In this document: in pieces, positions 1-64,000 of the stretch
Position numbering within the stretch: position 1 is the first letter of the stretch
Layout of the letters: the number at the start of each line of letters is the position of its first letter
Source of the DNA: Bacteroidales bacterium
GTDB lineage: Bacteria; Bacteroidota; Bacteroidia; Bacteroidales; GCA-2711565
Assembly (NCBI GenBank): GCA_963675215.1
Contig: OY775914.1
Span: forward strand, 3,672,653 to 3,736,652
Direction of reading: 5' to 3'
Length of the DNA: 64,000 bases
Position numbers and translations under genes: made by a program
Notes under the pieces: generated by a model
Told to the model about the DNA's origin: nothing
Seen by the model: only the letters and a program-made list of their open reading frames with translations
Databases searched by the model: none

Positions 1-1046
1 CAAAAATGGATGAGCAAATGATTGATGGGGCAGTAATTGATGGCAAAAGTAAATTCCTTTTACATTATAATTTCCCTTCTTTCTCAACTGGAGAAGCTCG
101 ACCTAACAGAGGAACGAGTAGAAGAGAAGTTGGTCATGGAAACTTAGCTATGCGCGCACTTAAGTATGTAATTCCAGAAGGAATAGAAAATCCTTATACC
201 ATCAGAGTTGTTTCTGACATTCTAGAATCAAACGGATCCTCATCAATGGCATCAGTTTGTGGTGGAACACTTGCCTTAATGGATGCCGGTGTTAAAATTA
301 CCAAACCCGTTTCAGGAATAGCAATGGGATTAATTGCCGATACAAAAACAGGGAAATATGCCATTTTATCCGACATCTTAGGCGATGAAGATCATTTAGG
401 CGATATGGATTTTAAAGTAACCGGAACGCGCGATGGAATTACAGCTTGTCAGATGGACATCAAAGTTGATGGTTTATCATATCAGGTTTTAGAAGAAGCA
501 TTGGAGCAAGCAAAAAAAGGACGTCTTCATATATTAGGGGAAATGGAAAAAACTATTTCTGTACCTCGTGAAGATTATAAACCTCATGTTCCTCGAATCG
601 AGAAGATGATTATCCCTAAAGAATTTATTGGTGCTGTTATCGGCCCAGGTGGAAAAATCATTCAGGAATTACAATTATCTACAAACACAACAATTGTTAT
701 TGAAGAAGTAGATAATACAGGCGTAATTGATATCGTTTCAAGCAATAAAGAAGATATTGAAGCTGCAAAAATGCGTATCAAACAAATAGTTGCAGTACCT
801 GAAGTTGGTGAAATCTATCAAGGTGTGGTAAAAAACATTGTTCCTTTTGGCGCATTTGTTGAAATCATGCCTGGTAAAGATGGCTTATTGCATATTTCTG
901 AAGTTAACTGGGAACGACTGGAAACAGTAGAGTCTGTGTTAAAAGTTGGTGATAAAGTAGAAGTTAAACTGATAGGCGTTGATCCTAAAACAGGAAAACT
1001 AAAACTCTCAAGAAAAGTGCTTTTACCAAAGCCGGAAAAGAAGTAA
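1..1046 (+). CDS. pnp: Polynucleotide phosphorylase, C-terminal part (5' end lies outside the window)
   Basis: Frame is open to base 1. Second RNase PH core motif [15 protein letters not shown] motif [15 protein letters not shown]1 motif [20 protein letters not shown]. Confidence 0.95.
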
Positions 1047-1118
1047 TATTTTTGTAACAAAATATAGAAAGCGTCGTAAAATACAACGCACGACACAAAA
1101 TTAATATTTCTCTATAAA

Positions 1119-1982
1119 ATGCGACAACTAAAAATTACCAAACAGGTTACCAATCGCGAAACAGCTTCTTTGGATAAATACCTGCAAGAAATTGGAAAAG
1201 TAGAACTAATTACTGCTGACGAAGAAGTAACACTTGCTCAAAAGATTAAGCAAGGTGACCGACTAGCTCTTGAAAAATTAACAAAAGCTAATTTGCGCTT
1301 CGTCGTTTCTGTATCTAAACAATATCAGAACCAAGGATTAAGTTTACCTGATTTAATTAATGAAGGTAATTTAGGTCTCATAAAAGCAGCTCAACGTTTC
1401 GATGAAACCAGAGGATTTAAATTCATTTCCTACGCAGTTTGGTGGATTCGCCAATCAATTTTACAAGCATTGGCCGAGCAATCAAGAATTGTTCGTTTAC
1501 CACTTAATAAAATTGGTGCGATCAATAAAATAAATAAAGCTTACGCTAAACTTGAACAAAAATTTGAACGTGAGCCAAATCATGATGAGATTGCTGATTT
1601 ATTGGAATGTTCGGAGACTGAAGTCAAAGAATCAATCAAAAATTCTGGTCGACATGTATCCATGGATGCACCTCTAGTTCAAGACGAGGACAATAATATG
1701 TATGACGTGCTCAGAAACGATGATGGTCCTACGCCCGAAACTGAATTACTTTATGACTCACTTCGAAAAGAAATTGACAGAGCAGTTTCAACACTTACAC
1801 CTAGAGAAGCTGATGTAGTAAAGCTTTACTTTGGTCTAAACGGTGGGCATCCAATGACTTTAGAAGAAATTGGTGAAAAATTCGATCTAACGCGTGAAAG
1901 GGTGCGACAAATTAAGGAGAAAGCGATTCGCAGGTTAAAACATACTTCGCGGAGCAAAATATTAAAAACCTATTTAGGTTAA
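1119..1982 (+). CDS. rpoD: Primary RNA polymerase sigma factor (compact Bacteroidota-type sigma-70)
   Basis: 287 aa. Region 2 ([26 protein letters not shown]) and region 4 ([27 protein letters not shown]). Confidence 0.95.
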
Positions 1983-1987
1983 TCTTT

Positions 1988-2017
1988 AACGTCCGGTTTT
2001 GCCGGACGTTTTTTTTT
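1988..2017 (+). terminator. Intrinsic terminator after rpoD
   Basis: Perfect 9-bp stem aacgtccgg / ccggacgtt with a 5-nt loop, running into a T-run. Confidence 0.85.
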
Positions 2018-2018
2018 A

Positions 2019-2026
2019 TATTTTTG
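2019..2026 (+). promoter_or_regulatory. Bacteroidota -7 promoter motif TAnnTTTG (TATTTTTG) for rpe
   Basis: Exact motif match. The rpe ATG starts 20 nt after the motif ends. Confidence 0.45.
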
Positions 2027-2045
2027 AATTCAAATTAACTAGCTC

Positions 2046-2696
2046 ATGAATCACTTAATAGCCCCATCTTTATTATCAGCTGACTTTGCCAATTTGAAAG
2101 CAGATATTGACCTAGTAAACAGAAGCGAAGCTGATTGGTTTCATGTTGATGTAATGGATGGCGTATTTGTCCCAAATATTTCTTTTGGACAACCAATCAT
2201 CAAACACATTAAAAAACATGCAACAAAACCCTTGGATGTGCATTTGATGATTGTTGACCCGAATCGTTATTTTAAGGACTTTAAAGATGCAGGAGCAGAT
2301 ATCCTGACTATTCATTACGAAGCTTGTACCCACCTGCATCGCTCAATTCAAGCAATCAAAGCTTTAAACATGAAAGCCGGAGTTGTATTAAACCCGCACA
2401 CACCAATTCATGTTCTTGAAGACATCATCACTGATCTTGATGTTGTTTTACTGATGTCTGTAAATCCTGGATTTGGGGGACAAAAATTTATTGAGAATAC
2501 CTATCAAAAAATAGCTAAGCTTAATAAATTAATAACGGATAAAAAGGCCAATGCCCTAATAGAAGTCGATGGAGGAGTTACACTTGAAAATGCACCCAAA
2601 TTAATTAAGGCAGGAGCAAGGGTTTTAGTCGCAGGCAATACTGTTTTCGGATCGGAAAATCCGGAGAATACGATTGCTCAATTAAAAAATATTTAA
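2046..2696 (+). CDS. rpe: Ribulose-phosphate 3-epimerase
   Basis: 216 aa. HVDVMDGVFVPNISFG, SVNPGFGGQKF and EVDGGV motifs. Confidence 0.93.
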   Translation: MNHLIAPSLLSADFANLKADIDLVNRSEADWFHVDVMDGVFVPNISFGQPIIKHIKKHATKPLDVHLMIVDPNRYFKDFKDAGADILTIHYEACTHLHRSIQAIKALNMKAGVVLNPHTPIHVLEDIITDLDVVLLMSVNPGFGGQKFIENTYQKIAKLNKLITDKKANALIEVDGGVTLENAPKLIKAGARVLVAGNTVFGSENPENTIAQLKNI

Positions 2697-2705
2697 ATGT
2701 AACAA

Positions 2706-3524
2706 ATGCAATTCACAGTAATTGTAGTTTCAGATGGTACGGGTCGCACGGCTCAACAAGCATTAGATGCAGCACTTACTCAATTCCCGGGTGTTAAAAT
2801 CAATATTATTGTTAAAGCACATCTTCGTACTAAAAACGAAGTAAAAGAAATTATTGAAACTGCCATCGATTCTAAAGCGTTCATCTTACATACCATTGTC
2901 CAAAACGAAGTCCGACATGAACTGGTGCGATTAGGCAGAATCAAAAATATCGAAACCATTGATTTAATGGGTCCTCTTCTGGCCAGATTAGGTCATCAAT
3001 TTGAGAATAATCCGGTGCAAAAACCCGGCCTTTTCCACACAAGGAATAAAGAATATTTTCAGCGCATTGATGCCATGCAATTTGCCTTCAATCATGATGA
3101 TGGCCTGCGAGCTCATGAATTAAACAAAGCCGAAATAGTTTTAGTTGGCGTATCAAGAACTTTTAAAACGCCACTTAGCATTTACTTCGCCTACAAAGGT
3201 TGGTTTGTAGCCAATATTCCTTTAATCAAAGGGCTTAACCCTCCTGATGAACTATTTAAAATTGATCCGACAAAGGTTTTTGGCCTCACAACAACACCTG
3301 TTAGACTATCTGCTTTACGTCAGGTTCGGGAAGAACATCTTGGAGGACAAACTGGTGAATACGCCTCATTAAAACATGTGAAGGAAGAGCTTTGGTATGC
3401 AGAAAACCTGTTCAAAAACAACCCGGGTTGGTCTATAATTAAAGTAACAGGAAAGCCTATTGAAGAAATTGCATCCGAAATAATAGCTATTCTTGAACCT
3501 AAACAAAAAAAAACCATTCTTTAA
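2706..3524 (+). CDS. Pyruvate phosphate dikinase / PEP synthase regulatory protein (kinase/pyrophosphorylase, DUF299 family)
   Basis: 272 aa. P-loop-like GVSRTFKTPLS and family-typical length. Confidence 0.8.
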   Translation: MQFTVIVVSDGTGRTAQQALDAALTQFPGVKINIIVKAHLRTKNEVKEIIETAIDSKAFILHTIVQNEVRHELVRLGRIKNIETIDLMGPLLARLGHQFENNPVQKPGLFHTRNKEYFQRIDAMQFAFNHDDGLRAHELNKAEIVLVGVSRTFKTPLSIYFAYKGWFVANIPLIKGLNPPDELFKIDPTKVFGLTTTPVRLSALRQVREEHLGGQTGEYASLKHVKEELWYAENLFKNNPGWSIIKVTGKPIEEIASEIIAILEPKQKKTIL

Positions 3525-3638
3525 GTTAAAATACAATGTTTAAAAAATGATCTATTTAATTAGGCAATTTACCTATCAATATATTTCACAAACTATCATA
3601 CCTTTATCCATTGCTTAAAGAACTAATTTAAAATTAAG

Positions 3639-6002
3639 ATGCCCAAAGTATTAATAATAGATGATAAAAAAGATAATTTAATTTCTATTAAGGCGCTACT
3701 TCTTGCACTAATGAATGAGTTAGAAATTACAACTTCTTTGAGTGGCATGGAAGGAATTGAGCTTGCCAAGAAGCACAAACCTGATCTAATCCTACTCGAT
3801 ATTTCTATGCCAAAAATGGATGGCTTTGAGGTTTGCGAAAAATTAAAATCTAGCAAAGTAACGAAGCATATTCCAATAATTATGCTCACTGCCTACAAAA
3901 CGGATCAAAAGAGCAGGCAAAAAGGTCTGGAACTTGGCGCTGATGCATTCTTAACAAAACCAATTGATGAAACAGAGATCGTTTCGCAAATAAAAGTCAT
4001 GCTCAGAATAAAGGCAGCTGAAGATCACTTACGTGAAAAAAACATCGAATTACAAAAACTTGTAAAGGAAAAAACAGTTGAATTATCTGAAAAGAGTGAA
4101 CAATATAAATCACTAGTTGAAAACTCTCTTGAAGGAATGTATATCATTCAAGATGGGAAAATCCGTTTCCATAACAAAAAATTTGCAGAAATTGTAGGCT
4201 ACAAAAGCAAAACAGATTTAGTAAATAAACCTATCATGGAATTTGTAGCTAAAGAAAGTTATGATTTGGTTAACAAAATGATGAAGCGAAAATTAAGTGG
4301 CGAGCAAAAATCAACTCATTACAAATTTAAAATTCAGAAATTTGATAAAGAAATCATCATTGTAGAATCACTAGCTAATCAAATTCTTTTAGACAATAAA
4401 CCTGCTGTACAAGGTGTTCTTAGAGACATTACCGCTGTAAGCGTATTAGATGATAGTGTTCGAAAGCTTTCTCGAGCTGTAGATCAAAGCCCTGTTTCAA
4501 TCGTTATTACAGATTTGCAAGGAAAGATTGAATATGTTAATTCGGCCTATATCAATATCACAGGCTATCGTGAAGATGAATTAGTTGGCAATAGTTCAAG
4601 CATATTAAAATCCGGTCATACCAAGCCAAGTGAATACAAATCTATTTGGCAAACGATTTTAGATGGTAGAGAATGGAAGGGCGAATTCCTTAATAAGAAA
4701 AAAAGCGGTGAATTATTCTGGGAAGATGCATCAATCTCCCCGATCAAAGATCAAGAAGGAATCATCACTCATTTCCTGGGCGTTAAGCAAGACATTAGTA
4801 GAAGAAAAAGGCTGGAAAATGAACTCATTTACGCCAGAGATAAAGCAGAAGAAGCCGATCATCTAAAAACTGCTTTCTTAGCGAATATGTCTCATGAAAT
4901 CCGAACACCTATGAATGCCATCATGGGATTTTCGAACCTTTTACTCGATGAAAGCTTGACCATAGCTGACCGGGAAGAATATATTGATCTTATTAATAGC
5001 AATAGCCTTAACCTGCTTAAACTTATTGATGATATTTTTGATATTGCCCGAATTGAATCCGGAGAGTTAAAGATATCAAAGTCTGACTTTAATTTTAATG
5101 ATATACTGAATGAGATACATGCCAGTTTCAAAAAATTCACTCTAAAAAAAGGCGGGCATAGAATCGGGTTGGAAATAGTAACTCCTCATGTTCCGCATAA
5201 TGGGATGATCAAAAGTGATCCTCTAAGATTGAAGCAAGTACTATCAAATTTGGTTAGCAATGCCATTAAATACACCGAAAAGGGAAGTATAAAAATAGGA
5301 TATAATATTATTCCATCTACGGCTTCAACAAACAATTATCCCTCACTTCAGTTTTACGTAAAGGATACTGGCATAGGTATTCCACAAAATAAAATGCCAA
5401 TAATTTTTGACCGGTTCCGTCAGGCAGACGACTCACATTCGAGAGAATACGGTGGAACCGGACTAGGCTTAGCAATATCCAAAAACATAGCTCAACTACT
5501 GGGAGGAAATATTCATGCGGTTTCCAGTGTTGGCAAGGGATCGGTGTTTTATTTAACCATCCCACTCGACGAAGCAGTGGTCGACATTAAAAAAGATGAA
5601 GTGGTTCATAAACCCACAAAATCTGAATTTAATTGGGAGAATAAAAGTGTACTGGTTGCAGAAGATGTTGAATCAAATTTCCAGCTTCTGGAAACGTTAC
5701 TCAGGAAAACCAAAGTAAATATTATTTGGGTTAAAGATGGAGAAAAGGCTATCGAAACCGCAAATACAACAAAAGATATTGACTTAATCTTAATGGATAT
5801 TCAAATGCCGGTTTTGAATGGGTTTGAGGCAACAAGGGCCATAAAAAAGACTCAACCAAATATGCCAATAATTGCGGTAACTGCATTTGCATTAGAAGGC
5901 GATAGGGAAAAAATGCTCGATGCCGGATGCGATGGTTACATTTCCAAACCCATCAAATCTAAATTACTATATGAAAAATTAAGCCACTATTTAAACACCT
6001 AA
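3639..6002 (+). CDS. Hybrid sensor histidine kinase / response regulator (REC - coiled coil - 2x PAS - HisKA - HATPase - REC)
   Basis: N-terminal receiver (DLILLDISMPKMDG), H-box SHEIRTPMN, G-boxes DTGIGI and GGTGLGLAIS, C-terminal receiver (DLILMDIQMPVLNG). Confidence 0.9.
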   Translation: MPKVLIIDDKKDNLISIKALLLALMNELEITTSLSGMEGIELAKKHKPDLILLDISMPKMDGFEVCEKLKSSKVTKHIPIIMLTAYKTDQKSRQKGLELGADAFLTKPIDETEIVSQIKVMLRIKAAEDHLREKNIELQKLVKEKTVELSEKSEQYKSLVENSLEGMYIIQDGKIRFHNKKFAEIVGYKSKTDLVNKPIMEFVAKESYDLVNKMMKRKLSGEQKSTHYKFKIQKFDKEIIIVESLANQILLDNKPAVQGVLRDITAVSVLDDSVRKLSRAVDQSPVSIVITDLQGKIEYVNSAYINITGYREDELVGNSSSILKSGHTKPSEYKSIWQTILDGREWKGEFLNKKKSGELFWEDASISPIKDQEGIITHFLGVKQDISRRKRLENELIYARDKAEEADHLKTAFLANMSHEIRTPMNAIMGFSNLLLDESLTIADREEYIDLINSNSLNLLKLIDDIFDIARIESGELKISKSDFNFNDILNEIHASFKKFTLKKGGHRIGLEIVTPHVPHNGMIKSDPLRLKQVLSNLVSNAIKYTEKGSIKIGYNIIPSTASTNNYPSLQFYVKDTGIGIPQNKMPIIFDRFRQADDSHSREYGGTGLGLAISKNIAQLLGGNIHAVSSVGKGSVFYLTIPLDEAVVDIKKDEVVHKPTKSEFNWENKSVLVAEDVESNFQLLETLLRKTKVNIIWVKDGEKAIETANTTKDIDLILMDIQMPVLNGFEATRAIKKTQPNMPIIAVTAFALEGDREKMLDAGCDGYISKPIKSKLLYEKLSHYLNT

Positions 6003-6094
6003 ATCAGCGCTAAAAGCGCTATTTCTAAATTAGTTTTGTATCCTTAATAAAATAATTTCCGCATACAACACGACTACTCTCATGTCTATTTTAC

Positions 6095-6102
6095 TAACTT
6101 TG
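6095..6102 (+). promoter_or_regulatory. -7 promoter motif TAACTTTG for pepD
   Basis: Exact TAnnTTTG match. ATG at 6128, 26 nt after the motif ends. Confidence 0.45.
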
Positions 6103-6127
6103 TTTTTTAAAATTAAAGTTTAATAAA

Positions 6128-7576
6128 ATGGATCAATCAATTACCGCGCTTAAGCCTGAAATTTTATGGCGATATTTTAATGAAATTCTTGAAATTCCGC
6201 GTCCTTCAAAAAAGGAAGAGAAAATTATGCAATACTTGCTTGATTTTGGGAAGAAACATCAACTTGAAACTTTTCAAGATAAAATTGGGAATATAATTAT
6301 CAAGAAGGCTGCTACAGCCGGTAAAGAAAAGTCTAAAATCGTTGTTTTACAAAGTCATATGGATATGGTTTGCGAAAAAAACAGTGACAAGATTCATGAT
6401 TTTGAGAAAGATCCAATAATTGCTTACATCGATGGAGAATGGGTAAAAGCAAAAGGAACAACGCTTGGAGCAGATGATGGAATTGGAATTGCTGCCCAGC
6501 TCGCCATTTTAGCATCAAATGAATTTCAGCATGGACCAATTGAATGCCTATTTACAACAGATGAAGAAACCGGATTAACTGGAGCGAAAAACTTAGATCC
6601 TGATATATTGAAAGGGGAAATTCTTTTAAATCTAGATTCTGAAGATGAGGGACAATTATTTATTGGATGTGCCGGAGGCAAGGATACCACCATTGAAATG
6701 CCTTTTAAAAAAGATATAATCCCTGAAGGAAATGGCAGTTTTAAAATTATTGTAAATGGATTAAACGGCGGACATTCAGGCGATGAAATAAACAAAGGCC
6801 TTGGCAATGCAAATAAGATTTTAAATCGATTGTTGTGGACTGCTTCTGAGTTTGATTTGAGATTAGCACATTTTGATGGAGGAAATTTAAGAAATGCCAT
6901 TGCACGAGAAGCTTATGCCATTGTTAGTATTCCAAAAAAGAATATTCAAAAACTTGAAGATTTTGTTGCAGATTATTCCCAAACAGTTAAGGCCGCCTAT
7001 AAAATTACGGATGCGGGATTAAACATCGAAATCGAGAAAGCAGAAACGCCCTCATTTGTTTTTGACACCCTAACACAACGGAACCTGCTAAATTCACTAT
7101 ATGCCTGCCCTCATGGGGTAATTGCCTATTCTGCAGAAATTCCGGGATTTGTTGAAACATCCACAAATTTGGCAGCCGTAAAAACATTAGCCGATCATAT
7201 CAAAATCACAACCAGTCAACGAAGTTCAGTTGAATCAGCTAAAGCAGATGTGGCAAACATGGTTCGAGCCACATTTGAATTAACAGGATCAAAAATTTAT
7301 CATTCCGATGGATATCCCGGCTGGTCGCCAAATCCAAATTCCGAAATAGTTGAACTAACAGCTAAATCTTATAAAAATTTGTTTAATGAAGAACCTGAAG
7401 TTTTAGCTATTCATGCGGGGTTGGAATGTGGATTAATTGGAGCCATTTATCCAAAGATGGATATGATTTCTTTCGGACCAACCATTAAAGGTGCTCATTC
7501 TCCTGATGAAAGAATTCACATAGGAACCACATTGAAGTTTTGGAATTTATTAATAGATGTTTTAAGCAAAATATAA
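6128..7576 (+). CDS. pepD: Aminoacyl-histidine dipeptidase (M20 family, PepD-type)
   Basis: 482 aa. HMDMV, GADDGIG and TTDEETGLTGA metal and catalytic motifs of M20/PepD. Confidence 0.9.
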   Translation: MDQSITALKPEILWRYFNEILEIPRPSKKEEKIMQYLLDFGKKHQLETFQDKIGNIIIKKAATAGKEKSKIVVLQSHMDMVCEKNSDKIHDFEKDPIIAYIDGEWVKAKGTTLGADDGIGIAAQLAILASNEFQHGPIECLFTTDEETGLTGAKNLDPDILKGEILLNLDSEDEGQLFIGCAGGKDTTIEMPFKKDIIPEGNGSFKIIVNGLNGGHSGDEINKGLGNANKILNRLLWTASEFDLRLAHFDGGNLRNAIAREAYAIVSIPKKNIQKLEDFVADYSQTVKAAYKITDAGLNIEIEKAETPSFVFDTLTQRNLLNSLYACPHGVIAYSAEIPGFVETSTNLAAVKTLADHIKITTSQRSSVESAKADVANMVRATFELTGSKIYHSDGYPGWSPNPNSEIVELTAKSYKNLFNEEPEVLAIHAGLECGLIGAIYPKMDMISFGPTIKGAHSPDERIHIGTTLKFWNLLIDVLSKI

Positions 7577-7587
7577 ATTCACTTGTT

Positions 7588-8154
7588 TTACAAACCTATG
7601 ATTATGCCTACCCTGTAAATTGGGTTCGTATACATAGAATCGGGTGATTCTGTCAGATTCCATAAAATCATAATATCTGAATACAGATTATGCCCGATCA
7701 TTTGACGATATCCACCACCAACTAAGACACTACTCACATTTTTTCGTGCATAACGGTTAATATCTATGGCTACTTCATAATTCAAAACTTCGTATTCAGC
7801 ATAAGCAAAAACTTCCGGAATGATGGAATATTTTGAAAATACTCTTCCTCCATAAACATTTGAAGTATACTTATAATCACCCTTTCCTTCACTCAGGTGC
7901 TGATAGGTAAATCCGGCTCCTACAGACAATTTATTGGTCAATTTATAGCCGGTATAAGGCGAAATGTCAAGAATCGTAATTGTTCCAAATTGTAAGCCAA
8001 GATTACCTCCTATAAACCAACGACTCGGTCGATAAGAAGTATACGCTTCATCCTGAGCGATCAAACTTTCAGCCGAAAATAAAAGCAGCAGAAGTGTTAA
8101 AACAATTAATCGAGTCTTCAATTTTATTTTTGATTCGCAGAATACGTGAGACAT
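7588..8154 (-). CDS. Small outer-membrane beta-barrel protein (function unknown)
   Basis: Signal peptide (LLLLLFSAESLIAQ) and alternating aromatic/Gly beta-strand pattern. No specific family recognised. Confidence 0.55.
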   Translation of the reverse strand: MSHVFCESKIKLKTRLIVLTLLLLLFSAESLIAQDEAYTSYRPSRWFIGGNLGLQFGTITILDISPYTGYKLTNKLSVGAGFTYQHLSEGKGDYKYTSNVYGGRVFSKYSIIPEVFAYAEYEVLNYEVAIDINRYARKNVSSVLVGGGYRQMIGHNLYSDIMILWNLTESPDSMYTNPIYRVGIIIGL

Positions 8155-8232
8155 GTTTTTTAGTTTTTCTGATTATACAAAGCAAACGCATACAATAATA
8201 AACAAATTCCATCGTATAATTATGGGTTTACT

Positions 8233-8240
8233 TATCTTTG
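8233..8240 (+). promoter_or_regulatory. -7 promoter motif TATCTTTG for the downstream lipoprotein gene
   Basis: Exact TAnnTTTG match that overlaps the TTG start proposed in the ORF track. It favours the ATG at 8259, 19 nt after the motif ends. Confidence 0.45.
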
Positions 8241-8258
8241 ATTATTCGAACAATAATT

Positions 8259-9731
8259 ATGCAAGCAGCTTCCTCCAAATATTATACCACCCTTCCTATT
8301 CTCATCCTTACGGTGTTCTTCATATTTACTTCTTGCAAAAAAAACGATTTCTTAATTGAAGAACCTACCATTGTGTTGACGTTTTCAAATGACACCATCG
8401 TTTTCGACACCGTTTTTACCAGCATCGGTTCCATCACAAAGCAATTAAAAGTTTACAATCCTTATGGTCATAAAATTAATATCCAATCCATTGAACTTAG
8501 CGGGGGAGAAACATCGGCTTATCGTTTAAATATTGACGGCACACCTGCATTAAAATTGAATAATCTTGAATTAGAAGGTGGTGACAGCATGTATATTTTC
8601 ATAAAAGTGTTAGTTGATCCAAATGACGAAAACAGTCCGTTTGTTGTAGATGATAAAATTCTATTTAAAACTACGGGTTATTCTCAAGAAGTAGAACTAG
8701 TTGCCTGGGGCCAAAATGCAAATTACATCATTTCCAACCAAAATATTGAAGGACTTCCCTCTTTCTCAATTGTTGCGACAGAAAACACAAATGTCATATG
8801 GGACAACACAAGGCCTTATCTTATTTATGGTTATGCAGTGGTTGATTCCGGAGCCATGCTACAAATTGAGGCTGGGACAAAAATTCATTTCCATAATAAT
8901 TCAGGTTTATGGGTTTATAAAGGAGGGAGTTTAAAAGTAAATGGCACACTTGATGAGCCGGTTGTTTTTGAGGGTGACAGATTAGACCCGGATTATCGCA
9001 ATCTTACCGGACAGTGGGATCGGATTTTGCTAAACGAGGGTAGTGTTGATAATAAAATTAACTATGCCATTATTAAAAATGGATTCATCGGAATTCAGGT
9101 CGAAACATTGGCTAACCCAATGGGAAATAAATTAAACCTTACAAATACAATAATTTCCAATATGAGTGGGACGGGTATATTGGCAAGAAACTATCACATT
9201 GAAGCTTCAAATAATTTAGTAACTAATTGTGGGAATTACCTGCTAGAATTAACCATGGGTGGTGAGTATAAATTTATTCATTCCACCTTTGCGAATTATT
9301 GGGATGCCTCGGTCAGACAAGCTCCATCGGTTTATTTTAATAACTATCAAGTGCAAGAAAGCGGTTCAGTGATTGCAAAACCAATTAATGTGCTTTTTGG
9401 GAATTGTATCATTGATGGACGTGAAACGAATGAGCTTATTTTCGATTTAATAGAAGACAATAACGCTACATTTCTTTTTGATCACAGTTCGTTGAAAACA
9501 ACATTAAACATTAACAATGATGATCGTTTTACATCATGTTTACAAAGTCCTGAAAATTTATTTGAAGATGTTTGGGATCTAAACTTACATTTAAATAAAC
9601 ATTCACCTGCTATTGATAAAGGTTCCGTTCAAATTGCATTGGAAGCACCCTTCGATATTATTGGCAACTCCAGATCCTTAAATCCTGATCTGGGTGCTTT
9701 TGAATTTTTTGAAGACTTACCAAAAAAGTAA
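8259..9731 (+). CDS. Lipoprotein of unknown function (possibly beta-helix-like)
   Basis: Lipobox-like LTVFFIFTSCKK after the ATG at 8259. The track start at 8238 is a TTG inside the promoter motif. Repetitive N/G/I-rich segments. Fold assignment is a guess. Confidence 0.6.
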   Translation: MQAASSKYYTTLPILILTVFFIFTSCKKNDFLIEEPTIVLTFSNDTIVFDTVFTSIGSITKQLKVYNPYGHKINIQSIELSGGETSAYRLNIDGTPALKLNNLELEGGDSMYIFIKVLVDPNDENSPFVVDDKILFKTTGYSQEVELVAWGQNANYIISNQNIEGLPSFSIVATENTNVIWDNTRPYLIYGYAVVDSGAMLQIEAGTKIHFHNNSGLWVYKGGSLKVNGTLDEPVVFEGDRLDPDYRNLTGQWDRILLNEGSVDNKINYAIIKNGFIGIQVETLANPMGNKLNLTNTIISNMSGTGILARNYHIEASNNLVTNCGNYLLELTMGGEYKFIHSTFANYWDASVRQAPSVYFNNYQVQESGSVIAKPINVLFGNCIIDGRETNELIFDLIEDNNATFLFDHSSLKTTLNINNDDRFTSCLQSPENLFEDVWDLNLHLNKHSPAIDKGSVQIALEAPFDIIGNSRSLNPDLGAFEFFEDLPKK

Positions 9732-11333
9732 ATAAAGTACCATTACAATCACACTTAGCAGTATTGCCGATACATTAAACTTAACATCAGTTTTAAACAT
9801 ACTTCGCTTTAGTTCTAATCCTTGCTTCTGAATTTTATTGCTCGTATAGCTAATTATAATAGCCATCAATGCCAACAAAAGAAAAACAAGTCCCATTCTA
9901 TCAATGAAAGGAATTGAGGGCAATGCCAGCTTAAATACAAACGAGAGTGGTATGGTTAAAACAGCAACAGTAAGGGCGGCATCTGCATTAATTCGCTTCC
10001 AAAATAACCCAAAACAGAAAATTACCACAACACCCGGGGTCACAAAACCTGTGAATTCCTGAATGTATTGAAAGGCCTGATCAAGGTTTCCCAGAAGAGG
10101 TTGAGCTGATAAAACCGCAATAATTAAAGCAACAAAGCTTGTGATTCTTCCAACGTTCACCATTTTTGTGTCACTCACATCTTTATTAATAAACTTCTTG
10201 TAAATATCCATCGTGAATATGGTTGAAGTTGAATTAAGCATCGATGCTAATGATGATACAATTGCGGCTGCTAAGGCTGCAAAAGCAAGGCCTCTGATCC
10301 CGGCAGGAACATAATTATGCAATAACCAGGGATAAGCTTTATCCGAGGGGTCAATCAGTCCACTATCTCGAGTAAGTACAAAGGCTGCAATCCCTGGTAT
10401 TACTACAATTAATGGAATTAATATCTTTAAATATCCGGCGAAAATCACTCCTCTTTGTGCTTCCTTTATGCTTTTTGCAGCCAATCCTCGTTGAATGATA
10501 TATTGATTGAAACCCCAGTACGATAAATTGGCAATCCACATCCCCCCTACTATGACTCCTATTCCCGGCAAATCCATGTAGGCATCTTTCATGCCACCAT
10601 TCCCATCAGGAATCATCAATTCACCTTCTTTTAAAATCATGTTAAACTTTTCAGGTGCCTGATCCAACAAATTCATAAAGCCTGCAATTACCCCTTGCCC
10701 ATCCGATACTGCATCCAAGGCCAGAAATGTGGTAACCAAACCACCTCCAATTAAAAAAATCACTTGTACAACATCTGTCCATGCAACTGCTTTAAGTCCA
10801 CCATAAATTGAATAAACAGCCGCAAAAAGCGCCAATCCGATGATTGCATAACCAATCGGTATGCCCATGATGGTCTCAATAGCCAAAGCCCCTAAATATA
10901 AAACCGAAGTAAGGTTTACAAAAACATAAACGACTAGCCAGAAAGTTGCCATTGCTGTTCTTACCCTGCCATCGTATCTCATTTCTAAAAACTGAGGCAT
11001 GGTATAAATTTTCTTTTCTAAAAAAACCGGCAAAAAATATTTACCAACGATGATCAGTGTAATTGCGGCCATCCATTCGTAAGATGCAATTCCTAAACCA
11101 ATGGCGTAACCAGAACCCGACATCCCTATCATTTGTTCGGCCGAAATATTGGCCGCAATCAGCGAAGCACCAATGGCCCACCATGGCAATGACTTACTTG
11201 CTAAAAAATAATCCTGGGCAGTTTTTTTAACCCCTTTTTTGGTTCGTGATACCCATAAACCGATTACGACAATTAACAAACAGTAGGTGATAAAAACGAT
11301 ATAATCAAGTGAAGAAAATCCTTGGTTGGTCAT
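9717..11333 (-). CDS. Sodium:solute symporter (SSF/SGLT family)
   Basis: 538 aa with about 13-14 hydrophobic spans and SSF-typical stretches (YFLASKSLPWWAIGASLIAANISAEQMIGMSG). Confidence 0.9.
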   Translation of the reverse strand: MTNQGFSSLDYIVFITYCLLIVVIGLWVSRTKKGVKKTAQDYFLASKSLPWWAIGASLIAANISAEQMIGMSGSGYAIGLGIASYEWMAAITLIIVGKYFLPVFLEKKIYTMPQFLEMRYDGRVRTAMATFWLVVYVFVNLTSVLYLGALAIETIMGIPIGYAIIGLALFAAVYSIYGGLKAVAWTDVVQVIFLIGGGLVTTFLALDAVSDGQGVIAGFMNLLDQAPEKFNMILKEGELMIPDGNGGMKDAYMDLPGIGVIVGGMWIANLSYWGFNQYIIQRGLAAKSIKEAQRGVIFAGYLKILIPLIVVIPGIAAFVLTRDSGLIDPSDKAYPWLLHNYVPAGIRGLAFAALAAAIVSSLASMLNSTSTIFTMDIYKKFINKDVSDTKMVNVGRITSFVALIIAVLSAQPLLGNLDQAFQYIQEFTGFVTPGVVVIFCFGLFWKRINADAALTVAVLTIPLSFVFKLALPSIPFIDRMGLVFLLLALMAIIISYTSNKIQKQGLELKRSMFKTDVKFNVSAILLSVIVMVLYLLFW

Positions 11334-11471
11334 ATTATTTTTTGTTTAAAATAAGGCTGCAAATTAATAAAATAAAATTCAATTTTGATTAAAATGAAAT
11401 TCTTACTTTTATTAACTTTATAACACCTTTTAGTTATTAATTAATATTCTGTAACCCCAAATTGTTTCATT

Positions 11472-11915
11472 ATGAAATTTGTACACCTAAATATCATATC
11501 TAGAGATTGGAAGAAATTAGCTGATTTCTATATTAAAGTATTCGATTGCAAACCCATTTTCCCTGAGCGCAATTTGGCAGGAAAATGGCTAGATGATGCA
11601 ACAGCCATTCAAAATGCTCATATTTCAGGAATCCATTTACGTCTTCCCGGGTTTGAAGAAGGGAGCCCTTCGCTCGAAATTTTTCAATACGATGAAAACA
11701 TCGAGCAACAGGATCGAAAAATAAATACAGAAGGAATTACTCATATGGCTTTTAGGGTTGAAGATGTTGATTATGTTTTGCAGGAAATATTGAATTATGG
11801 AGGAAGCCAGATTGGAAATGTTACAAAAAAAACCATTGAAGATATAGGTACCATTACTTTTGTCTATGCTGCAGATCCTGAAGGGAATATTATTGAAATC
11901 CAAAATTGGTCATAA
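11472..11915 (+). CDS. VOC (glyoxalase/bleomycin-resistance/dioxygenase) family protein
   Basis: 147 aa. HLNI...H-x-A-F-x-V and PEGNIIEI pattern of the VOC fold. Confidence 0.75.
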   Translation: MKFVHLNIISRDWKKLADFYIKVFDCKPIFPERNLAGKWLDDATAIQNAHISGIHLRLPGFEEGSPSLEIFQYDENIEQQDRKINTEGITHMAFRVEDVDYVLQEILNYGGSQIGNVTKKTIEDIGTITFVYAADPEGNIIEIQNWS

Positions 11916-12064
11916 AAAATTGTGAATAATTATTAATAAATAGCAAGCTGTAACCATTTCTTCGTATTATTTTAACATTACCTTAACCAAGTTTTAACAC
12001 AAAACTTAAATCAAAGAAAACCAATAAGATATTTATTTAAATAACAAATTTTAAACAGAAAGTT

Positions 12065-14317
12065 ATGGTTACTGTATACATTACGCTAATTGGAGTTCTT
12101 TTTCTCCTTGCTATTTCTGACCTAGTTGTTGGTGTAAGTAATGATGCTGTTAATTTTTTAAATTCAGCGATTGGATCTAAAGCAGCACCCTTTAAAATAA
12201 TTATGCTGGTTGCAGCTGTTGGAATTTTAGTTGGAGCTACCTTTTCAAGTGGCATGATGGAAGTTGCACGTAAAGGGATTTTTCATCCTGAACAATTCTT
12301 CTTTTCTGAAATAATCATAATTTTCTTAGCAGTAATGATTACAGATGTAATACTACTGGATTTGTTTAACACTTTTGGTCTTCCCACCTCAACCACTGTT
12401 TCTATTGTTTTTGAACTCTTAGGAGCGGCAGTTGCAGTATCGGTTATTAAAATTTATGGGATGCCGGAAGGCTCTAATGATTTGAGCGACTACATAAACT
12501 CAGGAAAAGCTTTGGCTATTATCTCAGGGATCCTATTGTCAGTAGTTGTAGCATTTTCGGTTGGTGCCGTGGTTCAATATTTTACACGAATTATTTTTTC
12601 TTTTAATTATAAAAAAAGATTGAACTATTTTGGTGGGATCTGGGGTGGTTTTGCAATCACAGCTATCACCTATTTTATACTGATAAAAGGAGCCAAAGGG
12701 GCATCTTTTATGAGCCAAACAACACAGGATTTTATTCATCAAAATACTTATTTAATTCTTATTTCAAGTTTTGTATTTTGGTCGGTATTTCTGCAGATAC
12801 TGCATTGGGTGTTTAAATTTAATATTCTAAAACTTATCGTTTTAGTTGGAACTTTCGCACTGGCGATGGCATTTGCGGGTAACGACTTAGTTAACTTTAT
12901 TGGTGTCCCACTAGCCGGTTTCGAATCCTTAAAAGACTTTATGGCCAACCCTGGAGCCCAACCCGATGGATTCCTAATGTCTTCCTTACAAGGAAAAGTC
13001 CAGACACCAACCTTATATTTATTAATAGCAGGAGTGATTATGGTACTCACTTTATGGTTCTCTAAAAAAGCCAAAAGTGTAGTTAAAACCACTTTAGATC
13101 TTAGCAGACAAAGTGAGGGAGATGAACGATTTGGCTCTTCAATTATTTCCAGATCATTGGTGCGAAGCAGCTTAAACTTAGGAAAAATTGTAAAAACAAT
13201 TATCCCTAAAAAAATACAGGAGGGTATCGAAAGACAATTCATTCCTTATAAAGCCGAAGTGGTTGCAATTAAAGAAGATGCAGCTTCTTTCGATATGATT
13301 CGTGCTTCGGTTAACTTGGTTGTTGCAAGTATTTTAATCTCTTTTGCAACTTCACTCAAGCTTCCATTATCTACTACTTATGTAACCTTTATGGTTGCCA
13401 TGGGTACCTCTTTAGCTGATAAAGCCTGGGGTAGAGAAAGTGCAGTTTATCGAATCACTGGCGTTTTAAGCGTAGTTGGTGGTTGGTTTTTTACAGCTTT
13501 GTCAGCATTTACAGTTGCATTCGTACTCGCCTTATTATTCACATTTGTTGGCATTATTGGAATTGCATTTATGGTTGCCATTGCAGGAATTACCATTTAT
13601 CGAACACATCGAATTCATAAAGACAAAACAAAAATAAAAAGTGATGCAGATGCTGAAGAAGAAATTTCTGATGACAATATTGTAGACAGATGTAACTTAA
13701 CTGTTAGTTCGACACTAGTTAATGTTGATGATTTTTACGGTGAAATCATCGATGGGCTCATTACTGAAGATCTGAAAAAACTTAAGCATGTTTCAAAAGG
13801 AATCAAAAAACTAAATACTGAAACAAAAGAACTTAAGAATAATCTTAATTCAACCATTGGAAAACTTCACAAAGATTCTGTGGAGACAGGTCATTATTAT
13901 GTTCAGGTTTTGGATTATTTAAGAGAATTGGCTCATAATATCAATTTTATAAGTAAACCTTGTTATGACCATATCGACAATAATCACAAAGCGATGATTG
14001 ATATTCAAATTGAGGAGTTAAATTTTTTAAAGACTGAAGTACATAAACTATTAATGAATGTAAACAAAATTATTTCAACTAACAATTATGGCAAGGTAGA
14101 AGAGATGATTAATCACCGACAAGAATTGTTAGTTAAGCTCGCATCGATTAAAAAGAAGCAAATTAAACGAATTAAGCGTGAAGAGGTTGGAACCAAAAAT
14201 AGTTTGCTTTATTTCACCCTCACGAATGAGACTAAAAATTTATTACTCAACACCATAAACCTACTTAAATCTCAGCGTGACTTTACTGAGCATGACAAAA
14301 GGAAGAATCACATATAA
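12065..14317 (+). CDS. Inorganic phosphate transporter (PiT/PHO4 family) with a long C-terminal cytoplasmic helical extension
   Basis: 750 aa. Duplicated GSNDAVNF-like (GVSNDAVNF) and GNDLVNF PiT signatures. The last ~230 aa are hydrophilic and coiled-coil-like. Confidence 0.85.
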   Translation: MVTVYITLIGVLFLLAISDLVVGVSNDAVNFLNSAIGSKAAPFKIIMLVAAVGILVGATFSSGMMEVARKGIFHPEQFFFSEIIIIFLAVMITDVILLDLFNTFGLPTSTTVSIVFELLGAAVAVSVIKIYGMPEGSNDLSDYINSGKALAIISGILLSVVVAFSVGAVVQYFTRIIFSFNYKKRLNYFGGIWGGFAITAITYFILIKGAKGASFMSQTTQDFIHQNTYLILISSFVFWSVFLQILHWVFKFNILKLIVLVGTFALAMAFAGNDLVNFIGVPLAGFESLKDFMANPGAQPDGFLMSSLQGKVQTPTLYLLIAGVIMVLTLWFSKKAKSVVKTTLDLSRQSEGDERFGSSIISRSLVRSSLNLGKIVKTIIPKKIQEGIERQFIPYKAEVVAIKEDAASFDMIRASVNLVVASILISFATSLKLPLSTTYVTFMVAMGTSLADKAWGRESAVYRITGVLSVVGGWFFTALSAFTVAFVLALLFTFVGIIGIAFMVAIAGITIYRTHRIHKDKTKIKSDADAEEEISDDNIVDRCNLTVSSTLVNVDDFYGEIIDGLITEDLKKLKHVSKGIKKLNTETKELKNNLNSTIGKLHKDSVETGHYYVQVLDYLRELAHNINFISKPCYDHIDNNHKAMIDIQIEELNFLKTEVHKLLMNVNKIISTNNYGKVEEMINHRQELLVKLASIKKKQIKRIKREEVGTKNSLLYFTLTNETKNLLLNTINLLKSQRDFTEHDKRKNHI

Positions 14318-14320
14318 TCG

Positions 14321-14776
14321 ATGATTCGAAAAATAATATCAGGAGGGCAGACCGGTGTAGATCGGGCTGCCCTTGATTTTTGTTTGAAGAACCATATTGA
14401 TTGCGGTGGTTGGTGCCCAAAAGGCAGATTGGCAGAAGATGGAATTATTTCGCCAAAATATCCCGTAAAAGAAACTGACGAACAACAAGCAATTTATCGT
14501 ACCAAACAAAATATTGAAGAGGCTGATGGTACGTTAATCCTATATTCAAAACAAATGGATAAAGGGACAATAAACACCATAAATTATGCACTTGAAATTA
14601 ATTTGCCTCTTTACAAGGTTGATTTTTCCAAGGATTTTTCCTTTGATCAAATAAGAGAATGGGTTTGTAACAATGAAATTGGAATACTAAACATTGCAGG
14701 TCCCCGTGAAACTAACAACCCTGGAATTTACAAGCAAACCATTGTCTTTTTAGGAAATTTAAGGAATTTACTTTAG
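14321..14776 (+). CDS. Circularly permuted YpsA / 'putative molybdenum carrier' (SLOG superfamily) protein
   Basis: 151 aa. IISGGQTGVDRAALDF...GGWCPKGR signature. Starts 3 nt after the PiT stop. Confidence 0.7.
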   Translation: MIRKIISGGQTGVDRAALDFCLKNHIDCGGWCPKGRLAEDGIISPKYPVKETDEQQAIYRTKQNIEEADGTLILYSKQMDKGTINTINYALEINLPLYKVDFSKDFSFDQIREWVCNNEIGILNIAGPRETNNPGIYKQTIVFLGNLRNLL

Positions 14777-15637
14777 TGCACGAACAAATCGATCTTTGCC
14801 TTGCATATCTTGAAGAATATCGATGGATTTAAACCCTTTTGAATCCAACATTTCCTTTGTTTCTTTACCGAAAGCTTCATTAATTTCAAAATAAAGAACT
14901 CCATTTTTCTCAAGATGCACATCACAGAATTCAGCAATCCTTCGATAAAAAAGTAAAGGATCAGCATCGGTAACAAATAGGGCTTTTGCAGGCTCAAACT
15001 CAAGTACATTTTTTGACATTAATCTTTTTTCAGAGTCTCTCACATACGGAGGATTGCTAACAATTAACTGGTAATTCTTGAGTTTGTCCCAGCTGGTTTC
15101 ATTAAGAATATCTGCCTTAATGAACTTAAGGTTTGTATTATTCAATGCAGCATTTCCTCTTGACACTTCTAATGCCTCTTCCGAAATATCTAATCCGTTC
15201 ACATCTGCCATTATAAAGTATTTCTTTAAGGCAATACTGATACATCCACTTCCACATCCAATATCTAAAATCCTAACTTCTGTTCCTTCAAATTTTTCCC
15301 GTTCACGAATTAACTGAACCAATTCTTCTGTCTCAGGACGTGGAATTAAAACATGCGCATTGACTTTTATTTTTAGATCCAAAAACTCAACCTCACCGAT
15401 AATTTGTTGCAGTGGTTTTTCTTGCATGAGTTCTTTAACTGCAAAATGCAATCGTAATAATTCAGATTCGCTTAAACGAAACTCCGGACTTTTAATTAAA
15501 TCTATTTTATCCAGATTAAAAAAATGCTGAATTAATTGATTTAGCATACGCTTACTTTCTTGCTCATCATAGATAGAGCTAAGCAATCCCAGGTAGTGCC
15601 TGAATATATCGGATATTTTGTTAGTCGGCATTTTCAC
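14768..15637 (-). CDS. prmC: Release-factor glutamine N5-methyltransferase
   Basis: 289 aa. SAM motif ILDIGCGSGCI and catalytic NPPY (VSNPPYV). Confidence 0.9.
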   Translation of the reverse strand: MKMPTNKISDIFRHYLGLLSSIYDEQESKRMLNQLIQHFFNLDKIDLIKSPEFRLSESELLRLHFAVKELMQEKPLQQIIGEVEFLDLKIKVNAHVLIPRPETEELVQLIREREKFEGTEVRILDIGCGSGCISIALKKYFIMADVNGLDISEEALEVSRGNAALNNTNLKFIKADILNETSWDKLKNYQLIVSNPPYVRDSEKRLMSKNVLEFEPAKALFVTDADPLLFYRRIAEFCDVHLEKNGVLYFEINEAFGKETKEMLDSKGFKSIDILQDMQGKDRFVRALK

Positions 15638-15721
15638 ACCCCGAAATTAGTCAAATTTTAGTACTTTTGAGTCACTCAAAATCGTAACTAATACTAAAAC
15701 AAATACACAACAAAATAGACG

Positions 15722-16978
15722 ATGAAGAATCAAATTAAAAGCATAGCCATGTTAAGCACTCATGGTTACTTCGACCCCATACCTCAACTAGGGAGAACTG
15801 ATACAGGTGGACAAGTTGTTTATGTTTTAGAATTAGCCAAAGCAATATCTAAACTTGGGATCAAGGTTGATATATTCACACGTTGGTTCGATCAAAAGAA
15901 AAAACAAATTGATCCGGTGCCGGGTTATCCTAACGTGAACATTATCCGAATAAAAGCAGGTGAATGGAAATTTCTTCCAAAGGAATTTATTTATGACGTA
16001 TTGCCTGAATTATCAGAAAATATGATCAGTTTCATTAAGGAAAATAATATAGATTATGATTTATACCATGGCCATTATGTAGATGCAGGAATTGTAACGG
16101 TTGATGTAGCCAAGGCTTTTGGCAAACCTTCATTTTTTACGGCACACTCGCTTGGTGCCTGGAAAAAAGATCAGATGGGTGGCGACCCAAGCGAAATGGA
16201 AAAGAAATTTAATTTTGAACACCGAATTCGGGAAGAATTAAGAATTTTTGATGCCGTTAATGCGCAAACGGTAACATCCATTGTTCAACTCGAAAAACTT
16301 GAATTACTATACAATTATAAACCATCAAACATAGTGGATATTCCACCCGGAGTTGATATTCACACCTATCATTTACCCGATGCAAAAGCACTTCAGCAGA
16401 AAACGACTTTACCTGAAAAATATATATTTTGTATAAGCCGCATCGACACGAACAAAGGCCACGACTTTTTATTACATGCTTTTGATTTGGTAAGAAAAAA
16501 AATTGGTGATGTTAATTTGGTGATTGGTGGGGGCTCACCCAATCCAAAACAACGAGAAATTGATTTATATCAAAAAATGAAAGATATCATTTCAGAAAAA
16601 GGAATGGATGGTCGCGTTCAATTAATCGGATATGTGCCTGATGAACTAATGCCTGTTTATTATCAACAATCTGAAATGTTTGTTTTGCCTTCTTTATTTG
16701 AGCCTTTTGGAATGACAACCCAAGAAGCCATGGCTTGTGGAAAGGCCGTTATCGCATCCAAATTTGGAGGGATCAGAAATGTTATTGAACACGGCGAGAA
16801 TGGCTTATTGGTCGATCCATCAAATACTTCTGAATTTGCAGATGCCATGATCAGGTTGCTTGAAAACCCTGAGAAAACAAAAAGCATTGGGCAAAAAGCT
16901 TACAAAACAGTTCAGGATAATTTTAGTTGGGAAGCCATCGCAGAACGCTTTCTTGACTTTTTCAAGGAGTATATTTAA
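15722..16978 (+). CDS. GT4 glycosyltransferase, sucrose-phosphate-synthase-like
   Basis: 418 aa. N-terminus STHGYFDPIPQLGRTDTGGQVVYVLELAKA resembles the SPS/MfpsA-type glucosyltransferase signature. C-terminal EPFGMTTQEAMACG (E-x7-E region). Confidence 0.75.
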   Translation: MKNQIKSIAMLSTHGYFDPIPQLGRTDTGGQVVYVLELAKAISKLGIKVDIFTRWFDQKKKQIDPVPGYPNVNIIRIKAGEWKFLPKEFIYDVLPELSENMISFIKENNIDYDLYHGHYVDAGIVTVDVAKAFGKPSFFTAHSLGAWKKDQMGGDPSEMEKKFNFEHRIREELRIFDAVNAQTVTSIVQLEKLELLYNYKPSNIVDIPPGVDIHTYHLPDAKALQQKTTLPEKYIFCISRIDTNKGHDFLLHAFDLVRKKIGDVNLVIGGGSPNPKQREIDLYQKMKDIISEKGMDGRVQLIGYVPDELMPVYYQQSEMFVLPSLFEPFGMTTQEAMACGKAVIASKFGGIRNVIEHGENGLLVDPSNTSEFADAMIRLLENPEKTKSIGQKAYKTVQDNFSWEAIAERFLDFFKEYI

Positions 16979-17014
16979 CAACCCATATAGATTCTGTGTA
17001 AGGAATTATTATTT

Positions 17015-17869
17015 ATGATTTATATTCTGTCAGTTGTATTTCTTTCATCATCAATATTTGTTGCCTTTAAGTTATTTACCAGGTTTAAAATTGATAATTT
17101 TCAGGCCATCACCATTAACTATTTTATTGCCTCGACCTTAGGAATTTTAATAGCAGGTAGTCAGTTTAATTACAGTGAGATTATCAACAAAACATGGCTG
17201 CCATATGCCGCGCTAATTGGTTTTGTTTTTATTTTCACCTTTGTACTTTTTGCCTTGTCATCGCAAAAAGCCGGGGTAGCAATTACAGCAGTTTTCAGCA
17301 AAATGTCGGTTGTGATTCCGGTAATTGCCGGTATTTTCCTTTATGCCGAAACCCTCAATACCCTGAAAATTCTGGGGATCATAGCTACCCTTGCTGCATT
17401 CATTCTCATTTTTTATAAGAAAGAAAAAAGCAAAATAAAACTTGCCGTAATCATTTTACCCATCATCATTTTTTTTGCCAACGGGTTTATTGACACCGCA
17501 CTTAAGTTTATAGAGTTTAATCATATTTCAGGAGATTATACGCTCTTTCTTACCATTATCTTTATTACTGCATTTATAATTAGTATCATCATTTCTATTC
17601 TGAAATATGTCAAAACCAGAAAGCCATTTACAATTCAAACCATCATTGGAGGCGCTATCTTGGGTTTATTAAACTATTCAACTACGTATTTTATGCTTCT
17701 CGCCATGGGCCTTTTCCAAAGCAATGTATTATTCCCTGTGCAGAATGTTGGTATTGTTATGTTATCAGCACTGTTTGGGTTATTTTTATTTAAAGAAAAA
17801 TTAAGCATGATTAATTGGATTGGGATCTTTTTGTCAATTATGGCCATTTTATTAATTGCTTTTGCATAA
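17015..17869 (+). CDS. Integral membrane protein, DMT/EamA-like
   Basis: 284 aa with about 10 hydrophobic spans in two halves. Family call is weak. Confidence 0.55.
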   Translation: MIYILSVVFLSSSIFVAFKLFTRFKIDNFQAITINYFIASTLGILIAGSQFNYSEIINKTWLPYAALIGFVFIFTFVLFALSSQKAGVAITAVFSKMSVVIPVIAGIFLYAETLNTLKILGIIATLAAFILIFYKKEKSKIKLAVIILPIIIFFANGFIDTALKFIEFNHISGDYTLFLTIIFITAFIISIIISILKYVKTRKPFTIQTIIGGAILGLLNYSTTYFMLLAMGLFQSNVLFPVQNVGIVMLSALFGLFLFKEKLSMINWIGIFLSIMAILLIAFA

Positions 17870-18005
17870 AAGTTTACAGACAATTAACCTGTAAAATTCT
17901 ACACATCAACACATCTAAATTATTACGTTTATTTATACTGAGTATATATTGACCCATCTAATATATATGAATGCATTTTTTTAATAAATTCGGCTTTTAT
18001 TCTTA

Positions 18006-18254
18006 ATGATGAAAGCGCAATATTGTCCAAATTATACCAATTGCAAATTAGTGACAGGATCATCCATAGTTACTGATCCTAAAATTAAAGAAACCTATTT
18101 AGAAGACTATTGCCGAAAGGATGAAAAAAACTGGAGTCAATGTAAAAGATACCTTACTAAAATAAAACTAAATTTCTGCCCCGACTTTGTATTACCTGAT
18201 ACGAATCTAACTCCAGATGAAATTATTAGCAAATTTGATGATGAATTATTTTAA
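18006..18254 (+). CDS. Small Cys-rich protein of unknown function (5 Cys in 82 aa)
   Basis: ORF ends 24 nt upstream of the dsrC-like gene on the same strand. Cys residues at YCPNYTNC, DYC, SQC and NFC. No family recognised. Confidence 0.4.
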   Translation: MMKAQYCPNYTNCKLVTGSSIVTDPKIKETYLEDYCRKDEKNWSQCKRYLTKIKLNFCPDFVLPDTNLTPDEIISKFDDELF

Positions 18255-18278
18255 TACTACTAAAAAAATAAATTAGTT

Positions 18279-18596
18279 ATGGCTACTATTGAATTGGAAG
18301 GCAGAATACTTGAGGTTGATGGGGATGGATTTCTCGCCCAACCCGAAATATGGAACGATGAAGTTGCAAGCTTAATAGCAAAAAGTGACGGCATTGAAGA
18401 GATGAATGACAAACATTGGGCGATTGTACGAGTGATTCGTAAAAACTGGGAAGAAAAGGGCATGGCACCTATGATTAGGGTTATTTGCCAGGAAACCGGA
18501 GTACGTTTACGTGAAATTTATGAATTATTCCCTTTAGGACCAGCACGAGGAGCCTGTCGTGTTGCCGGATTACCAAAGCCTGATGGTTGCGTCTAA
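18279..18596 (+). CDS. dsrC: DsrC/TusE/DsvC family sulfur-relay protein carrying both C-terminal-arm cysteines
   Basis: 105 aa. DGFL...W, HW-x-V-x3-R and LFP-x-GP motifs. C-terminus ACRVAGLPKPDGCV has the penultimate Cys plus a Cys 11 residues upstream. Confidence 0.9.
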   Translation: MATIELEGRILEVDGDGFLAQPEIWNDEVASLIAKSDGIEEMNDKHWAIVRVIRKNWEEKGMAPMIRVICQETGVRLREIYELFPLGPARGACRVAGLPKPDGCV

Positions 18597-18608
18597 ACCA
18601 ATTAATCG

Positions 18609-19235
18609 ATGAATTGGTATCTTTGGATGACGCTTAGTGCGTTTTTAATTTGTATGGTTTCTTGTTTGTATCATTTTTTCAGGCTCATACGCTTAGGAAA
18701 ACCAACAGATTATTCAAAACAATCAGGGAATATCCCAAAAGCGGTAGGTTATGCCTTTACAAAGGCCATGAGCCCTACAAAAAAAGAATCTGCCTATTTA
18801 CACCTGCCAACCTATACAGCAGGCATCCTTTATCATTTAGGCACATTCTTATCTATTTTCCTATTCTTTATTATTATTCTGGAGTTTAATTTTGGGTTAT
18901 CAATAAACTATTTTTTATCAGGATTTTTAGCACTTTCGGGCATTTCAGGCCTGGGAATTTTGATTAAAAGAATGATAAAAAGGGAATTATTATCGCTCTC
19001 AAATTTGGATGATTTTATCTCCAATATCCTGGTAACTTTATTTCAATTTGCAACTGCATTTGTACTATTGATGGAATCAGGTTTCATCCCATATTTTATA
19101 ATTACTACAACACTACTACTATATCTTCCTCTGGGTAAACTAAAACACACTATTTATTTCTTTGCAGCCCGATACCATTTAGGTTTCTTCTTTGGATGGA
19201 GAAATGTCTGGCCAATTGCAAACTCAAAAAACTAG
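18609..19235 (+). CDS. Polytopic membrane protein, possibly a NarI/DsrM/HdrE-like cytochrome b
   Basis: 208 aa, about 5 TM spans, His residues within or near the spans (LYHFF, YLHLP, LYHLG, KLKHT, RYHLG). Sits between dsrC-like and hdrD/dsrK-like genes. Assigned by context, not by clear motifs. Confidence 0.5.
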   Translation: MNWYLWMTLSAFLICMVSCLYHFFRLIRLGKPTDYSKQSGNIPKAVGYAFTKAMSPTKKESAYLHLPTYTAGILYHLGTFLSIFLFFIIILEFNFGLSINYFLSGFLALSGISGLGILIKRMIKRELLSLSNLDDFISNILVTLFQFATAFVLLMESGFIPYFIITTTLLLYLPLGKLKHTIYFFAARYHLGFFFGWRNVWPIANSKN

Positions 19236-19239
19236 AATC

Positions 19240-20535
19240 ATGAGAAAATTAACTGACGAAAAAAAGAAATTAGGACTGGAAGTCTTAAGTGCTCATGAAG
19301 ACAGCAAACTCATAACACACCTAAATAGCTGTGTGCACTGTGGCCTATGCGCTGACAGTTGTCTCTACTATAAAACTGATCCATCAGCACATTATATACC
19401 GGCCAAAAAGGTTGACATTGTTGCTTCGATCTACAGAAGATACAATACCTTTCTAGGACGAAAAGCCCCCTGGCTTACCGATGCAAGAGACTTGGACGAT
19501 ACTGCCATAGAGGAAATGGTTGATCTGCTTTATGGTTCATGTACCATGTGTGGCCGATGCACATCACATTGCTCAATTGGAGTTGACATAACTTATGTAG
19601 TTCGCAAAGGTCGTGAAATGTTAGCAGTAATGGGTTATGTTCCGGATTCACTTAATGCAACTGTTCAAGCTGCCATGGAAACCGGGAATAATATGGGTAT
19701 TCCTACACAAGAATTTGTTGATACAATTACCTGGCTAGAGGACGAATTAAAATTTGATGTGGATGATGAAAGTGCGATCATTCCTCTTGATTTAAAAGGA
19801 AAAGATTTGATGTACACTTTAAATCCACGTGAACCAAAATTTTTCCCACTCTCCATTTCTGCAATGGCAAAAGTGTTTTATGCCGCCAATGAAAGTTGGA
19901 CTTTATCAACCAAAATGTATGATGTTACAAATTATGCATATTTCTCCGGAAATATGGAAGAAGCAAATGTAATTGCCCAACGAATGGACGATGAGATGGA
20001 AAATCTGGGCTCAAAAGAATGCATCTTAGCTGAATGTGGACATGGTTCGAGAGCTTTTAAATGGGAAGGTCCTAATTACATCAAAAAGAAACTTCCTTAT
20101 GAGGTTTTAACTTCTGTTGAATTACTGGCTAATTATATTCGCGATGGTAGAATTAAAGTTGATCCGGACCGACTTAAAGAGGTGGTAACACTTCATGACC
20201 CATGCAATCTGGTTCGAGAAGGAGGAACAGTTCAGGAGCAACGATACGTCATCAACAAAATTGCAAAAAACTTTGTTGAGATGACCCCACACGGAACTGA
20301 AAATTTTTGCTGTGGCGGTGGTGGTGGACAATTGGCCATGAGTGAATACAATGAGCGCCGAATGAAAATAGCGGGCTTAAAGGCTGATCAAATTAGAAAA
20401 ACAGGTGCCAGTATTGTTGTTACACCTTGTCATAATTGTGTCGATCAATTAATGCAAACAAATGTCGAATATAAGCTTAATGTGAAAATTATGACTTTGG
20501 CTGAATTGGTAGCAGATGCGCTGATCTTAGATTAA
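19240..20535 (+). CDS. HdrD/DsrK-like Fe-S oxidoreductase (2x [4Fe-4S] ferredoxin motifs + CCG domain)
   Basis: CVHCGLCADSC and CTMCGRCTSHC (CxxCxxCxxxC x2). C-terminal C-x34-CC-x38-CxxC (PCNL...FCCGGGGG...PCHNC). Start moved to the ATG at 19240, 4 nt after the upstream stop; the track start at 19192 overlaps the previous gene. Confidence 0.85.
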   Translation: MRKLTDEKKKLGLEVLSAHEDSKLITHLNSCVHCGLCADSCLYYKTDPSAHYIPAKKVDIVASIYRRYNTFLGRKAPWLTDARDLDDTAIEEMVDLLYGSCTMCGRCTSHCSIGVDITYVVRKGREMLAVMGYVPDSLNATVQAAMETGNNMGIPTQEFVDTITWLEDELKFDVDDESAIIPLDLKGKDLMYTLNPREPKFFPLSISAMAKVFYAANESWTLSTKMYDVTNYAYFSGNMEEANVIAQRMDDEMENLGSKECILAECGHGSRAFKWEGPNYIKKKLPYEVLTSVELLANYIRDGRIKVDPDRLKEVVTLHDPCNLVREGGTVQEQRYVINKIAKNFVEMTPHGTENFCCGGGGGQLAMSEYNERRMKIAGLKADQIRKTGASIVVTPCHNCVDQLMQTNVEYKLNVKIMTLAELVADALILD

Positions 20536-20570
20536 TGAAACAATATTTTTAAGAATTTTATATAATTATT

Positions 20571-21731
20571 ATGAGCAAACAAATTTATTTAGACAATTCA
20601 GCAACTTCATTTCCAAAGCCGGAAGAAGTATACAAATTTATGGATCACTTTTACAGAAATAATGGAGTTAGCCCGGGAAGATCAGGTTTTGATGCCGCCA
20701 TCGAAGCGGAAGAAGTGGTAATGAATACCAGAAAAATGCTTACAAAACTTTTTAATGGAGACAATCCAGATCATTTAACCTTCAGCTATAATGCAAGTGA
20801 TTCTCTGAATATGATCATCAATGGCTTGTCCGAAAAAGGAGATCATGTGGTAACAACAATGTTAGAGCATAATTCGGTTTTACGCCCATTGCATCATTTA
20901 ATGTTAGATGGAATCATAGAGGTCGATCATATTCCATTTGATGAACATGGTTATGTTAATCCTAATGACATCAAAAAAGCGATTAAGAAGAATACCAAAA
21001 TGGTGATCGTAAATCACAGTTCGAATATTATAGGAACAGTGCAAGATGCAACTGCTATTGGAAAGATTTGTCGAGAAGCAGGTGTTATTTTTGTTTTAGA
21101 TGCAAGCCAAAGCGCTGGAATTATACCCATTGATATGAAAGCAATGAACATTGATGTTTTGGCATTTACCGGTCATAAATGTTTAATGGGCCCTACCGGC
21201 ATTGGCGGTTCTTATGTAAATGAAAATGTACCCATTAAAGGAACACGCTATGGAGGGACAGGCGTACGATCAGCTCAAGAGACACATCTTGAAGAATTTC
21301 CATATAGAATGGAATGTGGCACACTAAATTTAGTAGGTGTTGCTGGTCTTAATGCAGGTGTAAAATGGGTAATTGAACAAGGCATAGATAAGCTTCATAG
21401 CCATGAAATTAGATTGTGGGATAAGCTCAGAAAAGGAATTCAAGAAATTGAAGGAGTAACAACCTATTGTGCCGAAAGTACCGAAAATCAAAATGCGGTT
21501 TTAAGTTTTAATATTAAAGGTTTCGATGCCGGAGATGTGGGAATGATGTTGGATGTTGATTACAATATTGCCAGTAGAACAGGACTACAATGTGCACCCA
21601 AGGTTCACGAACGTATTGGAACTAAGGATATTCATGGAACTTGCAGATTGAGTGTCGGACCATTTAACTCGGAAGATCACATCGATGCGGCAATTGCAGC
21701 GGTAAAAGATATCGCTTCCATTAGAAATTAA
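20571..21731 (+). CDS. Class-V aminotransferase, cysteine desulfurase family
   Basis: 386 aa. PLP-lysine context FTGHKCLMGPTGIGG. Active-site loop SRTGLQCAP resembles group-II (SufS/CsdA) RxGHHCA. Confidence 0.85.
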   Translation: MSKQIYLDNSATSFPKPEEVYKFMDHFYRNNGVSPGRSGFDAAIEAEEVVMNTRKMLTKLFNGDNPDHLTFSYNASDSLNMIINGLSEKGDHVVTTMLEHNSVLRPLHHLMLDGIIEVDHIPFDEHGYVNPNDIKKAIKKNTKMVIVNHSSNIIGTVQDATAIGKICREAGVIFVLDASQSAGIIPIDMKAMNIDVLAFTGHKCLMGPTGIGGSYVNENVPIKGTRYGGTGVRSAQETHLEEFPYRMECGTLNLVGVAGLNAGVKWVIEQGIDKLHSHEIRLWDKLRKGIQEIEGVTTYCAESTENQNAVLSFNIKGFDAGDVGMMLDVDYNIASRTGLQCAPKVHERIGTKDIHGTCRLSVGPFNSEDHIDAAIAAVKDIASIRN

Positions 21732-21738
21732 GATTAAA

Positions 21739-21767
21739 GCCTCACCAAAAGTGAGGCCTTTTTATTT
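21739..21767 (+). terminator. Intrinsic terminator after the desulfurase gene
   Basis: 7-bp stem gcctcac / gtgaggc, 5-nt loop, then ctttttattt. Confidence 0.8.
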
Positions 21768-21802
21768 CTATCTTTGAGGAAAGTTAAAGATTTTCTCTGC
21801 AA

Positions 21803-22417
21803 ATGCTTTTTGAAGACACGTACCAAACCATTATTAAACCATCTGACGGTCTGTTTAAAGATCGCGGAAGTAAATTTATTGCCAAGGCATTTCCAGTACT
21901 TAGTGAAGATGATGTGAAAGCTCATTTAAACTCACTACGAAAAGAATATTATGATGCCCGTCATCACTGTTACGCTTATCAATTAGGTTTTGATAAATCT
22001 GCCTATCGGATAAATGACGATGGTGAACCATCGGGTACAGCCGGAAAACCCATTTTCGGTCAAATAAATTCGCACGACCTCACAAATATTTTAATTGTTG
22101 TAATCAGGTATTTTGGAGGAACAAAACTAGGGGTTAGCGGACTAATTAATGCTTATAAAACTGCCAGTAAAGATGCGATTTTGAATAATAAGATTGTTAC
22201 AAAAATTATAACCTACGTCTACCACATTGATTTCCAATACACAGAAATGAATGATGTTATGAAGATTATGAAGACATTTAACCTCGAACAAAGTGATCAA
22301 AAATTTGAGATGAAATGCCAACTAAATTTTGAGGTAAGAAAAAGTGAATCGGATCAAGTGTATGACAAGTTATCTAAAATTAAAAACCTAAATATCAGAT
22401 TCTTAAAATCCATATAG
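21803..22417 (+). CDS. YigZ / IMPACT family protein
   Basis: 204 aa. HHCYAY, DDGEPSGTAG and RYFGGTKLG signatures. Confidence 0.85.
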   Translation: MLFEDTYQTIIKPSDGLFKDRGSKFIAKAFPVLSEDDVKAHLNSLRKEYYDARHHCYAYQLGFDKSAYRINDDGEPSGTAGKPIFGQINSHDLTNILIVVIRYFGGTKLGVSGLINAYKTASKDAILNNKIVTKIITYVYHIDFQYTEMNDVMKIMKTFNLEQSDQKFEMKCQLNFEVRKSESDQVYDKLSKIKNLNIRFLKSI

Positions 22418-22665
22418 TTTAATTTCCGAATTTATTTTTACGATTTTTATTGAATAAACCGACTGTCATTACATATACGAATAAAAAAGATCAAAATCAA
22501 GTGTATTTTTATTTTTTTCTTAACTTTTTTAATCACATATTTGTTAATTGTTTTTGCAGTTTCCTAATTAAGTGAATATCAAGATTAACTCAAAATTTTG
22601 ATGTTTGAATTTCAAGAATACTAAAAATAAAAGTTTAACAAATCATTTAATAATTCTTTTCGCTG

Positions 22666-24102
22666 ATGAGAAAAAATCACGTTGAAGTCTGGGACAATTG
22701 TCTCCGTGTAATTAAAGACAATATTCACTACCAAAGCTTCAAAACATGGTTTGAACCTATTACACCTCTTAAACTAGATAACAGCGTACTAACCATTCAA
22801 GTACCGAGTCAATTTTTTTATGAATGGTTAGAAGAACATTATATTAGCTTACTTAAAAAAACGATTAGTAAAGAACTTGGTGCCGAAGGAAGATTAGAAT
22901 ACAGCATCATTATGGATAATTCAGTAAACAGCAAATCTCCCTACGCTATAAAAATCCCTACTTCAAATAGAAAAGACACTAAAAACCCTGCCGTTTCCAT
23001 GCCGATAGATCTTAACAAAGGTAAATCGAGAGATATTCCAAATCCATTTATCATACCTGGATTAAAAAAACTAAAAGTCCAATCTCAACTGGTGGACTCA
23101 TATTCATTTGAAAACTTTGTAGAAGGTGATTGTAATCGCCTGGCCAGATCTGCTGGCTATGCTGTTGCTGAGAACCCGGGCCGCACAGCTTTTAATCCGC
23201 TATACCTCTACAGTAATGTTGGACTGGGCAAAACCCATCTTGCTCATGCCATCGGCTTGCAAGTAAAAAACAATTTCCCAAACCAAACCGTACTTTATGT
23301 TTCGGCTGAGCAGTTTATCGCCCAATACATTGATTCGGTAAGAAATAACAATCAAAATGACTTTGTGCATTTTTATCAAATGATTGATGTACTTATCGTT
23401 GATGACATCCAATTTTTATCGGGCAAAGAAAAAACACAAGATGTATTTTTTCATGTCTTTAATTTCTTGCATCAAAAAAGCAAACAAATAATCATTACTT
23501 CAGATAAACCACCTGTTGAAATGAAAGGCATGGAACCTCGATTACTCTCACGTTTTAAATGGGGCTTGGCAGCTGACCTACAAGTGCCTGACTTAGAAAC
23601 ACGTATCGCCATCCTTCAAAAAAGATTATACAATGACGGCATTGAAATGCCTTACGAAGTTATTGAGTATTTGGCTTATAGTATTACAACAAATATTCGA
23701 GAACTTGAAGGTGCATTGATTTCAATCATGGCACAATCTTCTTTAAACAAAAAAGCAATTAACCTTGATCTTGCCAGACAGATGATTGACAAATTTGTCA
23801 AAAACACATCCAGAGAAATTTCCATTGATTACATTCAAAAAGTAGTTTGCGATTATTTTAATTTACCACTGGATGTAATCAATTCAAAAACACGTAAAAG
23901 AGAAATTGTACAAGCACGCCAATTAGCAATGTATTTTTCTAAAAAGCACACCAAATCTTCATTGGCAACCATCGGAATGCACTGCGGGAACAAAGATCAC
24001 GCTACGGTATTACATGCTTGCCGAACGGTAAACAACCTCGTTGAAACTGATAAGCAGTTCCGTACCTATGTTGAAGAATTAGACAAGAAAATTAAGCTCT
24101 AA
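22666..24102 (+). CDS. dnaA: Chromosomal replication initiator DnaA
   Basis: 478 aa. Walker A GLGKTHL, Walker B LIVDDIQF, NIRELEG sensor, C-terminal DNA-binding helix (IVQARQLAMYF...DHATVLHA). Confidence 0.97.
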   Translation: MRKNHVEVWDNCLRVIKDNIHYQSFKTWFEPITPLKLDNSVLTIQVPSQFFYEWLEEHYISLLKKTISKELGAEGRLEYSIIMDNSVNSKSPYAIKIPTSNRKDTKNPAVSMPIDLNKGKSRDIPNPFIIPGLKKLKVQSQLVDSYSFENFVEGDCNRLARSAGYAVAENPGRTAFNPLYLYSNVGLGKTHLAHAIGLQVKNNFPNQTVLYVSAEQFIAQYIDSVRNNNQNDFVHFYQMIDVLIVDDIQFLSGKEKTQDVFFHVFNFLHQKSKQIIITSDKPPVEMKGMEPRLLSRFKWGLAADLQVPDLETRIAILQKRLYNDGIEMPYEVIEYLAYSITTNIRELEGALISIMAQSSLNKKAINLDLARQMIDKFVKNTSREISIDYIQKVVCDYFNLPLDVINSKTRKREIVQARQLAMYFSKKHTKSSLATIGMHCGNKDHATVLHACRTVNNLVETDKQFRTYVEELDKKIKL

Positions 24103-24208
24103 GCCTTTATATTACTTGGACTCTTTGCAATTTTTAGTTAACTTTAGTAAATCATTACGCAATCACGTATAATACGTGCCTCTAATAACCTTATTAATCA
24201 ACATAAAA

Positions 24209-24664
24209 ATGAAAATACTATTTGTAAGCTTGGGAAATATTTGTACGTCGCCATTAGCAGAAGGGATTCTCAAATACAAACTCAAAGAAAAAAAAATCAA
24301 CGCAACTGTTGAATCTGCAGGATTTGAATCTTACAACATAAATGAAGCACCAAATGAAGAAGTTATAAATTTTGCCAAGAAAAAAGGGATTGATATTTCA
24401 AAAAACAGATGCCGATTATTTATAAGTGAAGATTTTGATAAATTTGATAAAATTTATGTTGCCGATTCGGCAAGCTACCGTGATGTTCAATTTTTTGCCA
24501 GAAATGAAAAAGAAATGGAAAAAGTAGAATATCTGCTGGGTGTGGTTGATGGAACAAATAAAGCCGTACCTAAACTTTTTTTAGAAGGAGAAAAAGGTTT
24601 GGTAAAATTATTTAACATTCTGGATGAAGCATGTGAAATCATTGCCAATAAAGTAATTAAATAA
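24209..24664 (+). CDS. Low-molecular-weight phosphotyrosine phosphatase homologue with a degenerate active site (predicted inactive)
   Basis: MKILFVSLGNICTSPLAEG aligns to the canonical (V/I)LFVCLGNICRSPMAEG, so the nucleophile is C->S and the P-loop Arg is R->T. The DPYY general-acid loop reads VPKLFL. ATG at 24209 is preferred to the GTG at 24176. Confidence 0.8.
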   Translation: MKILFVSLGNICTSPLAEGILKYKLKEKKINATVESAGFESYNINEAPNEEVINFAKKKGIDISKNRCRLFISEDFDKFDKIYVADSASYRDVQFFARNEKEMEKVEYLLGVVDGTNKAVPKLFLEGEKGLVKLFNILDEACEIIANKVIK

Positions 24665-24676
24665 ATTGAATCTAAA

Positions 24677-25636
24677 TTGAAAAACCAATTCATTGCCCCT
24701 GATGCGTCAACCATCATACAAGCCCACGAAAGAATAAAAAAATACATCCATCGTACTCCGGTTCTTTCTTGTCAAAATATTAATAATCATCTGAAAGCAG
24801 ATATTTACTTTAAATGCGAAAATTTTCAGAAAGTTGGTGCCTTTAAAGCCAGAGGAGCAACAAATGCCGTCATGTCGCTATCAGATGAGATGGTGTCAAA
24901 TGGTGTTTGTACTCACTCTTCGGGTAATCATGCGCAAGCACTTGCACGGGCAGCTAAGCTCAGAAACATTGTAGCTTACATTGTTATGCCTAATACTGCT
25001 CCAAAAGTAAAAATTGCTGCAGTTAAACAATATGGGGGTGAAATTACTTTTTGCGAACCTACTTTAGCAGCAAGGGAAGCAACCATCAAAAAAATTATTG
25101 CGCAAACCTCAGCCAAGGAAATACATCCGTATAATAACCTGCAAATTATCGCTGGCCAGGCAACGGCAGCAAAAGAACTTATTGAAGATCATCCTGACCT
25201 GGACATAATCATAGCTCCAGTTGGTGGAGGGGGTTTGTTAAGTGGCACCTCATTGTCGGCCAAATATTTTTCATCAAATATAAAAGTTATAGCAGCTGAA
25301 CCAGATAATGCTGATGACGCATTTCAATCATTCTACAAAAAAGAACTCATTCCATCTGTAAATCCAAACACGATTGCTGATGGATTATTAACTTCGCTGG
25401 GTAGCATCACATACCCAATAATTTTAGAAAATGTTGATCAGATAGTTACGGCAAGCGAATCTGCCATCATTGATGCTATGAAATTAATATGGGAACGTAT
25501 GAAAATCATTATTGAACCTTCATCTGCTGTTCCACTTGCTACAATTATCGAAAATAAATTTGATTATCGAAATAAAAAAATAGGAATTATCCTCTCGGGA
25601 GGAAATGTTGATTTATCAAAACTGCCTTGGGTATAA
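24677..25636 (+). CDS. PLP-dependent serine/threonine dehydratase family enzyme
   Basis: 319 aa. PLP-lysine motif KVGAFKARGA and glycine loop PVGGGGLLSG. Apparent TTG start. Confidence 0.85.
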   Translation: MKNQFIAPDASTIIQAHERIKKYIHRTPVLSCQNINNHLKADIYFKCENFQKVGAFKARGATNAVMSLSDEMVSNGVCTHSSGNHAQALARAAKLRNIVAYIVMPNTAPKVKIAAVKQYGGEITFCEPTLAAREATIKKIIAQTSAKEIHPYNNLQIIAGQATAAKELIEDHPDLDIIIAPVGGGGLLSGTSLSAKYFSSNIKVIAAEPDNADDAFQSFYKKELIPSVNPNTIADGLLTSLGSITYPIILENVDQIVTASESAIIDAMKLIWERMKIIIEPSSAVPLATIIENKFDYRNKKIGIILSGGNVDLSKLPWV

Positions 25637-26356
25637 ATGAATATAAAAAAACATAAAGGAATTCTTTACTTAATCCCGACTAAACTGGGATCATCTTCTT
25701 ATGAAAGGGTTTTCCCTGAGTATAACCGCAACATCATCCTTAACCTAAAACACTTTATAATCGAAGATATTCGTTCTGCACGAAGATTCTTAAAAAGCTT
25801 AAATTATCCTGGGAATTTTGATAACGTTGTTTTTCAGGACTTAAACAAACACACTAAAGAAGAGGATACCTACTCCTATTTAAACCCAATTGAACATTCA
25901 AAAAACATTGGACTCATGTCGGAAGCCGGAGTTCCGTGTGTTGCAGATCCAGGAAATTTAATTGTAAAAAGAGCACACGAATTAGGCTATAAAATTGTAC
26001 CATTGGTTGGCCCATCTTCCATCTTGTTGGCTTTAATTGCTTCCGGATTTAATGGTCAAAACTTTTCCTTTATAGGATATCTTCCGGTTAAGCCCAGTGA
26101 GCGAGATAAGAAAATTAAAGAAATAGAAACTGATACCAGAAAATCAGGGCAAACTAAAATATTCATCGAAACACCTTATCGCAACCAACAATTATTTAAT
26201 GCCATTATTGCAAATTGCCATCCCGACACAATGATGTGCCTCGCTTCAGATATCACCCTCGATTCAGAATCGATCGAAAGTAAAAACATGGATGCATGGA
26301 AAAAATCACCGCCAGACTTCCAGAAGAAGCCGACGGTGTTTCTAATTTCGGTTTAA
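25637..26356 (+). CDS. SAM-dependent methyltransferase, tetrapyrrole-methylase (RsmI-like) fold
   Basis: 239 aa. GILYLIPT...MSEAGVPCVADPG pattern. Start abuts the previous stop. Confidence 0.7.
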   Translation: MNIKKHKGILYLIPTKLGSSSYERVFPEYNRNIILNLKHFIIEDIRSARRFLKSLNYPGNFDNVVFQDLNKHTKEEDTYSYLNPIEHSKNIGLMSEAGVPCVADPGNLIVKRAHELGYKIVPLVGPSSILLALIASGFNGQNFSFIGYLPVKPSERDKKIKEIETDTRKSGQTKIFIETPYRNQQLFNAIIANCHPDTMMCLASDITLDSESIESKNMDAWKKSPPDFQKKPTVFLISV

Positions 26357-26362
26357 AACTTT

Positions 26363-26872
26363 TTAATGATGATGGCCATCGTCCGGACCATGTGCATGAC
26401 CATGACTGAGCTCTTCTTCAGTTGCTTCTCTAACTTCCAATATTTCGCCTGTAAAATGCAAGTTTTGGCCGGCAAGAGGATGATTAAAATCCATGGTTAT
26501 TTTATCATCTGTAATACTTAAAACTAAGCCGTTTAAAGGTTGGCCTTGCTCATTCTGCATAGGAATAACCCTGCCTACCTGAATCATTTCCTCATCAATT
26601 TTACCCTCAATCTCAAATATTTTTTTGTCCAGGGCAACTATCGCTTCTTCGTTACGCTGACCATAACCATCTTCAGCAGTTAATCCGAAGGAAAAAGAAT
26701 CACCCACTCCCAATCCTTCAAGGCTTTTTTCAAAAACGGGCAATAGCCCACCTATTCCGAAGAGATAAACAAATGGTTTTTCTTTTTCAACCTTTTGTAC
26801 CAACTCCCCATTCTCGTCATTTAACTTTAGTTCATAAGTCAAGGATACAACCTTGTTTTGTGAAATTTTCAT
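26363..26872 (-). CDS. slyD: FKBP-type peptidyl-prolyl isomerase SlyD with a His-rich C-terminal tail
   Basis: MKISQNKVVSLTYEL... FKBP plus IF-domain pattern, NHPLAG, tail HGHAHGPDDGHHH. Start moved to 26872 because a TAACTTTG promoter motif lies inside the longer track ORF. Confidence 0.85.
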   Translation of the reverse strand: MKISQNKVVSLTYELKLNDENGELVQKVEKEKPFVYLFGIGGLLPVFEKSLEGLGVGDSFSFGLTAEDGYGQRNEEAIVALDKKIFEIEGKIDEEMIQVGRVIPMQNEQGQPLNGLVLSITDDKITMDFNHPLAGQNLHFTGEILEVREATEEELSHGHAHGPDDGHHH

Positions 26873-26929
26873 CTGATAAATCTTAGTATTACATTTTTTT
26901 AATAAAATAAATTCGCTAATTGCGTGTGG

Positions 26930-26937
26930 CAAAGTTA
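26930..26937 (-). promoter_or_regulatory. -7 promoter motif TAACTTTG for slyD
   Basis: Exact TAnnTTTG on the minus strand, 58 nt upstream of the ATG at 26872. Confidence 0.4.
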
Positions 26938-27036
26938 CAATCAATTATTATTCAAAAAAATTATCGACTAGTTTGTAATGATTTTTAATTAAATTCGTCT
27001 TTTACTTATATTAATATTCAATTAAACATTATTATT

Positions 27037-27948
27037 TTGAGTGAAGAGGTATTAACCATTGAGAATCTGACCAAGGTTTATGGTAAATTAAAGGCCCTTG
27101 ATAAACTATCCATTTCTATCGAAAAAGGCAATATTTATGGAATATTGGGGCCAAATGGAAGTGGAAAAACAACTACACTGGGCATTGTTTTAGATGCCAT
27201 CAATGCAACATCGGGTAGCTTTAAATGGTTTGGGAATAAGCCAAGTAAAGCAGAACGAAAACGTGTTGGTGCCATTTTAGAAACCCCGGTTTTTTATCCC
27301 TATATGAGTGGTTTGAAAAACCTTGAAATTATTGCCGACATCAAGGGTGTATCTTACCATGAAATTCCGGGAATCCTAAAAACCGTTGATCTTTTTGAAC
27401 GCCAGAACAGCAAATTCAAAACTTATTCGTTAGGAATGAAGCAAAGGCTTGCACTTGCAGCTGCGCTGATCGGAAATCCTGAGGTATTGATTCTTGACGA
27501 ACCTACCAATGGATTAGATCCACAAGGGATTGCAGAAATCAGGAATCTGATAAAAAAAATTGCCAAACAAGGATTGACCATTGTTTTAGCAAGTCATTTA
27601 CTAGATGAAGTGCAAAAAGTATGCACCCATGTAGTTGTGCTGGAAAAGGGTAAAAAATTGTTTGCAGGAAAAGTGGATGAAGTATTAAGTGATTCGGTTC
27701 TTGTTGAAATTGCAGGACCGGATATGGATAAAATTGAAGCTGTTCTGAGCAGTTCGGATTTCATTAATCAATTTGACAGAGAAGAACAGGTGTTTCTGGT
27801 AAAACTAAAGGTTGGATTTGATAGTTCAGTACTTAACAAATCACTATTTGAACAAGGAATTCAAGTTTCTCATATTTCGCTTCGAAAGAAAAGTTTAGAA
27901 AATTATTTTTTAGAATTATTAGCTGAATCTCATGATAAGACTTCTTAA
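27037..27948 (+). CDS. ABC transporter ATP-binding protein
   Basis: Walker A GPNGSGKTT, signature LGMKQRL, Walker B LILDEPTNGLD. TTG start. Confidence 0.9.
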   Translation: MSEEVLTIENLTKVYGKLKALDKLSISIEKGNIYGILGPNGSGKTTTLGIVLDAINATSGSFKWFGNKPSKAERKRVGAILETPVFYPYMSGLKNLEIIADIKGVSYHEIPGILKTVDLFERQNSKFKTYSLGMKQRLALAAALIGNPEVLILDEPTNGLDPQGIAEIRNLIKKIAKQGLTIVLASHLLDEVQKVCTHVVVLEKGKKLFAGKVDEVLSDSVLVEIAGPDMDKIEAVLSSSDFINQFDREEQVFLVKLKVGFDSSVLNKSLFEQGIQVSHISLRKKSLENYFLELLAESHDKTS

Positions 27949-28735
27949 AATAGAATTTAAAAAAGTAGCTAACAATAAAGCTTTTTGGATACTAATCGGG
28001 CTTTACGCACTTATTTTGGGCACCATCCTTTTTGGTGTACAAACGGTTATCAATGAATTTATGGTTGATGCAGGGAAGAAGGCTCCAATTCCGGTAACTA
28101 AAATCACAATCTACGATTTTCCGGGAATATGGCAAAACCTAACCTACTTAGCTGGTTATCTGAAAATGATACTTGCAATCGTTGTCATTATTTTTATTAC
28201 CAATGAATATTCGTATCGAACCATTCGGCAAAATATAATTACCGGACTTTCAAGGTGGGATTTTTTATTATCCAAACTTTTAATGATTGCAGTTATTAGT
28301 ATTGGAGCAACCTTATTTCTCTTCATTATTGGACTAATACTCGGTTTTACAAACACACCCGAAGTTAAATTTTCGATGATGTTCGAAAATATGGTTTTTG
28401 TATTTACCTATCTACTCGAACTATTCGCTTTCATGACTTTTGCCTTAATGTTAGGAATACTTGCGAAACGTTCAGGTATTACGATTGGGTTGTTATTATT
28501 ATATTTCTATGTCATAGAGAGATACATCAATTATAAACTTCCGAACGACCTGGGTGACTTCCTGCCCATACAATCGATTGGCAGATTAATTGACATCCCA
28601 AATACAGATATAATGAAGATGTTTAGTGTAAATTTCAGAGCTTTTGTTTCTTTTCAGGATGTAATCATCGTTGCACTGTATACGGCCCTGTTTGTTTTTT
28701 TAATGCACCTCATCTTAAAAAAGAGAGATCTTTAA
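27932..28735 (+). CDS. ABC-2 type transporter permease
   Basis: 267 aa with 6 hydrophobic spans. Overlaps the ATPase gene by 17 nt. Confidence 0.7.
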   Translation: MIRLLKIEFKKVANNKAFWILIGLYALILGTILFGVQTVINEFMVDAGKKAPIPVTKITIYDFPGIWQNLTYLAGYLKMILAIVVIIFITNEYSYRTIRQNIITGLSRWDFLLSKLLMIAVISIGATLFLFIIGLILGFTNTPEVKFSMMFENMVFVFTYLLELFAFMTFALMLGILAKRSGITIGLLLLYFYVIERYINYKLPNDLGDFLPIQSIGRLIDIPNTDIMKMFSVNFRAFVSFQDVIIVALYTALFVFLMHLILKKRDL

Positions 28736-28871
28736 GAATAATATTTATACGTTTTCCGACCTAATTTAGATTAAAATTTTAGCAAAAAATATCTTAACGC
28801 TAATTTATTAGCTCGTTACGGCCATAGTTTTTTAACATCTGTTTTTCTTACATTGTTTTAAAAAAATGAAC

Positions 28872-28879
28872 TATATTTG
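28872..28879 (+). promoter_or_regulatory. -7 promoter motif TATATTTG
   Basis: Exact TAnnTTTG. ATG at 28898, 19 nt after the motif ends. Confidence 0.45.
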
Positions 28880-28897
28880 ACTAGCAAAGAATAAATA

Positions 28898-29707
28898 ATG
28901 CGCGATAAGTTTAAAGTAAAAGATCAAGAAACTTTTGAGGACTTCAAAATCAGTCTTTCTAAAAGAATTTTTGATGTTACATTTTCAATTTTTGCCTTAC
29001 TGGTATTAAGCCCTATCTGGATATTGGCAATAATATTCATCAAAATTAGTTCAAAAGGACCGGTATTTTATATTTCCAGAAGAGTTGGAACTGGTTACGA
29101 CATCTTTAATTTCTACAAATTGAGATCCATGTATGTTGGCTCTGATGAAAAACGAGCAGAACTTTCTGAACTCAATCAATATCTGATAGACCAATATAAA
29201 AATGGAAAAAATTATTCGTTTGCTGATAAATGTATTGAATGTGAAAAACTTGGCAAACCCTGCTCACCCATTTTGCATATTGATGGTGTAGAAATTTGTG
29301 AAAATCAATATTTAAAACGAAAGCGTGAACAAACCAATACCATTACCTTTTTTAAAGTTAAAAATGATCCTCGCCTGACGAGGGTTGGGAAAATTATCAG
29401 GAACTTTAACATAGATGAGATCCCGCAATTTGTAAATGTTATTAAAGGAGATATGTCCATTGTCGGAAATAGACCGCTACCCTTATATGAAGCTGAAAAA
29501 CTAACTGATGATCAATGGGCTTTAAGATTTCTATCACCTGCCGGAATAACCGGGCTATGGCAGGTTAGGCAAAGTGATGCTGAAAAACTATCCTCTGAAG
29601 CCAGAAAAAGCCTCGACAATCAATATGTTTTAAATGCATCTTTTTGGGGCGACATCAAGCTTATTCTCAGAACCATCCCTGCTATTTTCAAAAACCCAAG
29701 AAGCTGA
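28898..29707 (+). CDS. Small (monotopic-type) phosphoglycosyl / bacterial sugar transferase with a Cys-rich insertion
   Basis: KRIFD...reentrant helix, YKLRSM, NDPRLTRVG, DEIPQFVNVIKGDMSIVGNRP. 78 aa separate RSM from DPR, against 16 aa in the paralogue at 59861-61282. Confidence 0.85.
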   Translation: MRDKFKVKDQETFEDFKISLSKRIFDVTFSIFALLVLSPIWILAIIFIKISSKGPVFYISRRVGTGYDIFNFYKLRSMYVGSDEKRAELSELNQYLIDQYKNGKNYSFADKCIECEKLGKPCSPILHIDGVEICENQYLKRKREQTNTITFFKVKNDPRLTRVGKIIRNFNIDEIPQFVNVIKGDMSIVGNRPLPLYEAEKLTDDQWALRFLSPAGITGLWQVRQSDAEKLSSEARKSLDNQYVLNASFWGDIKLILRTIPAIFKNPRS

Positions 29708-29714
29708 GTCAAGC

Positions 29715-30965
29715 CTATTTTTGATTATCCATAAATTCTAACGCATTAAGCCGTTGCAATAATGGTGGATGCGAATAGTAAAAAAACGTATAAACCGGGT
29801 GAGGGTTTAAATTACTCAAATTATTTACCGATAGTTTTTTTAAGGCATCACTAAGGGCCTTAGGGTCATATTTTTCTCCTGCAAATTGATCGGCTGCAAA
29901 CTCGTGTTTGCGCGAAAAATAATTTGTAACCAAACCCAGAATTAGTGAAACCGGGCTATAAAGAATCCCAAAAACCAAAACGCCCAAATGAAAACTCATA
30001 CTTGAGCTTCCGAGTGCATCTGATAATATTGGGTTTCCAATAAAAAAAGAAAGAACAAATAACATGAGCCCTGTTTGAAGAAGAGAAATTATCAAACCAA
30101 AAACCGTATGTTTCTTTTTATAATGACCAATTTCATGAGCCAAAACTGCAACCAACTCTTCAGTCGTATGATCTTTTATTAATGTATCGAATAAAACAAT
30201 TCGCTTTTTTGGCCCAAAGCCGCTAAAATAAGCATTCGCTTTGGTTGACCGTTTTGAGTTATCAATCACATAAATATTTTCTAATTTGAATCCTGCACTT
30301 GCCGCAAACTTTTCAATGGCATTTCTCAACTCGCCATCCGAAAGCGGAACTTGTTTATTAAAAAGAGGTACAATCAGCACGGAATAAAACATGCTCATAA
30401 TAACCGTAAACAAACCAATTAAAGCCCAAGTGTATAACCAAAACATCGAAGTACTAACTGTATAAATCCAAATAACCAGTGCTAAGATTCCACCGCCAAG
30501 CACAATGGCCAGCAGCCATCCTTTCAGCTTATCTAAAACATAAGTACTCGGTGTTGTTTTATTGAATCCGAAACGCTCCTCGATTACGAAAGTATTGTAT
30601 AAACTAAATGGCAAGGATAAGATATCAGCAGCGAAACCAATGATCCCAAAAAACAATAATCCAAGTAATATCGAATTTTCAGTATAATTACGAAGAAAAT
30701 CATCGAGGTAAACAAATCCTTTCCAATACAAGAGGCCCAGAATTAAAATAAAAGAAAGTGCATTTGAGAATGTTGATATTTTTTGTTTTGCCTTGATATA
30801 ATTTTGAGACTTACGATATTTTTCAGCTTCATAAATTCCTTCTAGTTCAGGGGGAATTATATCTGACCAATATCGACTGTTTAAATAATCCAGAAATTGT
30901 TCGAGTAAAAAATCCAAAACAATTACCGAAATAATGACAAGAAACAAAGTATTGGCAGAAAACAT
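29715..30965 (-). CDS. M48 family zinc metallopeptidase (Ste24/HtpX-like, membrane)
   Basis: 416 aa, multiple TM spans, HEIGHYKKKH (HExxH). Confidence 0.85.
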   Translation of the reverse strand: MFSANTLFLVIISVIVLDFLLEQFLDYLNSRYWSDIIPPELEGIYEAEKYRKSQNYIKAKQKISTFSNALSFILILGLLYWKGFVYLDDFLRNYTENSILLGLLFFGIIGFAADILSLPFSLYNTFVIEERFGFNKTTPSTYVLDKLKGWLLAIVLGGGILALVIWIYTVSTSMFWLYTWALIGLFTVIMSMFYSVLIVPLFNKQVPLSDGELRNAIEKFAASAGFKLENIYVIDNSKRSTKANAYFSGFGPKKRIVLFDTLIKDHTTEELVAVLAHEIGHYKKKHTVFGLIISLLQTGLMLFVLSFFIGNPILSDALGSSSMSFHLGVLVFGILYSPVSLILGLVTNYFSRKHEFAADQFAGEKYDPKALSDALKKLSVNNLSNLNPHPVYTFFYYSHPPLLQRLNALEFMDNQK

Positions 30966-30984
30966 ATCTTAATCTTTAGTCTAT

Positions 30985-31016
30985 AAAAAATAAAACCCGG
31001 GCGAAAACCCGGGCCA
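30985..31016 (-). terminator. Intrinsic terminator after fabG
   Basis: Minus-strand reading: cccggg-ttttcg-cccggg followed by ttttatttttt. Confidence 0.8.
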
Positions 31017-31034
31017 TCTTTAAAATAATTTTAT

Positions 31035-31781
31035 TTACATGCTCATTCCACCACAAACACTAATCACCTGACCGGTAACATAACTTGAAAGATCGGAGCC
31101 AAGAAAAATGGCAATATTGGCAACATCTTCAGCTTGTCCGGAACGGCGCAGAGGGATTGTTTTTATCCACTCTTTTTTAACGGTTTCATCAAGCTTTGAA
31201 GTCATATCAGTTTCAATAAACCCAGGGGCTATGGCATTGCACCTGATGCTTCTGGAACCTAGTTCCTGAGCTATGGATTTTGTAAACCCAATTAAACCTG
31301 CTTTTGAAGCTGAGTAATTTGATTGGCCGGCATTTCCGCCCACACCAACTACCGAACTCATATTGATAATACTACCCGAACGTTGTTTCAGCATGACCTT
31401 TTGAACAGCTTTTGTTAAGTTGAATACTGATTTTAGATTGACCTTGATTACAAGATCCCAATCTGCCTCTGTCATTCTCATCAACAAATTATCGCGGGTA
31501 ATCCCTGCATTATTAACTAAAATATCGATACGCCCAAACTCTTCCATTATGTGATTAATCAAGGCTTCTCCACCTTCAAATGAACTTGCATCCGATGCAT
31601 AGCCCTTTGCTTTTACGCCTTTGGCTTCAATTTCTGCTTCAAGCGACTTTGCATTATCGTCGTAAGCCAAATCTGAAAAAGCCACATTCGCTCCCTGATC
31701 GGCAAATTTAAGTGCAATTTCTCTTCCTATTCCTCTGGATGCTCCGGTAATTAAAGCCGTTTTTCCTTCAAGTAGTTTCAT
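31035..31781 (-). CDS. fabG: 3-oxoacyl-[ACP] reductase
   Basis: 248 aa SDR. TGASRGIG, NNAG, Y-x3-K (YSASKAG), C-terminal GQVISVCGGMSM. Confidence 0.93.
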   Translation of the reverse strand: MKLLEGKTALITGASRGIGREIALKFADQGANVAFSDLAYDDNAKSLEAEIEAKGVKAKGYASDASSFEGGEALINHIMEEFGRIDILVNNAGITRDNLLMRMTEADWDLVIKVNLKSVFNLTKAVQKVMLKQRSGSIINMSSVVGVGGNAGQSNYSASKAGLIGFTKSIAQELGSRSIRCNAIAPGFIETDMTSKLDETVKKEWIKTIPLRRSGQAEDVANIAIFLGSDLSSYVTGQVISVCGGMSM

Positions 31782-31854
31782 ATAGTTATTTTTTTTGATT
31801 TCAATTAATAAACAAATTTATTCTATTTTTTTCAATTTGAAAATTAGAGAAGCA

Positions 31855-33273
31855 TTACTTCACATACTGATCAATCACATCTGAAATTGCTTTCTGACAA
31901 ACCGGGCAAAAATTATTGCTGTTACGCGTATACATAATACAATCGGTTGATGATCGATACATTCCATACTGGTAATAAGAAGCGCCCTCAAAAGCACCAA
32001 TTGTGCCGGTATTTTCCATTTCACTTATCATTTTTGTTTCTTCTTTTCGCTGTTTCAAGAAAAGCTCTTCTAATACTGACTCCGGAGCTTTTGCTGCTCT
32101 CAACCGATCTCGCTCTTTTTGAATTTCGATGGCATGATTATCAAACTTTTCTTTATCCCATGGTGTTGGAATGGGTGTACCTTCTTTTACCATATCCTGC
32201 CATTTCAATTTCCCATCAATTAAAGCTGTGATATTAGCTTCCCAGGGTTCAACTTCAATTTCCGGCATTTGATAAGAAACAGAAGAGGAATAATATTCAT
32301 CGGCCAAGGCCGCAAAATGATGACCAAATTCATGCACAAAAATATAATCGGAAAATAAATTATCAACAGCAACAGAGGCATAGAGTTGATAAATACCACC
32401 TCCACCATAGGTCTTTTCATTAATCAATAAATACATAAAATCATAAGGCACGGTTGAAGCAACATCTCTAATCGTTCTATTGTCGTAGCTAAGTGCATAA
32501 CGTTCACTATCGAAACTACTGTAATGAACGCTCAAAGGTGTTCGGGCAAATACGCCAGGATGTGGCTTGTTCACACCAGAGTTTGCAGAAGGCGTTTCAA
32601 CAGTTCTAATATTAAAATCACTTTTACGAGATTTGAAAGGTTCAACCGCAAAAAGTTCGGCGGTAAGCCTTTCTGCATCTTTACGAAATTTATCCATTTC
32701 ATCAGCTTTGTAACCATCTGCTAAAATCACAATATCAACTTTTTCCTTTGCAGGCCCACTAATTAAAATGTCGTTGCTTTTGTATTCAGAAACTAAATCG
32801 GCAGGAGTTACTGCACGTGAGGATGGATCAATTTCAGTTTCCCAAATCTTAACAAATTCATTTTCTGCATTTCTTTTTTTCATCACTAACATAACCGAAT
32901 TGAGTGGCCATGGAAATCTTAGCGACTCATGAAAGGTTCCCCATTTTTTCTGAGCTTCAGGTATGGTTTGCCATTCCCCAAAAACACTTGCAAAACCACG
33001 ATTATAAATTAATTCTCCGGTCGCTAAGTCAAAAACATCAAACTGATACAAGCCGAAATTTACTTCATCTATCAAATGGTTAACACTGCCTGCCCATTCA
33101 CCATCAGAAAGGATACGATCAAGGGCAAAATGTTCTTCTGCCGAAGTTCCACTATGGAAATAATCTACTCGCATGGTCTTGTCCTTAAAAAATTTGGTGA
33201 AAGTTTTTGGTGTTGATGAACATGCCGAAGCTGAAACAATTACCACTAAGAATACTAATAAATACTTTTTCAT
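31855..33273 (-). CDS. M64 (IgA-peptidase-like) zinc metalloprotease lipoprotein
   Basis: Lipobox VSASACS and HEFGHHFAALADEY metal site. Confidence 0.8.
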   Translation of the reverse strand: MKKYLLVFLVVIVSASACSSTPKTFTKFFKDKTMRVDYFHSGTSAEEHFALDRILSDGEWAGSVNHLIDEVNFGLYQFDVFDLATGELIYNRGFASVFGEWQTIPEAQKKWGTFHESLRFPWPLNSVMLVMKKRNAENEFVKIWETEIDPSSRAVTPADLVSEYKSNDILISGPAKEKVDIVILADGYKADEMDKFRKDAERLTAELFAVEPFKSRKSDFNIRTVETPSANSGVNKPHPGVFARTPLSVHYSSFDSERYALSYDNRTIRDVASTVPYDFMYLLINEKTYGGGGIYQLYASVAVDNLFSDYIFVHEFGHHFAALADEYYSSSVSYQMPEIEVEPWEANITALIDGKLKWQDMVKEGTPIPTPWDKEKFDNHAIEIQKERDRLRAAKAPESVLEELFLKQRKEETKMISEMENTGTIGAFEGASYYQYGMYRSSTDCIMYTRNSNNFCPVCQKAISDVIDQYVK

Positions 33274-33374
33274 ATGTACATAATTTAATTTTATAGGTCA
33301 TATGAAACTCGCATGTAAGGTTTTCATCCTTGTTTATGATTAAAAAACATGCTCGTTTCATAATTATTAAATAT

Positions 33375-33857
33375 TTAAGGTGATTGGTTTTTTATAATCA
33401 GGATATTTTCAAATTCTTTAAGGAGGTTTTTATATGAATAATAGCCATCATGTCGAAAAAATTCTTTTCCATTAACATCAAGCAGCACTTGAGTTGGGAT
33501 GCTTGCAATTCCATAATATTTCATCAGCATTTGGTTCTCAGGTAAAAGGGCGTTTACAAAAACAACATTTATTTCTGGATGTTTTTCGGCTACCTCTTCT
33601 AACACAGACTCCATTCTTTTACAAGCACTACAACCTTTTGCGCCAAATTCAAGAAATGTTAATTCAAATTCTTTTTTATTTTTTTGATAATTGAAAACAG
33701 AATCGACATAAGCTGAAGCTTTAAAGACAACTTCTTCACCTGCCTGTTGCTTCATCAATTCAGAAATATAAATATTCATTTTACTCCGCATGGAAATCCC
33801 AATTACGATGAGCGCTATAAACACAAAAGCGATTATCCAGGGAATAACTTTTTTCAT
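33375..33857 (-). CDS. Membrane-anchored thioredoxin-fold protein (CxxC)
   Basis: N-terminal hydrophobic anchor and GAKGCSACKRME redox motif. Starts 19 nt after the selD stop on the same strand. Confidence 0.75.
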   Translation of the reverse strand: MKKVIPWIIAFVFIALIVIGISMRSKMNIYISELMKQQAGEEVVFKASAYVDSVFNYQKNKKEFELTFLEFGAKGCSACKRMESVLEEVAEKHPEINVVFVNALLPENQMLMKYYGIASIPTQVLLDVNGKEFFRHDGYYSYKNLLKEFENILIIKNQSP

Positions 33858-33876
33858 GATCTTTTTTTATCAGAAA

Positions 33877-34914
33877 CTAATTTAAGATTTTTATTAACTC
33901 CTCCCCTTTTTCGGTCAAATAACCAAACGAATGTGCAAGCAAATTTTGCTCTTTCAAAATTGCTTCAACTTGATCGATAGCTTCATCCGAAACTGCGATT
34001 AAAAGCCCTCCACTTGTTTGTGGATCACATAAAATATGTTGTTGTTCGGGTTTAGGTATGTTTAATTTATGTCCGTAACTATCCCAATTTCTATTAGTTC
34101 CACCCGGTATGGCCCCTGCTTTTAAATATTTAATGGCCTCAGGAAATATGGGAACCTTACCATAATCGATGACAGCAGAAACTTCACTTCCTTCACACAT
34201 TTCAATCAAATGGCCCATTAAACCAAAACCAGTCACATCAGTCATGGCTGAAACCCCGGAAAGATTTGCCAGCTCCACGCCAACTTTATTTAACAACATC
34301 ATCGAATCTGGAGCAATTTGCGCATCCTTCTCTTCTAATATTCCTTGTTTTTGTGCCGTAGCCAAAATCCCCACACCGAGTGGTTTTGTGAGATAAAGTT
34401 TTGACCCAGGCTTGGCGCTACTATTTTGCTTTAATTTTGAGATCTCAACCTTGCCGGTAACTGCCAATCCAAAAATCGGCTCCGGGTTATCAATGCTATG
34501 ACCACCAGCTAAGATAATTCCCGCATCCCTACAAACTGCTCTTCCACCCTCCATTACCTTTGCAGCAATTTCAGCAGACAATTTATTAATGGGCCAACCT
34601 AATATGGCAATAGCCAAAAGAGGTTTCCCTCCCATCGCATAAACATCACTAATGGCATTAACCGCGGCGATTTTCCCAAAGGTATAAGGATCGTCAACGA
34701 TAGGCAGAAAGAAATCTGTTGTGCTGATAATGGCTGATCCATCTCCTAAATCATAAACAGCTGCATCGTCGCGGCTATGATTTCCAACCAGTAAATTTTT
34801 ATCAACTTCCTGTTGAATATTGGTTGTTAAAATCGTATCCAGAACTTTGGGTGAAATTTTACAACCGCACCCCGCTCCATGACTGTATTTCGTTAACCTG
34901 ATTTTATTTTCCAT
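33877..34914 (-). CDS. selD: Selenide, water dikinase (selenophosphate synthetase), Cys-type
   Basis: 345 aa. N-terminal [12 protein letters not shown] (Cys, not Sec, with the Lys), AIR-synthase-like fold motifs DDAAV and TDFF. Confidence 0.93.
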
Positions 34915-35944
34915 TTCCTATTTCTTTTAGAAGATAATTTGCATTTTCTTCATGATTTGTTGTTTCAAATTTAATTTCTTTAATTCTTTCAGGTTTCCGG
35001 CGAGATAGTCCTTTTAAGTAAAACTTGTCGTAATACATCAAGGTGATCATCGCTACTTCAAAAAAATCGTTTTTCTCAAGCGATTCAAGTGCACGCTTAA
35101 CCTGGTCATATCCTAATCTTTTTTTAATCCGATCAATGGAGGATGCAAGTTCTTCTTTATTTAGATTTCCGTATTCCTTAACCAGATATTTTGCACGTTC
35201 TACTCTGGGGATATTTAAAAAATACACCCAACTGGTTTCCATTTGTTTAAATAATGAAGGTGGAATAAATGCAGATCCAATATGGCGGCTTTCATCTTCC
35301 ATCCATATTGGTTTTTCGAAATCCAGAAATCTCATTTTTTCGAACAAATTACTTTCGAATTGTTCAACCGAAGGTTGTATTCCCATGCTAATTCCTCCAA
35401 ATGCCGATCCCCGATGATGTGCAATTGCTTCTAGATCAATCACCTGACATCCGTTTGCAAGAATATATTCTAATATTTTTGTTTTTCCACTGCCTGTATA
35501 ACCTCCGATAATATGCAATTTAAAAGGCTGATCAAAAAACTGCAAAACATGATTTCGAAAAGCCTTGTAGCCACCTTCGATTAAATAAACTTGTTCAAAT
35601 CCATTTTCTAAAAGATGTTGTGCAAATGCAGCGCTTCTCATTCCACCTCTCCAGCAATGAACAATTACTTTTCCATCTACTGCGACTTTTTTTGAATCAT
35701 CAATAAAATATTGGAGTTTGGGTTTGACAAATTTCATCCCGATGTTAACAGCAATTTCTTTGGATTGGCGGGTGTAAGCAGTTCCGACTGTTGCCCTTTC
35801 TTTATCAGAAAATAAAGGGATACTTCTGGCATTTGGAATATGCCCCTTTGTAAATTCACCAGGTGAGCGAACATCAATGATCGGTAAATCTGAATACTTT
35901 TTGTAATATTCAGCAATGGTAATCTTTGTTGGACTTCGCTCCAT
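34904..35944 (-). CDS. selU: tRNA 2-selenouridine synthase
   Basis: 346 aa. Rhodanese active-site loop HCWRGGMRS and P-loop GGYTGSGKT. Overlaps selD by 11 nt. Confidence 0.9.
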
Positions 35945-36041
35945 TTTACGAATTTATTATTTTGCCATCCCAATGAAAAATCAGGTTTGATCCTTTGGCA
36001 AAATTAACAAATAAAATGTGGTAATCTAATCACAATTTGGT

Positions 36042-36821
36042 TTAAGCCTGAGTCGAAATTTTTGAAAATAATCCTTTTAATTTTTGCTCATAAATTTCAT
36101 TGATTTGCGTTTCATGTTCGCCAATTGGTTTAACAGGGATCAAGTCATTAACTTCATCGAAGGTCAAAGTATCGTTAAATTGCAGATTTAAAGCGGCCAT
36201 TAAGCTTTGATAAACTGCTTGTTCCGATTCACCGGAAGCCAAGCCAAACGCTTTACCCAGATCCACTAATTTCTGCCATTGAAACCAAAAATAAGTGGGT
36301 GCCATTGCTGAAACAATTGCATAGGCTTCTAATTTCACCTCATCAACCTCAAAAGTAGGTCCCAATAGTTTTAACCAATTTAGTAAACTATTTTTTTCGC
36401 TCTTTTTAAAGGCAGAAGAAAAACTTATTGGATTATAACCCTCGTTAATTACTGAAGTTGCATTTGGAATTAAACGAGCCACTTTTAACACATTAAGTGT
36501 TGATTGGAATTTTTGAATTGATATTTTTGGTGCCATTGAAAGCAAGATGGTTTTTTCCGAAATCTCACTTTTTATTTCCTTTAGCACATCCATTATAGCA
36601 GGCGGGTGTAGCGCAATAACAACAAACTCTTGTTTGGCAGCTTCGCAGTTTTGATTCGTACACTGAATACCGTGGAACTGCTTTTCCATGTTATCCAGAA
36701 TTTCCGGATTTGTATCGCTAACGATAATTGAATTTAACTCAAACTGCTTATTTTGTAAAGCCTGAAGAATTATTCGGGTAATTCTACCCCCTCCGATAAA
36801 TCCGATTGATACATTTTTCAT
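36042..36821 (-). CDS. Pyrroline-5-carboxylate-reductase-family NAD(P) oxidoreductase (divergent)
   Basis: Rossmann GFIGGGRI and RLIPNATSVINEG, similar to the P5CR R-x-MPN-x-P region. The C-terminal dimerisation motif is divergent. Confidence 0.65.
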   Translation of the reverse strand: MKNVSIGFIGGGRITRIILQALQNKQFELNSIIVSDTNPEILDNMEKQFHGIQCTNQNCEAAKQEFVVIALHPPAIMDVLKEIKSEISEKTILLSMAPKISIQKFQSTLNVLKVARLIPNATSVINEGYNPISFSSAFKKSEKNSLLNWLKLLGPTFEVDEVKLEAYAIVSAMAPTYFWFQWQKLVDLGKAFGLASGESEQAVYQSLMAALNLQFNDTLTFDEVNDLIPVKPIGEHETQINEIYEQKLKGLFSKISTQA

Positions 36822-36886
36822 CTTTTATGGTTTTTAAATTAAAAATAGTTTTAGTCTTTTCGTATGCCTTTTATGTGTTTTCTTAT

Positions 36887-37207
36887 CTAATTTGTTTTAC
36901 CTTTATTAAAGTCAAGGTCTGCTATTCGTAAATATTTGAACTTGGTAAAATTGTGTTGCTCCATCATCCATTTCACACAGTTAAAGGGACTACCATCAAT
37001 CATCAGTAAATCTTTGGTTTTAAAATATTCGTTTGGATTTTTAATTCCGGAATCAACAAGTGTCAAGTAATTCATTGTACGTACACTATTTACATTTAGT
37101 TTACGGACAACTAAATTGTAACTATGCCCAAAGTCGGATGCTTCTGAACAAGCCATTACAAAGTATTTGCCCAAGCTACATAAGTAATTTTCTTTTTTTG
37201 TTTCCAT
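36887..37207 (-). CDS. Hypothetical protein
   Basis: 106-aa ORF, 13 nt downstream of the TauE gene on the same strand. No motif recognised. Confidence 0.4.
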   Translation of the reverse strand: METKKENYLCSLGKYFVMACSEASDFGHSYNLVVRKLNVNSVRTMNYLTLVDSGIKNPNEYFKTKDLLMIDGSPFNCVKWMMEQHNFTKFKYLRIADLDFNKGKTN

Positions 37208-37220
37208 ATTACTTTGGATT

Positions 37221-37958
37221 TTAAAACAATTTAAGTCCCATTTTTACAGCCATAATTAATAGAATAATTGAAAGTATTTTTTTCACTATTTTCGGATTTA
37301 ACTGCTTTTGCATGAAGATGGTTCCAATTGTTGCCCCTACAATACCTGCAAGAGATGTGATTATCAACAACCTCCAATTAATTGTTCCAATTGACCAGTA
37401 AGTAAGAAATCCTGATAATGAAGAAAATGGAACAACAAAAGCGGTTATTGTTGTGATTTTTTTTGGATTAAAACCCATCATTAACAAAAGTGGAGAAATA
37501 ATTCCACCACCACCAATACCCAGCATCCCTGATATTAAACCTGCAACCGCACCAATAAGTGACAGAGAAAAATAAGGTATGTCTTCTCGATGATTAGATT
37601 CCTTTTTATTCCTAAAAAACAGAAACATAAATCCTGAGAATAACAAAAAAGAAACAAACATAAGTAACACAATATGTGATGAAATGTATTTCGACAGATA
37701 AGCACCAACACTTGCAAAAATAAATGAAAAGATAATAATAGGTATGCCTAATTTAAAATCAAGTCGTTTGTTTTTAATATTGTTAATACTTGCACCCGTC
37801 AAACTTATGGTGTTGTAAAATAAACCTACAGGTTTTGCAACCGATAGAGGAATCCCGAAAGTATCCATAATTGGAATCAATATAATTGCAGCCCCTACAC
37901 CTCCGAGAGAAAAAATAAGGGCAGCAAAGAAAGAAATTACAGCTAAATAATATTCCAC
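37221..37958 (-). CDS. TauE/SafE family anion exporter/permease
   Basis: 245 aa, about 8 TM spans, duplicated G-rich motif (GGVGAAIILIP / GIGGGGIISP). Confidence 0.85.
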   Translation of the reverse strand: MEYYLAVISFFAALIFSLGGVGAAIILIPIMDTFGIPLSVAKPVGLFYNTISLTGASINNIKNKRLDFKLGIPIIIFSFIFASVGAYLSKYISSHIVLLMFVSFLLFSGFMFLFFRNKKESNHREDIPYFSLSLIGAVAGLISGMLGIGGGGIISPLLLMMGFNPKKITTITAFVVPFSSLSGFLTYWSIGTINWRLLIITSLAGIVGATIGTIFMQKQLNPKIVKKILSIILLIMAVKMGLKLF

Positions 37959-37971
37959 AATATGATGTTAA

Positions 37972-38574
37972 TTATTTTTCCGAACAAGGAATACATACCC
38001 TTTTACCATCAATAATTTTTGATTGATTGTCAAATACAATCTCATTACATTTTGAGCAATTATGCCAATCAAAAGTTCCCTTTGGTAGTTGTACTTCTTT
38101 CTCGAAAAGTTCACTTACTAAAAACATCACATTCTCATCCATTTGTTTCACATTTTCAATTAGTGGCATTACCAATTCGGGTTTGATATCCTTAGGTTCA
38201 ACTTTTTGTTTTCGGAGCTTTACAAATTCAGAATCCAAAGCCTTTTCAAAAAATTCTGGACGCATTGAAACTCTTACGGCATTCTTTGTTTTTAGATCAA
38301 CCAAAACAATCGCATTTTTTCCATAATTTAACTTTTCAGCAATTCCTTTTCCATAGGTACAGCCCGTTGCAGCCATCACTCCATCTAAAAAACAAGCAGC
38401 TGCATGTGCCGGCCCATTTTCACAAAAAAGATACAATTCTTTATTACTGGCTTTTTCAACACCAAGTTTTTTCATTGCGGTCAAACCTGCACGATAACCA
38501 ATTGGCATTGCAGGGCATTTATGTCCGTGAAATTCAAATGCCCATTCTGGTATCTCTACTTTTTTATTTTCCAT
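37972..38574 (-). CDS. FmdE-domain protein with a C-terminal zinc-ribbon
   Basis: FHGHKCPAMPIGYRAG FmdE signature. C-terminal CSKC-x18-CIPC. Confidence 0.8.
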   Translation of the reverse strand: MENKKVEIPEWAFEFHGHKCPAMPIGYRAGLTAMKKLGVEKASNKELYLFCENGPAHAAACFLDGVMAATGCTYGKGIAEKLNYGKNAIVLVDLKTKNAVRVSMRPEFFEKALDSEFVKLRKQKVEPKDIKPELVMPLIENVKQMDENVMFLVSELFEKEVQLPKGTFDWHNCSKCNEIVFDNQSKIIDGKRVCIPCSEK

Positions 38575-38584
38575 AATTTCTATT

Positions 38585-39658
38585 TTAGAATTTATACTCC
38601 ATACTTAACATTAGCCAATTTTGAGGTTTAACTCCTTCCTTGGGTAACCATCCTTGATAATTAAATGAGAGTTGAACCCCATTGATGGGTGAATGAGACA
38701 CTCCTCCCATCATTGAATTTCCATTACCTATAATAGTGAGATTTTCTATGGGAACTTCTTCAAAAAGGAGTCGATCAAAGCGTGCAAAAATCATGGTCTT
38801 TTTGTTTATGTTAATAATACTATAAAAAGAATACCCCCAGCTATTTAAACCTAAATTGTATTCTAAATTATGTATATAATTGAATTCACCGCCGATGCGA
38901 AATTTTGATATTAGCTTGTATCCTATAAAAACAGAGAACAATTCTTCGTTTACTTTATTATCTTTTGTTGACTGTTTATTATGATAATATATTCTGGATT
39001 GGACATTTTTAATAGGATTGATATTTATGCCAACTGCCATTTTAATCTTTCCGAAAGCATCTTGTTTTAGCCGTGGTCCTTCGCCATTGGTAATCGCTGC
39101 ATCAAAAGATATCGCTTCACTCAATTTATAATATGCAATAAACCCAAGATCACTACTGGGTAAGTGCCAGTGCAAATCCTGAAAGGTTTGGGCCACATAA
39201 CGCAATCCCCAAAATCGTTCTTGAGTAATATAATGGTTTTGTAAAATTGCACCTCCTTCAAAAGTCAGCTTATCATTTACGTTCCATTGCAAGCTCGCAA
39301 ATTTCAAGAACATTGAATAGTATGAACCTTCCTTAGAAGTATTTTGAATTTCGAGTGGATTGCCTTCTAGATCATTAACTGTAATTTCTCCAACCGAAGT
39401 TGCCCTACCTCTATCAATAATTATTTTAGCACTCCAATTATCATTAAAATTATACTTAAATCCTAAATGCGCTCGACCAAAATTATAATCATATCTATTT
39501 TCATCGAAATTGTAAGATGCTGTTCCAAAGATTTGCACAATAGGTGTTACGTTTTCATAAAAATGCTTATTTTGTGCAAATAGATAGAACCCATTAACTA
39601 TAAAAAATAGTGTAATAATTACTGTTTTCAATTTATATGATTTAAAAAATACTACCAT
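38585..39658 (-). CDS. Outer-membrane porin-like beta-barrel
   Basis: Signal sequence ending FAQ, alternating beta-strand pattern, C-terminal ...LSMEYKF (terminal Phe). Overlaps the upstream permease gene by 17 nt. Confidence 0.6.
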   Translation of the reverse strand: MVVFFKSYKLKTVIITLFFIVNGFYLFAQNKHFYENVTPIVQIFGTASYNFDENRYDYNFGRAHLGFKYNFNDNWSAKIIIDRGRATSVGEITVNDLEGNPLEIQNTSKEGSYYSMFLKFASLQWNVNDKLTFEGGAILQNHYITQERFWGLRYVAQTFQDLHWHLPSSDLGFIAYYKLSEAISFDAAITNGEGPRLKQDAFGKIKMAVGININPIKNVQSRIYYHNKQSTKDNKVNEELFSVFIGYKLISKFRIGGEFNYIHNLEYNLGLNSWGYSFYSIININKKTMIFARFDRLLFEEVPIENLTIIGNGNSMMGGVSHSPINGVQLSFNYQGWLPKEGVKPQNWLMLSMEYKF

Positions 39659-40985
39659 AAAGCATACCTGAAATAGTTGCCATTATCACTACAAGACTTA
39701 TATAAACTAACGTCTTTTTATTTCCCAGAACTCCTCGAATAACTAACATATTTGGTAATGACAAGGATGGTCCAGCTAATAATAAAGCCAGAGCAGGACC
39801 CTTACCCATTCCAGAAGCTATTAATCCTTGTAGAATTGGAACCTCAGTTAAGGTAGCGAAATACATAAAAGCTCCAACTATTGAAGCGAAGAAGTTTGAG
39901 AAAATGGAATTCCCACCAACAAGCCATTGAATCCATTCATTAGGAATTATACCGGCAATAGTTTGTCCATCATGTGTTGACCCAAGTAAGAATCCTGCTG
40001 TCACTACACCAATTGCTAATAATGGTAGGATTTGTTTTGCAAAATCCCAACTTGCCATTGTCCACTCTTTGTTCTCTTCTTCTTTTTTGTCAAAAAGAGT
40101 TATTATACTCAATGAAGCAATACCAATTAACATAGGTACCAAAGGAGCAAGTTTTGTATTCTCAATAAAAGTTGTAGATAAAACTGCTGATAGAGCTGTG
40201 GCAATTACGGCATATAATACCCATTGCCATTTTATTTTTAATATATATATCAACGAAAATGCTAGCATTAAACTAAAGAATCCCGTAATATACCATTTGT
40301 AAGCCCATATATAATACCATGTACTTGAAGTATCACCACTTTCAGGGCTACCCCAATTAGCAAATACCAGAATAATTACCAGAGTAAAAAAGTGAAATGA
40401 AGTTTGCCACATCGGACGCTTCTCGGGAGGTAATTCGATATTCATTTGTTCTTCCCGCTTTATTTTTTCTTCTTTTCTATATATAAGTGACATGGCTATA
40501 CCGATAATCACACTAAATGCTACGGCACCAATAACTCGGGCTACACCCATTTCGAAGCCCAAGATTCGGGCGGTCAGTATGATGGCTAATATATTAATCG
40601 CTGGTCCAGAATATAAAAAAGCTATGGCTGGACCTAAACCAGCACCACGCTTATGAATACTTGAGAACAAAGGCAAAATAGTGCAACTACAAACGGCTAA
40701 GATAGTTCCTGAAACAGCAGCCACTGTATAGGCTAACCATTTTTTTGCATTGGCTCCAAAATATCTTAATACAGAACCCTGGCTAACAAATACGGAAATT
40801 ACACCAGCAATAAAAAATGCAGGTAATAGACAGAGTACTACATGTTCTCTGGCGTACCATTTAACAAGATCAAGGGTTGCTGCAATAGCTGTATTAAATC
40901 TTGCACTATCAATTGGCAAGAAAAATGCAACTCCAAAAACTATGGCGATCCATAATAGGATTTTTAATTCTTTGCGATTTTCCAT
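39642..40985 (-). CDS. ArsP-type / PF03773-like inner-membrane permease
   Basis: 447 aa, two-lobed polytopic. Intramembrane vicinal cysteines AVCSCTILPLF, as in ArsP-family permeases. Confidence 0.75.
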   Translation of the reverse strand: MENRKELKILLWIAIVFGVAFFLPIDSARFNTAIAATLDLVKWYAREHVVLCLLPAFFIAGVISVFVSQGSVLRYFGANAKKWLAYTVAAVSGTILAVCSCTILPLFSSIHKRGAGLGPAIAFLYSGPAINILAIILTARILGFEMGVARVIGAVAFSVIIGIAMSLIYRKEEKIKREEQMNIELPPEKRPMWQTSFHFFTLVIILVFANWGSPESGDTSSTWYYIWAYKWYITGFFSLMLAFSLIYILKIKWQWVLYAVIATALSAVLSTTFIENTKLAPLVPMLIGIASLSIITLFDKKEEENKEWTMASWDFAKQILPLLAIGVVTAGFLLGSTHDGQTIAGIIPNEWIQWLVGGNSIFSNFFASIVGAFMYFATLTEVPILQGLIASGMGKGPALALLLAGPSLSLPNMLVIRGVLGNKKTLVYISLVVIMATISGMLYGSIF

Positions 40986-41010
40986 TTTTAAATTATAATT
41001 AACTGTTAAG

Positions 41011-41032
41011 ATGTTCGTAGATTAACGAACAT
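41011..41032. promoter_or_regulatory. Putative ArsR-family operator 3: ATGTTCG-N8-CGAACAT
   Basis: Perfect 7-8-7 palindrome in the 138-nt gap upstream of the permease gene. Same core as the sites at 42491 and 42829. Confidence 0.6.
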
Positions 41033-41123
41033 ACCTCGTAAATTTTTTTTATTTATTATTACAATTAAACGATACTCTATTATTTTCTTTTTCAAACATT
41101 AAGTCTCTAATTTAGAACAGCTT

Positions 41124-41822
41124 CTAAAAGTATATTGTTATAACATAATATACACCAACAAATATGAATAAAACAGCAATGATTCGTCTAAACCATAATT
41201 CAAACGATTTAAGTTTATTATATACATTCCCAATCGAACCCATGCTAAAAGCGATAAGCCAAGCGAAAATTATGACAGGAACACCTGTTCCAATGGCAAA
41301 AAATAAAGGCAAATACAATCCACTTGCACTGCTGATTGTTATAGGGATGAGCATACCGAAATAGAGGACTCCACTATAAGGACAAAATGCCAAGGCAAAT
41401 ACAATTCCCAATAAAAGCACTCCCCAGAAACCACTATTCGATTTTTTTTCCATCATTTCAGTTAACGAACCAGTACCTGGTATCTTTAGTCTTATGATCC
41501 CAAGCATAAAAAGACCGATAATAATTAAAAGAGGGCCTAATATTTTTTCACCCCATTCCTGAATAAATCCGGCAAACTTGAACTGGCTTGCACCAAAATA
41601 GAACAATAATCCGATGGCTGTGTAAGAAATAGCTCGCCCTAAAGTATAGACCAAACCATTAATGAATACCTTACGTTGATTTGCAATATCCTTACTAATA
41701 AACCCAATAGCAGTAATGTTGGTTGCTAAAGGGCAGGGACTTATGGAAGTCATAAGTCCCAATATAAGTGCTGTTAGAATTGGGAATTGTGAAATTTCCA
41801 AAAGGTTCTGTAGAAAATCCAT
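41124..41822 (-). CDS. CcdA/DsbD-like transmembrane thiol-disulfide electron transporter (DsbD_2-type)
   Basis: 232 aa, 6 TM spans, intramembrane Cys in SISPCPL and FCPY. Confidence 0.7.
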   Translation of the reverse strand: MDFLQNLLEISQFPILTALILGLMTSISPCPLATNITAIGFISKDIANQRKVFINGLVYTLGRAISYTAIGLLFYFGASQFKFAGFIQEWGEKILGPLLIIIGLFMLGIIRLKIPGTGSLTEMMEKKSNSGFWGVLLLGIVFALAFCPYSGVLYFGMLIPITISSASGLYLPLFFAIGTGVPVIIFAWLIAFSMGSIGNVYNKLKSFELWFRRIIAVLFIFVGVYYVITIYF

Positions 41823-41823
41823 A

Positions 41824-42231
41824 TTATAATAGTGAATCTAAAGTAGATTTCAATTTAAGTTTAAATTTTTCAGGGTTACTTCTTGCATTTAAAAAAGCTT
41901 CGTTGGTTAAGTTTATAACCTTATCACCCTTTACAATTAACAAAGTCTGACCACTAATCTGATATTTCTCAACAAGTGCCTTATTCTCATCTTTTTCTCG
42001 ATTGAAAATCTTAAGTGAAACTTTATCAGCATAAGATTCATTGATCACTTCAATGGAAACAGCTTCAACTGCCTTGCAGGTAACACAGCGATTGGTTGCA
42101 TGGAAATAATATGCTTTGACACTGGTCTCATCTTGATTACTACTTGCAATTTCTTTGTTTTGATTTTGCGCCGAAACTGCAACCATACCTACTAGAATCA
42201 TTAGACTTAAAATACTTACTACTTTTTTCAT
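41824..42231 (-). CDS. Secreted CxxC protein (thioredoxin-like partner of CcdA, function unknown)
   Basis: Signal peptide MKKVVSILSLMILVGMVAVSAQ and redox-type NRCVTCK. 1-nt gap to the ccdA-like gene. Confidence 0.5.
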   Translation of the reverse strand: MKKVVSILSLMILVGMVAVSAQNQNKEIASSNQDETSVKAYYFHATNRCVTCKAVEAVSIEVINESYADKVSLKIFNREKDENKALVEKYQISGQTLLIVKGDKVINLTNEAFLNARSNPEKFKLKLKSTLDSLL

Positions 42232-42239
42232 TGTATTAT

Positions 42240-42473
42240 TTATTTAGTTAATAATTGTGATATTTCATCAGATGATGGGACCCTCCCTTTTACAATAACT
42301 TTTCCGTCGACCACCAAAGCAGGAGTAGTCATTACGCCAAATTGCATGATTTCAACGATGTCTTCTACCTTAGTTACGGTTGCTTGAATTCCGGCTTTTT
42401 CAACCGCTTCAATTGTTGCTTTCTCCAGCGACTTACATTTTGCACATCCTGTGCCTAAAACTTTTATTTCCAT
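42240..42473 (-). CDS. Redox-active disulfide protein 2 (small thioredoxin, Thioredoxin_3 / TM0996-MTH895 type)
   Basis: 77 aa. MEIKVLGTGCAKCKSLE signature and TTPALVVDGKV. Confidence 0.85.
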   Translation of the reverse strand: MEIKVLGTGCAKCKSLEKATIEAVEKAGIQATVTKVEDIVEIMQFGVMTTPALVVDGKVIVKGRVPSSDEISQLLTK

Positions 42474-42490
42474 TAGATTATATATTTAGT

Positions 42491-42510
42491 TGTTCGCAAA
42501 ACAACGAACA
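42491..42510. promoter_or_regulatory. Putative ArsR-family operator 2: TGTTCG-N8-CGAACA
   Basis: Perfect 6-8-6 palindrome in the 53-nt gap between arsR and the small thioredoxin gene. Confidence 0.6.
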
Positions 42511-42526
42511 TGTGTTACAAAAAAAA

Positions 42527-42826
42527 TCAAATATTAAAAAATTCCTTCATCAATAATTTTGCTTCAGCCCAATTTTCTTTATTTACGCAATACTTGATTC
42601 TGGGAGCTTCAGTCTCACCCTGAATCAATCCAGCATCTTTTAATTCTTTTAAGTGCTGAGAAAGTGTTGATTTGGCAATGGTTAATTCTTCGCTCAAATC
42701 TCCACTATAACAACAACTCTGCTTTGAAAGTAAATTAAGGATAAACACACGGGTAGGGTGACCCAATGCCTTTGCATATCTGGCCATCTTAACCTGCTCA
42801 TCACCTATATTTGCTTCTTTACCCAT
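42527..42826 (-). CDS. ArsR/SmtB family metalloregulatory repressor
   Basis: 99 aa. LGHPTRVFILNLL, wHTH STLSQHLKELKDAGLI. Cys pair in SCCYSGDL sits at the position of the ArsR ELCVCDL site. Confidence 0.9.
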   Translation of the reverse strand: MGKEANIGDEQVKMARYAKALGHPTRVFILNLLSKQSCCYSGDLSEELTIAKSTLSQHLKELKDAGLIQGETEAPRIKYCVNKENWAEAKLLMKEFFNI

Positions 42827-42828
42827 AG

Positions 42829-42850
42829 TTGTTCGTTAATTACCGAACAA
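42829..42850. promoter_or_regulatory. Putative ArsR-family operator 1: TTGTTCG-N8-CGAACAA
   Basis: Perfect 7-8-7 palindrome beginning 3 nt upstream of the arsR ATG. It overlaps the -7 promoter motif by 3 nt. Confidence 0.6.
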
Positions 42851-42855
42851 AGATA
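42848..42855 (-). promoter_or_regulatory. -7 promoter motif TATCTTTG for arsR
   Basis: Exact TAnnTTTG on the minus strand, 21 nt from the arsR ATG. Confidence 0.45.
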
Positions 42856-42880
42856 TAAAGTAATAAAACGGATTCCAATT

Positions 42881-45391
42881 CTATTTGAAATATTTTTTTA
42901 TTTTATCCATGAGCATTTTTTTATTGATCGGTTTTGAAATATAATCATCACATCCTGCTTGCGATAATTTTTCGCGATCACCTGGAATGGCATATGCTGT
43001 TTGGGCAATGATTGGCATATCGGGGCACATTTCTTTTATTTTCATGGTGGCTTCATAACCATCCATTCTCGGCATATTAATATCCATTAAAACCAGTTTG
43101 ATATCGGGATCGTTTTTACATGATAGAATCGCTGCTTCACCACTTTTCACGCATATCGTATTAATCCCTGATTTTTTGAGTAGTATTTTTAAAAAACTTA
43201 AACTTAAATCATCGTCTTCAACAATCAATATTTTTTCCTTTTTACCATCACTAAGCGCTTGTATTTTCAAATTAGCATCATTTTCATCAGGTAAAAAATC
43301 ATTAAAAGGTACTGTAAAATAGAATGTTGACCCTGTTTGCTCATCCGTATCAAGCCACATCTTTCCACCTAATATTTCAGTCAGTCTTTTTGCAATTGTC
43401 AACCCAAGTCCTATACCTCCATATGTTCTTGAATGCGTTTCTTCAATTTGCCTGAACATCTCAAAAATAATTTTTTTCTTTTGTTTAGGGATCCCTATTC
43501 CGGTATCTTTCACAAAAAACTCCAAAAATGATTTGTCATGATCCTGCTTAACATTAAACCCATATTCAACTGTTCCTTTTATGGTAAACTTTAGTGCATT
43601 TTTCAGCAGATTAATTAAGATTTGTTTAAATTTTAAGGGATCAGTATTTAAACTAATTTCTTTATTTACCTCCGGTGTTGTCAATTTTAATTCAATATGA
43701 ATCTTGTCGGTGTTCTGTTGCTCGACGATTATTAATTCATTAATTTCATTCAACAAACTTATTAGGTTTACTTTTTCTTTAACCAGATTAACTTCACCCG
43801 TTTCGATCAAAGCAATCTCAAAAATGTCCTCTACGATACTCAACAGATTATTTCCACTAATATTAATGGATTTATTAAACTGCATAATTTCGGATAGCGG
43901 CAAATTTTCATTTCTTATTATTTCGGAAAATCCAATAACGGCATTAAGCGGGGTTCGTAACTCGTGCGACATGGTTGCCAGAAATACAGATTTCAATTGA
44001 TCTGATTCAGTTGCTTTGGCAAGCGCATCTTTAAGCTCTTGTTCAGCATTTTTACGATCAATCGAGATACTTATTTGCTCTGAAATAAATTCCAGTACCT
44101 CCATATCTGATTTATCATAGGCAAACTCATCGGTGTAACTCTGAACTGCAAGCACACCAATTACATCACCCTTTAATTTGAGAGGCACACCGAGCCATAT
44201 TTCGGAATCAGATCCAAATCTACCCACCTCATCAGCCTCCTCTAATTCTTTTATTTTATTTTTTGTTGCAAGTAATGGTTTTTTCGTTTTTATAACATAA
44301 TTAGTAAGCGTTTTACCAGCGGGGATAGATGTTACCTTATCTTTTTCATCAGCGATAAAGGGTAAGGAAATCGTATCATTTTCAGAATGATAAAGGGCTA
44401 TATAAAAATTTGTTGTATCAATAACAGCACCTAACTCTACTTTGATCTTGCCAATTAGTTTTATCAAATTATCCGTTGTATTTGCTGCATTCGAAATATT
44501 AAACAAAACCTTCTGTAACTTTTCCGAATGCTTTCGTTTTGTAATATCACGGATAAATGCAATCACCATTGGTTCAGCATCAACATACATAATCGCGACA
44601 CTCATATCTAAATTCAAAAGTTGGCCATTTTTACGCCTATGCTTTGTTTCAGTTCGGGTGCATCCATCTTTAACCAACCTTTTTATCCTTTTGTTTTTTT
44701 CCGTCTCACTCAGGTCAATATCTAACTCGCGTATATTCATATCCAATAACTCTTTACGCGTATATCCAATCAGTTTGCAATAGGCCGGATTAACATCAAT
44801 AACTCTACCCTCAGGATTTGTTAAAATGTAACCTTCCATCGTATTTTCAAGAATGAGTTGGTTACGAAGAGATAATTTTTTCAACTTATCTTCCGTATGT
44901 CGGTGCTTAAGAATTTCTGATTGTAGAACCTCATTTTTTTGTGAAAGCTCGATTGTCCTTTTTTCCACAAGCTCTTCCAAATCTCTTTTCTCTTTTCTCA
45001 GTCTGTCTTCAGCCTCCTTAATTCGTAACATTACATTTATCTGAGCAATAAATTCGGCAGGCTCAATTGGTTTCGACAAAAAAGCATCTGCCCCAATATT
45101 TAAGCCTTGTATTCTGCTTTCAGTATCATTTTTTATGGCTGTTATTAGTACCACAGGAATATGTTTGGTTAACTCATCATTTTTTAGCTTTTTACAGGTT
45201 TCAAAACCATCCAAGCCCGGCATAATAATATCCAAAAGAATGGTATCTGGCTGTGTTTTTCTTGCAATTTGAATTCCATCTTCCCCAGACAATGCTGTAT
45301 GCACGATGCAGTCAATAATATGTTCATTAATTAGCGCACTAATTGTTATGAGGTTATTTCTTTTGTCATCAATAATAAGGATGGATTTCAT
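42881..45391 (-). CDS. Hybrid sensor histidine kinase / response regulator (REC - coiled coil - PAS - GAF - HisKA - HATPase - REC)
   Basis: 836 aa. H-box SHELRTPLN, DTGIGI, GGIGLGLTIA, receivers at both ends. The N-terminal ~150 aa are clearly paralogous to the kinase at 3639-6002. Confidence 0.9.
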   Translation of the reverse strand: MKSILIIDDKRNNLITISALINEHIIDCIVHTALSGEDGIQIARKTQPDTILLDIIMPGLDGFETCKKLKNDELTKHIPVVLITAIKNDTESRIQGLNIGADAFLSKPIEPAEFIAQINVMLRIKEAEDRLRKEKRDLEELVEKRTIELSQKNEVLQSEILKHRHTEDKLKKLSLRNQLILENTMEGYILTNPEGRVIDVNPAYCKLIGYTRKELLDMNIRELDIDLSETEKNKRIKRLVKDGCTRTETKHRRKNGQLLNLDMSVAIMYVDAEPMVIAFIRDITKRKHSEKLQKVLFNISNAANTTDNLIKLIGKIKVELGAVIDTTNFYIALYHSENDTISLPFIADEKDKVTSIPAGKTLTNYVIKTKKPLLATKNKIKELEEADEVGRFGSDSEIWLGVPLKLKGDVIGVLAVQSYTDEFAYDKSDMEVLEFISEQISISIDRKNAEQELKDALAKATESDQLKSVFLATMSHELRTPLNAVIGFSEIIRNENLPLSEIMQFNKSINISGNNLLSIVEDIFEIALIETGEVNLVKEKVNLISLLNEINELIIVEQQNTDKIHIELKLTTPEVNKEISLNTDPLKFKQILINLLKNALKFTIKGTVEYGFNVKQDHDKSFLEFFVKDTGIGIPKQKKKIIFEMFRQIEETHSRTYGGIGLGLTIAKRLTEILGGKMWLDTDEQTGSTFYFTVPFNDFLPDENDANLKIQALSDGKKEKILIVEDDDLSLSFLKILLKKSGINTICVKSGEAAILSCKNDPDIKLVLMDINMPRMDGYEATMKIKEMCPDMPIIAQTAYAIPGDREKLSQAGCDDYISKPINKKMLMDKIKKYFK

Positions 45392-45637
45392 AATTTAATA
45401 AGATAAACGATTTAACAAATTCACAAGTTCTTGTAATACAATAAGTCTTCAATACTTATTAATTCCTTGTTTTAGCAAAAGGTGACCAAGTCATCACACG
45501 ATAATAGATAATGAAATACGTTTTAAATATGAACCTGCGGTTTTTGCTAATTAAAACCAGATAGCCTAAATATTAAATTTCATATTTTAAAGGTGATTTT
45601 TCCTGGAAATTTTACCATAAACAGGGGGTGGTTGAAA

Positions 45638-45671
45638 ACAAAAAAAAGCCCTCCATAAACTGAAGGGCTTT
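45638..45671 (-). terminator. Intrinsic terminator after tRNA-Ser
   Basis: Minus strand: aaagccct / agggcttt stem followed by a T8 run, 8 nt after the tRNA 3' end. Confidence 0.8.
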
Positions 45672-45679
45672 AATTTTTG

Positions 45680-45764
45680 CGGAGAAAGAGGGATTCGAAC
45701 CCCCGGAGGTTTGACCCTCAACGGTTTTCAAGACCGCCGCATTCGACCACTCTGCCATTTCTCC
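45680..45764 (-). tRNA. tRNA-Ser (anticodon UGA)
   Basis: Reverse complement GGAGAAATGGCAGAGTGGTCGAATGC...GGTCTTGAAAACC...GGTTCGAATCCCTCTTTCTCCG. 7-bp acceptor stem, long variable arm, CT-TGA-AA anticodon loop. Confidence 0.9.
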
Positions 45765-45768
45765 GCTG

Positions 45769-45776
45769 CAAAAGTA
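45769..45776 (-). promoter_or_regulatory. -7 promoter motif TACTTTTG for tRNA-Ser
   Basis: Exact TAnnTTTG on the minus strand, 4 nt upstream of the mature 5' end. Confidence 0.45.
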
Positions 45777-45930
45777 CAATATTTTTCTATTCTCAAAATA
45801 TTTTTAAAAAAAAATTATTCCTACGCTTTACATTTTTACACTTTACATATCCCAAATCACTCTAAATAAACCATTTCTAACTTAGAAACTAATTATTTCG
45901 AAGGATTAAGCTCGTTTCAAAAATAGAATG

Positions 45931-45938
45931 TATTTTTG
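45931..45938 (+). promoter_or_regulatory. -7 promoter motif TATTTTTG
   Basis: Exact TAnnTTTG, 29 nt from the ATG at 45968. Confidence 0.4.
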
Positions 45939-45967
45939 CATTGAAATTTATTTAGTAAATAACTTCT

Positions 45968-46846
45968 ATGATCGTTATCCATAAACTGTTTATTTTCTTT
46001 TCGTGGGTCATTTCATGGTTACCTTTCAGAATTCTTTATTTAAAGTCTGATTTCTTTTTTTTTATACTCTATTATATTATCCGCTACCGCAAAAAAGTAG
46101 TTTATAAGAACCTTCATCAGGCTTTTCCGCTGAAAAGTGATGCTGAAATAAAAAAAATTGCAAAAAAGTTTTACCACAACTTTACTGATATTTTTTTCGA
46201 GGTTTTAAAACTTAAAAACATTTCTGTAGAAAAACTTAATAAAAGATTCATTCTAAAAAATCCGGAACTATTAGATCAGCTTTTCGAACAGGATAAAAGC
46301 ATATTGGTAACTATTGGTCATATTGGAAATTGGGAATGGCTCGGGCCCTTGCTTGCAAGCAGAAATCAATTTAAAGTTTTTGGTCCGGCTAAACCACTTA
46401 ACGACCCCTTCTTTAATAAATTCATGAATTCGAATAGATCAAGATTTGGATTTTCTCCGATAAAGTATACACATACACTTCGGACATTGGCTCATTATAA
46501 AGACCAAAGCACAGCCTCGCTCATGGCAGCAGATCAGAGTCCTTTAAAGAGTGATCAAAATTATTGGACATCGTTCTTAAACAAAGAAACTCCATTTTAT
46601 CTGGGAATAGAAAAGATTGCAAAATCTTTAGATATCGCCGTCGTATATTTTGATGTTCAAAGAAAAAAAAGAGGATACTACGAAGCAGAATTGCATCTTA
46701 TAACAGATACCCCAAAGCTTTGCGAAGATCACCAGATTATTGACTCCTATATTAAGCATTTACAAAACTCAATAATAAACAACCCTGATAATTGGCTTTG
46801 GTCGCATCGCCGATGGAAATATGAAAAAGAAACACTAACTAATTAA
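45968..46846 (+). CDS. Lipid A late acyltransferase family protein (LpxL/HtrB-like)
   Basis: 292 aa, N-terminal anchor, catalytic HIGNWEW (H-x4-E-like) motif. Confidence 0.8.
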   Translation: MIVIHKLFIFFSWVISWLPFRILYLKSDFFFFILYYIIRYRKKVVYKNLHQAFPLKSDAEIKKIAKKFYHNFTDIFFEVLKLKNISVEKLNKRFILKNPELLDQLFEQDKSILVTIGHIGNWEWLGPLLASRNQFKVFGPAKPLNDPFFNKFMNSNRSRFGFSPIKYTHTLRTLAHYKDQSTASLMAADQSPLKSDQNYWTSFLNKETPFYLGIEKIAKSLDIAVVYFDVQRKKRGYYEAELHLITDTPKLCEDHQIIDSYIKHLQNSIINNPDNWLWSHRRWKYEKETLTN

Positions 46847-46855
46847 ACCCTTAAC

Positions 46856-47878
46856 TTGAAGAAAACAGCTGTAGTTATACTAAATTGGAACGGTCGTGAA
46901 TTTCTAAAAAAATTCTTACCCAATGTTATTAAATTCAGCAAAGATGATGCTGAAATAATTGTTGCAGATAATGCTTCAAGTGACGATTCCATTGCGCTTT
47001 TAAAATCTGATTTTCCTGATGTACGGATCATTGAAAACAAAAGTAATGGTGGGTTTGCAGCGGGTTATAATCAATCCCTTAAACTGGTTGATGCAGCATA
47101 TTATGTGTTATTAAATTCTGATATTGAAGTTACAGAGAACTGGATTAAACCAGTGATAGACATGATGGAAAAGGATGGAATGATCGCTGCCTGCCAACCA
47201 AAAATTCGATCCTTTTTCGAAAAAGATAAATTTGAATATGCCGGAGCAGCCGGAGGTTTTATCGATAAATATGGATATCCATTTTGCCGAGGACGTGTAT
47301 TTCAATCATTGGAAGAAGACAAAGGGCAGTATGATCAAGCTTGTGAAATATTTTGGGCAACCGGAGCTGCTTTATTTGTTCGGGCAGAACTTTATCACAA
47401 ATTGGGTGGATTGGATGATGACTTTTTTGCACACATGGAAGAGATTGACTTATGTTGGCGACTTAAAAATGAAGGCTACAAAATAATGTTCTGCCCCGAA
47501 TCAACAGTTTTTCATGTTGGTGGTGGCACCTTGCCCAAAAGTTCTTCTCGTAAAACCTATTTAAATTTTAGAAATAATTTCTTTTTGATGTATAAAAATT
47601 TACCTCAAAAAAGAATTCTTAAGACCATCTTGGCACGATTAATTTTGGATGCGGCAGCGGCCATGAAATTTTTGCTACAAGGTGGTGTTGCTGATTTATG
47701 GGCTGTGATTCGAGCGCATTTAAGCTTTTACAGAAATTTGAGAACCCTAAAACAAAAAAGAAAAGCCATCCATCAAAAGGAAGTAAGTAGCATGTATTTA
47801 TCAAATATTGCTTTCGACCACTTTTTACATGGCAAAAAAACTTTTACCGAACTAAACCCTGATAAATTTTCGAAATAA
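46856..47878 (+). CDS. Family 2 glycosyltransferase
   Basis: VVILNWNG, ADNASSD, LNSD, D-x-D region EEIDLCWR. TTG start. Confidence 0.85.
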   Translation: MKKTAVVILNWNGREFLKKFLPNVIKFSKDDAEIIVADNASSDDSIALLKSDFPDVRIIENKSNGGFAAGYNQSLKLVDAAYYVLLNSDIEVTENWIKPVIDMMEKDGMIAACQPKIRSFFEKDKFEYAGAAGGFIDKYGYPFCRGRVFQSLEEDKGQYDQACEIFWATGAALFVRAELYHKLGGLDDDFFAHMEEIDLCWRLKNEGYKIMFCPESTVFHVGGGTLPKSSSRKTYLNFRNNFFLMYKNLPQKRILKTILARLILDAAAAMKFLLQGGVADLWAVIRAHLSFYRNLRTLKQKRKAIHQKEVSSMYLSNIAFDHFLHGKKTFTELNPDKFSK

Positions 47879-48207
47879 TGGCTTGGCTCTATTTGTTTAT
47901 TGCAGGAATTTTTGAAATAGTTTGGGCTATTGCGCTGAAATATTCTGAAGGATTTTCAAAGTTCTGGCCATCAGCTATCACGGTTGTTGGGATGGCCATC
48001 AGTATTTATTTTTTAGCCATCGCACTTAAAACGTTACCCATTGGGGTTGCTTACTCAATCTGGACTGGAATCGGAGCTATTGGCACAGTGATATTAGGAA
48101 TAATGTTATTTGGCGAATCAAAAGAAATCTTAAAAATTGTTTTCGTACTGATGATTGTTTGCGGAATAGTTGGCTTGAAACTAGTGACAGGTAATTCTGG
48201 GAATTAG
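47878..48207 (+). CDS. sugE: SMR-family transporter SugE (quaternary ammonium / guanidinium exporter type)
   Basis: 109 aa, 4 TM spans, MAWLYLFIAGIFEIVWAIALKYSEGF with the conserved membrane Glu. Confidence 0.9.
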   Translation: MAWLYLFIAGIFEIVWAIALKYSEGFSKFWPSAITVVGMAISIYFLAIALKTLPIGVAYSIWTGIGAIGTVILGIMLFGESKEILKIVFVLMIVCGIVGLKLVTGNSGN

Positions 48208-48287
48208 TAAAAAAGTAAATTGGGGAATTGTAATACAAATTTATTCCAAGAAATTCGAATCTCTGATTGCTGCAAATCTACTATCTG

Positions 48288-48704
48288 CTAAACCAAAAAA
48301 CTTTCAATTGCCAACCTGTACGAATCTAATCCAAACCCACTTATCGAACCTTTAACAACCGGGCCAATTAAGGAAACGTGCCGGAAATCTTCGCGGGCAA
48401 AAACATTTGAAATATGCACTTCTATTACATCAGTAGTGATCGCTTTTATTGCGTCTGCAATGGCCACCGAAGTATGGGTGTATGCCGCTGCATTTAAAAT
48501 AATACCATCATACGAAAATCCAGTTTCCTGTAATCTGTTAACAATCTCACCCTCAATATTTGATTGATAATATTCAAGCCCCAATTGCGGGTAATGTGAT
48601 TTTAATTGCTCAAAATATTCTTCAAAATTTTGTTGACCATAAATGGAAGTTTCCCTCTTTCCTAGTAGGTTAAGATTGGGACCGTTGATGATTAATATTT
48701 TCAT
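48288..48704 (-). CDS. aroQ: Type II 3-dehydroquinate dehydratase
   Basis: 138 aa. MKILIINGPNLNLLGKRE, NAAAYTHTSVA, EVHISN. Confidence 0.93.
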   Translation of the reverse strand: MKILIINGPNLNLLGKRETSIYGQQNFEEYFEQLKSHYPQLGLEYYQSNIEGEIVNRLQETGFSYDGIILNAAAYTHTSVAIADAIKAITTDVIEVHISNVFAREDFRHVSLIGPVVKGSISGFGLDSYRLAIESFLV

Positions 48705-48809
48705 ACTAACAAAAGTATGGAATAATTTTTAAAGCCTAAATTTCTAAGAAAATAAAAAAAACAAAATCACATCTTCTGTTCGTATTTACTTCATTAAAAA
48801 ATAAATTTT

Positions 48810-48817
48810 TACCTTTG
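48810..48817 (+). promoter_or_regulatory. -7 promoter motif TACCTTTG driving the riboswitch leader
   Basis: Exact TAnnTTTG just upstream of the TPP aptamer. Confidence 0.5.
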
Positions 48818-48823
48818 CCAAAA

Positions 48824-48918
48824 CTATTCCAATAGGGGTGCCCAAAAATGACGGGCTGAGAACATACTCGTATAACCTGATCCGGATAATGCCGGCGTAG
48901 GGAAAAACTGAACGAATT
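48824..48918 (+). promoter_or_regulatory. TPP (THI-box) riboswitch
   Basis: AATAGGGGTGCCC...GGGCTGAGA...ACTCGTATAACCTGATCCGGATAATGCCGGCGTAGGGAA matches the conserved TPP aptamer core almost base for base (GGGGUGC, CUGAGA, ACCUGAUCUGGAUAAUGCCAGCGUAGGGAA). Aptamer ends are approximate. Confidence 0.9.
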
Positions 48919-48963
48919 ATATTTTCCTCTGTTGGTTTTTTATAAACATAAAAAATCAATAAA

Positions 48964-51333
48964 ATGAAAAACAAAATCAAAATTTTACTCTTACTGCTAA
49001 TGCTTCCGGCATATGTATTTTCACAATTTACGATATCCGGGAAAATTACTAAAATCCATTCCGGTGAAGGCCTCTCAGGAGCACATCTTAAGCTGAATCG
49101 AAAAGTCAGCGCTGTTTCAAAACCGGATGGCACTTACGCAATAAACAATCTCTCTTCAGGAACTTACCAAATTACCATCTCGTATTTAGGCTTCCGAACT
49201 CGTTCAGAAACGATTCAGGTATCGGCAAATTCAACTTTTAATTTTAACTTAGAACCAAGTCTGGTTTTGCAAGACGAAGTGATAATTTCCGCAACCAGGG
49301 TTGAAGACAAAAGCCCGACTACTTTTTCGAACCTGGCTAAAGAAGAAATTGCTAAAAAAAATTTGGGTCAGGACATCCCTTTCCTTTTGCAATCAATTCC
49401 TTCAACTGTTATTAGCTCCGATGCCGGAGCAGGAGTTGGCTATACTGGAATCAGAATAAGAGGAACAGATATTACCAGAATTAATGTAACACTTAACGGT
49501 ATTCCACTCAACGACCCAGAATCGCATGGCGTTTTTTGGGTAAATATGCCCGATTTTTCAAGTTCAATTGAAAGTGTTCAGGTGCAACGTGGTGTTGGAA
49601 CTTCTACCAATGGATCAGCAGCTTTTGGAGCCAGCATCAATATTGAAACATTAAATATGCGAGATGAAGCATATGCTGAATTAAATAGTAGTGCAGGCTC
49701 TTTTAATACTTTTAAAAACAATCTCATTTTTGGTTCGGGACTGTTCAATGGTAAATTTACTTTTGATGGTCGGGTGTCTAAAATCACTTCGGATGGATAT
49801 GTCGACCGTGCTTTTTCTGATTTAAAATCATATTTTGTGTCAGGAGCTTATTACGGCAAATCTACCATTGTTAAACTAAATATGTTTTCTGGCAAAGAAA
49901 GAACTTATCAGGCATGGTATGGAATCCCAAAAGATATGCTCGAAACAGATCGAACTCATAATCCCTACACTTACGAAAATGAAACAGATAACTATCAGCA
50001 GGATCATTACCAAATGTTGTTTTCTCAAAAAATTAATTCAGATCTTTTGCTAAATGCCGCTCTGCATTATACGCATGGTGAAGGATATTACGAGCAATTT
50101 AAAGAAGGTCGTGATTTTACAGATTACCAATTGGATCCGATTGTAATTGGTGGTTCAACCATTGAAGAAACAGATCTTATACAGCAAAAATGGTTGGATA
50201 ACGACTTTTTAGGGTTTACTTATTCATTAAAATATGAGAAGAATAAATTAAACGCCATACTTGGAGGTGCCTGGAACAAATTCTCTGGAGATCATTATGG
50301 AGAAATCATTTGGGCGCAGTATGCCAGTAATGGAGAATACAGGCATCGCTGGTATGAGAACACAGGCGACAAAACTGATTTTAATATTTTCGCGAAAGCA
50401 ACAGTGCAGGCAACTGAAAAACTTAGTGTTTACGGAGATCTTCAATTTCGAAAAATAAATTATGATATTGAAGGAATTCACGATGACTTAAGAGATATTT
50501 CACAAACCAATGATTTTAACTTCTTCAATCCAAAGGCAGGAATATTTTATGAATTGAACGAAGAGAACAGTATTTACACTTCTTTAGCTCTTTCGAACAG
50601 AGAACCAAGCCGAAGTGATTATCGAGATTCAGATGCCAATCATCAGCCTCAAAGTGAACAATTACTCGACTGGGAATTAGGCTATGCCTACAAAACAGCC
50701 AAGTTAAATTTGAATGCCAGTTTTTATTTTATGAATTATAAAGATCAATTGGTATTAACCGGAGAAATAAATGATGTTGGAGCTGCCATTTTAACTAATG
50801 TTGAAAAAAGTTATCGTTCAGGCATTGAGATCTATGGAGGTGTTCAACTTTCATCTAATCTTGAATGGGAATTCAATGCGACTTTAAGCGAAAATAAAAT
50901 AAAAGACTTCACTACTTATGTCGACAATTGGAGCCCACCCTACGCTCAAATCCCTGAAAACCTAGGAAAGACTAATTTATCCTTTTCTCCTTCACTCATT
51001 GCCGGATCGACCATAAGCTTAAACCCAGGTGATGTATTTCAAATTCGATTCATTTCAAAATACGTTAGCAGGCAATACATTGACAATACAGCTAACAAAT
51101 CAAGAAGTTTAGACCCTTATTTTATAAACAATTTGCATTTTGAATATGAATTTAATACTGATTTTGTTAAAGGAATTACGGCTCGTTTAATGCTTAACAA
51201 TTTATTTAACGAAAAATATGAAACCAATGCCTGGGTTTACAGATACTTTAGTGAGGGTGCAGAATATGCAATGGATGGGTATTTCCCACAAGCCGGGATA
51301 AATTTGATGGCGGGTTTATCTATACGTTTCTAG
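48964..51333 (+). CDS. TonB-dependent receptor with an N-terminal carboxypeptidase-regulatory-like domain; TPP-riboswitch-controlled, so a likely thiamin(-precursor) outer-membrane transporter
   Basis: 789 aa, signal peptide, plug domain (DEVIISATR, GIRIRG), C-terminal ...GLSIRF. Confidence 0.88.
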   Translation: MKNKIKILLLLLMLPAYVFSQFTISGKITKIHSGEGLSGAHLKLNRKVSAVSKPDGTYAINNLSSGTYQITISYLGFRTRSETIQVSANSTFNFNLEPSLVLQDEVIISATRVEDKSPTTFSNLAKEEIAKKNLGQDIPFLLQSIPSTVISSDAGAGVGYTGIRIRGTDITRINVTLNGIPLNDPESHGVFWVNMPDFSSSIESVQVQRGVGTSTNGSAAFGASINIETLNMRDEAYAELNSSAGSFNTFKNNLIFGSGLFNGKFTFDGRVSKITSDGYVDRAFSDLKSYFVSGAYYGKSTIVKLNMFSGKERTYQAWYGIPKDMLETDRTHNPYTYENETDNYQQDHYQMLFSQKINSDLLLNAALHYTHGEGYYEQFKEGRDFTDYQLDPIVIGGSTIEETDLIQQKWLDNDFLGFTYSLKYEKNKLNAILGGAWNKFSGDHYGEIIWAQYASNGEYRHRWYENTGDKTDFNIFAKATVQATEKLSVYGDLQFRKINYDIEGIHDDLRDISQTNDFNFFNPKAGIFYELNEENSIYTSLALSNREPSRSDYRDSDANHQPQSEQLLDWELGYAYKTAKLNLNASFYFMNYKDQLVLTGEINDVGAAILTNVEKSYRSGIEIYGGVQLSSNLEWEFNATLSENKIKDFTTYVDNWSPPYAQIPENLGKTNLSFSPSLIAGSTISLNPGDVFQIRFISKYVSRQYIDNTANKSRSLDPYFINNLHFEYEFNTDFVKGITARLMLNNLFNEKYETNAWVYRYFSEGAEYAMDGYFPQAGINLMAGLSIRF

Positions 51334-51431
51334 CTTAGACTGAGAATATAATTGTAAAATGCTTCTTTAAATTTAGTAAATTTGTATATTCTCACCTTAA
51401 AATTAGCTACTAACCAAAAAATGAAAATATT

Positions 51432-52268
51432 ATGGCACAACCAGAAGAAATTAATTTAAAAAAAGTATTACCCATTGGGATTATCGTCCTTGCGGTTATC
51501 CTCCTTATAATTTTTTGGAGTCGAATGACCGTTACCATAGACGCAGGTCACGACGGTGTATTATTTAAAACATTTGGAGGTGGAATCGATACTGAGAACA
51601 CCTATGGAGAAGGATTCCATTTTATTGCTCCCTGGAATAAAATGATTATTTATGAGACACGGCAACAGGAAATTGCGGAAGAGTTAAATGTATTATCCTC
51701 AAACGGACTGGAAATCAGGGTTGATGTTTCTGCATGGTATTTACCATTGGCCAGCGAATTAGGTTTCTTGCATAGTATGATAGGAACTGATTATTTGCAC
51801 CGAGTTGTAATCCCTGCATTACGATCATCTGCCCGTAATGTAATTGGGCGTTATACCCCCGAACAAATTTATTCTACTAAACGTGATGCGATTCAGGATG
51901 AAATATTTGTTGAAACAAAAAAACTTTTAGATGATAAGCATGTTCAATTAAATCAAATTCTAATTAGATCTATCATATTGCCTCCAACCATCAAGAATGC
52001 GATCGAAGGTAAATTAAAGCAAGAACAAGAATCTCTTGAATATGAATTCAAGTTACAAATTGCCCAAAAAGAAGCCGAGCGTCAAAGAATTGAAGCAGAA
52101 GGTAAAGCAACTGCAAATAGGGTTTTAAGTGCAAGTATTACTTCAAATATATTAAGAGATAAAGGAATTGAAGCTACCTTACGACTAGCCCAATCAGCAA
52201 ATGCAAAAATTGTTGTTATTGGTAACAGCGGAGATGGTATGCCACTAATATTAGGTGACATAAAATAA
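51432..52268 (+). CDS. SPFH/Band-7 (prohibitin/HflC-like) membrane protein
   Basis: 278 aa, N-terminal anchor, SPFH core, C-terminal coiled coil (KEAERQRIEAEGKA). Confidence 0.85.
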   Translation: MAQPEEINLKKVLPIGIIVLAVILLIIFWSRMTVTIDAGHDGVLFKTFGGGIDTENTYGEGFHFIAPWNKMIIYETRQQEIAEELNVLSSNGLEIRVDVSAWYLPLASELGFLHSMIGTDYLHRVVIPALRSSARNVIGRYTPEQIYSTKRDAIQDEIFVETKKLLDDKHVQLNQILIRSIILPPTIKNAIEGKLKQEQESLEYEFKLQIAQKEAERQRIEAEGKATANRVLSASITSNILRDKGIEATLRLAQSANAKIVVIGNSGDGMPLILGDIK

Positions 52269-52294
52269 TTTCAAAGTTTCTCAAAACATTAATG

Positions 52295-52328
52295 CCCGAT
52301 ATCTGAAAATGGTATCGGGTTCTTTTTT
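52295..52328 (+). terminator. Intrinsic terminator
   Basis: Stem cccgata / tatcggg, 11-nt loop, then ttctttttt. Confidence 0.8.
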
Positions 52329-52364
52329 AACACATTTTTAGCATTTTCCAAAAACGATAAGTAT

Positions 52365-52372
52365 TATCTTTG
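52365..52372 (+). promoter_or_regulatory. -7 promoter motif TATCTTTG for smpB
   Basis: Exact TAnnTTTG. ATG at 52389, 16 nt after the motif. Confidence 0.5.
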
Positions 52373-52388
52373 CCTCAAGTCATAGCAC

Positions 52389-52838
52389 ATGAATCAAAAC
52401 ATTAAAATAAAAAACAGGCGTGCAAGTTTTGAATATTTTTTGGTTGAACGTTTGATTGCCGGAATCCAATTAACAGGAACTGAAATCAAATCAATCAGAG
52501 AAGGTAAAGCAAATCTTTCAGATGCTTATTGCTCTTTTAATGGACTGGAGCTTTATGTTCGAAATATGCATATAGCCGAGTACACCATGGGAACTTATAA
52601 TAATCACGAACCCAAGCGGGATCGGAAATTATTATTGAATAAACGTGAACTTAAAAAGCTTTCGACCAAAGTAAAAGAAAAAGGATTTACAATTATTCCT
52701 GTTTCATTATTTATAAATGAAAGAGGTTTGGCAAAATTGGAGATCGCTTTAGCAAAAGGAAAGCATACCTACGACAAGAGAGAAAGTTTAAAACAAAAAG
52801 ATTCGAAACGGGAAATAGAAAGATCGCGCGAATCGTAA
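52389..52838 (+). CDS. smpB: SsrA-binding protein
   Basis: 149 aa. [26 protein letters not shown]. Confidence 0.95.
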
Positions 52839-52851
52839 CTAAATCAACACA

Positions 52852-53385
52852 ATGAAAAAATTACTAATACTTACAATTTCACTTTTTCTGGCTTTAAACA
52901 TAATGGCTCAAGACGAAGATGACTCGAAAATAAAATGGTACACTTTTGAAGAAGCCATTGATCTTTTAGAAAAAGAACCGAAAAAAGTTTTTATCGATGT
53001 TTATACCGATTGGTGTGGCTGGTGTAAGAAAATGGATAAAGATACTTTTTCACATCCCGATATTGTGAAATACATGAATAAAAACTATTACGCGGTTAAG
53101 TTTAATGCTGAAGGAACAAAACCTGTAACCTTTAAAGGCACTGAATTTATAAATGAAAACAAAGGACGTAGACCAACCCATCAATTGGCGCAAGCTTTAT
53201 TAAATGGCAGAATGTCCTATCCATCATACGTATTTATGAATGAAAAATCTGAGTTAATAACTATTGTTCCCGGGTATATGGAAGCAAAAACTTTTGATCC
53301 AATTTTACATTTTTTTGCGGAAGATAAATTTTTGACAGAAAAATGGGAAGCTTATAATGCTAAATTTGAAAGTGCGATAAAATAA
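52852..53385 (+). CDS. Secreted thioredoxin-fold protein (WCGWC)
   Basis: Signal peptide and VYTDWCGWCKKMD redox motif. Confidence 0.75.
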   Translation: MKKLLILTISLFLALNIMAQDEDDSKIKWYTFEEAIDLLEKEPKKVFIDVYTDWCGWCKKMDKDTFSHPDIVKYMNKNYYAVKFNAEGTKPVTFKGTEFINENKGRRPTHQLAQALLNGRMSYPSYVFMNEKSELITIVPGYMEAKTFDPILHFFAEDKFLTEKWEAYNAKFESAIK

Positions 53386-53398
53386 AGAGCACAAAAAA

Positions 53399-53425
53399 AG
53401 CCCACCAATATGGAGGGCTTTTTTT
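53399..53425 (+). terminator. Intrinsic terminator
   Basis: agcccacc / ggagggct stem (one mismatch) followed by a T7 run. Confidence 0.75.
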
Positions 53426-53441
53426 ATTTGTGTAAAAATGG

Positions 53442-53624
53442 TTATTGTGTTAAAACATCAAGTTTTAATGTTCTACGTTGATAAGAGATGAAGCAGAATG
53501 CTCCAGCCCCTCCACTACTATACCTCATAAAACCGGTAAAACCATACTCAGGATTTGTAATAATTTCCTTGATACTATTTCTTGAGATGAACCCTACGTT
53601 GTCTAAATAATAGTTAAAAGCCAT
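53442..53624 (-). CDS. Hypothetical 60-aa ORF (doubtful)
   Basis: ORF only. No motif, promoter or homology recognised. Lies between two terminators. Confidence 0.2.
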   Translation of the reverse strand: MAFNYYLDNVGFISRNSIKEIITNPEYGFTGFMRYSSGGAGAFCFISYQRRTLKLDVLTQ

Positions 53625-53731
53625 GATTTTCTAGTTTTAAGTTGCCTAGTTTATTCCGAAAGTCGTTAAAAGGTAACCCTCTATTTGAAAATAATTTTAA
53701 ATTTTCTTTTAAACCCTTGATATGTAGTGGT

Positions 53732-53773
53732 AAAAAAGCAGATAAAGCCTCCCACAGTTTAATGGGGAGGCTT
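53732..53773 (-). terminator. Possible distal terminator closing the tRNA-His repeat array
   Basis: Minus strand: 9-bp stem aagcctccc / gggaggctt, with a T6 run 8 nt downstream. The spacing is non-ideal. Confidence 0.4.
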
Positions 53774-53780
53774 AATGTCT

Positions 53781-54140
53781 GGGTAAATGATGGGACTTCC
53801 TCCTTCGCTTCGCTGCGGCGGATAAACTTCTCGTCCCATTCAGGATAAGATAACCTTGCACAAACAAAAAAGAGCGGCCAAAATGAACGCTCTTTAACTT
53901 GGGTGAATGATGGGACTCCCTCCTTCGCTTCGCTGCGGCGGATAAACTTCTCGTCCCTTTCAGGATAAGATAACCTTGCACAAACAAAAAAGAGCGGCCA
54001 AAATGAACGCTCTTTAACTTGAGTGAATGATGGGACTTCCTCCTTCGCTTCGCTGCGGCGGATAAACTTCTCGTCCCTTTCAGGATAAGATAACCTTGCA
54101 CAAACAAAAAAGAGCGGCCAAAATGAACGCTCTTTAACTT
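53781..54140 (-). repeat. Three tandem 120-bp repeats distal to tRNA-His, each containing a copy of the 3'-terminal 17 nt of the tRNA plus a terminator hairpin
   Basis: Units at 53781-53900, 53901-54020 and 54021-54140 align position for position, with 2-3 mismatches per 120 nt between neighbours. Each starts (plus strand) g[g/a]gt[g/a]aatgatgggact, the same as the tRNA-His gene 3' end at 54141-54157. Confidence 0.95.
54104..54133 (-). terminator. Intrinsic terminator immediately after tRNA-His (repeated at 53984-54013 and 53864-53893)
   Basis: Minus strand: AGAGCG-TTCATTTTGGC-CGCTCT followed by TTTTTTG, starting 8 nt after the tRNA 3' end. Confidence 0.6.
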
Positions 54141-54141
54141 G

Positions 54142-54216
54142 GGTGAATGATGGGACTCGAACCCACGACCCCCGGAACCACAATCCAGTGCTCTAACCAA
54201 CTGAGCTACAATCACC
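54142..54216 (-). tRNA. tRNA-His (anticodon GUG) with encoded G-1
   Basis: Reverse complement G-GTGATTG-TA-GCTC-AGTTGGTTA-GAGC-A-CTGGA-TTGTGGT-TCCGG-GGGTC-GTGGG-TTCGAGT-CCCAT-CATTCAC-C. G-1:C73 is typical of bacterial tRNA-His. One U-U mismatch in the acceptor stem. Confidence 0.88.
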
Positions 54217-54230
54217 ATTTTTAAGGAGTG

Positions 54231-54238
54231 CAAATATA
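54231..54238 (-). promoter_or_regulatory. -7 promoter motif TATATTTG for tRNA-His
   Basis: Exact TAnnTTTG on the minus strand, 14 nt upstream of G-1. Confidence 0.45.
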
Positions 54239-54344
54239 CAATAATAATTTTTATTTAATAAAATTTTTAATCCAAAAAAAATATTGAGAACACTACTTAA
54301 ATTAGCCTTTTAATTACATTTGTATTTATTCATTAACTGCATCC

Positions 54345-55586
54345 ATGTTATTTAGAAGAAAAGCATATACAACAGGCACCTCACTTTCAAAACTGGCATG
54401 GAAGAAGTTATTAAATAATAAGATTGGTATTGGCTCCTTAATTTTTATTGTGCTTATTTTGATTGTAACCATACTTGGTTATCTCATCACTCCCGACTCG
54501 TCGCCCTATGCAAATTCTCAATCGCTAGAACTGGCTTCACTAAAACCCGGGAGCAGGATCAATGTATTAAATGTTACTCAGAACAGATTCCGGTCGAGAA
54601 AGAATTTGATTCAAAAGATGTTATTTGGGCAAACATTAAATTATGATGCCATCTCCTATTCTGCTTATAAATTCGAAGCTGACAAGATCATATTAACTGA
54701 ATTCGCGCAAGATTCAATAAGTGACCTTCAAGAATTTGTTTTTCTGCTTGCGGACGTATACGAATCAATCCTCCTCAATACTTATTTATATGATCATGAG
54801 GAAAACACAGTGAGTTACTTAACAGTTGATTCCATAAATAAAAGCTACACAGTTATTGATTTACAAAGATTAGTTTCAGAAAAACACCTAACAACCAAAT
54901 CCTTTTTACTTGGTTCCGATCGCTATGGACGAGATTACCTCAGCCGTTTGATGATTGGAGCCAGGGTTAGCCTTTCTGTAGGATTCATCTCAGTATCCAT
55001 TGCACTTCTTATTGGTATTTTATTAGGCTCATTAGCAGGCTTCTTTCGTTCGTGGATCGATCATTTAATTGTTTGGCTAATCAATGTCGTATGGTCGATT
55101 CCAACATTACTTTTGGTCATCGCAATAACTTTTGCACTTGGTCGTGGATTTTGGCAGGTTTTTATCGCTGTTGGGTTAACCATGTGGGTTGAAATCGCCC
55201 GAATTGTGCGAGGGCAAATACTCACCATACGAGAGAAAGAATATGTTGAAGCTGGAAAAGCATTGGGATTTAAAAACTTTCGAATCATTTTTAATCACAT
55301 CCTGCCCAATATTATGAGCCCGATAATTGTAATCTCGGCAGCTAATTTTGCTGCAGCTATTTTAATTGAAGCGGGGTTAAGTTTTCTTGGGATAGGTGTT
55401 CAACCACCCATGCCTTCGTGGGGAACCATGATTAAAGAAAACTATGCTTACATTATTTTAGATTCTGCTTATTTGGCTATTTTACCGGGCATTGCCATCA
55501 TGTTAATGGTTTTAGCCTTTATGTTGCTAGGCAATAGTTTAAGAGAAGCTTTGGATGTTAAAACCAAAAATAAAGTTGACCCATAA
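54345..55586 (+). CDS. ABC transporter permease, peptide/nickel (DppC/OppC) type, with a long N-terminal extracytoplasmic loop
   Basis: 413 aa. EAA-like loop EYVEAGKALGFKNFRIIFNHILPN and BPD_transp_1-type TM layout. No partner ABC genes are adjacent. Confidence 0.85.
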   Translation: MLFRRKAYTTGTSLSKLAWKKLLNNKIGIGSLIFIVLILIVTILGYLITPDSSPYANSQSLELASLKPGSRINVLNVTQNRFRSRKNLIQKMLFGQTLNYDAISYSAYKFEADKIILTEFAQDSISDLQEFVFLLADVYESILLNTYLYDHEENTVSYLTVDSINKSYTVIDLQRLVSEKHLTTKSFLLGSDRYGRDYLSRLMIGARVSLSVGFISVSIALLIGILLGSLAGFFRSWIDHLIVWLINVVWSIPTLLLVIAITFALGRGFWQVFIAVGLTMWVEIARIVRGQILTIREKEYVEAGKALGFKNFRIIFNHILPNIMSPIIVISAANFAAAILIEAGLSFLGIGVQPPMPSWGTMIKENYAYIILDSAYLAILPGIAIMLMVLAFMLLGNSLREALDVKTKNKVDP

Positions 55587-55669
55587 GCGCTGAAGACCTT
55601 AGCAATGAAGTAATTTAACAGCCTTCAATTTAATAAGAAATAATTTGGATTATTTTAATAAAAAAATAT

Positions 55670-55677
55670 TACCTTTG
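55670..55677 (+). promoter_or_regulatory. -7 promoter motif TACCTTTG for tRNA-Leu
   Basis: Exact TAnnTTTG, 23 nt upstream of the tRNA 5' end. Confidence 0.45.
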
Positions 55678-55700
55678 CAGACCTAAAAACGACCATGAAT

Positions 55701-55782
55701 GCGGATGTGGCGTAATTGGTAGCCGCGCTAGACTTAGGATCTAGTGCCGAGAGGCGTGGGGGTTCGAGTCCCTTCATCCGCA
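55701..55782 (+). tRNA. tRNA-Leu (anticodon UAG)
   Basis: GCGGATG acceptor / CATCCGC-A, CTAGA-CTTAGGA-TCTAG anticodon arm, long variable arm, GGTTCGAGTCC T-loop. Confidence 0.9.
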
Positions 55783-55793
55783 CAAAAAATGAA

Positions 55794-55826
55794 AACCTTA
55801 GTTCCGAAAAAGGGCTAAGGTTTTTT
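55794..55826 (+). terminator. Intrinsic terminator after tRNA-Leu
   Basis: 8-bp stem aaccttag / ctaaggtt followed by a T-run. Confidence 0.8.
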
Positions 55827-55862
55827 AAATAACTGAAACTCAGTAATTATAAATTTTATATT

Positions 55863-55870
55863 TATCTTTG
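55863..55870 (+). promoter_or_regulatory. -7 promoter motif TATCTTTG for tig
   Basis: Exact TAnnTTTG, 25 nt upstream of the ATG at 55896. Confidence 0.5.
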
Positions 55871-55895
55871 CAGCTCCATTTAAAACTCATCATTA

Positions 55896-57239
55896 ATGAA
55901 TATTACACAGGAAAAGTCAAGTGATCTTACAGCAATTATTAAAATTGAATTAGTAAAGGAAGATTATCAGGAAAAAGTAAAAACGGTTTTAAAAGATTAC
56001 CAGAAAAAAGCAAACATTCCAGGATTTCGTCCGGGCAAAGTTCCTTTTGGCATGGTTGATAAAATGTATGGCAAAGCTGTTTTAGCAGAAGAAATTAATA
56101 AACTAATTTCTGATTCGCTTAACCAATACATTGTTGATGAAAAAATTGACATCTTGGGATATCCATTACCCAACCTTGAAAAAACTACTGAATTAGATTT
56201 TGACACGCAGGAAAAATTTGATTTCTTTTTCGATATCGGATTGACACCGGAGTTTGATATCGCCATTGATGATAAATTCAAAGTAAAATATTACAATATT
56301 AAGGCTGACGAAGACGTGGTAAATAAATATCTCGCTGACTTAAGAAACAGAAATGGGAAAACCACCAAACCTGAGACAGCTGAAGAAACAGATGTTTTAT
56401 TTGGTGATTTTACCGAAGTAAATAATGAAGATGGCTTGAAAGGTTCGGCACAATTAAAACTTGAAAGTGTAAAATTAAAAACAGCCTTAAAGCAATTTAT
56501 TGGTGCAAAAGTTGGAGACCAAATCACATTTGATCCGACAAAAGCACTTAAAAGTGATATTGAAGTTGCTACCTTATTAGGCATCAGGCCTGAAGAAGCA
56601 GAAGCATTCAAAAATGAAATTGAATTTACAGTTACAGAAATAAGCAGAACTGAACCTGCTGAGTTAAATGAAGAATTCTATAAGATGGTTTACCCTCAAG
56701 ACAAAATTGAGAACGAGGATCAGCTAAAAGAAAGAATCAAAAAAGATGCAGAAATTTCATTTGCCTCAGAAAGCGATCGACAATTTATGAACAATGCTGT
56801 TGAACTATTAATTGAAAAAGCAGATATTTCTGTTCCTGATGAATTTTTGAAAAGATGGTTACTGGAAAATAATCAGGATAGAGTTACCCCGGAACAATTA
56901 GAAACTCAGTACGACAGTTATATTAAATCACTTAAGTGGCAGTTGATTGAGAGCAAGCTTGTGAAAGGAAATAATATTGAAGTTAAAGAAGAAGAAGTCA
57001 GAGATCATATCAAAGGTTATTTCATGAATATGACCATGCCTGGAGCAGAATCAAATGAAAATGACAACCGTATGAATGAAATCGTTAATTCGGTAATGCA
57101 AAATAAAGAAGAAGTTAAAAAGATTTACGATCAGCTTTATGATAAAAAGCTTTTAGATTTCCTCAAAGCAAATATTAAGCAAACCAAGAAAGAAGTCAAT
57201 TACGAGGAATTTGTTAAATTAGCAACACAAATTAAATAG
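55896..57239 (+). CDS. tig: Trigger factor
   Basis: 447 aa. Ribosome-binding signature region GFRPGKVP. Position upstream of clpP-clpX. Confidence 0.92.
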   Translation: MNITQEKSSDLTAIIKIELVKEDYQEKVKTVLKDYQKKANIPGFRPGKVPFGMVDKMYGKAVLAEEINKLISDSLNQYIVDEKIDILGYPLPNLEKTTELDFDTQEKFDFFFDIGLTPEFDIAIDDKFKVKYYNIKADEDVVNKYLADLRNRNGKTTKPETAEETDVLFGDFTEVNNEDGLKGSAQLKLESVKLKTALKQFIGAKVGDQITFDPTKALKSDIEVATLLGIRPEEAEAFKNEIEFTVTEISRTEPAELNEEFYKMVYPQDKIENEDQLKERIKKDAEISFASESDRQFMNNAVELLIEKADISVPDEFLKRWLLENNQDRVTPEQLETQYDSYIKSLKWQLIESKLVKGNNIEVKEEEVRDHIKGYFMNMTMPGAESNENDNRMNEIVNSVMQNKEEVKKIYDQLYDKKLLDFLKANIKQTKKEVNYEEFVKLATQIK

Positions 57240-57248
57240 CAATTGATT

Positions 57249-57926
57249 ATGAATAATTCAGACGAATTTAAAAAATATGCACTCAAAGAAAGAGGCATTA
57301 GTAGCTTAACAATGGAACGTTACACCTCCATTCTTGACAACTATATTTCACCAACCATTATTGAAGAACGACAAATGAACATCGCAACCATGGATGTTTT
57401 TTCAAGACTCATGATGGATCGAATTATTTTCTTGGGTGTTCCAATCAACGATTATGTTGCAAATATCATTCAAGCGCAACTATTATTCTTAGAATCAGTT
57501 GATGCAAAAAAAGACATTCAAATTTACCTCAATACGCCAGGCGGATCAGTTTATGCCGGCTTGGGTATTTACGATACCATGCAATATATTTCATCTAATG
57601 TGGCAACCATTTGTACAGGGATGGCAGCATCTATGGGCGCAGTGCTTTTATGTGCAGGTGAAAAAGGAAAACGTACTGCTTTAAAGCATTCACGTATTTT
57701 AATTCACCAACCAATGGGTGGTGCACAAGGACAAGCTTCTGATATTGAAATTACAGCCAGAGAAATCCAAAAACTTAAAAAAGAATTATACGATATTATC
57801 TCTAAGCATAGCGGACAAAAATACGCGAAAGTTTGGAAAGATTCTGACAGAGATTATTGGATGACCGCTACCGAAGCCAAAGAATACGGAATGATAGATG
57901 AAGTATTGCTAAAAAATAAAAACTAA
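57249..57926 (+). CDS. clpP: ATP-dependent Clp protease proteolytic subunit
   Basis: Catalytic Ser context GMAASMGA, His context ILIHQPMGG, Asp context DRDYWMTA. ATG at 57249 (a TTG at 57243 is also possible). Confidence 0.95.
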   Translation: MNNSDEFKKYALKERGISSLTMERYTSILDNYISPTIIEERQMNIATMDVFSRLMMDRIIFLGVPINDYVANIIQAQLLFLESVDAKKDIQIYLNTPGGSVYAGLGIYDTMQYISSNVATICTGMAASMGAVLLCAGEKGKRTALKHSRILIHQPMGGAQGQASDIEITAREIQKLKKELYDIISKHSGQKYAKVWKDSDRDYWMTATEAKEYGMIDEVLLKNKN

Positions 57927-57938
57927 GTATTTTTTACT

Positions 57939-59180
57939 ATGGCCAAACAACCGGCAGATAAATGTTCTTTTTGCGGAAGACCAAAAGAAGAAAGTGGTAT
58001 TCTGATTGCAGGAATGAATGCGCATATTTGCAATCATTGTGTTGAGCAAGCACAATTGATTCTGAAGGAAGAATTTTCCGCTCAAGAAAACGAAAAGTTT
58101 GCTAATATCGATATCAAATTAAGCAAACCCAGCGAAATCAAAGCACATTTAGATCAATATGTAATTGGGCAGGATGAAGCAAAACGAGTGCTTTCGGTAG
58201 CTGTTTACAATCATTACAAAAGAATTACCCAACCTGTTGATGAAGTTGATGAGGTTGAAATTGAAAAATCAAATATTATTATTGTAGGCGAAACAGGAAC
58301 CGGAAAAACCTTATTGGCCAGAACCATTGCCCGATTTTTGGATGTGCCTTTTTGCATTGCTGATGCCACCGTTCTGACAGAAGCCGGATATGTTGGCGAA
58401 GATGTTGAAAATGTGCTCACTCGTTTGTTACAAGTAGCTGATTACAATGTTTCTGCAGCAGAAAAAGGGATTGTTTTTATTGATGAGATAGATAAAATTG
58501 CTCGCAAAAGTGATAATCCATCAATTACAAGAGATGTTTCAGGAGAAGGTGTTCAGCAGGCGCTTTTAAAATTACTCGAAGGTTCGGAAGTTAATGTTCC
58601 ACCTCAAGGAGGACGTAAGCACCCAGAGCAAAAAATGATAAAAATTGATACCACAGATATTTTATTCATTGCAGGAGGAGCATTTCACGGAATTGATAAA
58701 ATCATTGGTTCTAGATTGCGAACCAATATGATTGGTTATAGTTCGGATAAAGAAAAAGAAAAGATTGATAAAGATCGCATCCTTCAATATATTTCTCCAT
58801 CTGATATTAAAAAATATGGCCTTATTCCAGAAATCGTTGGTCGATTACCCGTTTTATCGTATTTGAATCCCCTTGAAAAAGACACCCTCAAATTAATCTT
58901 AACTGAGCCAAAAAACTCATTGGTTAAACAATTTGTTAAATTATTTGAGATGGATGATATCAAGCTCAGCTTCGATGATAATGTACTTGATTTTATCGTC
59001 GACAAATCTATTGAATTTAAACTTGGGGCAAGAGGCTTACGTTCAATCGTGGAGGCGATACTTACAGATGCCATGTTCGAGTTACCTTCTCAAAAATCTG
59101 TAAAAAGTCTGAAGGTTAGCTTATCCTATGCAAAACAAAAATTCGAGAAGGCGAATCTTTCTAAATTAAAAGTTGCATAA
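57939..59180 (+). CDS. clpX: ATP-dependent Clp protease ATP-binding subunit ClpX
   Basis: Zinc finger CSFCGR...CNHC, Walker [12 protein letters not shown], Walker [16 protein letters not shown] sensor. Confidence 0.97.
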
Positions 59181-59277
59181 GCTTTAATTCATTTTTAATT
59201 TCACGCAATATTTTTTCTTTACTTCGTTTTTATGAAGTCAATGATGCCATTGGCATAGTAATTGATTTGACCATATC

Positions 59278-59856
59278 ATGAGAAATCAAATTCTTGTCAT
59301 AATAATTCTTATTCTCACGAACTGCATCACTTTCGCGCAAGAAACAAGCGTAGTATCGATGGTAAAAGTTGTTGATGGAGATACCATACCTGTGATGGAC
59401 CTTAATGAAGTTCATATTTCAGGATATCGAATTGTAAAGAAAGGCGAATTTCGCAGAACTACCAGGCTGATAAGATACGTTAAAATAGTATATCCTTATG
59501 CTAAAATTGCCGGTATAAAACTGAAGGAATATAATGAGCTTTTACTTAATACACCAGACAAAAAAGAACAAAAGAAAATTTTAAAAAGAGCAGAGCAAGA
59601 GTTAAAAGATGAATTTGGGGATGATCTTCGCAAGCTTACTTTTTCGCAAGGCAAAATTTTAATTAAGTTAATTGATCGAGAAACCGGTGACAGTTCTTAC
59701 GACTTGGTTAAAGAACTCAGAGGTGGATTTTCAGCCTTTTTTTATCAAACCTTTGCACGACTATTTGGCTACAATTTAAAAACCAAATACGACCCAAACG
59801 GAGAAGATGCATTAATTGAACTCATTGTAATGATGATTGAGAATGGAACAATCTAA
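59278..59856 (+). CDS. Conserved Bacteroidota secreted protein (DUF4294-like)
   Basis: Signal peptide. YPYAKIAG, LTFSQGKILIKLIDRETG and YDPNGED stretches recalled from the DUF4294 family. Not verified by search. Confidence 0.55.
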   Translation: MRNQILVIIILILTNCITFAQETSVVSMVKVVDGDTIPVMDLNEVHISGYRIVKKGEFRRTTRLIRYVKIVYPYAKIAGIKLKEYNELLLNTPDKKEQKKILKRAEQELKDEFGDDLRKLTFSQGKILIKLIDRETGDSSYDLVKELRGGFSAFFYQTFARLFGYNLKTKYDPNGEDALIELIVMMIENGTI

Positions 59857-59860
59857 CCGG

Positions 59861-61282
59861 CTATTTGCCCCTACCCTGAATGACGATTAATACCGTATAA
59901 ATCAGGATTTTGAAATCAACTGCGAGTGACATATTTTCGATATACAAAATATCATATTTAAGTCTTTCAATCATTTCATCGACATTTGAAGCATAACCAT
60001 ATTCAACCTGTCCCCATGAGGTAATTCCGGGCTTAACTTTCATAAGGAGTTTATAATGGGGTGATCGTTCAATAATTTTATCGATATAATATTGCCGCTC
60101 TGGCCGAGGTCCAACAATTGACATGTCTCCTTTTAACACTGAAAAGAACTGAGGTATTTCATCAAGGCGGATTTTACGGATAAATCGTCCGAATGGCGTA
60201 ATTCTATCATCCTTTTTACTTGAAAGTTGTGGGCCATTAATCTCTGCATTACGATACATTGATCTGAATTTGTGCATTTTAAAAGGATGCCCTTTGTACC
60301 CAATCCGCTCCTGAGAGTAAATGGCCGGGCCCTTCGACGACAACTTTACTCCTATGGCTGTAAATATATAAACCGGTAATAAAATCACAATTGCAAATAT
60401 TGAAATGACGATATCAAAAAACCGCTTGAAAGATTGTTGCCATGCAGGCATCAAAATGGGCGAAATTTGAATAAGCGGGGCATTAAACATAGATGAAACC
60501 CTCACGGTTCCCATCAGGAAATCTTGCATTACCGGAATAATTTTTATAATCATTTCGGCATCGTCAATAATAGAAATAATCCGATCAACTGTTTCCTGCT
60601 CACTGCGTTCAATAGCGATGATTACTTCCTCGACTTTGTATCTGTTTATAATTTTGTTTAATTCCGTATAATTCCCCAAGTGAGGCAAATATTCCGCAAT
60701 TTTATGCACTTCACTTTCAACAGCATCAACAAAACCAATAATTTTATTTCCCGTTGATTTTTCCTGATTTTCAAGTGCCTGATAAATCTGCACAGCATTT
60801 CCATTACTGCCGACAATGATTGTATTAAAACCGATTTTGCGATTATGGATTTTATTAGCCGTAACTGAAGTGATAATAATCCTGGGAAGAACATTTATCA
60901 TAAAGAATATTAACCAGAAAAAGATGAATAAATTAGTAGAGATTTGATAATAAGTTATAATGGCACTATTCTCTATGTAAAAAAACAATATCGCAATTCC
61001 AATAAAAGATACAATAAAACTTTGCCCAAGCTCACTTAATCTTGATTTCCGATAGATTCTTCTATAGTTTCCGATGATTATGTATAACACGACCCACAAT
61101 ACGGGCAGAAAAACCATACCAAGAACATAATAAACTTGTTGAAACAATATTGCCAATTCCTTCAATCCAAATTCGGCAGAAAAGCCCATAAAATACAGAT
61201 AGAAGAAATGCCATGCAAATGCCACAGATAGCAAATCTGAAATTACATAAAATGATGTCTGTAATTTTCTATTCATGAACAA
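59861..61282 (-). CDS. Polyprenyl-phosphate glycosyl-1-phosphate transferase (WbaP/large PGT type)
   Basis: 473 aa, 4-5 N-terminal TM spans, central NAD-like domain. C-terminal KRFFD, HKFRSM, DDRIT, DEIPQFFSVLKGDMSIVGPRPE. Confidence 0.85.
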   Translation of the reverse strand: MFMNRKLQTSFYVISDLLSVAFAWHFFYLYFMGFSAEFGLKELAILFQQVYYVLGMVFLPVLWVVLYIIIGNYRRIYRKSRLSELGQSFIVSFIGIAILFFYIENSAIITYYQISTNLFIFFWLIFFMINVLPRIIITSVTANKIHNRKIGFNTIIVGSNGNAVQIYQALENQEKSTGNKIIGFVDAVESEVHKIAEYLPHLGNYTELNKIINRYKVEEVIIAIERSEQETVDRIISIIDDAEMIIKIIPVMQDFLMGTVRVSSMFNAPLIQISPILMPAWQQSFKRFFDIVISIFAIVILLPVYIFTAIGVKLSSKGPAIYSQERIGYKGHPFKMHKFRSMYRNAEINGPQLSSKKDDRITPFGRFIRKIRLDEIPQFFSVLKGDMSIVGPRPERQYYIDKIIERSPHYKLLMKVKPGITSWGQVEYGYASNVDEMIERLKYDILYIENMSLAVDFKILIYTVLIVIQGRGK

Positions 61283-61396
61283 ATTTTGCTTTAATCATCA
61301 TCAAATTTCATTTAATGATTTGGCAAATAAGACGGATTAATAATTTATTAGGATTTCCTAATTCCTGAAATTCAGAACATCAAATCCATTCAATCA

Positions 61397-62383
61397 TTAC
61401 AAATTACCGGCTGCATGATTTACTTTATCGATAATTTGATAAGCAACATCCAGTGCATAATATCCATCATTAATGGTTACAGGGGGAGTTGTGTTTTCCT
61501 TGATTGAATAATAGAAACTCTCAAGCTCTGATTTAATCGCATTTATTTCCGCCACATCCGGTTTACTAATAAGAATCTGTTTTGATCCCTTATTCTCACC
61601 CAGATCTAAAATCATGTCGAATGGGCCTGCTTTCTCAGGATCAATATCTTTCATGGTAACCACTTCAGTAACCTTCTTTAAAAAATCAACCGAAATATAA
61701 GCATCTTTTTGGAAAAAGCGGGACTTTCGCATGTTTTTTAATGAAATCCGACTGGCAGTTAAATTAGCAATGCTCCCATTATCAAATTCGATTCTGGCAT
61801 TTGCAATATCAGGTGTGTCACTCACCACTTTTATACCACTTGCATTCACTTTTTTAATAGGTGATTTTACGACACTCAAAACAATATCAATATCATGAAT
61901 CATCAAGTCAAGAATCACGGGTACGTCAGTCCCTCGTGGGTTAAACATGGCTAAACGATGTGATTCAATAAACATAGGTTTATCAATGAAAGGTTTGGCT
62001 GCAATAAAAGCCGGGTTAAAACGCTCAACGTGTCCAACCTGAACTTTTACATTTGCCTCTTCTGCTAATTCAATTAACTTTCGTGCTTGATCGGGAGTGG
62101 TAACAATAGGCTTTTCAATAAATACATGCTTAAAAAGCTTCAATGCCTTTGAGGCACAATCAAAATGTGATAATGTTGGGGTAACAATATCCACCACATC
62201 AACTGCATTTATCAAACTTTCAATATCATCAAAGCGCTCAATCTTGTAATCTTCAATTACTTTTTGCGCGTTTTCGTCATTTGGATCATAAAATCCAACC
62301 AATTCAAATTCTTCAATCTGTTTAATACAGTTTACATGAATCTTTCCAAGATGGCCAACGCCAAGAACTCCAATTTTTATCAT
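61397..62383 (-). CDS. Gfo/Idh/MocA family NAD(P) oxidoreductase
   Basis: MIKIGVLGVGHLGKIH Rossmann motif and EKP motif (FIEKPI). Confidence 0.85.
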   Translation of the reverse strand: MIKIGVLGVGHLGKIHVNCIKQIEEFELVGFYDPNDENAQKVIEDYKIERFDDIESLINAVDVVDIVTPTLSHFDCASKALKLFKHVFIEKPIVTTPDQARKLIELAEEANVKVQVGHVERFNPAFIAAKPFIDKPMFIESHRLAMFNPRGTDVPVILDLMIHDIDIVLSVVKSPIKKVNASGIKVVSDTPDIANARIEFDNGSIANLTASRISLKNMRKSRFFQKDAYISVDFLKKVTEVVTMKDIDPEKAGPFDMILDLGENKGSKQILISKPDVAEINAIKSELESFYYSIKENTTPPVTINDGYYALDVAYQIIDKVNHAAGNL

Positions 62384-62508
62384 CAGTTAATATCTTTTTG
62401 CAAATGTAATTTTTTTTGTCCTTGCTGAATTAGTATTTTCGCATGAGTTTTAAACACTTAAACTTGGATAAATTTCTGATAAAATAAATTTTGTAATGGA
62501 TTATTTTT

Positions 62509-63156
62509 ATGGTTGACACATACAGACATAAAGGTTTAAGAAAAAAGCTTGTTGAAGAGATTCGTTTAAAGGGTATTAAAGATGAGTCAATTTTAAAAGC
62601 CATTGATAAAATACCACGACATTTATTCATTGATTCCTCATTTGTTGAATTCGCATATGAAGACAAACCGTTTCCGATCGGATCAGGCCAAACCATCTCA
62701 CAACCCTATACTGTAGCAATTCAAACAGAATTACTTAATGTTAAAAAAGGCGACAAGATCTTAGAAATCGGCACCGGATCAGGATATCAAGCATGTGTTT
62801 TGATTGAATTGGGCGCCAAAGTTTACTCAATCGAGCGACAAAAAAAATTGTTTCAAAGAACTAAAGCGTTTCTTCCGGAAATCGGCTATAATCCTAAACT
62901 CTTCTATGGAGACGGAAATTTAGGCTTACCTACCTTTGCCCCTTTCGATAAAATAATTATTACAGCCGGAGCTCCCATTGTTCCAGATAAACTTCTCGAA
63001 CAATTAAAAATTGGTGGTACCATGATTATTCCTTTGGGCAAAGGTGACACTCAGGTTATGAAAAGCATTACCAAAGTTGGAGAAACTAATTTCAAGGAAG
63101 TTGAACACGGCCTTTTTCGTTTTGTTCCCCTCCTTGGTAATAAGGCCAACGACTAA
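62509..63156 (+). CDS. pcm: Protein-L-isoaspartate O-methyltransferase
   Basis: 215 aa. GQTISQPY and ILEIGTGSGYQ motifs. Confidence 0.93.
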   Translation: MVDTYRHKGLRKKLVEEIRLKGIKDESILKAIDKIPRHLFIDSSFVEFAYEDKPFPIGSGQTISQPYTVAIQTELLNVKKGDKILEIGTGSGYQACVLIELGAKVYSIERQKKLFQRTKAFLPEIGYNPKLFYGDGNLGLPTFAPFDKIIITAGAPIVPDKLLEQLKIGGTMIIPLGKGDTQVMKSITKVGETNFKEVEHGLFRFVPLLGNKAND

Positions 63157-63340
63157 ATACTGTCTATATATAACACTTTTTTCCCACAATGGGAACAAAT
63201 ACCCAAAACAAAATAATTTTATTTATCTGATTACCTGATACTTATACCCCATTCCTTATTTGGACTAGATTTTGTCCAGTACTATGTGCGCGTATTAATT
63301 TAATATCATTAATACGAGTGAAACTATAAACATCATTGCT

Positions 63341-64000
63341 ATGAAAAATTTTAAATTTAAAATCATTCCAACAATTTTAATTATATTGGCCTTAATTCTT
63401 GTCGGTTCTTGTAATAAAAAAACCAATAAAGATTCTGAGATAATTGATAGCCAAAACAAAATTGACGAAATCGCAATTAGTGATGATTTCGAATGGAATA
63501 CAACAAGAAATGTCACATTTAATGTTAGTGCAACTAGCTCACAAGTCATTACTATTAGTTCTACGGATCAAGAAATCAGGTACCATAGAGGAATGCATAA
63601 TGGCTTGGAAGACTACAAGGTTACGCTAAATATTCCCTACACCGTCAATACAGTGCTTGTAAACGAACAAACCATCAGCTTAAGTTCAAATATTATTAAT
63701 TGTGATCTTGAAATAGTAAATACGGGTTTGAAGGAAACTCCTATTGACACAGATGGAGATGGAGTTGTTGACCATTTGGATGACTTTCCAAATATCCCAA
63801 CGCAATCTTTTGAAAACAACAATCCACCATCAACCACAGGGAGTTTAGGTTTTGAAGACTTATGGCCAGGTAAAGGAGATTTTGATTTCAATGATATTGT
63901 TGTAGATTACCAGTTTTCAAGTATTACAAATGCCCAAAACAAAGTTATAGAAGTTTCTGTAACCTTCATTGTTAAAGCAAGTGGTGCATACCTCAGAAAT
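63341..64000 (+). CDS. LruC-domain lipoprotein, N-terminal part (3' end lies outside the window)
   Basis: Absent from the ORF track because no stop falls in the window. The ATG at 63341 opens a 220-codon frame to base 64000. Lipobox LILVGSCNK, calcium-type DTDGDGVVDHLD, LruC signature LGFEDLWPGKGDFDFNDIVVDY. Confidence 0.75.
   Translation, partial: MKNFKFKIIPTILIILALILVGSCNKKTNKDSEIIDSQNKIDEIAISDDFEWNTTRNVTFNVSATSSQVITISSTDQEIRYHRGMHNGLEDYKVTLNIPYTVNTVLVNEQTISLSSNIINCDLEIVNTGLKETPIDTDGDGVVDHLDDFPNIPTQSFENNNPPSTTGSLGFEDLWPGKGDFDFNDIVVDYQFSSITNAQNKVIEVSVTFIVKASGAYLRN

Follow-up and report, generated by a model that had tools for sequence, protein, structure and literature searches.

The gene cluster on the minus strand of the 64-kb stretch of Bacteroidales DNA analysed here (the window) is probably an ars-type, ArsR-repressed metalloid detoxification island, which spans positions 36042-42849 and includes an anchored thioredoxin gene at 33375-33857, with selU-selD nested within it under a promoter of their own. 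This reading draws on gene families, conserved cysteine motifs, operators, synteny statistics and the selU promoter box. It also favours the alternative of the initial annotation, a metalloid detoxification island merely located next to selU-selD, with the difference that selU-selD are nested inside the island and not just adjacent to it, since the P5CR-like and anchored thioredoxin genes that bracket them are cluster members elsewhere.

An ORF check of the window recovered the 13 co-directional genes at the positions given earlier, and the recomputed intergenic gaps, from arsR to the anchored thioredoxin, agree with those first reported (53, 8, 1, 138, -17, 10, 13, 13, 65, 97, -11 and 19 nt). 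The motifs which had been quoted (SCCYSGDL, GCAKC, RCVTCK, SPCP/FCPY, AVCSCT, the C-terminal Phe of the barrel and CSKC..CIPC) are all present, and the profile (HMM) searches that had been proposed, once run, recovered the ArsR, Thioredoxin_3, DsbD_2, ArsP_1, FmdE, TauE, SelU and SelD families. The features are the following:

42830..42849, minus strand: Operator 1 (TGTTCG-N8-CGAACA), exact match, 23 nt upstream of arsR
42527..42826, minus strand: ArsR/SmtB repressor, 99 aa (HTH_5 55 bits; NF033788 67 bits, cut-off 55)
42491..42510, minus strand: Operator 2, exact palindrome, 37 nt upstream of trx3/arsE
42240..42473, minus strand: cytoplasmic Thioredoxin_3 (ArsE family, 'redox-active disulfide protein 2'; PF13192 98 bits)
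41824..42231, minus strand: secreted thioredoxin-like CxxC protein (ArsF family), 135 aa (NF040494 101 bits, cut-off 60)
41124..41822, minus strand: CcdA/DsbD_2-type membrane protein (ArsG family; PF13386 82 bits)
41012..41031, minus strand: Operator 3, exact palindrome, 46 nt upstream of the permease
39642..40985, minus strand: PF03773 (ArsP_1) permease, long type (PF03773 244 bits, above the curated cut-off)
38585..39658, minus strand: outer-membrane porin, 357 aa, with signal peptide and C-terminal Phe
37972..38574, minus strand: FmdE-domain protein with C-terminal CxxC..CxxC zinc ribbon, accessory module (PF02663 104 bits)
37221..37958, minus strand: TauE/SafE-family anion permease, accessory module (PF01925 150 bits)
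36887..37207, minus strand: DGC-domain protein, degenerate copy, 106 aa (PF08859 41 bits, cut-off 27)
36042..36821, minus strand: divergent P5CR-family NAD(P)H oxidoreductase (F420_oxidored 49 bits)
35999..36010, minus strand: selU promoter -7 box (TTGTTAATTTTG; TAnnTTTG type), 55 nt upstream of the selU ATG
34904..35944, minus strand: SelU/MnmH, tRNA 2-selenouridine synthase (NF008750 349 bits, cut-off 241)
33877..34914, minus strand: SelD, selenophosphate synthetase, Cys and not Sec form (NF002098 537 bits, cut-off 299)
33375..33857, minus strand: N-terminally anchored periplasmic thioredoxin, GCSACK (PF00085 38 bits)
33301..33362, minus strand: stable hairpin 3' of the anchored thioredoxin, candidate end of the transcription unit

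The 64 kb contain three exact copies of the palindrome TGTTCG-N8-CGAACA, all of them in the intergenic gaps upstream of arsR, trx3 and the permease, and it is found at equivalent positions in about 35 related loci. Operator 1 overlaps a Bacteroidetes-type -7 box (TATCTTTG), and 18 related loci have a copy at the corresponding place; the site of Operator 2 is kept before trx3 in related loci; Operator 3 overlaps a -7-like box (TATGTTCG) and precedes the PF03773 permease in 14 loci, being placed directly before the barrel in the permease-less loci L036 and L046. The clustering is not due to chance, since dozens of species carry this set of genes. The conserved operators and recurrent synteny bear out the earlier proposal of an ArsR-controlled, probably inducible unit combining a cytoplasm-to-periplasm relay, a Cys-pair permease and a dedicated porin. 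Such a three-operator regulon appears not to have been described before.

The repressor has three cysteines, C38-C39 in CCYSGDL and C80 in KYC, all conserved in 27 aligned homologues. Its closest PDB relatives are YgaV, CmtR and ArsR, and the best of these, YgaV, is no arsenic sensor, an observation that tells against arsenic. The trx3/CxxC/CcdA trio scores above the NCBIfam cut-offs for ArsE/ArsF/ArsG. The Thioredoxin_3 protein, whose GCAKC motif is kept in homologues, reaches 119 bits with TIGR00412 (cut-off 62); the ArsF-family protein has a signal peptide, a conserved R-C-x-T-C (here RCVTCK) and weak thioredoxin matches; and the CcdA-like protein, with 318 bits against NF040495 (ArsG; cut-off 200), belongs to a family in which the SPCP and FCPY motifs are both found in 32 of 39 homologues. 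Homologues of the anchored thioredoxin (45-58% identity) follow directly after the barrel or DGC gene in L009, L027, L028, L032, L036, L047, L048 and L067, neighbourhoods that contain neither selU nor selD.

The permease is enlarged by an insertion of some 100 aa and has an intramembrane Cys pair (AVCSCT), the CSC pair being conserved in 26/27 long and 17/17 short homologues. None of the NCBIfam equivalogs is reached at cut-off: the nearest models, the Cu/Zn exporter SO_0444 (best match, 121 bits, cut-off 300) and SaoE, both remain below, which is a further observation against arsenic. The 17-nt overlap reported between permease and barrel holds for a porin start at the ATG at 39658 and becomes a 10-nt gap with the TTG at 39631, whose product (MKTVIIT...) agrees with the N-termini of the homologues. 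The porin has no Pfam match at gathering score and its family lies outside Pfam. Its 232 homologues, all Bacteroidales-like, yield a strongly conserved alignment, and its AF2 model (pLDDT 72) resembles the 16-strand porins Omp32/OmpK36 (TM 0.42-0.48), which include anion-selective ones; pstSCAB-phoU adjoins distant homologues. Rhodanese-porin fusions are present in 10 of the 64 porin loci surveyed and free Cys-tailed rhodaneses in 16; both this dedicated porin family and the fusions appear to be undescribed.

As for the accessory genes, the FmdE-domain protein matches PDB 2gvi (E 9e-43) and its gene follows the ArsR-Trx3-ArsF-ArsG-permease block in other genomes, with the barrel present or absent, while TauE is always paired with FmdE (L003, L006, L009, L074-L078). 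The 106-aa gene, initially listed as unknown, encodes instead a DGC-domain protein in which, by the alignment, two conserved Cys and the last 20 or so residues have been lost; a DGC gene lies 3' of the barrel in 26/64 porin loci. The P5CR-like protein scores 104 bits with proC, under the 197 cut-off; 13/64 porin loci have such a gene, and selU/selD are absent from 11 of these.

The survey comprised 64 species-level porin loci, in which selU/selD were sought within about 10 kb. Core ars-like genes lie near the porin in 56 of them and ArsC-like/Acr3/ArsM genes in 14, as compared to two with selU-selD; the neighbour Acr3 (417 bits, cut-off 283) and ArsM (345 bits, cut-off 263) both exceed their cut-offs. 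In the 13-gene cluster of the window arsC, acr3, arsB and arsM are all missing, which counts against arsenic, and its putative link to arsenic comes from family names and from neighbours in other genomes. The source records are mostly sediment, saline and other environmental MAGs, and the island type is widespread in marine and anaerobic Bacteroidales.

In the mechanism that we favour, the three-Cys ArsR would bind the palindromic operators overlapping the -7 boxes of three promoters and would control three units, namely arsR, trx3(arsE)-arsF-arsG and permease-porin-fmdE-tauE-DGC(-P5CR). The operators would be freed by a trivalent metalloid that reacts with thiols, As(III) in inorganic or organic form being the likeliest candidate. 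Reducing equivalents would then flow from Trx3 through the CcdA-like ArsG to the periplasmic ArsF and the anchored thioredoxin, the Cys-pair PF03773 permease would carry the toxicant out of the cytoplasm, and the co-expressed porin would allow its passage through the outer membrane. The selU-selD pair, presumably an ordinary tRNA-selenation unit, would have come to lie between two genes of the cluster in a single clade.

It is unlikely that the regulon deals instead with reactive sulfur species or metalloids in thiolated form (persulfide, polysulfide, sulfite or thioarsenic, as are typical for sulfidic sediments), by means of TauE, rhodanese, an anion porin and the thiol relay of the periplasm. 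The rhodanese fusions and free rhodaneses, the TauE/SafE protein in the window, the YeeE-like Sulf_transp proteins of some loci, the environmental origin of the records and the structural likeness of the repressor to YgaV, together with a weak similarity to BigR, are in agreement with such a role; indeed, the rhodanese, TauE and YeeE-like neighbours suggest sulfur or chalcogen chemistry and count against arsenic. However, rhodanese and YeeE are both missing from the window, and the BigR score of the repressor is far from sufficient (36 bits, cut-off 155), its CC + C triad being unlike the two distant Cys which we take to characterise BigR-type sensors. Furthermore, the Acr3, ArsM and ArsC-like neighbours favour arsenic itself as selective agent.

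The initial annotation had proposed that a selenium (chalcogen) species is reduced and moved across both membranes, feeding or protecting SelD/SelU, with selU-selD within the ArsR-controlled unit, which we now regard as very unlikely. The pair, whose genes overlap by 11 nt, does lie between the P5CR-like and anchored thioredoxin genes in the window and in L001, L002, L079 and L080, with 19 nt from selD to the latter, and no significant terminator was found from the permease promoter to the anchored thioredoxin. The sole significant hairpin, at 33301..33362 (MFE -19.7 kcal/mol, z -3.67, 0/200 shuffles as stable), comes after that gene, lacks a U-tract and was not called by the terminator scan. 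Since P5CR and selU have no significant terminator between them, the island and selU-selD may share a transcript in the window clade, and there may be read-through from the ArsR-controlled permease promoter into selU; this same observation speaks against a separate selU-selD unit. Also along these lines are sub-threshold likenesses to the selenoprotein-associated NCBIfam families SaoE, SaoT, TsoX and TsoB, and split YeeE/YedE-like (Sulf_transp) transporters with rhodanese in L017, L038 and L067. The selenium reading nevertheless fails because the adjacency, on which the initial annotation had itself made it depend, is not conserved: selU/selD are missing within about 10 kb from 62/64 porin loci, and both exceptions are the nearest relatives of the window, which indicates one linkage event. 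A SelD-based search gives the same picture, with linkage present at 90 and 82% identity and missing at 77, 76 and 73%, where three loci are readable (a locus at 78% is cut upstream and so falls outside the readable set), so that adjacency is restricted to the one narrow clade already named. Moreover, neither the window nor any of the linked genomes has the palindrome before selU. A conserved -7 box of the Bacteroidetes type that belongs to selU itself (TTGTTAAWTTTG) is of single occurrence in the window and is kept in the four linked relatives as well as in the unlinked L081. No homologue has an in-frame TGA at Cys positions, the published selD-neighbour candidates YedE, YedF, DUF3343 and LysR_Se are other families (PMC9312934), and the recurrent neighbours are arsenic genes. 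The functional continuation into selU-selD is therefore not upheld, and the pair is best predicted to be a separate housekeeping tRNA-selenation unit with its own promoter, nested in one clade.

A divalent or soft-metal (Cu, Zn, Cd) export island, in which the permease would work in the manner of the SO_0444 Cu/Zn transporter and the relay would repair metal-damaged periplasmic cysteines, is highly improbable, as the SO_0444 match of the permease falls far under its cut-off, CDF, P-type ATPase and CopZ-type genes are not recurrent in 73 loci in which Acr3, ArsM and ArsC-like genes do recur, and vicinal CxC pairs, like S3 sites, typically go with trivalent metalloids, notwithstanding the fact that SO_0444 is the best NCBIfam match of the permease, a weak likeness of ArsR to the Cd/Pb sensor CmtR and a Cys-rich DGC and FmdE ribbon that could bind zinc.

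Turning to known systems, the metalloid detoxification island shares with the selD-linked selenium genes (Lin et al. 2015, as summarised in PMC9312934) the selD/selU adjacency, seen in the window and four relatives; within the set that this summary names, YedE, YedF, DUF3343 and LysR_Se are missing from the window, the first two as initially noted, the adjacency is clade-restricted and regulatory sites are not shared. ArsP reportedly effluxes trivalent organoarsenicals, i.e. MAs(III) and trivalent roxarsone (PMC6205960), and the Campylobacter jejuni protein and the window permease are both PF03773 members with a CxC pair in a membrane segment; the latter differs in its long form with the insertion of about 100 residues, in its adjoining porin gene and in reaching no equivalog cut-off. 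The CcdA-ResA/StoA and DsbD relays likewise comprise a membrane protein with two cysteines of the essential type, a cytoplasmic Trx-like donor and secreted and anchored acceptors, whereas the window relay is under metalloid-type ArsR control and transporter-linked, and not devoted to cytochrome c maturation or sporulation; the DsbD model gives only 36 bits (cut-off 330). The window trio is adjacent, beside arsR and in the same order as ArsEFG of Shewanella putrefaciens, which in the 2019 work of Chen, Zhang & Rosen reportedly combines nitro-reduction of roxarsone and nitarsone with efflux of the amino products, and for which we know of no linked porin. With two TM cysteines and cytoplasmic and periplasmic CxxC partners, the trio would be just as compatible with a CcdA thiol relay of the generic kind. 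For ars operons, the CcdA/thioredoxin/ArsP module is known since 2010, when CcdA, thioredoxin, redox-active disulfide protein 2 and two ArsP size classes (~300 aa, and ~400 aa with a ~100-aa insertion) were reported as ars-operon determinants and CcdA-mediated electron transfer was proposed (Castillo & Saier 2010, PMC2963123). These operons share with the island the same four families under an ArsR and the same electron-transfer idea. They contain arsC in 7/8 cases and often arsA/arsD, none of which is in the island, whereas the latter adds a dedicated porin, DGC, P5CR-like, FmdE-TauE and an anchored thioredoxin, and is divided among three operator-controlled promoters.

The thirteen co-directional minus-strand reading frames described in the initial annotation are present, with gaps of 53, 8, 1, 138, -17, 10, 13, 13, 65, 97, -11 and 19 nt (range -17 to 138 nt), and all the cysteine motifs quoted there were found in the cluster proteins. 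Searches with profile HMMs bore out the families HTH_5, Thioredoxin_3, DsbD_2, ArsP_1, FmdE, TauE, SelU, SelD and thioredoxin, and the 106-aa protein previously listed as unknown is a DGC-domain protein (PF08859). The gene features to which we refer are:

33375-42855, minus strand: the thirteen-gene cluster
36887-37207, minus strand: DGC gene
37221-38574, minus strand: FmdE and TauE genes
39629-39658, minus strand: ambiguous start of the 357-aa porin

The regulator ArsR is a winged-helix HTH_5 protein (PF01022, 55 bits, cut-off 22; NF033788, 67 bits, cut-off 55), and the three genes that follow it match the NCBIfam models of ArsE (Trx3; TIGR00412, 119 bits, cut-off 62), ArsF (the 135-aa CxxC protein; NF040494, 101 bits, cut-off 60) and ArsG (the CcdA-like protein, DsbD_2 in Pfam; NF040495, 318 bits, cut-off 200), names reportedly given by Chen, Zhang & Rosen in 2019. 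The three are adjacent in the order E-F-G, with gaps of 8 and 1 nt. The cysteines that a thiol relay would need are present: SPCP and FCPY of ArsG occur in 32/39 homologues, CxxC is conserved in Trx3, ArsF and the N-terminally anchored thioredoxin that closes the cluster, and the exported partners carry a signal peptide or a transmembrane anchor. The permease matches PF03773 with 244 bits and reaches no NCBIfam equivalog (SO_0444, 121 bits, cut-off 300; SaoE, 116 bits, cut-off 325), while the CSC pair in its membrane segment is found in 26 of 27 long and in all 17 short homologues. Among the remaining members, FmdE carries a zinc ribbon by HMM search, the P5CR-like oxidoreductase is divergent (proC, 104 bits, under the 197 cut-off), and both SelD (Cys form, 537 bits, cut-off 299) and SelU/MnmH (349 bits, cut-off 241) exceed their equivalog cut-offs. 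Compared with 26 homologues, the window's DGC copy lacks two conserved cysteines (MNCL to MNYL, DGC to DGS) and some 20 residues at the C-terminus, and it is possibly decaying; the gene is absent from L001, one of the two closest relatives of the window.

For the porin, 232 homologues were found, nearly all of them in Bacteroidales-like sources, and alignment A1 shows strong sequence conservation. The window porin has a signal peptide and an aromatic C-terminal end (...MEYKF), and its AF2 model (pLDDT 72) is a β-barrel of some 16-18 strands, which Foldseek matches to 16-strand porins such as the anion-selective Omp32 and OmpK36 (probability 1.00, TM 0.42-0.48). No curated family in Pfam or NCBIfam matched at the gathering score, OMP_b-brl giving 16 bits (cut-off 28.7) and BBP2 being sub-threshold in relatives. 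The reported 17-nt overlap with the permease gene holds if translation starts at ATG 39658; the alternative TTG 39631 (MKTVIIT..., which matches the N-termini of homologues) leaves instead a 10-nt gap. In the related loci L065, L066, L068 and L069 distant homologues of the porin (24-31% identity; barrel at about 10001-10980) directly precede pstS-pstC-pstA-pstB-phoU, which implies that the family includes phosphate-system porins and suggests an oxyanion-porin ancestry. The motifs FWGxRY..FQD and TNGEG were considered as markers of arsenic specificity and rejected, as they are common to the pst-linked relatives and are thus family signatures. In about one sixth of the porin homologues a rhodanese domain, preceded by a signal peptide and with the active-site loop YCTNxxR[ST], is fused to the N-terminus of the barrel (P0047, P0077, P0085 and P0102; loci L009, L012, L015, L017, L019, L020, L022, L033, L040 and L042), and such a fusion is predicted to tether a periplasmic sulfurtransferase-like domain to the porin.

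The features bearing on transcription are distributed as follows:

42830-42849: exact TGTTCG-N8-CGAACA palindrome
42491-42510: second exact copy
41012-41031: third exact copy
35999-36010: predicted selU promoter box, TTGTTAATTTTG
33301-33362, minus strand: hairpin in the gap that follows the anchored thioredoxin gene
42881-45391, minus strand: hybrid histidine kinase (REC-PAS-GAF-HisKA-HATPase-REC)
45645-45764, minus strand: tRNA-Ser(TGA) and the terminator behind it
48824-48920, plus strand: TPP riboswitch (61 bits, gathering score 54)

The three larger gaps towards the arsR end of the cluster hold one palindrome each, and no further exact copy occurs in the 64-kb window. The left half-site of each overlaps, as read by eye, a -7 box resembling TAnnTTTG, a consensus that we take to be of the Bacteroidetes type. 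Among 73 related loci searched with at most one mismatch allowed, the palindrome was found before arsR in 18, before trx3 in 7 and before the PF03773 permease in 14; in L036 and L046, which lack the permease, it immediately precedes the porin. Conserved in about 35 loci, it is best described as the phylogenetic footprint of a predicted ArsR operator, and the three copies define three units, namely arsR, trx3-arsF-arsG and permease-porin-fmdE-tauE-DGC(-P5CR). The ArsR cysteine triad, C38 and C39 (CCYSGDL) with C80 (KYC), is conserved across 27 aligned homologues; this possible metalloid-binding site aligns neither to the CmtR ligands nor to the R773 CVC site. Scans for sigma-70 promoters and terminators gave no match above shuffles in the cluster gaps, and the Rfam search gave none inside the cluster. 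The sole significant hairpin (-19.7 kcal/mol, z -3.67, 0/200 shuffles as stable) follows the anchored thioredoxin gene and has no U-tract; it may be where the unit ends, or it may act as a structured regulatory RNA. On the upstream side the hybrid histidine kinase gene ends 54 nt before arsR, whose promoter and predicted operator sit right after its stop codon; it does not recur beside arsR in related loci and was rejected as a cluster member. Further upstream, the tRNA-Ser(TGA), which has a strong intrinsic terminator behind it (11-bp stem and T-run), forms the boundary of the co-directional gene run.

A scan with one genome per species gave 73 porin-homologue loci, each covered to at most 10 kb on either side of the porin gene; the window proteins were mapped by tblastn and all the reading frames of the related loci clustered. 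The counts below refer to the 64 loci with a barrel of 31% or more identity to the window porin.

Genes found in the flanks of the porin, or fused to it
At least one core gene (ArsR, Trx3, ArsF, ArsG, PF03773 permease): 56/64 loci
DGC: 26/64 loci
Anchored thioredoxin: 19/64 loci
Free rhodanese: 16/64 loci
ArsC-like, Acr3 or ArsM: 14/64 loci
P5CR-like: 13/64 loci
Rhodanese fused to the porin N-terminus: 10/64 loci
SelU and SelD: 2/64 loci (L001, L002)

Many loci seemed at first sight to lack the permease and have a short PF03773 form (347 aa, PFCSCS) in the gap; in long, short or split form it is present in 46/64 porin loci, mostly directly upstream of the porin. The neighbouring Acr3 and ArsM score 417 bits (cut-off 283) and 345 bits (cut-off 263), respectively. 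Several genomes, the porin-less L074-L077 among them, have FmdE-TauE after the block, and both proteins are 89-97% identical across loci whose porins are 58-67% identical (L003, L004, L006, L009, L074-L078), the FmdE cluster at 90% identity having 132 members; this pair is under unusually strong constraint. A recently transferred cassette was considered and rejected, as in L003 and L006 the genes match at about 80% on the DNA level with no break at the barrel gene, and the GC content is unremarkable. In L017, L038 and L067 a split YeeE/YedE-type Sulf_transp pair (PF04143) and a rhodanese are located just downstream of the porin cluster; this is the sulfur/selenium-transporter family whose absence from the window had been remarked upon in the initial annotation.

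Taken as a whole, the cluster is probably an arsenic-type detoxification island. We infer that a trivalent thiol-reactive metalloid would release ArsR from the three operators, that Trx3 would pass electrons via the two-cysteine ArsG to periplasmic ArsF and to the anchored thioredoxin, that the Cys-pair permease would export the toxicant and that the porin would offer its exit through the outer membrane. Efflux of MAs(III) and of trivalent roxarsone by ArsP has been reported (PMC6205960). A variant in which the substrate is a reactive sulfur species or a thio-metalloid, to be weighed with the free and fused rhodaneses on one side and neighbouring Acr3 and ArsM on the other, seems rather unlikely.

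A selenium system, as originally proposed from the run of the cluster into selU-selD, is quite improbable. SelD homologues were retrieved and their contigs inspected for context.

Gene context of SelD homologues, by identity to the window SelD
90%: ArsR..ArsF-ArsG-permease-P5CR-SelU-SelD-Trx, no porin
82%: apparently decayed cluster copy, then P5CR-SelU-SelD-M64-FabG
78%: SelU-SelD-M64, contig truncated on the upstream side
77% and 76%: ABC-F / SelU-SelD / HEPN-NTase
73%: unrelated context

Linkage occurs only among genomes with a SelD 77-94% identical to that of the window, and not in all of those; since it is present at 90 and 82% and absent at 77, 76 and 73%, it is a trait of a single clade. 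The rarity of the pair beside the porin and these unlinked loci speak against a functional tie deduced from conserved adjacency. Indeed, the initial annotation had itself named lack of conserved adjacency as counting against its selenium inference, which is unsupported on that measure. L001 and L002, the closest relatives of the window, have the M64 peptidase and FabG downstream in common with it, a case of ordinary local synteny; the M64 peptidase, which does not recur with the cluster, was rejected as a member. In the selU-linked relative L080 (1803-4576) the ars-like cluster looks decayed, with a fused ArsR-Trx3 call, a truncated ArsG and fragments for the permease, and P5CR-SelU-SelD is intact; assembly errors are also possible. 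No in-frame TGA was found at Cys positions in the 73 loci, the only stops being pseudogene-like.

One point is in favour of the initial annotation. The flanking P5CR-like and anchored thioredoxin genes are cluster members in genomes without selU/selD, so that the pair is bracketed by, and nested inside, the island; this is confined to the one clade. Shared regulation finds no support, as neither the window nor the other four selU-linked genomes (L001, L002, L079 and L080) have an operator palindrome upstream of selU, in the P5CR/selU gap or in the DGC/P5CR gap, and selU is preceded by an independent conserved -7 box. About 55 nt ahead of the selU ATG stands the box TTGTTAA(T/A)TTTG, which is unique in the window and recurs at that place in L002, L079, L080 and the unlinked genome L081; L001 has the variant TTGTTACTTTTG, which still fits TAnnTTTG. 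The conservation of the box in linked and unlinked genomes indicates that selU has its own predicted promoter. The DGC/P5CR and P5CR/selU gaps hold no significant hairpin, no terminator was detected in any intergenic gap, and read-through into selU-selD may occur. That island and selU-selD form one functional unit in this clade, read from the ArsR-controlled permease promoter via P5CR-selU-selD to the anchored thioredoxin, with a two-membrane permease-porin-thiol-relay conduit for a thiol-reactive chalcogen or metalloid (selenium or thio-arsenic species) coupled to selenophosphate synthesis, is a long shot; if true, it would constitute a route for selenium acquisition or safeguarding without YedE/YedF. 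As regards selenium biology, the outcome is largely negative, and short of transcript data this neighbourhood gives no basis for inferring a new selenium transporter. A divalent-metal system is very unlikely.

The comparison with known systems is as follows. The selD neighbours listed in comparative-genomics reviews of selenium, namely YedE, YedF, DUF3343 and LysR_Se (PMC9312934), include none of the families found in this cluster. The long and short permeases correspond to the two ArsP size classes, the smaller of about 300 aa and the larger of about 400 aa, the latter carrying an insertion of some 100 aa (Castillo & Saier 2010, PMC2963123). The predicted ArsR operator and three promoters are ready-made for inducer tests in marine Bacteroidales. 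A thiol relay with ArsP under ArsR is already known, whereas no description seems to exist of the dedicated porin family, of its fusions to rhodanese, of the architecture with three operators or of the additional conserved members, and the literature searched gave no account of an ars-type regulon that has an outer-membrane component of its own. Models of arsenic efflux stop at the inner membrane; if the favoured reading is true, the cluster would be such a regulon, and its conserved, operator-controlled porin, sometimes fused to a rhodanese, would address the exit of toxic trivalent or thiolated arsenicals from the diderm cell.

Follow-up and report, generated by a model that had tools for sequence, protein, structure and literature searches.

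A tandem array of three probable RtT-like units behind a tRNA-His gene in an uncultured Bacteroidales bacterium

A tRNA-His gene of an uncultured Bacteroidales bacterium is followed by three nearly identical 120-bp units, and at the end of every unit the tRNA 3' end is repeated. What are these units, and how did they come to be stacked behind the gene? We analyzed them within the 64-kb stretch of DNA that contains the locus (the window). The tRNA-His(GUG) gene was identified on the minus strand (54141-54215) by ARAGORN and by Rfam (RF00005, 61.7 bits), with G-1 at position 54216 and without an encoded CCA. Sequence inspection revealed a promoter-like TATATTTG box 5' of the gene (54231-54238, minus strand), which we take to be of the Bacteroidota -7 type (TAnnTTTG), going by the Bacteroides promoter consensus. 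The block is identical in L034, the closest relative of the window, and the tRNA-His sequences of the two are 100% identical.

The array spans 53781-54140 on the minus strand (360 bp in all) and comprises unit 1 (54021-54140), unit 2 (53901-54020), and unit 3 (53781-53900), as delimited by TRF and unit alignment. TRF reported a period of 120 bp with 3.2 copies, 97% matches, and a score of 723 at 53780-54158. With at most one mismatch, the 17-mer AGTCCCATCATTCACCC occurs at four sites (54141, 54021, 53901, and 53781), against a chance expectation of 0.07. The copy of tRNA positions 58-74 in unit 1 reads AGTCCCATCATTCACTC (54021-54037, minus strand), and the other tRNA 3'-end copies lie at 53901-53917 and 53781-53797 (minus strand), so that a direct repeat of the tRNA-His 3' end flanks the inserted DNA. 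The original prediction, a tRNA-His gene followed by three 120-bp units that each close with the final 17 nt of that tRNA, was thus borne out by ARAGORN, Rfam, TRF, and the 17-mer search. Its estimate of 2-3 mismatches per unit was too high; the units show 1-2 differences each, at four positions in total (63, 103, 116, and 119).

Each unit contains, in order, a terminator-like hairpin, a spacer, an RtT-like hairpin, and the tRNA 3' copy. Folding placed the terminator-like hairpin of unit 1 at 54106-54135 (minus strand), with AAAGAGCG, an 11-nt loop, and CGCTCTTT; its repeat copies lie at 53986-54015 in unit 2 and 53866-53895 in unit 3 on the same strand. This is the AGAGCG-N11-CGCTCT hairpin with a T6 run that had been described before, and the run in unit 1 consists of the last three stem bases and three further T residues. 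The stem measures 8 bp, the 50-nt segment folds at -12.6 kcal/mol (z -2.1), and the consensus scanner missed the hairpin because its 11-nt loop exceeds 8 nt. Homologous terminator-like hairpins were found in L001, L191, L231, and L240. A different hairpin, CCTCCCC/GGGAGG, was recovered at 53745-53773 (minus strand; AAGCCTCCCCA...TGGGAGGCTT, fold z -3.05), where it had been predicted. This hairpin lies outside the repeat and is the ancestral terminator of the locus; in the relatives L034 and L229 it stands directly 3' of tRNA-His.

The RtT-like hairpin was detected by model R1 in unit 1 (54023-54083; 57.4 bits, E 2e-12), unit 2 (53903-53963; 54.9 bits, E 9e-12), and unit 3 (53783-53843; 60.5 bits, E 3e-13), all on the minus strand, and also by folding in units 1 and 3 (z -2.57 in unit 3). 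Its 3' strand is the tRNA 3'-end copy, its bulge is the 10-nt GAGAAGUUUA, and its inner helix is variable. In unit 1, the arm GGGAC (54073-54077) is followed by the bulge (54063-54072), by the inner helix TCCGCC/GGAGGA, and then by A58 and GTCCCAT, in agreement with the GGGAC...GTCCC pairing around TCCGCC/GGAGGA noted earlier. The outer helix has 5 bp in units 1 and 2 and 7 bp in unit 3, which carries the extending change A63T together with C116T. The inner 39-mer has three exact occurrences. Only the sub-hairpins rose above the shuffled background in folding; the entire 120-nt unit folded no better than its shuffles (z about 0). An internal TAnnTTTG promoter was sought by eye in the unit, and none was seen. 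Since a terminator-like hairpin and T-run lie 5' of each RtT-like hairpin and no internal promoter was seen, transcription of the RtT-like hairpins is putative.

Comparison with related loci revealed that the array is polymorphic in both presence and copy number. Once the 360-bp array is taken out, the window and L034 are colinear, and a 511-nt alignment of the two shows 86.7% identity. L034 and L229 carry no array (copy number 0), L001 and L231-233 carry a single unit, L242 carries at least two, and three units are present in the window and in L234. Comparison of related loci for copy-number variation, as suggested earlier, thus gave 0, 1, at least 2, or 3 units within the lineage. E. coli genomes each contain 1-9 RtT-matching places. 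Of the two origins originally suggested, unequal recombination with the tRNA 3' end as its seed fits the variation both here and in E. coli.

The second question is whether the units resemble anything known. The array had been likened to the E. coli tyrT locus; this comparison was correct, and the link is stronger than claimed, as the window unit has specific anatomy in common with the 178-bp RtT unit. Both directly follow a tRNA gene, on its strand, in about three tandem copies of variable number, and in both the tRNA copy runs from A58 to the 3' end. In the E. coli tyrT/tyrV RtT repeat (Rfam RF00391), the outer helix is the same and the bulge is GAGAAGCUU. Its 5' arm, GGGGAAGGAT, is the reverse complement of ATCCTTCCCC and can pair with tRNA positions 59-68; GAGAAGCTT comes next, with a GAGAAG bulge directly after the arm and inner helices beyond it. 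The curated Rfam structure likewise has this outer helix and then an unpaired GAGAAcCUU. The window unit follows the same plan, its 5' arm pairing with tRNA-copy positions 59-65 and beyond. Directly 3' of the arm, the GAGAAG(YYUR) bulge reads GAGAAGTTTA in the window, GAGAAGCCTG in L231, L234, and L240, and GAGAAGCTTC in E. coli.

The two also differ. The window units are 120 bp long and belong to tRNA-His in Bacteroidota, whereas the 178-bp E. coli units belong to tRNA-Tyr in Gammaproteobacteria. The E. coli tRNA copy has 19 nt including CCA, whereas the window copies have 17 nt without CCA, because the tRNA-His gene does not encode it. One simple inner hairpin in the window contrasts with a multi-helix region of ~90 nt in E. 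coli, and each window unit, unlike E. coli RtT, has an intrinsic-terminator-like hairpin. RF00391 (gathering threshold 45 bits) gave four matches of 133-137 bits in E. coli as a positive control; at E<=10 it matched nothing in the window at 52500-56500, where the Rfam search returned tRNAs and terminator look-alikes only, nor in nine loci bearing related units, and so found no non-enteric unit. Model R1, conversely, does not detect E. coli RtT. Since neither model crosses the gap, the link rests on the shared architecture and on a motif of 6-9 nt that occupies the same place in the structure, no intermediates being available. The window units thus fall outside RtT in the strict sense of RF00391, and share with it, in a broad sense, position, tRNA copy, helix, bulge, and tandem repetition. 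Judged by these sequence features, they seem to be distantly related to the RtT repeats of E. coli tyrT.

Egan and Landy in 1978 and Bosl and Kersten in 1991 are said to have described the 178-bp tyrT-tyrV repeats and rtT of E. coli, the latter authors reportedly as a stable RNA released from the tRNA primary transcript. To our knowledge, neither the repeats, known since the late 1970s, nor rtT RNA, known since 1991, has an accepted function. RtT is treated as an enterobacterial curiosity in the literature that we searched, which contains no description of RtT-like elements beyond enterobacteria or at other tRNAs.

We scanned metagenomes with a search pattern and model R1. About 19 distinct metagenomic loci scored at least 46.7 bits with R1, compared with at most 25 bits for chance pattern matches. 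The tRNA genes that precede these units are those for His, Asp, Glu, Ser, Thr, and Gly. In every unit the 3' end is that of the tRNA it follows, and the 5' arm always fits the local tRNA, with arm pairs that include CCCAT/ATGGG, CCCAG/CTGGG, CCCTT/AAGGG, and CCTTC/GAAGG. A58 is invariant in the family alignment A1. In the outer helix, 77.9% of the cells are paired versus 67.7% in shuffles, and the covariation score was reached by none of 500 shuffles; its closing pair is UA (11), CG (9), or GC (1) and is never broken. The two-helix model gave 83.8% paired cells versus 68.9% in shuffles, again with a covariation score that none of 500 shuffles reached, and five of the six inner-helix pairs show changes on both sides. 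In a test of which strand forms the hairpin, the ratio of G.U to A.C was 12:10 overall, which is no excess, and 8:1 in the inner helix only; the hairpin may act at the DNA level. Bulge conservation among the metagenome matches is not independent evidence, because the GAGAAGTT core belonged to the search pattern, and the independent witnesses for the bulge are the window, L001, L231/L234/L240, and E. coli only. L135, L139, and L148 represent several units from one metagenome. Elements of this kind are present in unrelated bacteria, 3' of a wide range of tRNA genes.

We consider the array to be, more likely than not though by no means with certainty, a divergent RtT-like element in three tandem copies, amplified by unequal recombination at the tRNA-His gene of this uncultured Bacteroidales bacterium. 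The terminator-like hairpin at the start of each unit would serve the preceding tRNA or tRNA-end copy. The RtT-like hairpin would then comprise the outer helix (the arm with tRNA positions 59-65 onward), the conserved unpaired bulge, and the variable inner helix, with the rest of the acceptor 3' strand predicted to be single-stranded at the unit end. We infer that the hairpin works through its nucleic-acid structure, on the tRNA-sense strand, most likely as RNA arising from read-through of the tRNA transcript, by analogy with E. coli rtT. Two things would come from the tRNA 3'-end copy: the closing helix, and a 3' terminus of the tRNA type to be trimmed by tRNA 3'-processing enzymes. A single unit would be flanked by direct repeats, consisting of the tRNA 3' end and, in some relatives, also the terminator, through which the array could grow or shrink by unequal recombination or replication slippage. 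In the window, the terminators probably keep the distal units poorly expressed, as originally suggested.

If the window units and the ~19 loci belong with RtT, such elements would be a general accessory of bacterial tRNA genes, present at no fewer than seven tRNA species (the six found here and Tyr in E. coli) in at least two phyla, and with a simple core of tRNA-matched arm, GAGAAG bulge, and inner helix. Comparison could then address the carrier genomes, the tRNAs, the co-occurring proteins, and the reader of the bulge. Annotators would also have an explanation for the short open frames, and for the surplus copies of tRNA 3' ends, that turn up behind tRNA genes.

Unequal recombination explains the amplification, but not the rise of units with tRNA-matched arms at different tRNAs. 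An alternative, possible though on balance doubtful, is that the units are miniature mobile cassettes, non-autonomous and inserted one by one into the tRNA-His 3' end, which would make the array a stack of insertions instead of a tandem duplication. Insertion would proceed by recombination, either hairpin-directed or site-specific, in which the target is restored each time, as in the attC/attI or IMEX system. The same slot holds GIY-YIG cassettes in L002, L003, L239, and L234 and a larger insert in L238, and each slot insert ends in a T-stem mimic and a tRNA 3'-end copy. The slot is thus an insertion hotspot, and the tRNA 3' end emerges as a small-scale one common to RtT-like units and GIY-YIG cassettes. 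The cassette order in the window and L234 fits a newest insert adjoining the tRNA, although this argument comes from two loci only. In one metagenome, units at different tRNAs share a near-identical ~47-nt trailer and a conserved core and have tRNA-specific arms. An E. coli mobilome preprint describes exonuclease-resistant DNA in which the tyrT-rttR region had higher coverage.

The gene content of the window and the distribution of the unit argue against such cassettes. In the 64-kb window, no recombinase, Y1 transposase, or GIY-YIG gene was found, which agrees with the earlier remark that no integrase is nearby: from 39.6 to 63.2 kb, all 19 proteins have housekeeping roles, with no tyrosine or serine recombinase among them, and 310 six-frame ORFs yielded no Y1, GIY-YIG, or IstA homolog. 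Phages and plasmids had been suggested as places to look for the unit, and BLAST against both gave no match, nor did the exact 39-mer match viral contigs. With the degenerate motif, 25 of 27 matches in viral contigs were one unrelated phage coding sequence; the other two were real units, in host tRNA loci at prophage edges, and no attP-like form was found in these contigs. Free or circular forms were not observed, nor was an empty-versus-filled pair at any second tRNA. The units, moreover, are near-identical over their whole length, and tandem duplication needs no enzyme. The original prediction had also offered stacked attachment-site scars as an origin. In the usual sense of integrase scars, this finds no support, given the 120-bp units, the conserved structured hairpin, and the failure to find a recombinase in the window, whereas the broader idea of the tRNA-His 3' end as an insertion hotspot is upheld by the GIY-YIG cassettes and the larger insert in the relatives.

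A bolder proposal, which we regard as unlikely, is that the conserved body (the trailer and the GAGAAG hairpin core) disperses among tRNA genes. The units would then be widespread, previously unrecognised, retargetable mini-elements, with an arm complementary to local tRNA positions 59-69 as target guide, a fresh tRNA 3'-end copy, and a cassette site that regenerates and also serves GIY-YIG cassettes.

Other known systems share individual features with the array. Williams' classification of 2002 reportedly covers att sites of integrative elements that target the part of tRNA genes from the T-loop to the 3' end. Like tRNA att sites, the array has direct repeats from the T-loop to the gene end, may accrete in tandem, and shares its slot with other inserts. 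Unlike in att-flanked elements, the DNA enclosed by the repeats amounts to only 103 bp without coding content, no integrase was detected in the window, and a conserved hairpin adjoins the repeat in place of arm-type sites. The window unit was traced to no phage or plasmid. The L238 insert, unlike the window, shows iterons. Integron attC sites and Xer-exploiting elements such as the CTX phage offer an analogy only, as a model for the mobile-cassette alternative, namely a bulged imperfect hairpin site, head-to-tail stacking, and regeneration of the site; unlike integrons, the window has neither an integron integrase nor a match to the R/L box consensus GTTRRRY, and it gives no evidence of recombination. 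The units are short, hairpin-forming, non-coding, and present several times per genome, like REP/BIME and MITE-like repeats, but they are found strictly at tRNA 3' ends, their arm is set by the adjacent tRNA, and the window has no Y1 transposase. Small RNAs also arise from the spacers and trailers of tRNA operons, for example 3'ETS-leuZ of E. coli. By analogy, the unit would be a by-product RNA of tRNA precursor processing, maybe with an acquired function. The 3'ETS-leuZ-type RNAs are, as far as is known, unrepeated base-pairing sponges without a tRNA 3'-end copy, whereas the window units are repeated and each has such a copy.

It is very improbable that the units are functionless, decaying partial tRNA duplications (T-arm and acceptor 3' strand) that are unrelated to RtT and resemble it by coincidence, a reading already disfavoured. 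It draws on the T-stem-5'-like ATGGG in the 5' arm, on the start of the copy at A58, and on displaced tRNA remnants behind GIY-YIG cassettes, which resemble decaying T-arms. However, the arm complementarity reaches acceptor positions 66-69, which occurs in no tRNA (11 bp in L151, 9 bp in L121/L202, and 10 bp in E. coli), the bulge and inner helix are kept across phyla with compensatory changes, and between the window and L240 the hairpin is more conserved than the trailer.

Open frames of 189 and 153 aa on the tRNA strand were found as predicted; the two stay open because the period is a multiple of 3. That the repeats belong to a protein-coding gene, like the annotated E. coli tpr peptide, whose start codon is the AUG within GGAUGAGAAG, is hardly credible. 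The frames contain no Pfam family, the translated units had no homolog among 5.8 billion proteins, and stops interrupt the frame in the L001 unit. At the AUG site, ACG or AGG stands in family members, about half of which also have TGA at codon 6, and the conserved nucleotides GCGAAGCGAA lie in different frames in the window and L191. Equally remote is an assembly artefact of a single-copy unit: tandem repeats are readily mis-assembled and relatives' contigs break inside arrays (L235-237 and L242), but the copies differ at four positions, a second three-unit array, independent of this one, lies fully assembled within a 1.96-Mb contig (L234) and is backed by three other samples whose contigs break inside the L234-type array, and complete E. 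coli genomes show real copy-number variation.

Several further readings were rejected. Small self-cleaving ribozymes (hammerhead, hairpin, and pistol) do not fit the coaxially nested helices, which form no three-way junction, and their core motifs mismatch. A tRNA primer-binding site on the opposite strand was dismissed, as the complement misses CCA and no reverse-transcriptase context is present. An apparent inverted segment between the window and L001 was discarded as well: L234 has a perfect inner helix (TCCGCCA/TGGCGGA), and both are degenerate forms of this ancestral perfect helix. In L191, an IS200-like Y1 transposase ORF adjoins the unit, and what might have been a long cargo-carrying form there is an IS21 insertion. 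The distal edge of the variable slot is marked, as context only, by a conserved 60-aa ORF (53442-53624, minus strand) that is present in all relatives of the locus.

Three 120-bp units (53781-54140, minus strand) follow the tRNA-His(GUG) gene (54141-54215, minus strand) identified by tRNA gene calling. Tandem Repeats Finder reported a period of 120 bp with 3.2 copies and 97% matches over 53780-54158, and the units differ only at unit positions 63, 103, 116, and 119 (n = 4). The last 17 nt of tRNA-His, AGTCCCATCATTCACCC, occurs four times with at most one mismatch, versus a chance expectation of 0.07. The sequence also contains the elements described in the original prediction: an AGAGCG-N11-CGCTCT hairpin with T6 and a GGGAC/GTCCC pairing enclosing TCCGCC/GGAGGA in each unit, a distinct hairpin after the array (53745-53773), and two open frames across it. 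The repeat array is real. Among the window's tRNA genes, the element is limited to tRNA-His; the other two, Ser(UGA) and Leu(UAG) (45679-45764 and 55701-55783), showed neither a 3'-end duplication nor a match to R1, a covariance model that we built from ~19 metagenomic loci.

In the closest relative (locus L034; permease identity 85%), a CCTCCCC/GGGAGG terminator lies directly behind tRNA-His, and in the window the same terminator lies behind the third unit. Without these 360 bp, the window is colinear with L034 (86.7% identity over 511 nt); both loci have an identical tRNA-His gene and promoter block. Further relatives were fetched via the small ORF downstream of the variable slot behind tRNA-His. 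They displayed the copy-number variation that had been proposed as a check, with zero, one, at least two, and three units across the lineage: the slot is empty in L034 and L229, and holds one unit in L001 and L231-233 (three samples), at least one in L240 (the contig begins just upstream), at least two in L242, and three in the window and L234 (126-bp units on a 1.96-Mb contig). The contigs of three other samples break within the L234 array. On this evidence, the array is real and labile in copy number.

The window and L001 have the word GGGAYGAGAAGTTT in common. A metagenome scan anchored on this word returned mostly chance matches, and ~19 distinct metagenomic loci share one architecture. 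R1 separated the two cleanly, with true units at 46.7 bits or more and pattern-only matches at 25 or less. Each unit follows the order tRNA, trailer (often an intrinsic terminator), short spacer, 5' arm, unpaired GAGAAGUUUA, variable hairpin, A, and a tRNA copy from A58 to the 3' end. These RtT-like units were found behind tRNA-His, Asp, Glu, Ser, Thr, and Gly, each with the 3' end of its own tRNA. The 5' arm can pair with positions 59-65 of the tRNA copy, and its complementarity often reaches into the acceptor strand, as in the arm/copy pairs CGATGGGAC/GTCCCATCG, CGCTGGGAC/GTCCCAGCG, and CCCGAAGGGAC/GTCCCTTCGGG. A plain tRNA fragment could not supply this extension.

In the outer helix, 77.9% of the cells were paired (67.7±1.9% in shuffles), the covariation score was reached by 0/500 shuffles, and the closing pair (UA 11, CG 9, GC 1) was broken in none. 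Both sides had changed in five of the six inner-helix pairs. The two-helix model gave 83.8% paired cells versus 68.9% in shuffles (0/500). For both helices, GGGA, TCCC, and GAGAAGTT were imposed by the search pattern, and only the other positions are independent evidence. Hairpin stability exceeded that of shuffles in 7/8 folded hairpins (z = -1.5 to -5.9), the exception being L148a (+0.78). Loci L135, L139, and L148 all come from metagenome Ga0209542, and L144 and L176 from Ga0210057; it seems that four or more different tRNA genes of a single population are followed by RtT-like units. At L121, a tRNA cluster adjoining an RtT-like unit contains a match to YrlA (Y RNA-like, RF02553; 439-558) of 45 bits, with a gathering threshold of 69. 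On viral contigs L201, L203-L209, and L211-L227, phage coding sequence (...PRDEKFIVKVDGKEIEVPKEEL...) fits the degenerate unit pattern by chance; with 20-25 bits in R1, it is usable as a negative control for motif searches.

The likeness to the E. coli tyrT repeats noted in the original prediction extends to the arm/tRNA helix and the bulge motif. In the K-12 tyrT-tyrV region, the 178-bp RtT unit reads ...GGGGAAGGAT GAGAAGCTT ... AAT CCTTCCCCCACCACCA. Its arm, GGGGAAGGAT, matches the reverse complement of ATCCTTCCCC (tRNA-Tyr positions 59-68) exactly, and GAGAAGCTT stands directly after the arm. The curated Rfam model of RtT, RF00391, matched this region four times (133-137 bits), and its structure line places nine unpaired positions, GAGAAcCUU, after the same outer helix. 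As arm complementarity, GAGAAGCTT placement, and the RF00391 structure agree, the window unit and RtT share their tRNA context, tandem repetition, an identity block from A58, the arm/tRNA helix, and a bulge motif at the matching structural place. Within the window's own lineage, the bulge variant GAGAAGCCTG (L231, L234, and L240) bridges the motif between TTTA and CTTC. RF00391 detected no non-enteric unit at E≤10, and R1 did not detect E. coli RtT, whose inner region is ~65 nt longer; the link is confirmed by neither covariance model. The array is most fittingly classed as a divergent form of the RtT kind of element that Rfam does not detect, amplified in tandem.

E. coli genomes have 1-9 places matching the 178-bp unit (median 2), 700 of 5,426 complete genomes had no match at the sensitivity used, and 18 places lie on plasmids. 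A mobilome-sequencing preprint (bioRxiv 10.1101/2024.07.17.603846) reports that, under stress, coverage of the tyrT-rttR region rises in exonuclease-resistant DNA, and Klebsiella annotations place RtT also at a second gene cluster (PMC4147364).

A single unit has the tRNA 3' end as a direct repeat on either side, and in L001 and L231 the repeats also take in another terminator of the same type. Given such repeats, replication slippage or unequal recombination would produce tandem arrays and precise deletions with no dedicated enzyme. Given the near-identity of the units over their full length, the lineage series, and the copy-number spread in E. coli, the array most likely grew in this manner.

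In E. coli, the tyrT transcript is reportedly processed to yield a stable RNA, rtT, with its 3' end at the CCA of the copy (a 1991 paper and the K-12 annotation). The accessible literature offers no mechanism for it. By analogy with rtT, the hairpin probably acts as RNA on the tRNA-sense strand, where the tRNA-end copy would both form the closing helix and supply a tRNA-type 3' end. Compensatory changes in both helices, the G·U excess over A·C in the inner helix (8:1; 12:10 overall), and hairpin stability lend modest support to this reading. Against it, a terminator-like hairpin with a T-run precedes every RtT-like hairpin in the window's lineage. No promoter was seen inside the unit, and the distal units may well be silent, as initially suspected.

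Insertion of the units as miniature cassettes at tRNA 3' ends is a less likely alternative. GIY-YIG cassettes (Pfam PF01541, E ~1e-17) occupy the same tRNA-His slot in L002 (3300-3885), L003 (3390-3854), L234 (1487-2000), and L239 (1-700). They consist of a CCTCCCC terminator, a ~90-aa ORF, a structured tail (85-110 nt) that shows compensatory changes from locus to locus, and a T-arm mimic plus tRNA 3'-end copy; in L002 and L239, the flanking ~66-bp direct repeat takes in the terminator plus the first 8-9 nt of the ORF. In the window, the RtT-like array separates the tRNA from the old terminator, and in L234 the GIY-YIG cassette separates the tRNA from an RtT-like array; both arrangements fit insertion next to the tRNA. 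Furthermore, units at different tRNAs in one metagenome share the core and an almost identical trailer of ~47 nt (a 47-nt hairpin lacking a T-run in L139 and L148b, 46/47 identical), with tRNA-specific arms. Neither an enzyme nor a free form nor an insertion event was seen, and a phmmer search of 310 six-frame ORFs of the window was negative for Y1 transposases, GIY-YIG nucleases, and IS21 transposases. Y1 enzymes act on DNA hairpins; the window has no Y1 gene. At L191, an IS21 element (rve + IstB; 450-2806) is inserted just upstream of an RtT-like unit, and an IS200-like Y1 transposase ORF (PF01797, E 1e-6; 3193-3759) lies just downstream of the locus. A larger insert in the tRNA-His slot of L238 (171-2500), with four GTGGCACTGTTAGAAMC iterons, a junction GGTGGGAT|TCCCATCTTTCACCC, and a 618-aa ORF that has no Pfam match, looks like a conventional integrative element.

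The main value of these observations is the wider pattern to which they lead: in at least two phyla, many tRNA genes are followed by RtT-like hairpins whose arms match the tRNA, together with a tRNA 3' slot common to RtT-like units and GIY-YIG cassettes. We found neither described in the accessible literature.

Beside growth by unequal recombination, the original prediction had offered attachment-site scars, and classical integrase scars are not supported: no recombinase was found in the window, consistent with its own remark that no integrase is nearby, and the unit did not occur on phages or plasmids, the only copies on viral contigs being tRNA loci of the host where prophages end. The four inter-unit differences and the independent arrays in relatives make an assembly artefact unlikely. 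A protein-coding array was rejected on the lack of a Pfam family and of homologs among 5.8 billion proteins, stops in the L001 unit, a non-AUG would-be start and early TGA in family members, and conserved nucleotides in differing frames.

In E. coli, the annotated tpr 'protamine-like protein' starts at an AUG within the conserved GGAUGAGAAG of RtT (L228; K-12 1287087-1287176). Since this position varies across the family (AUG, ACG, or AGG) and the frame is unconserved, tpr appears doubtful as a real gene.

All 19 proteins at 39.6-63.2 kb are housekeeping, including SmpB, trigger factor, ClpP, ClpX, and a thioredoxin-like protein. The window belongs to an uncultured lineage of Bacteroidales, and its OppC-type permease adjoining tRNA-His has orthologs in 80 Bacteroidales MAG loci, in many of which tRNA-His is its neighbor. 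A strong bidirectional terminator hairpin, AAAAAGCCCTCCATATTGGTGGGCTTTTTTT (53391-53454), separates the thioredoxin-like gene from the small ORF. Its Rfam matches to leader-peptide/sRNA families are sub-threshold (Phe_leader, 32 bits; gathering, 55), and such an identity was rejected in favor of a terminator look-alike. A conserved 60-aa ORF beginning MAFNYYLDNVGF (53442-53700 region, minus strand) matches no Pfam family and has only nine homolog clusters, all within the window's lineage. The non-coding block ahead of it, GAGGGTTACCTTTT ... CGGAATAAACTAGGCAAC ... AAAACTAGAA, is strongly conserved.
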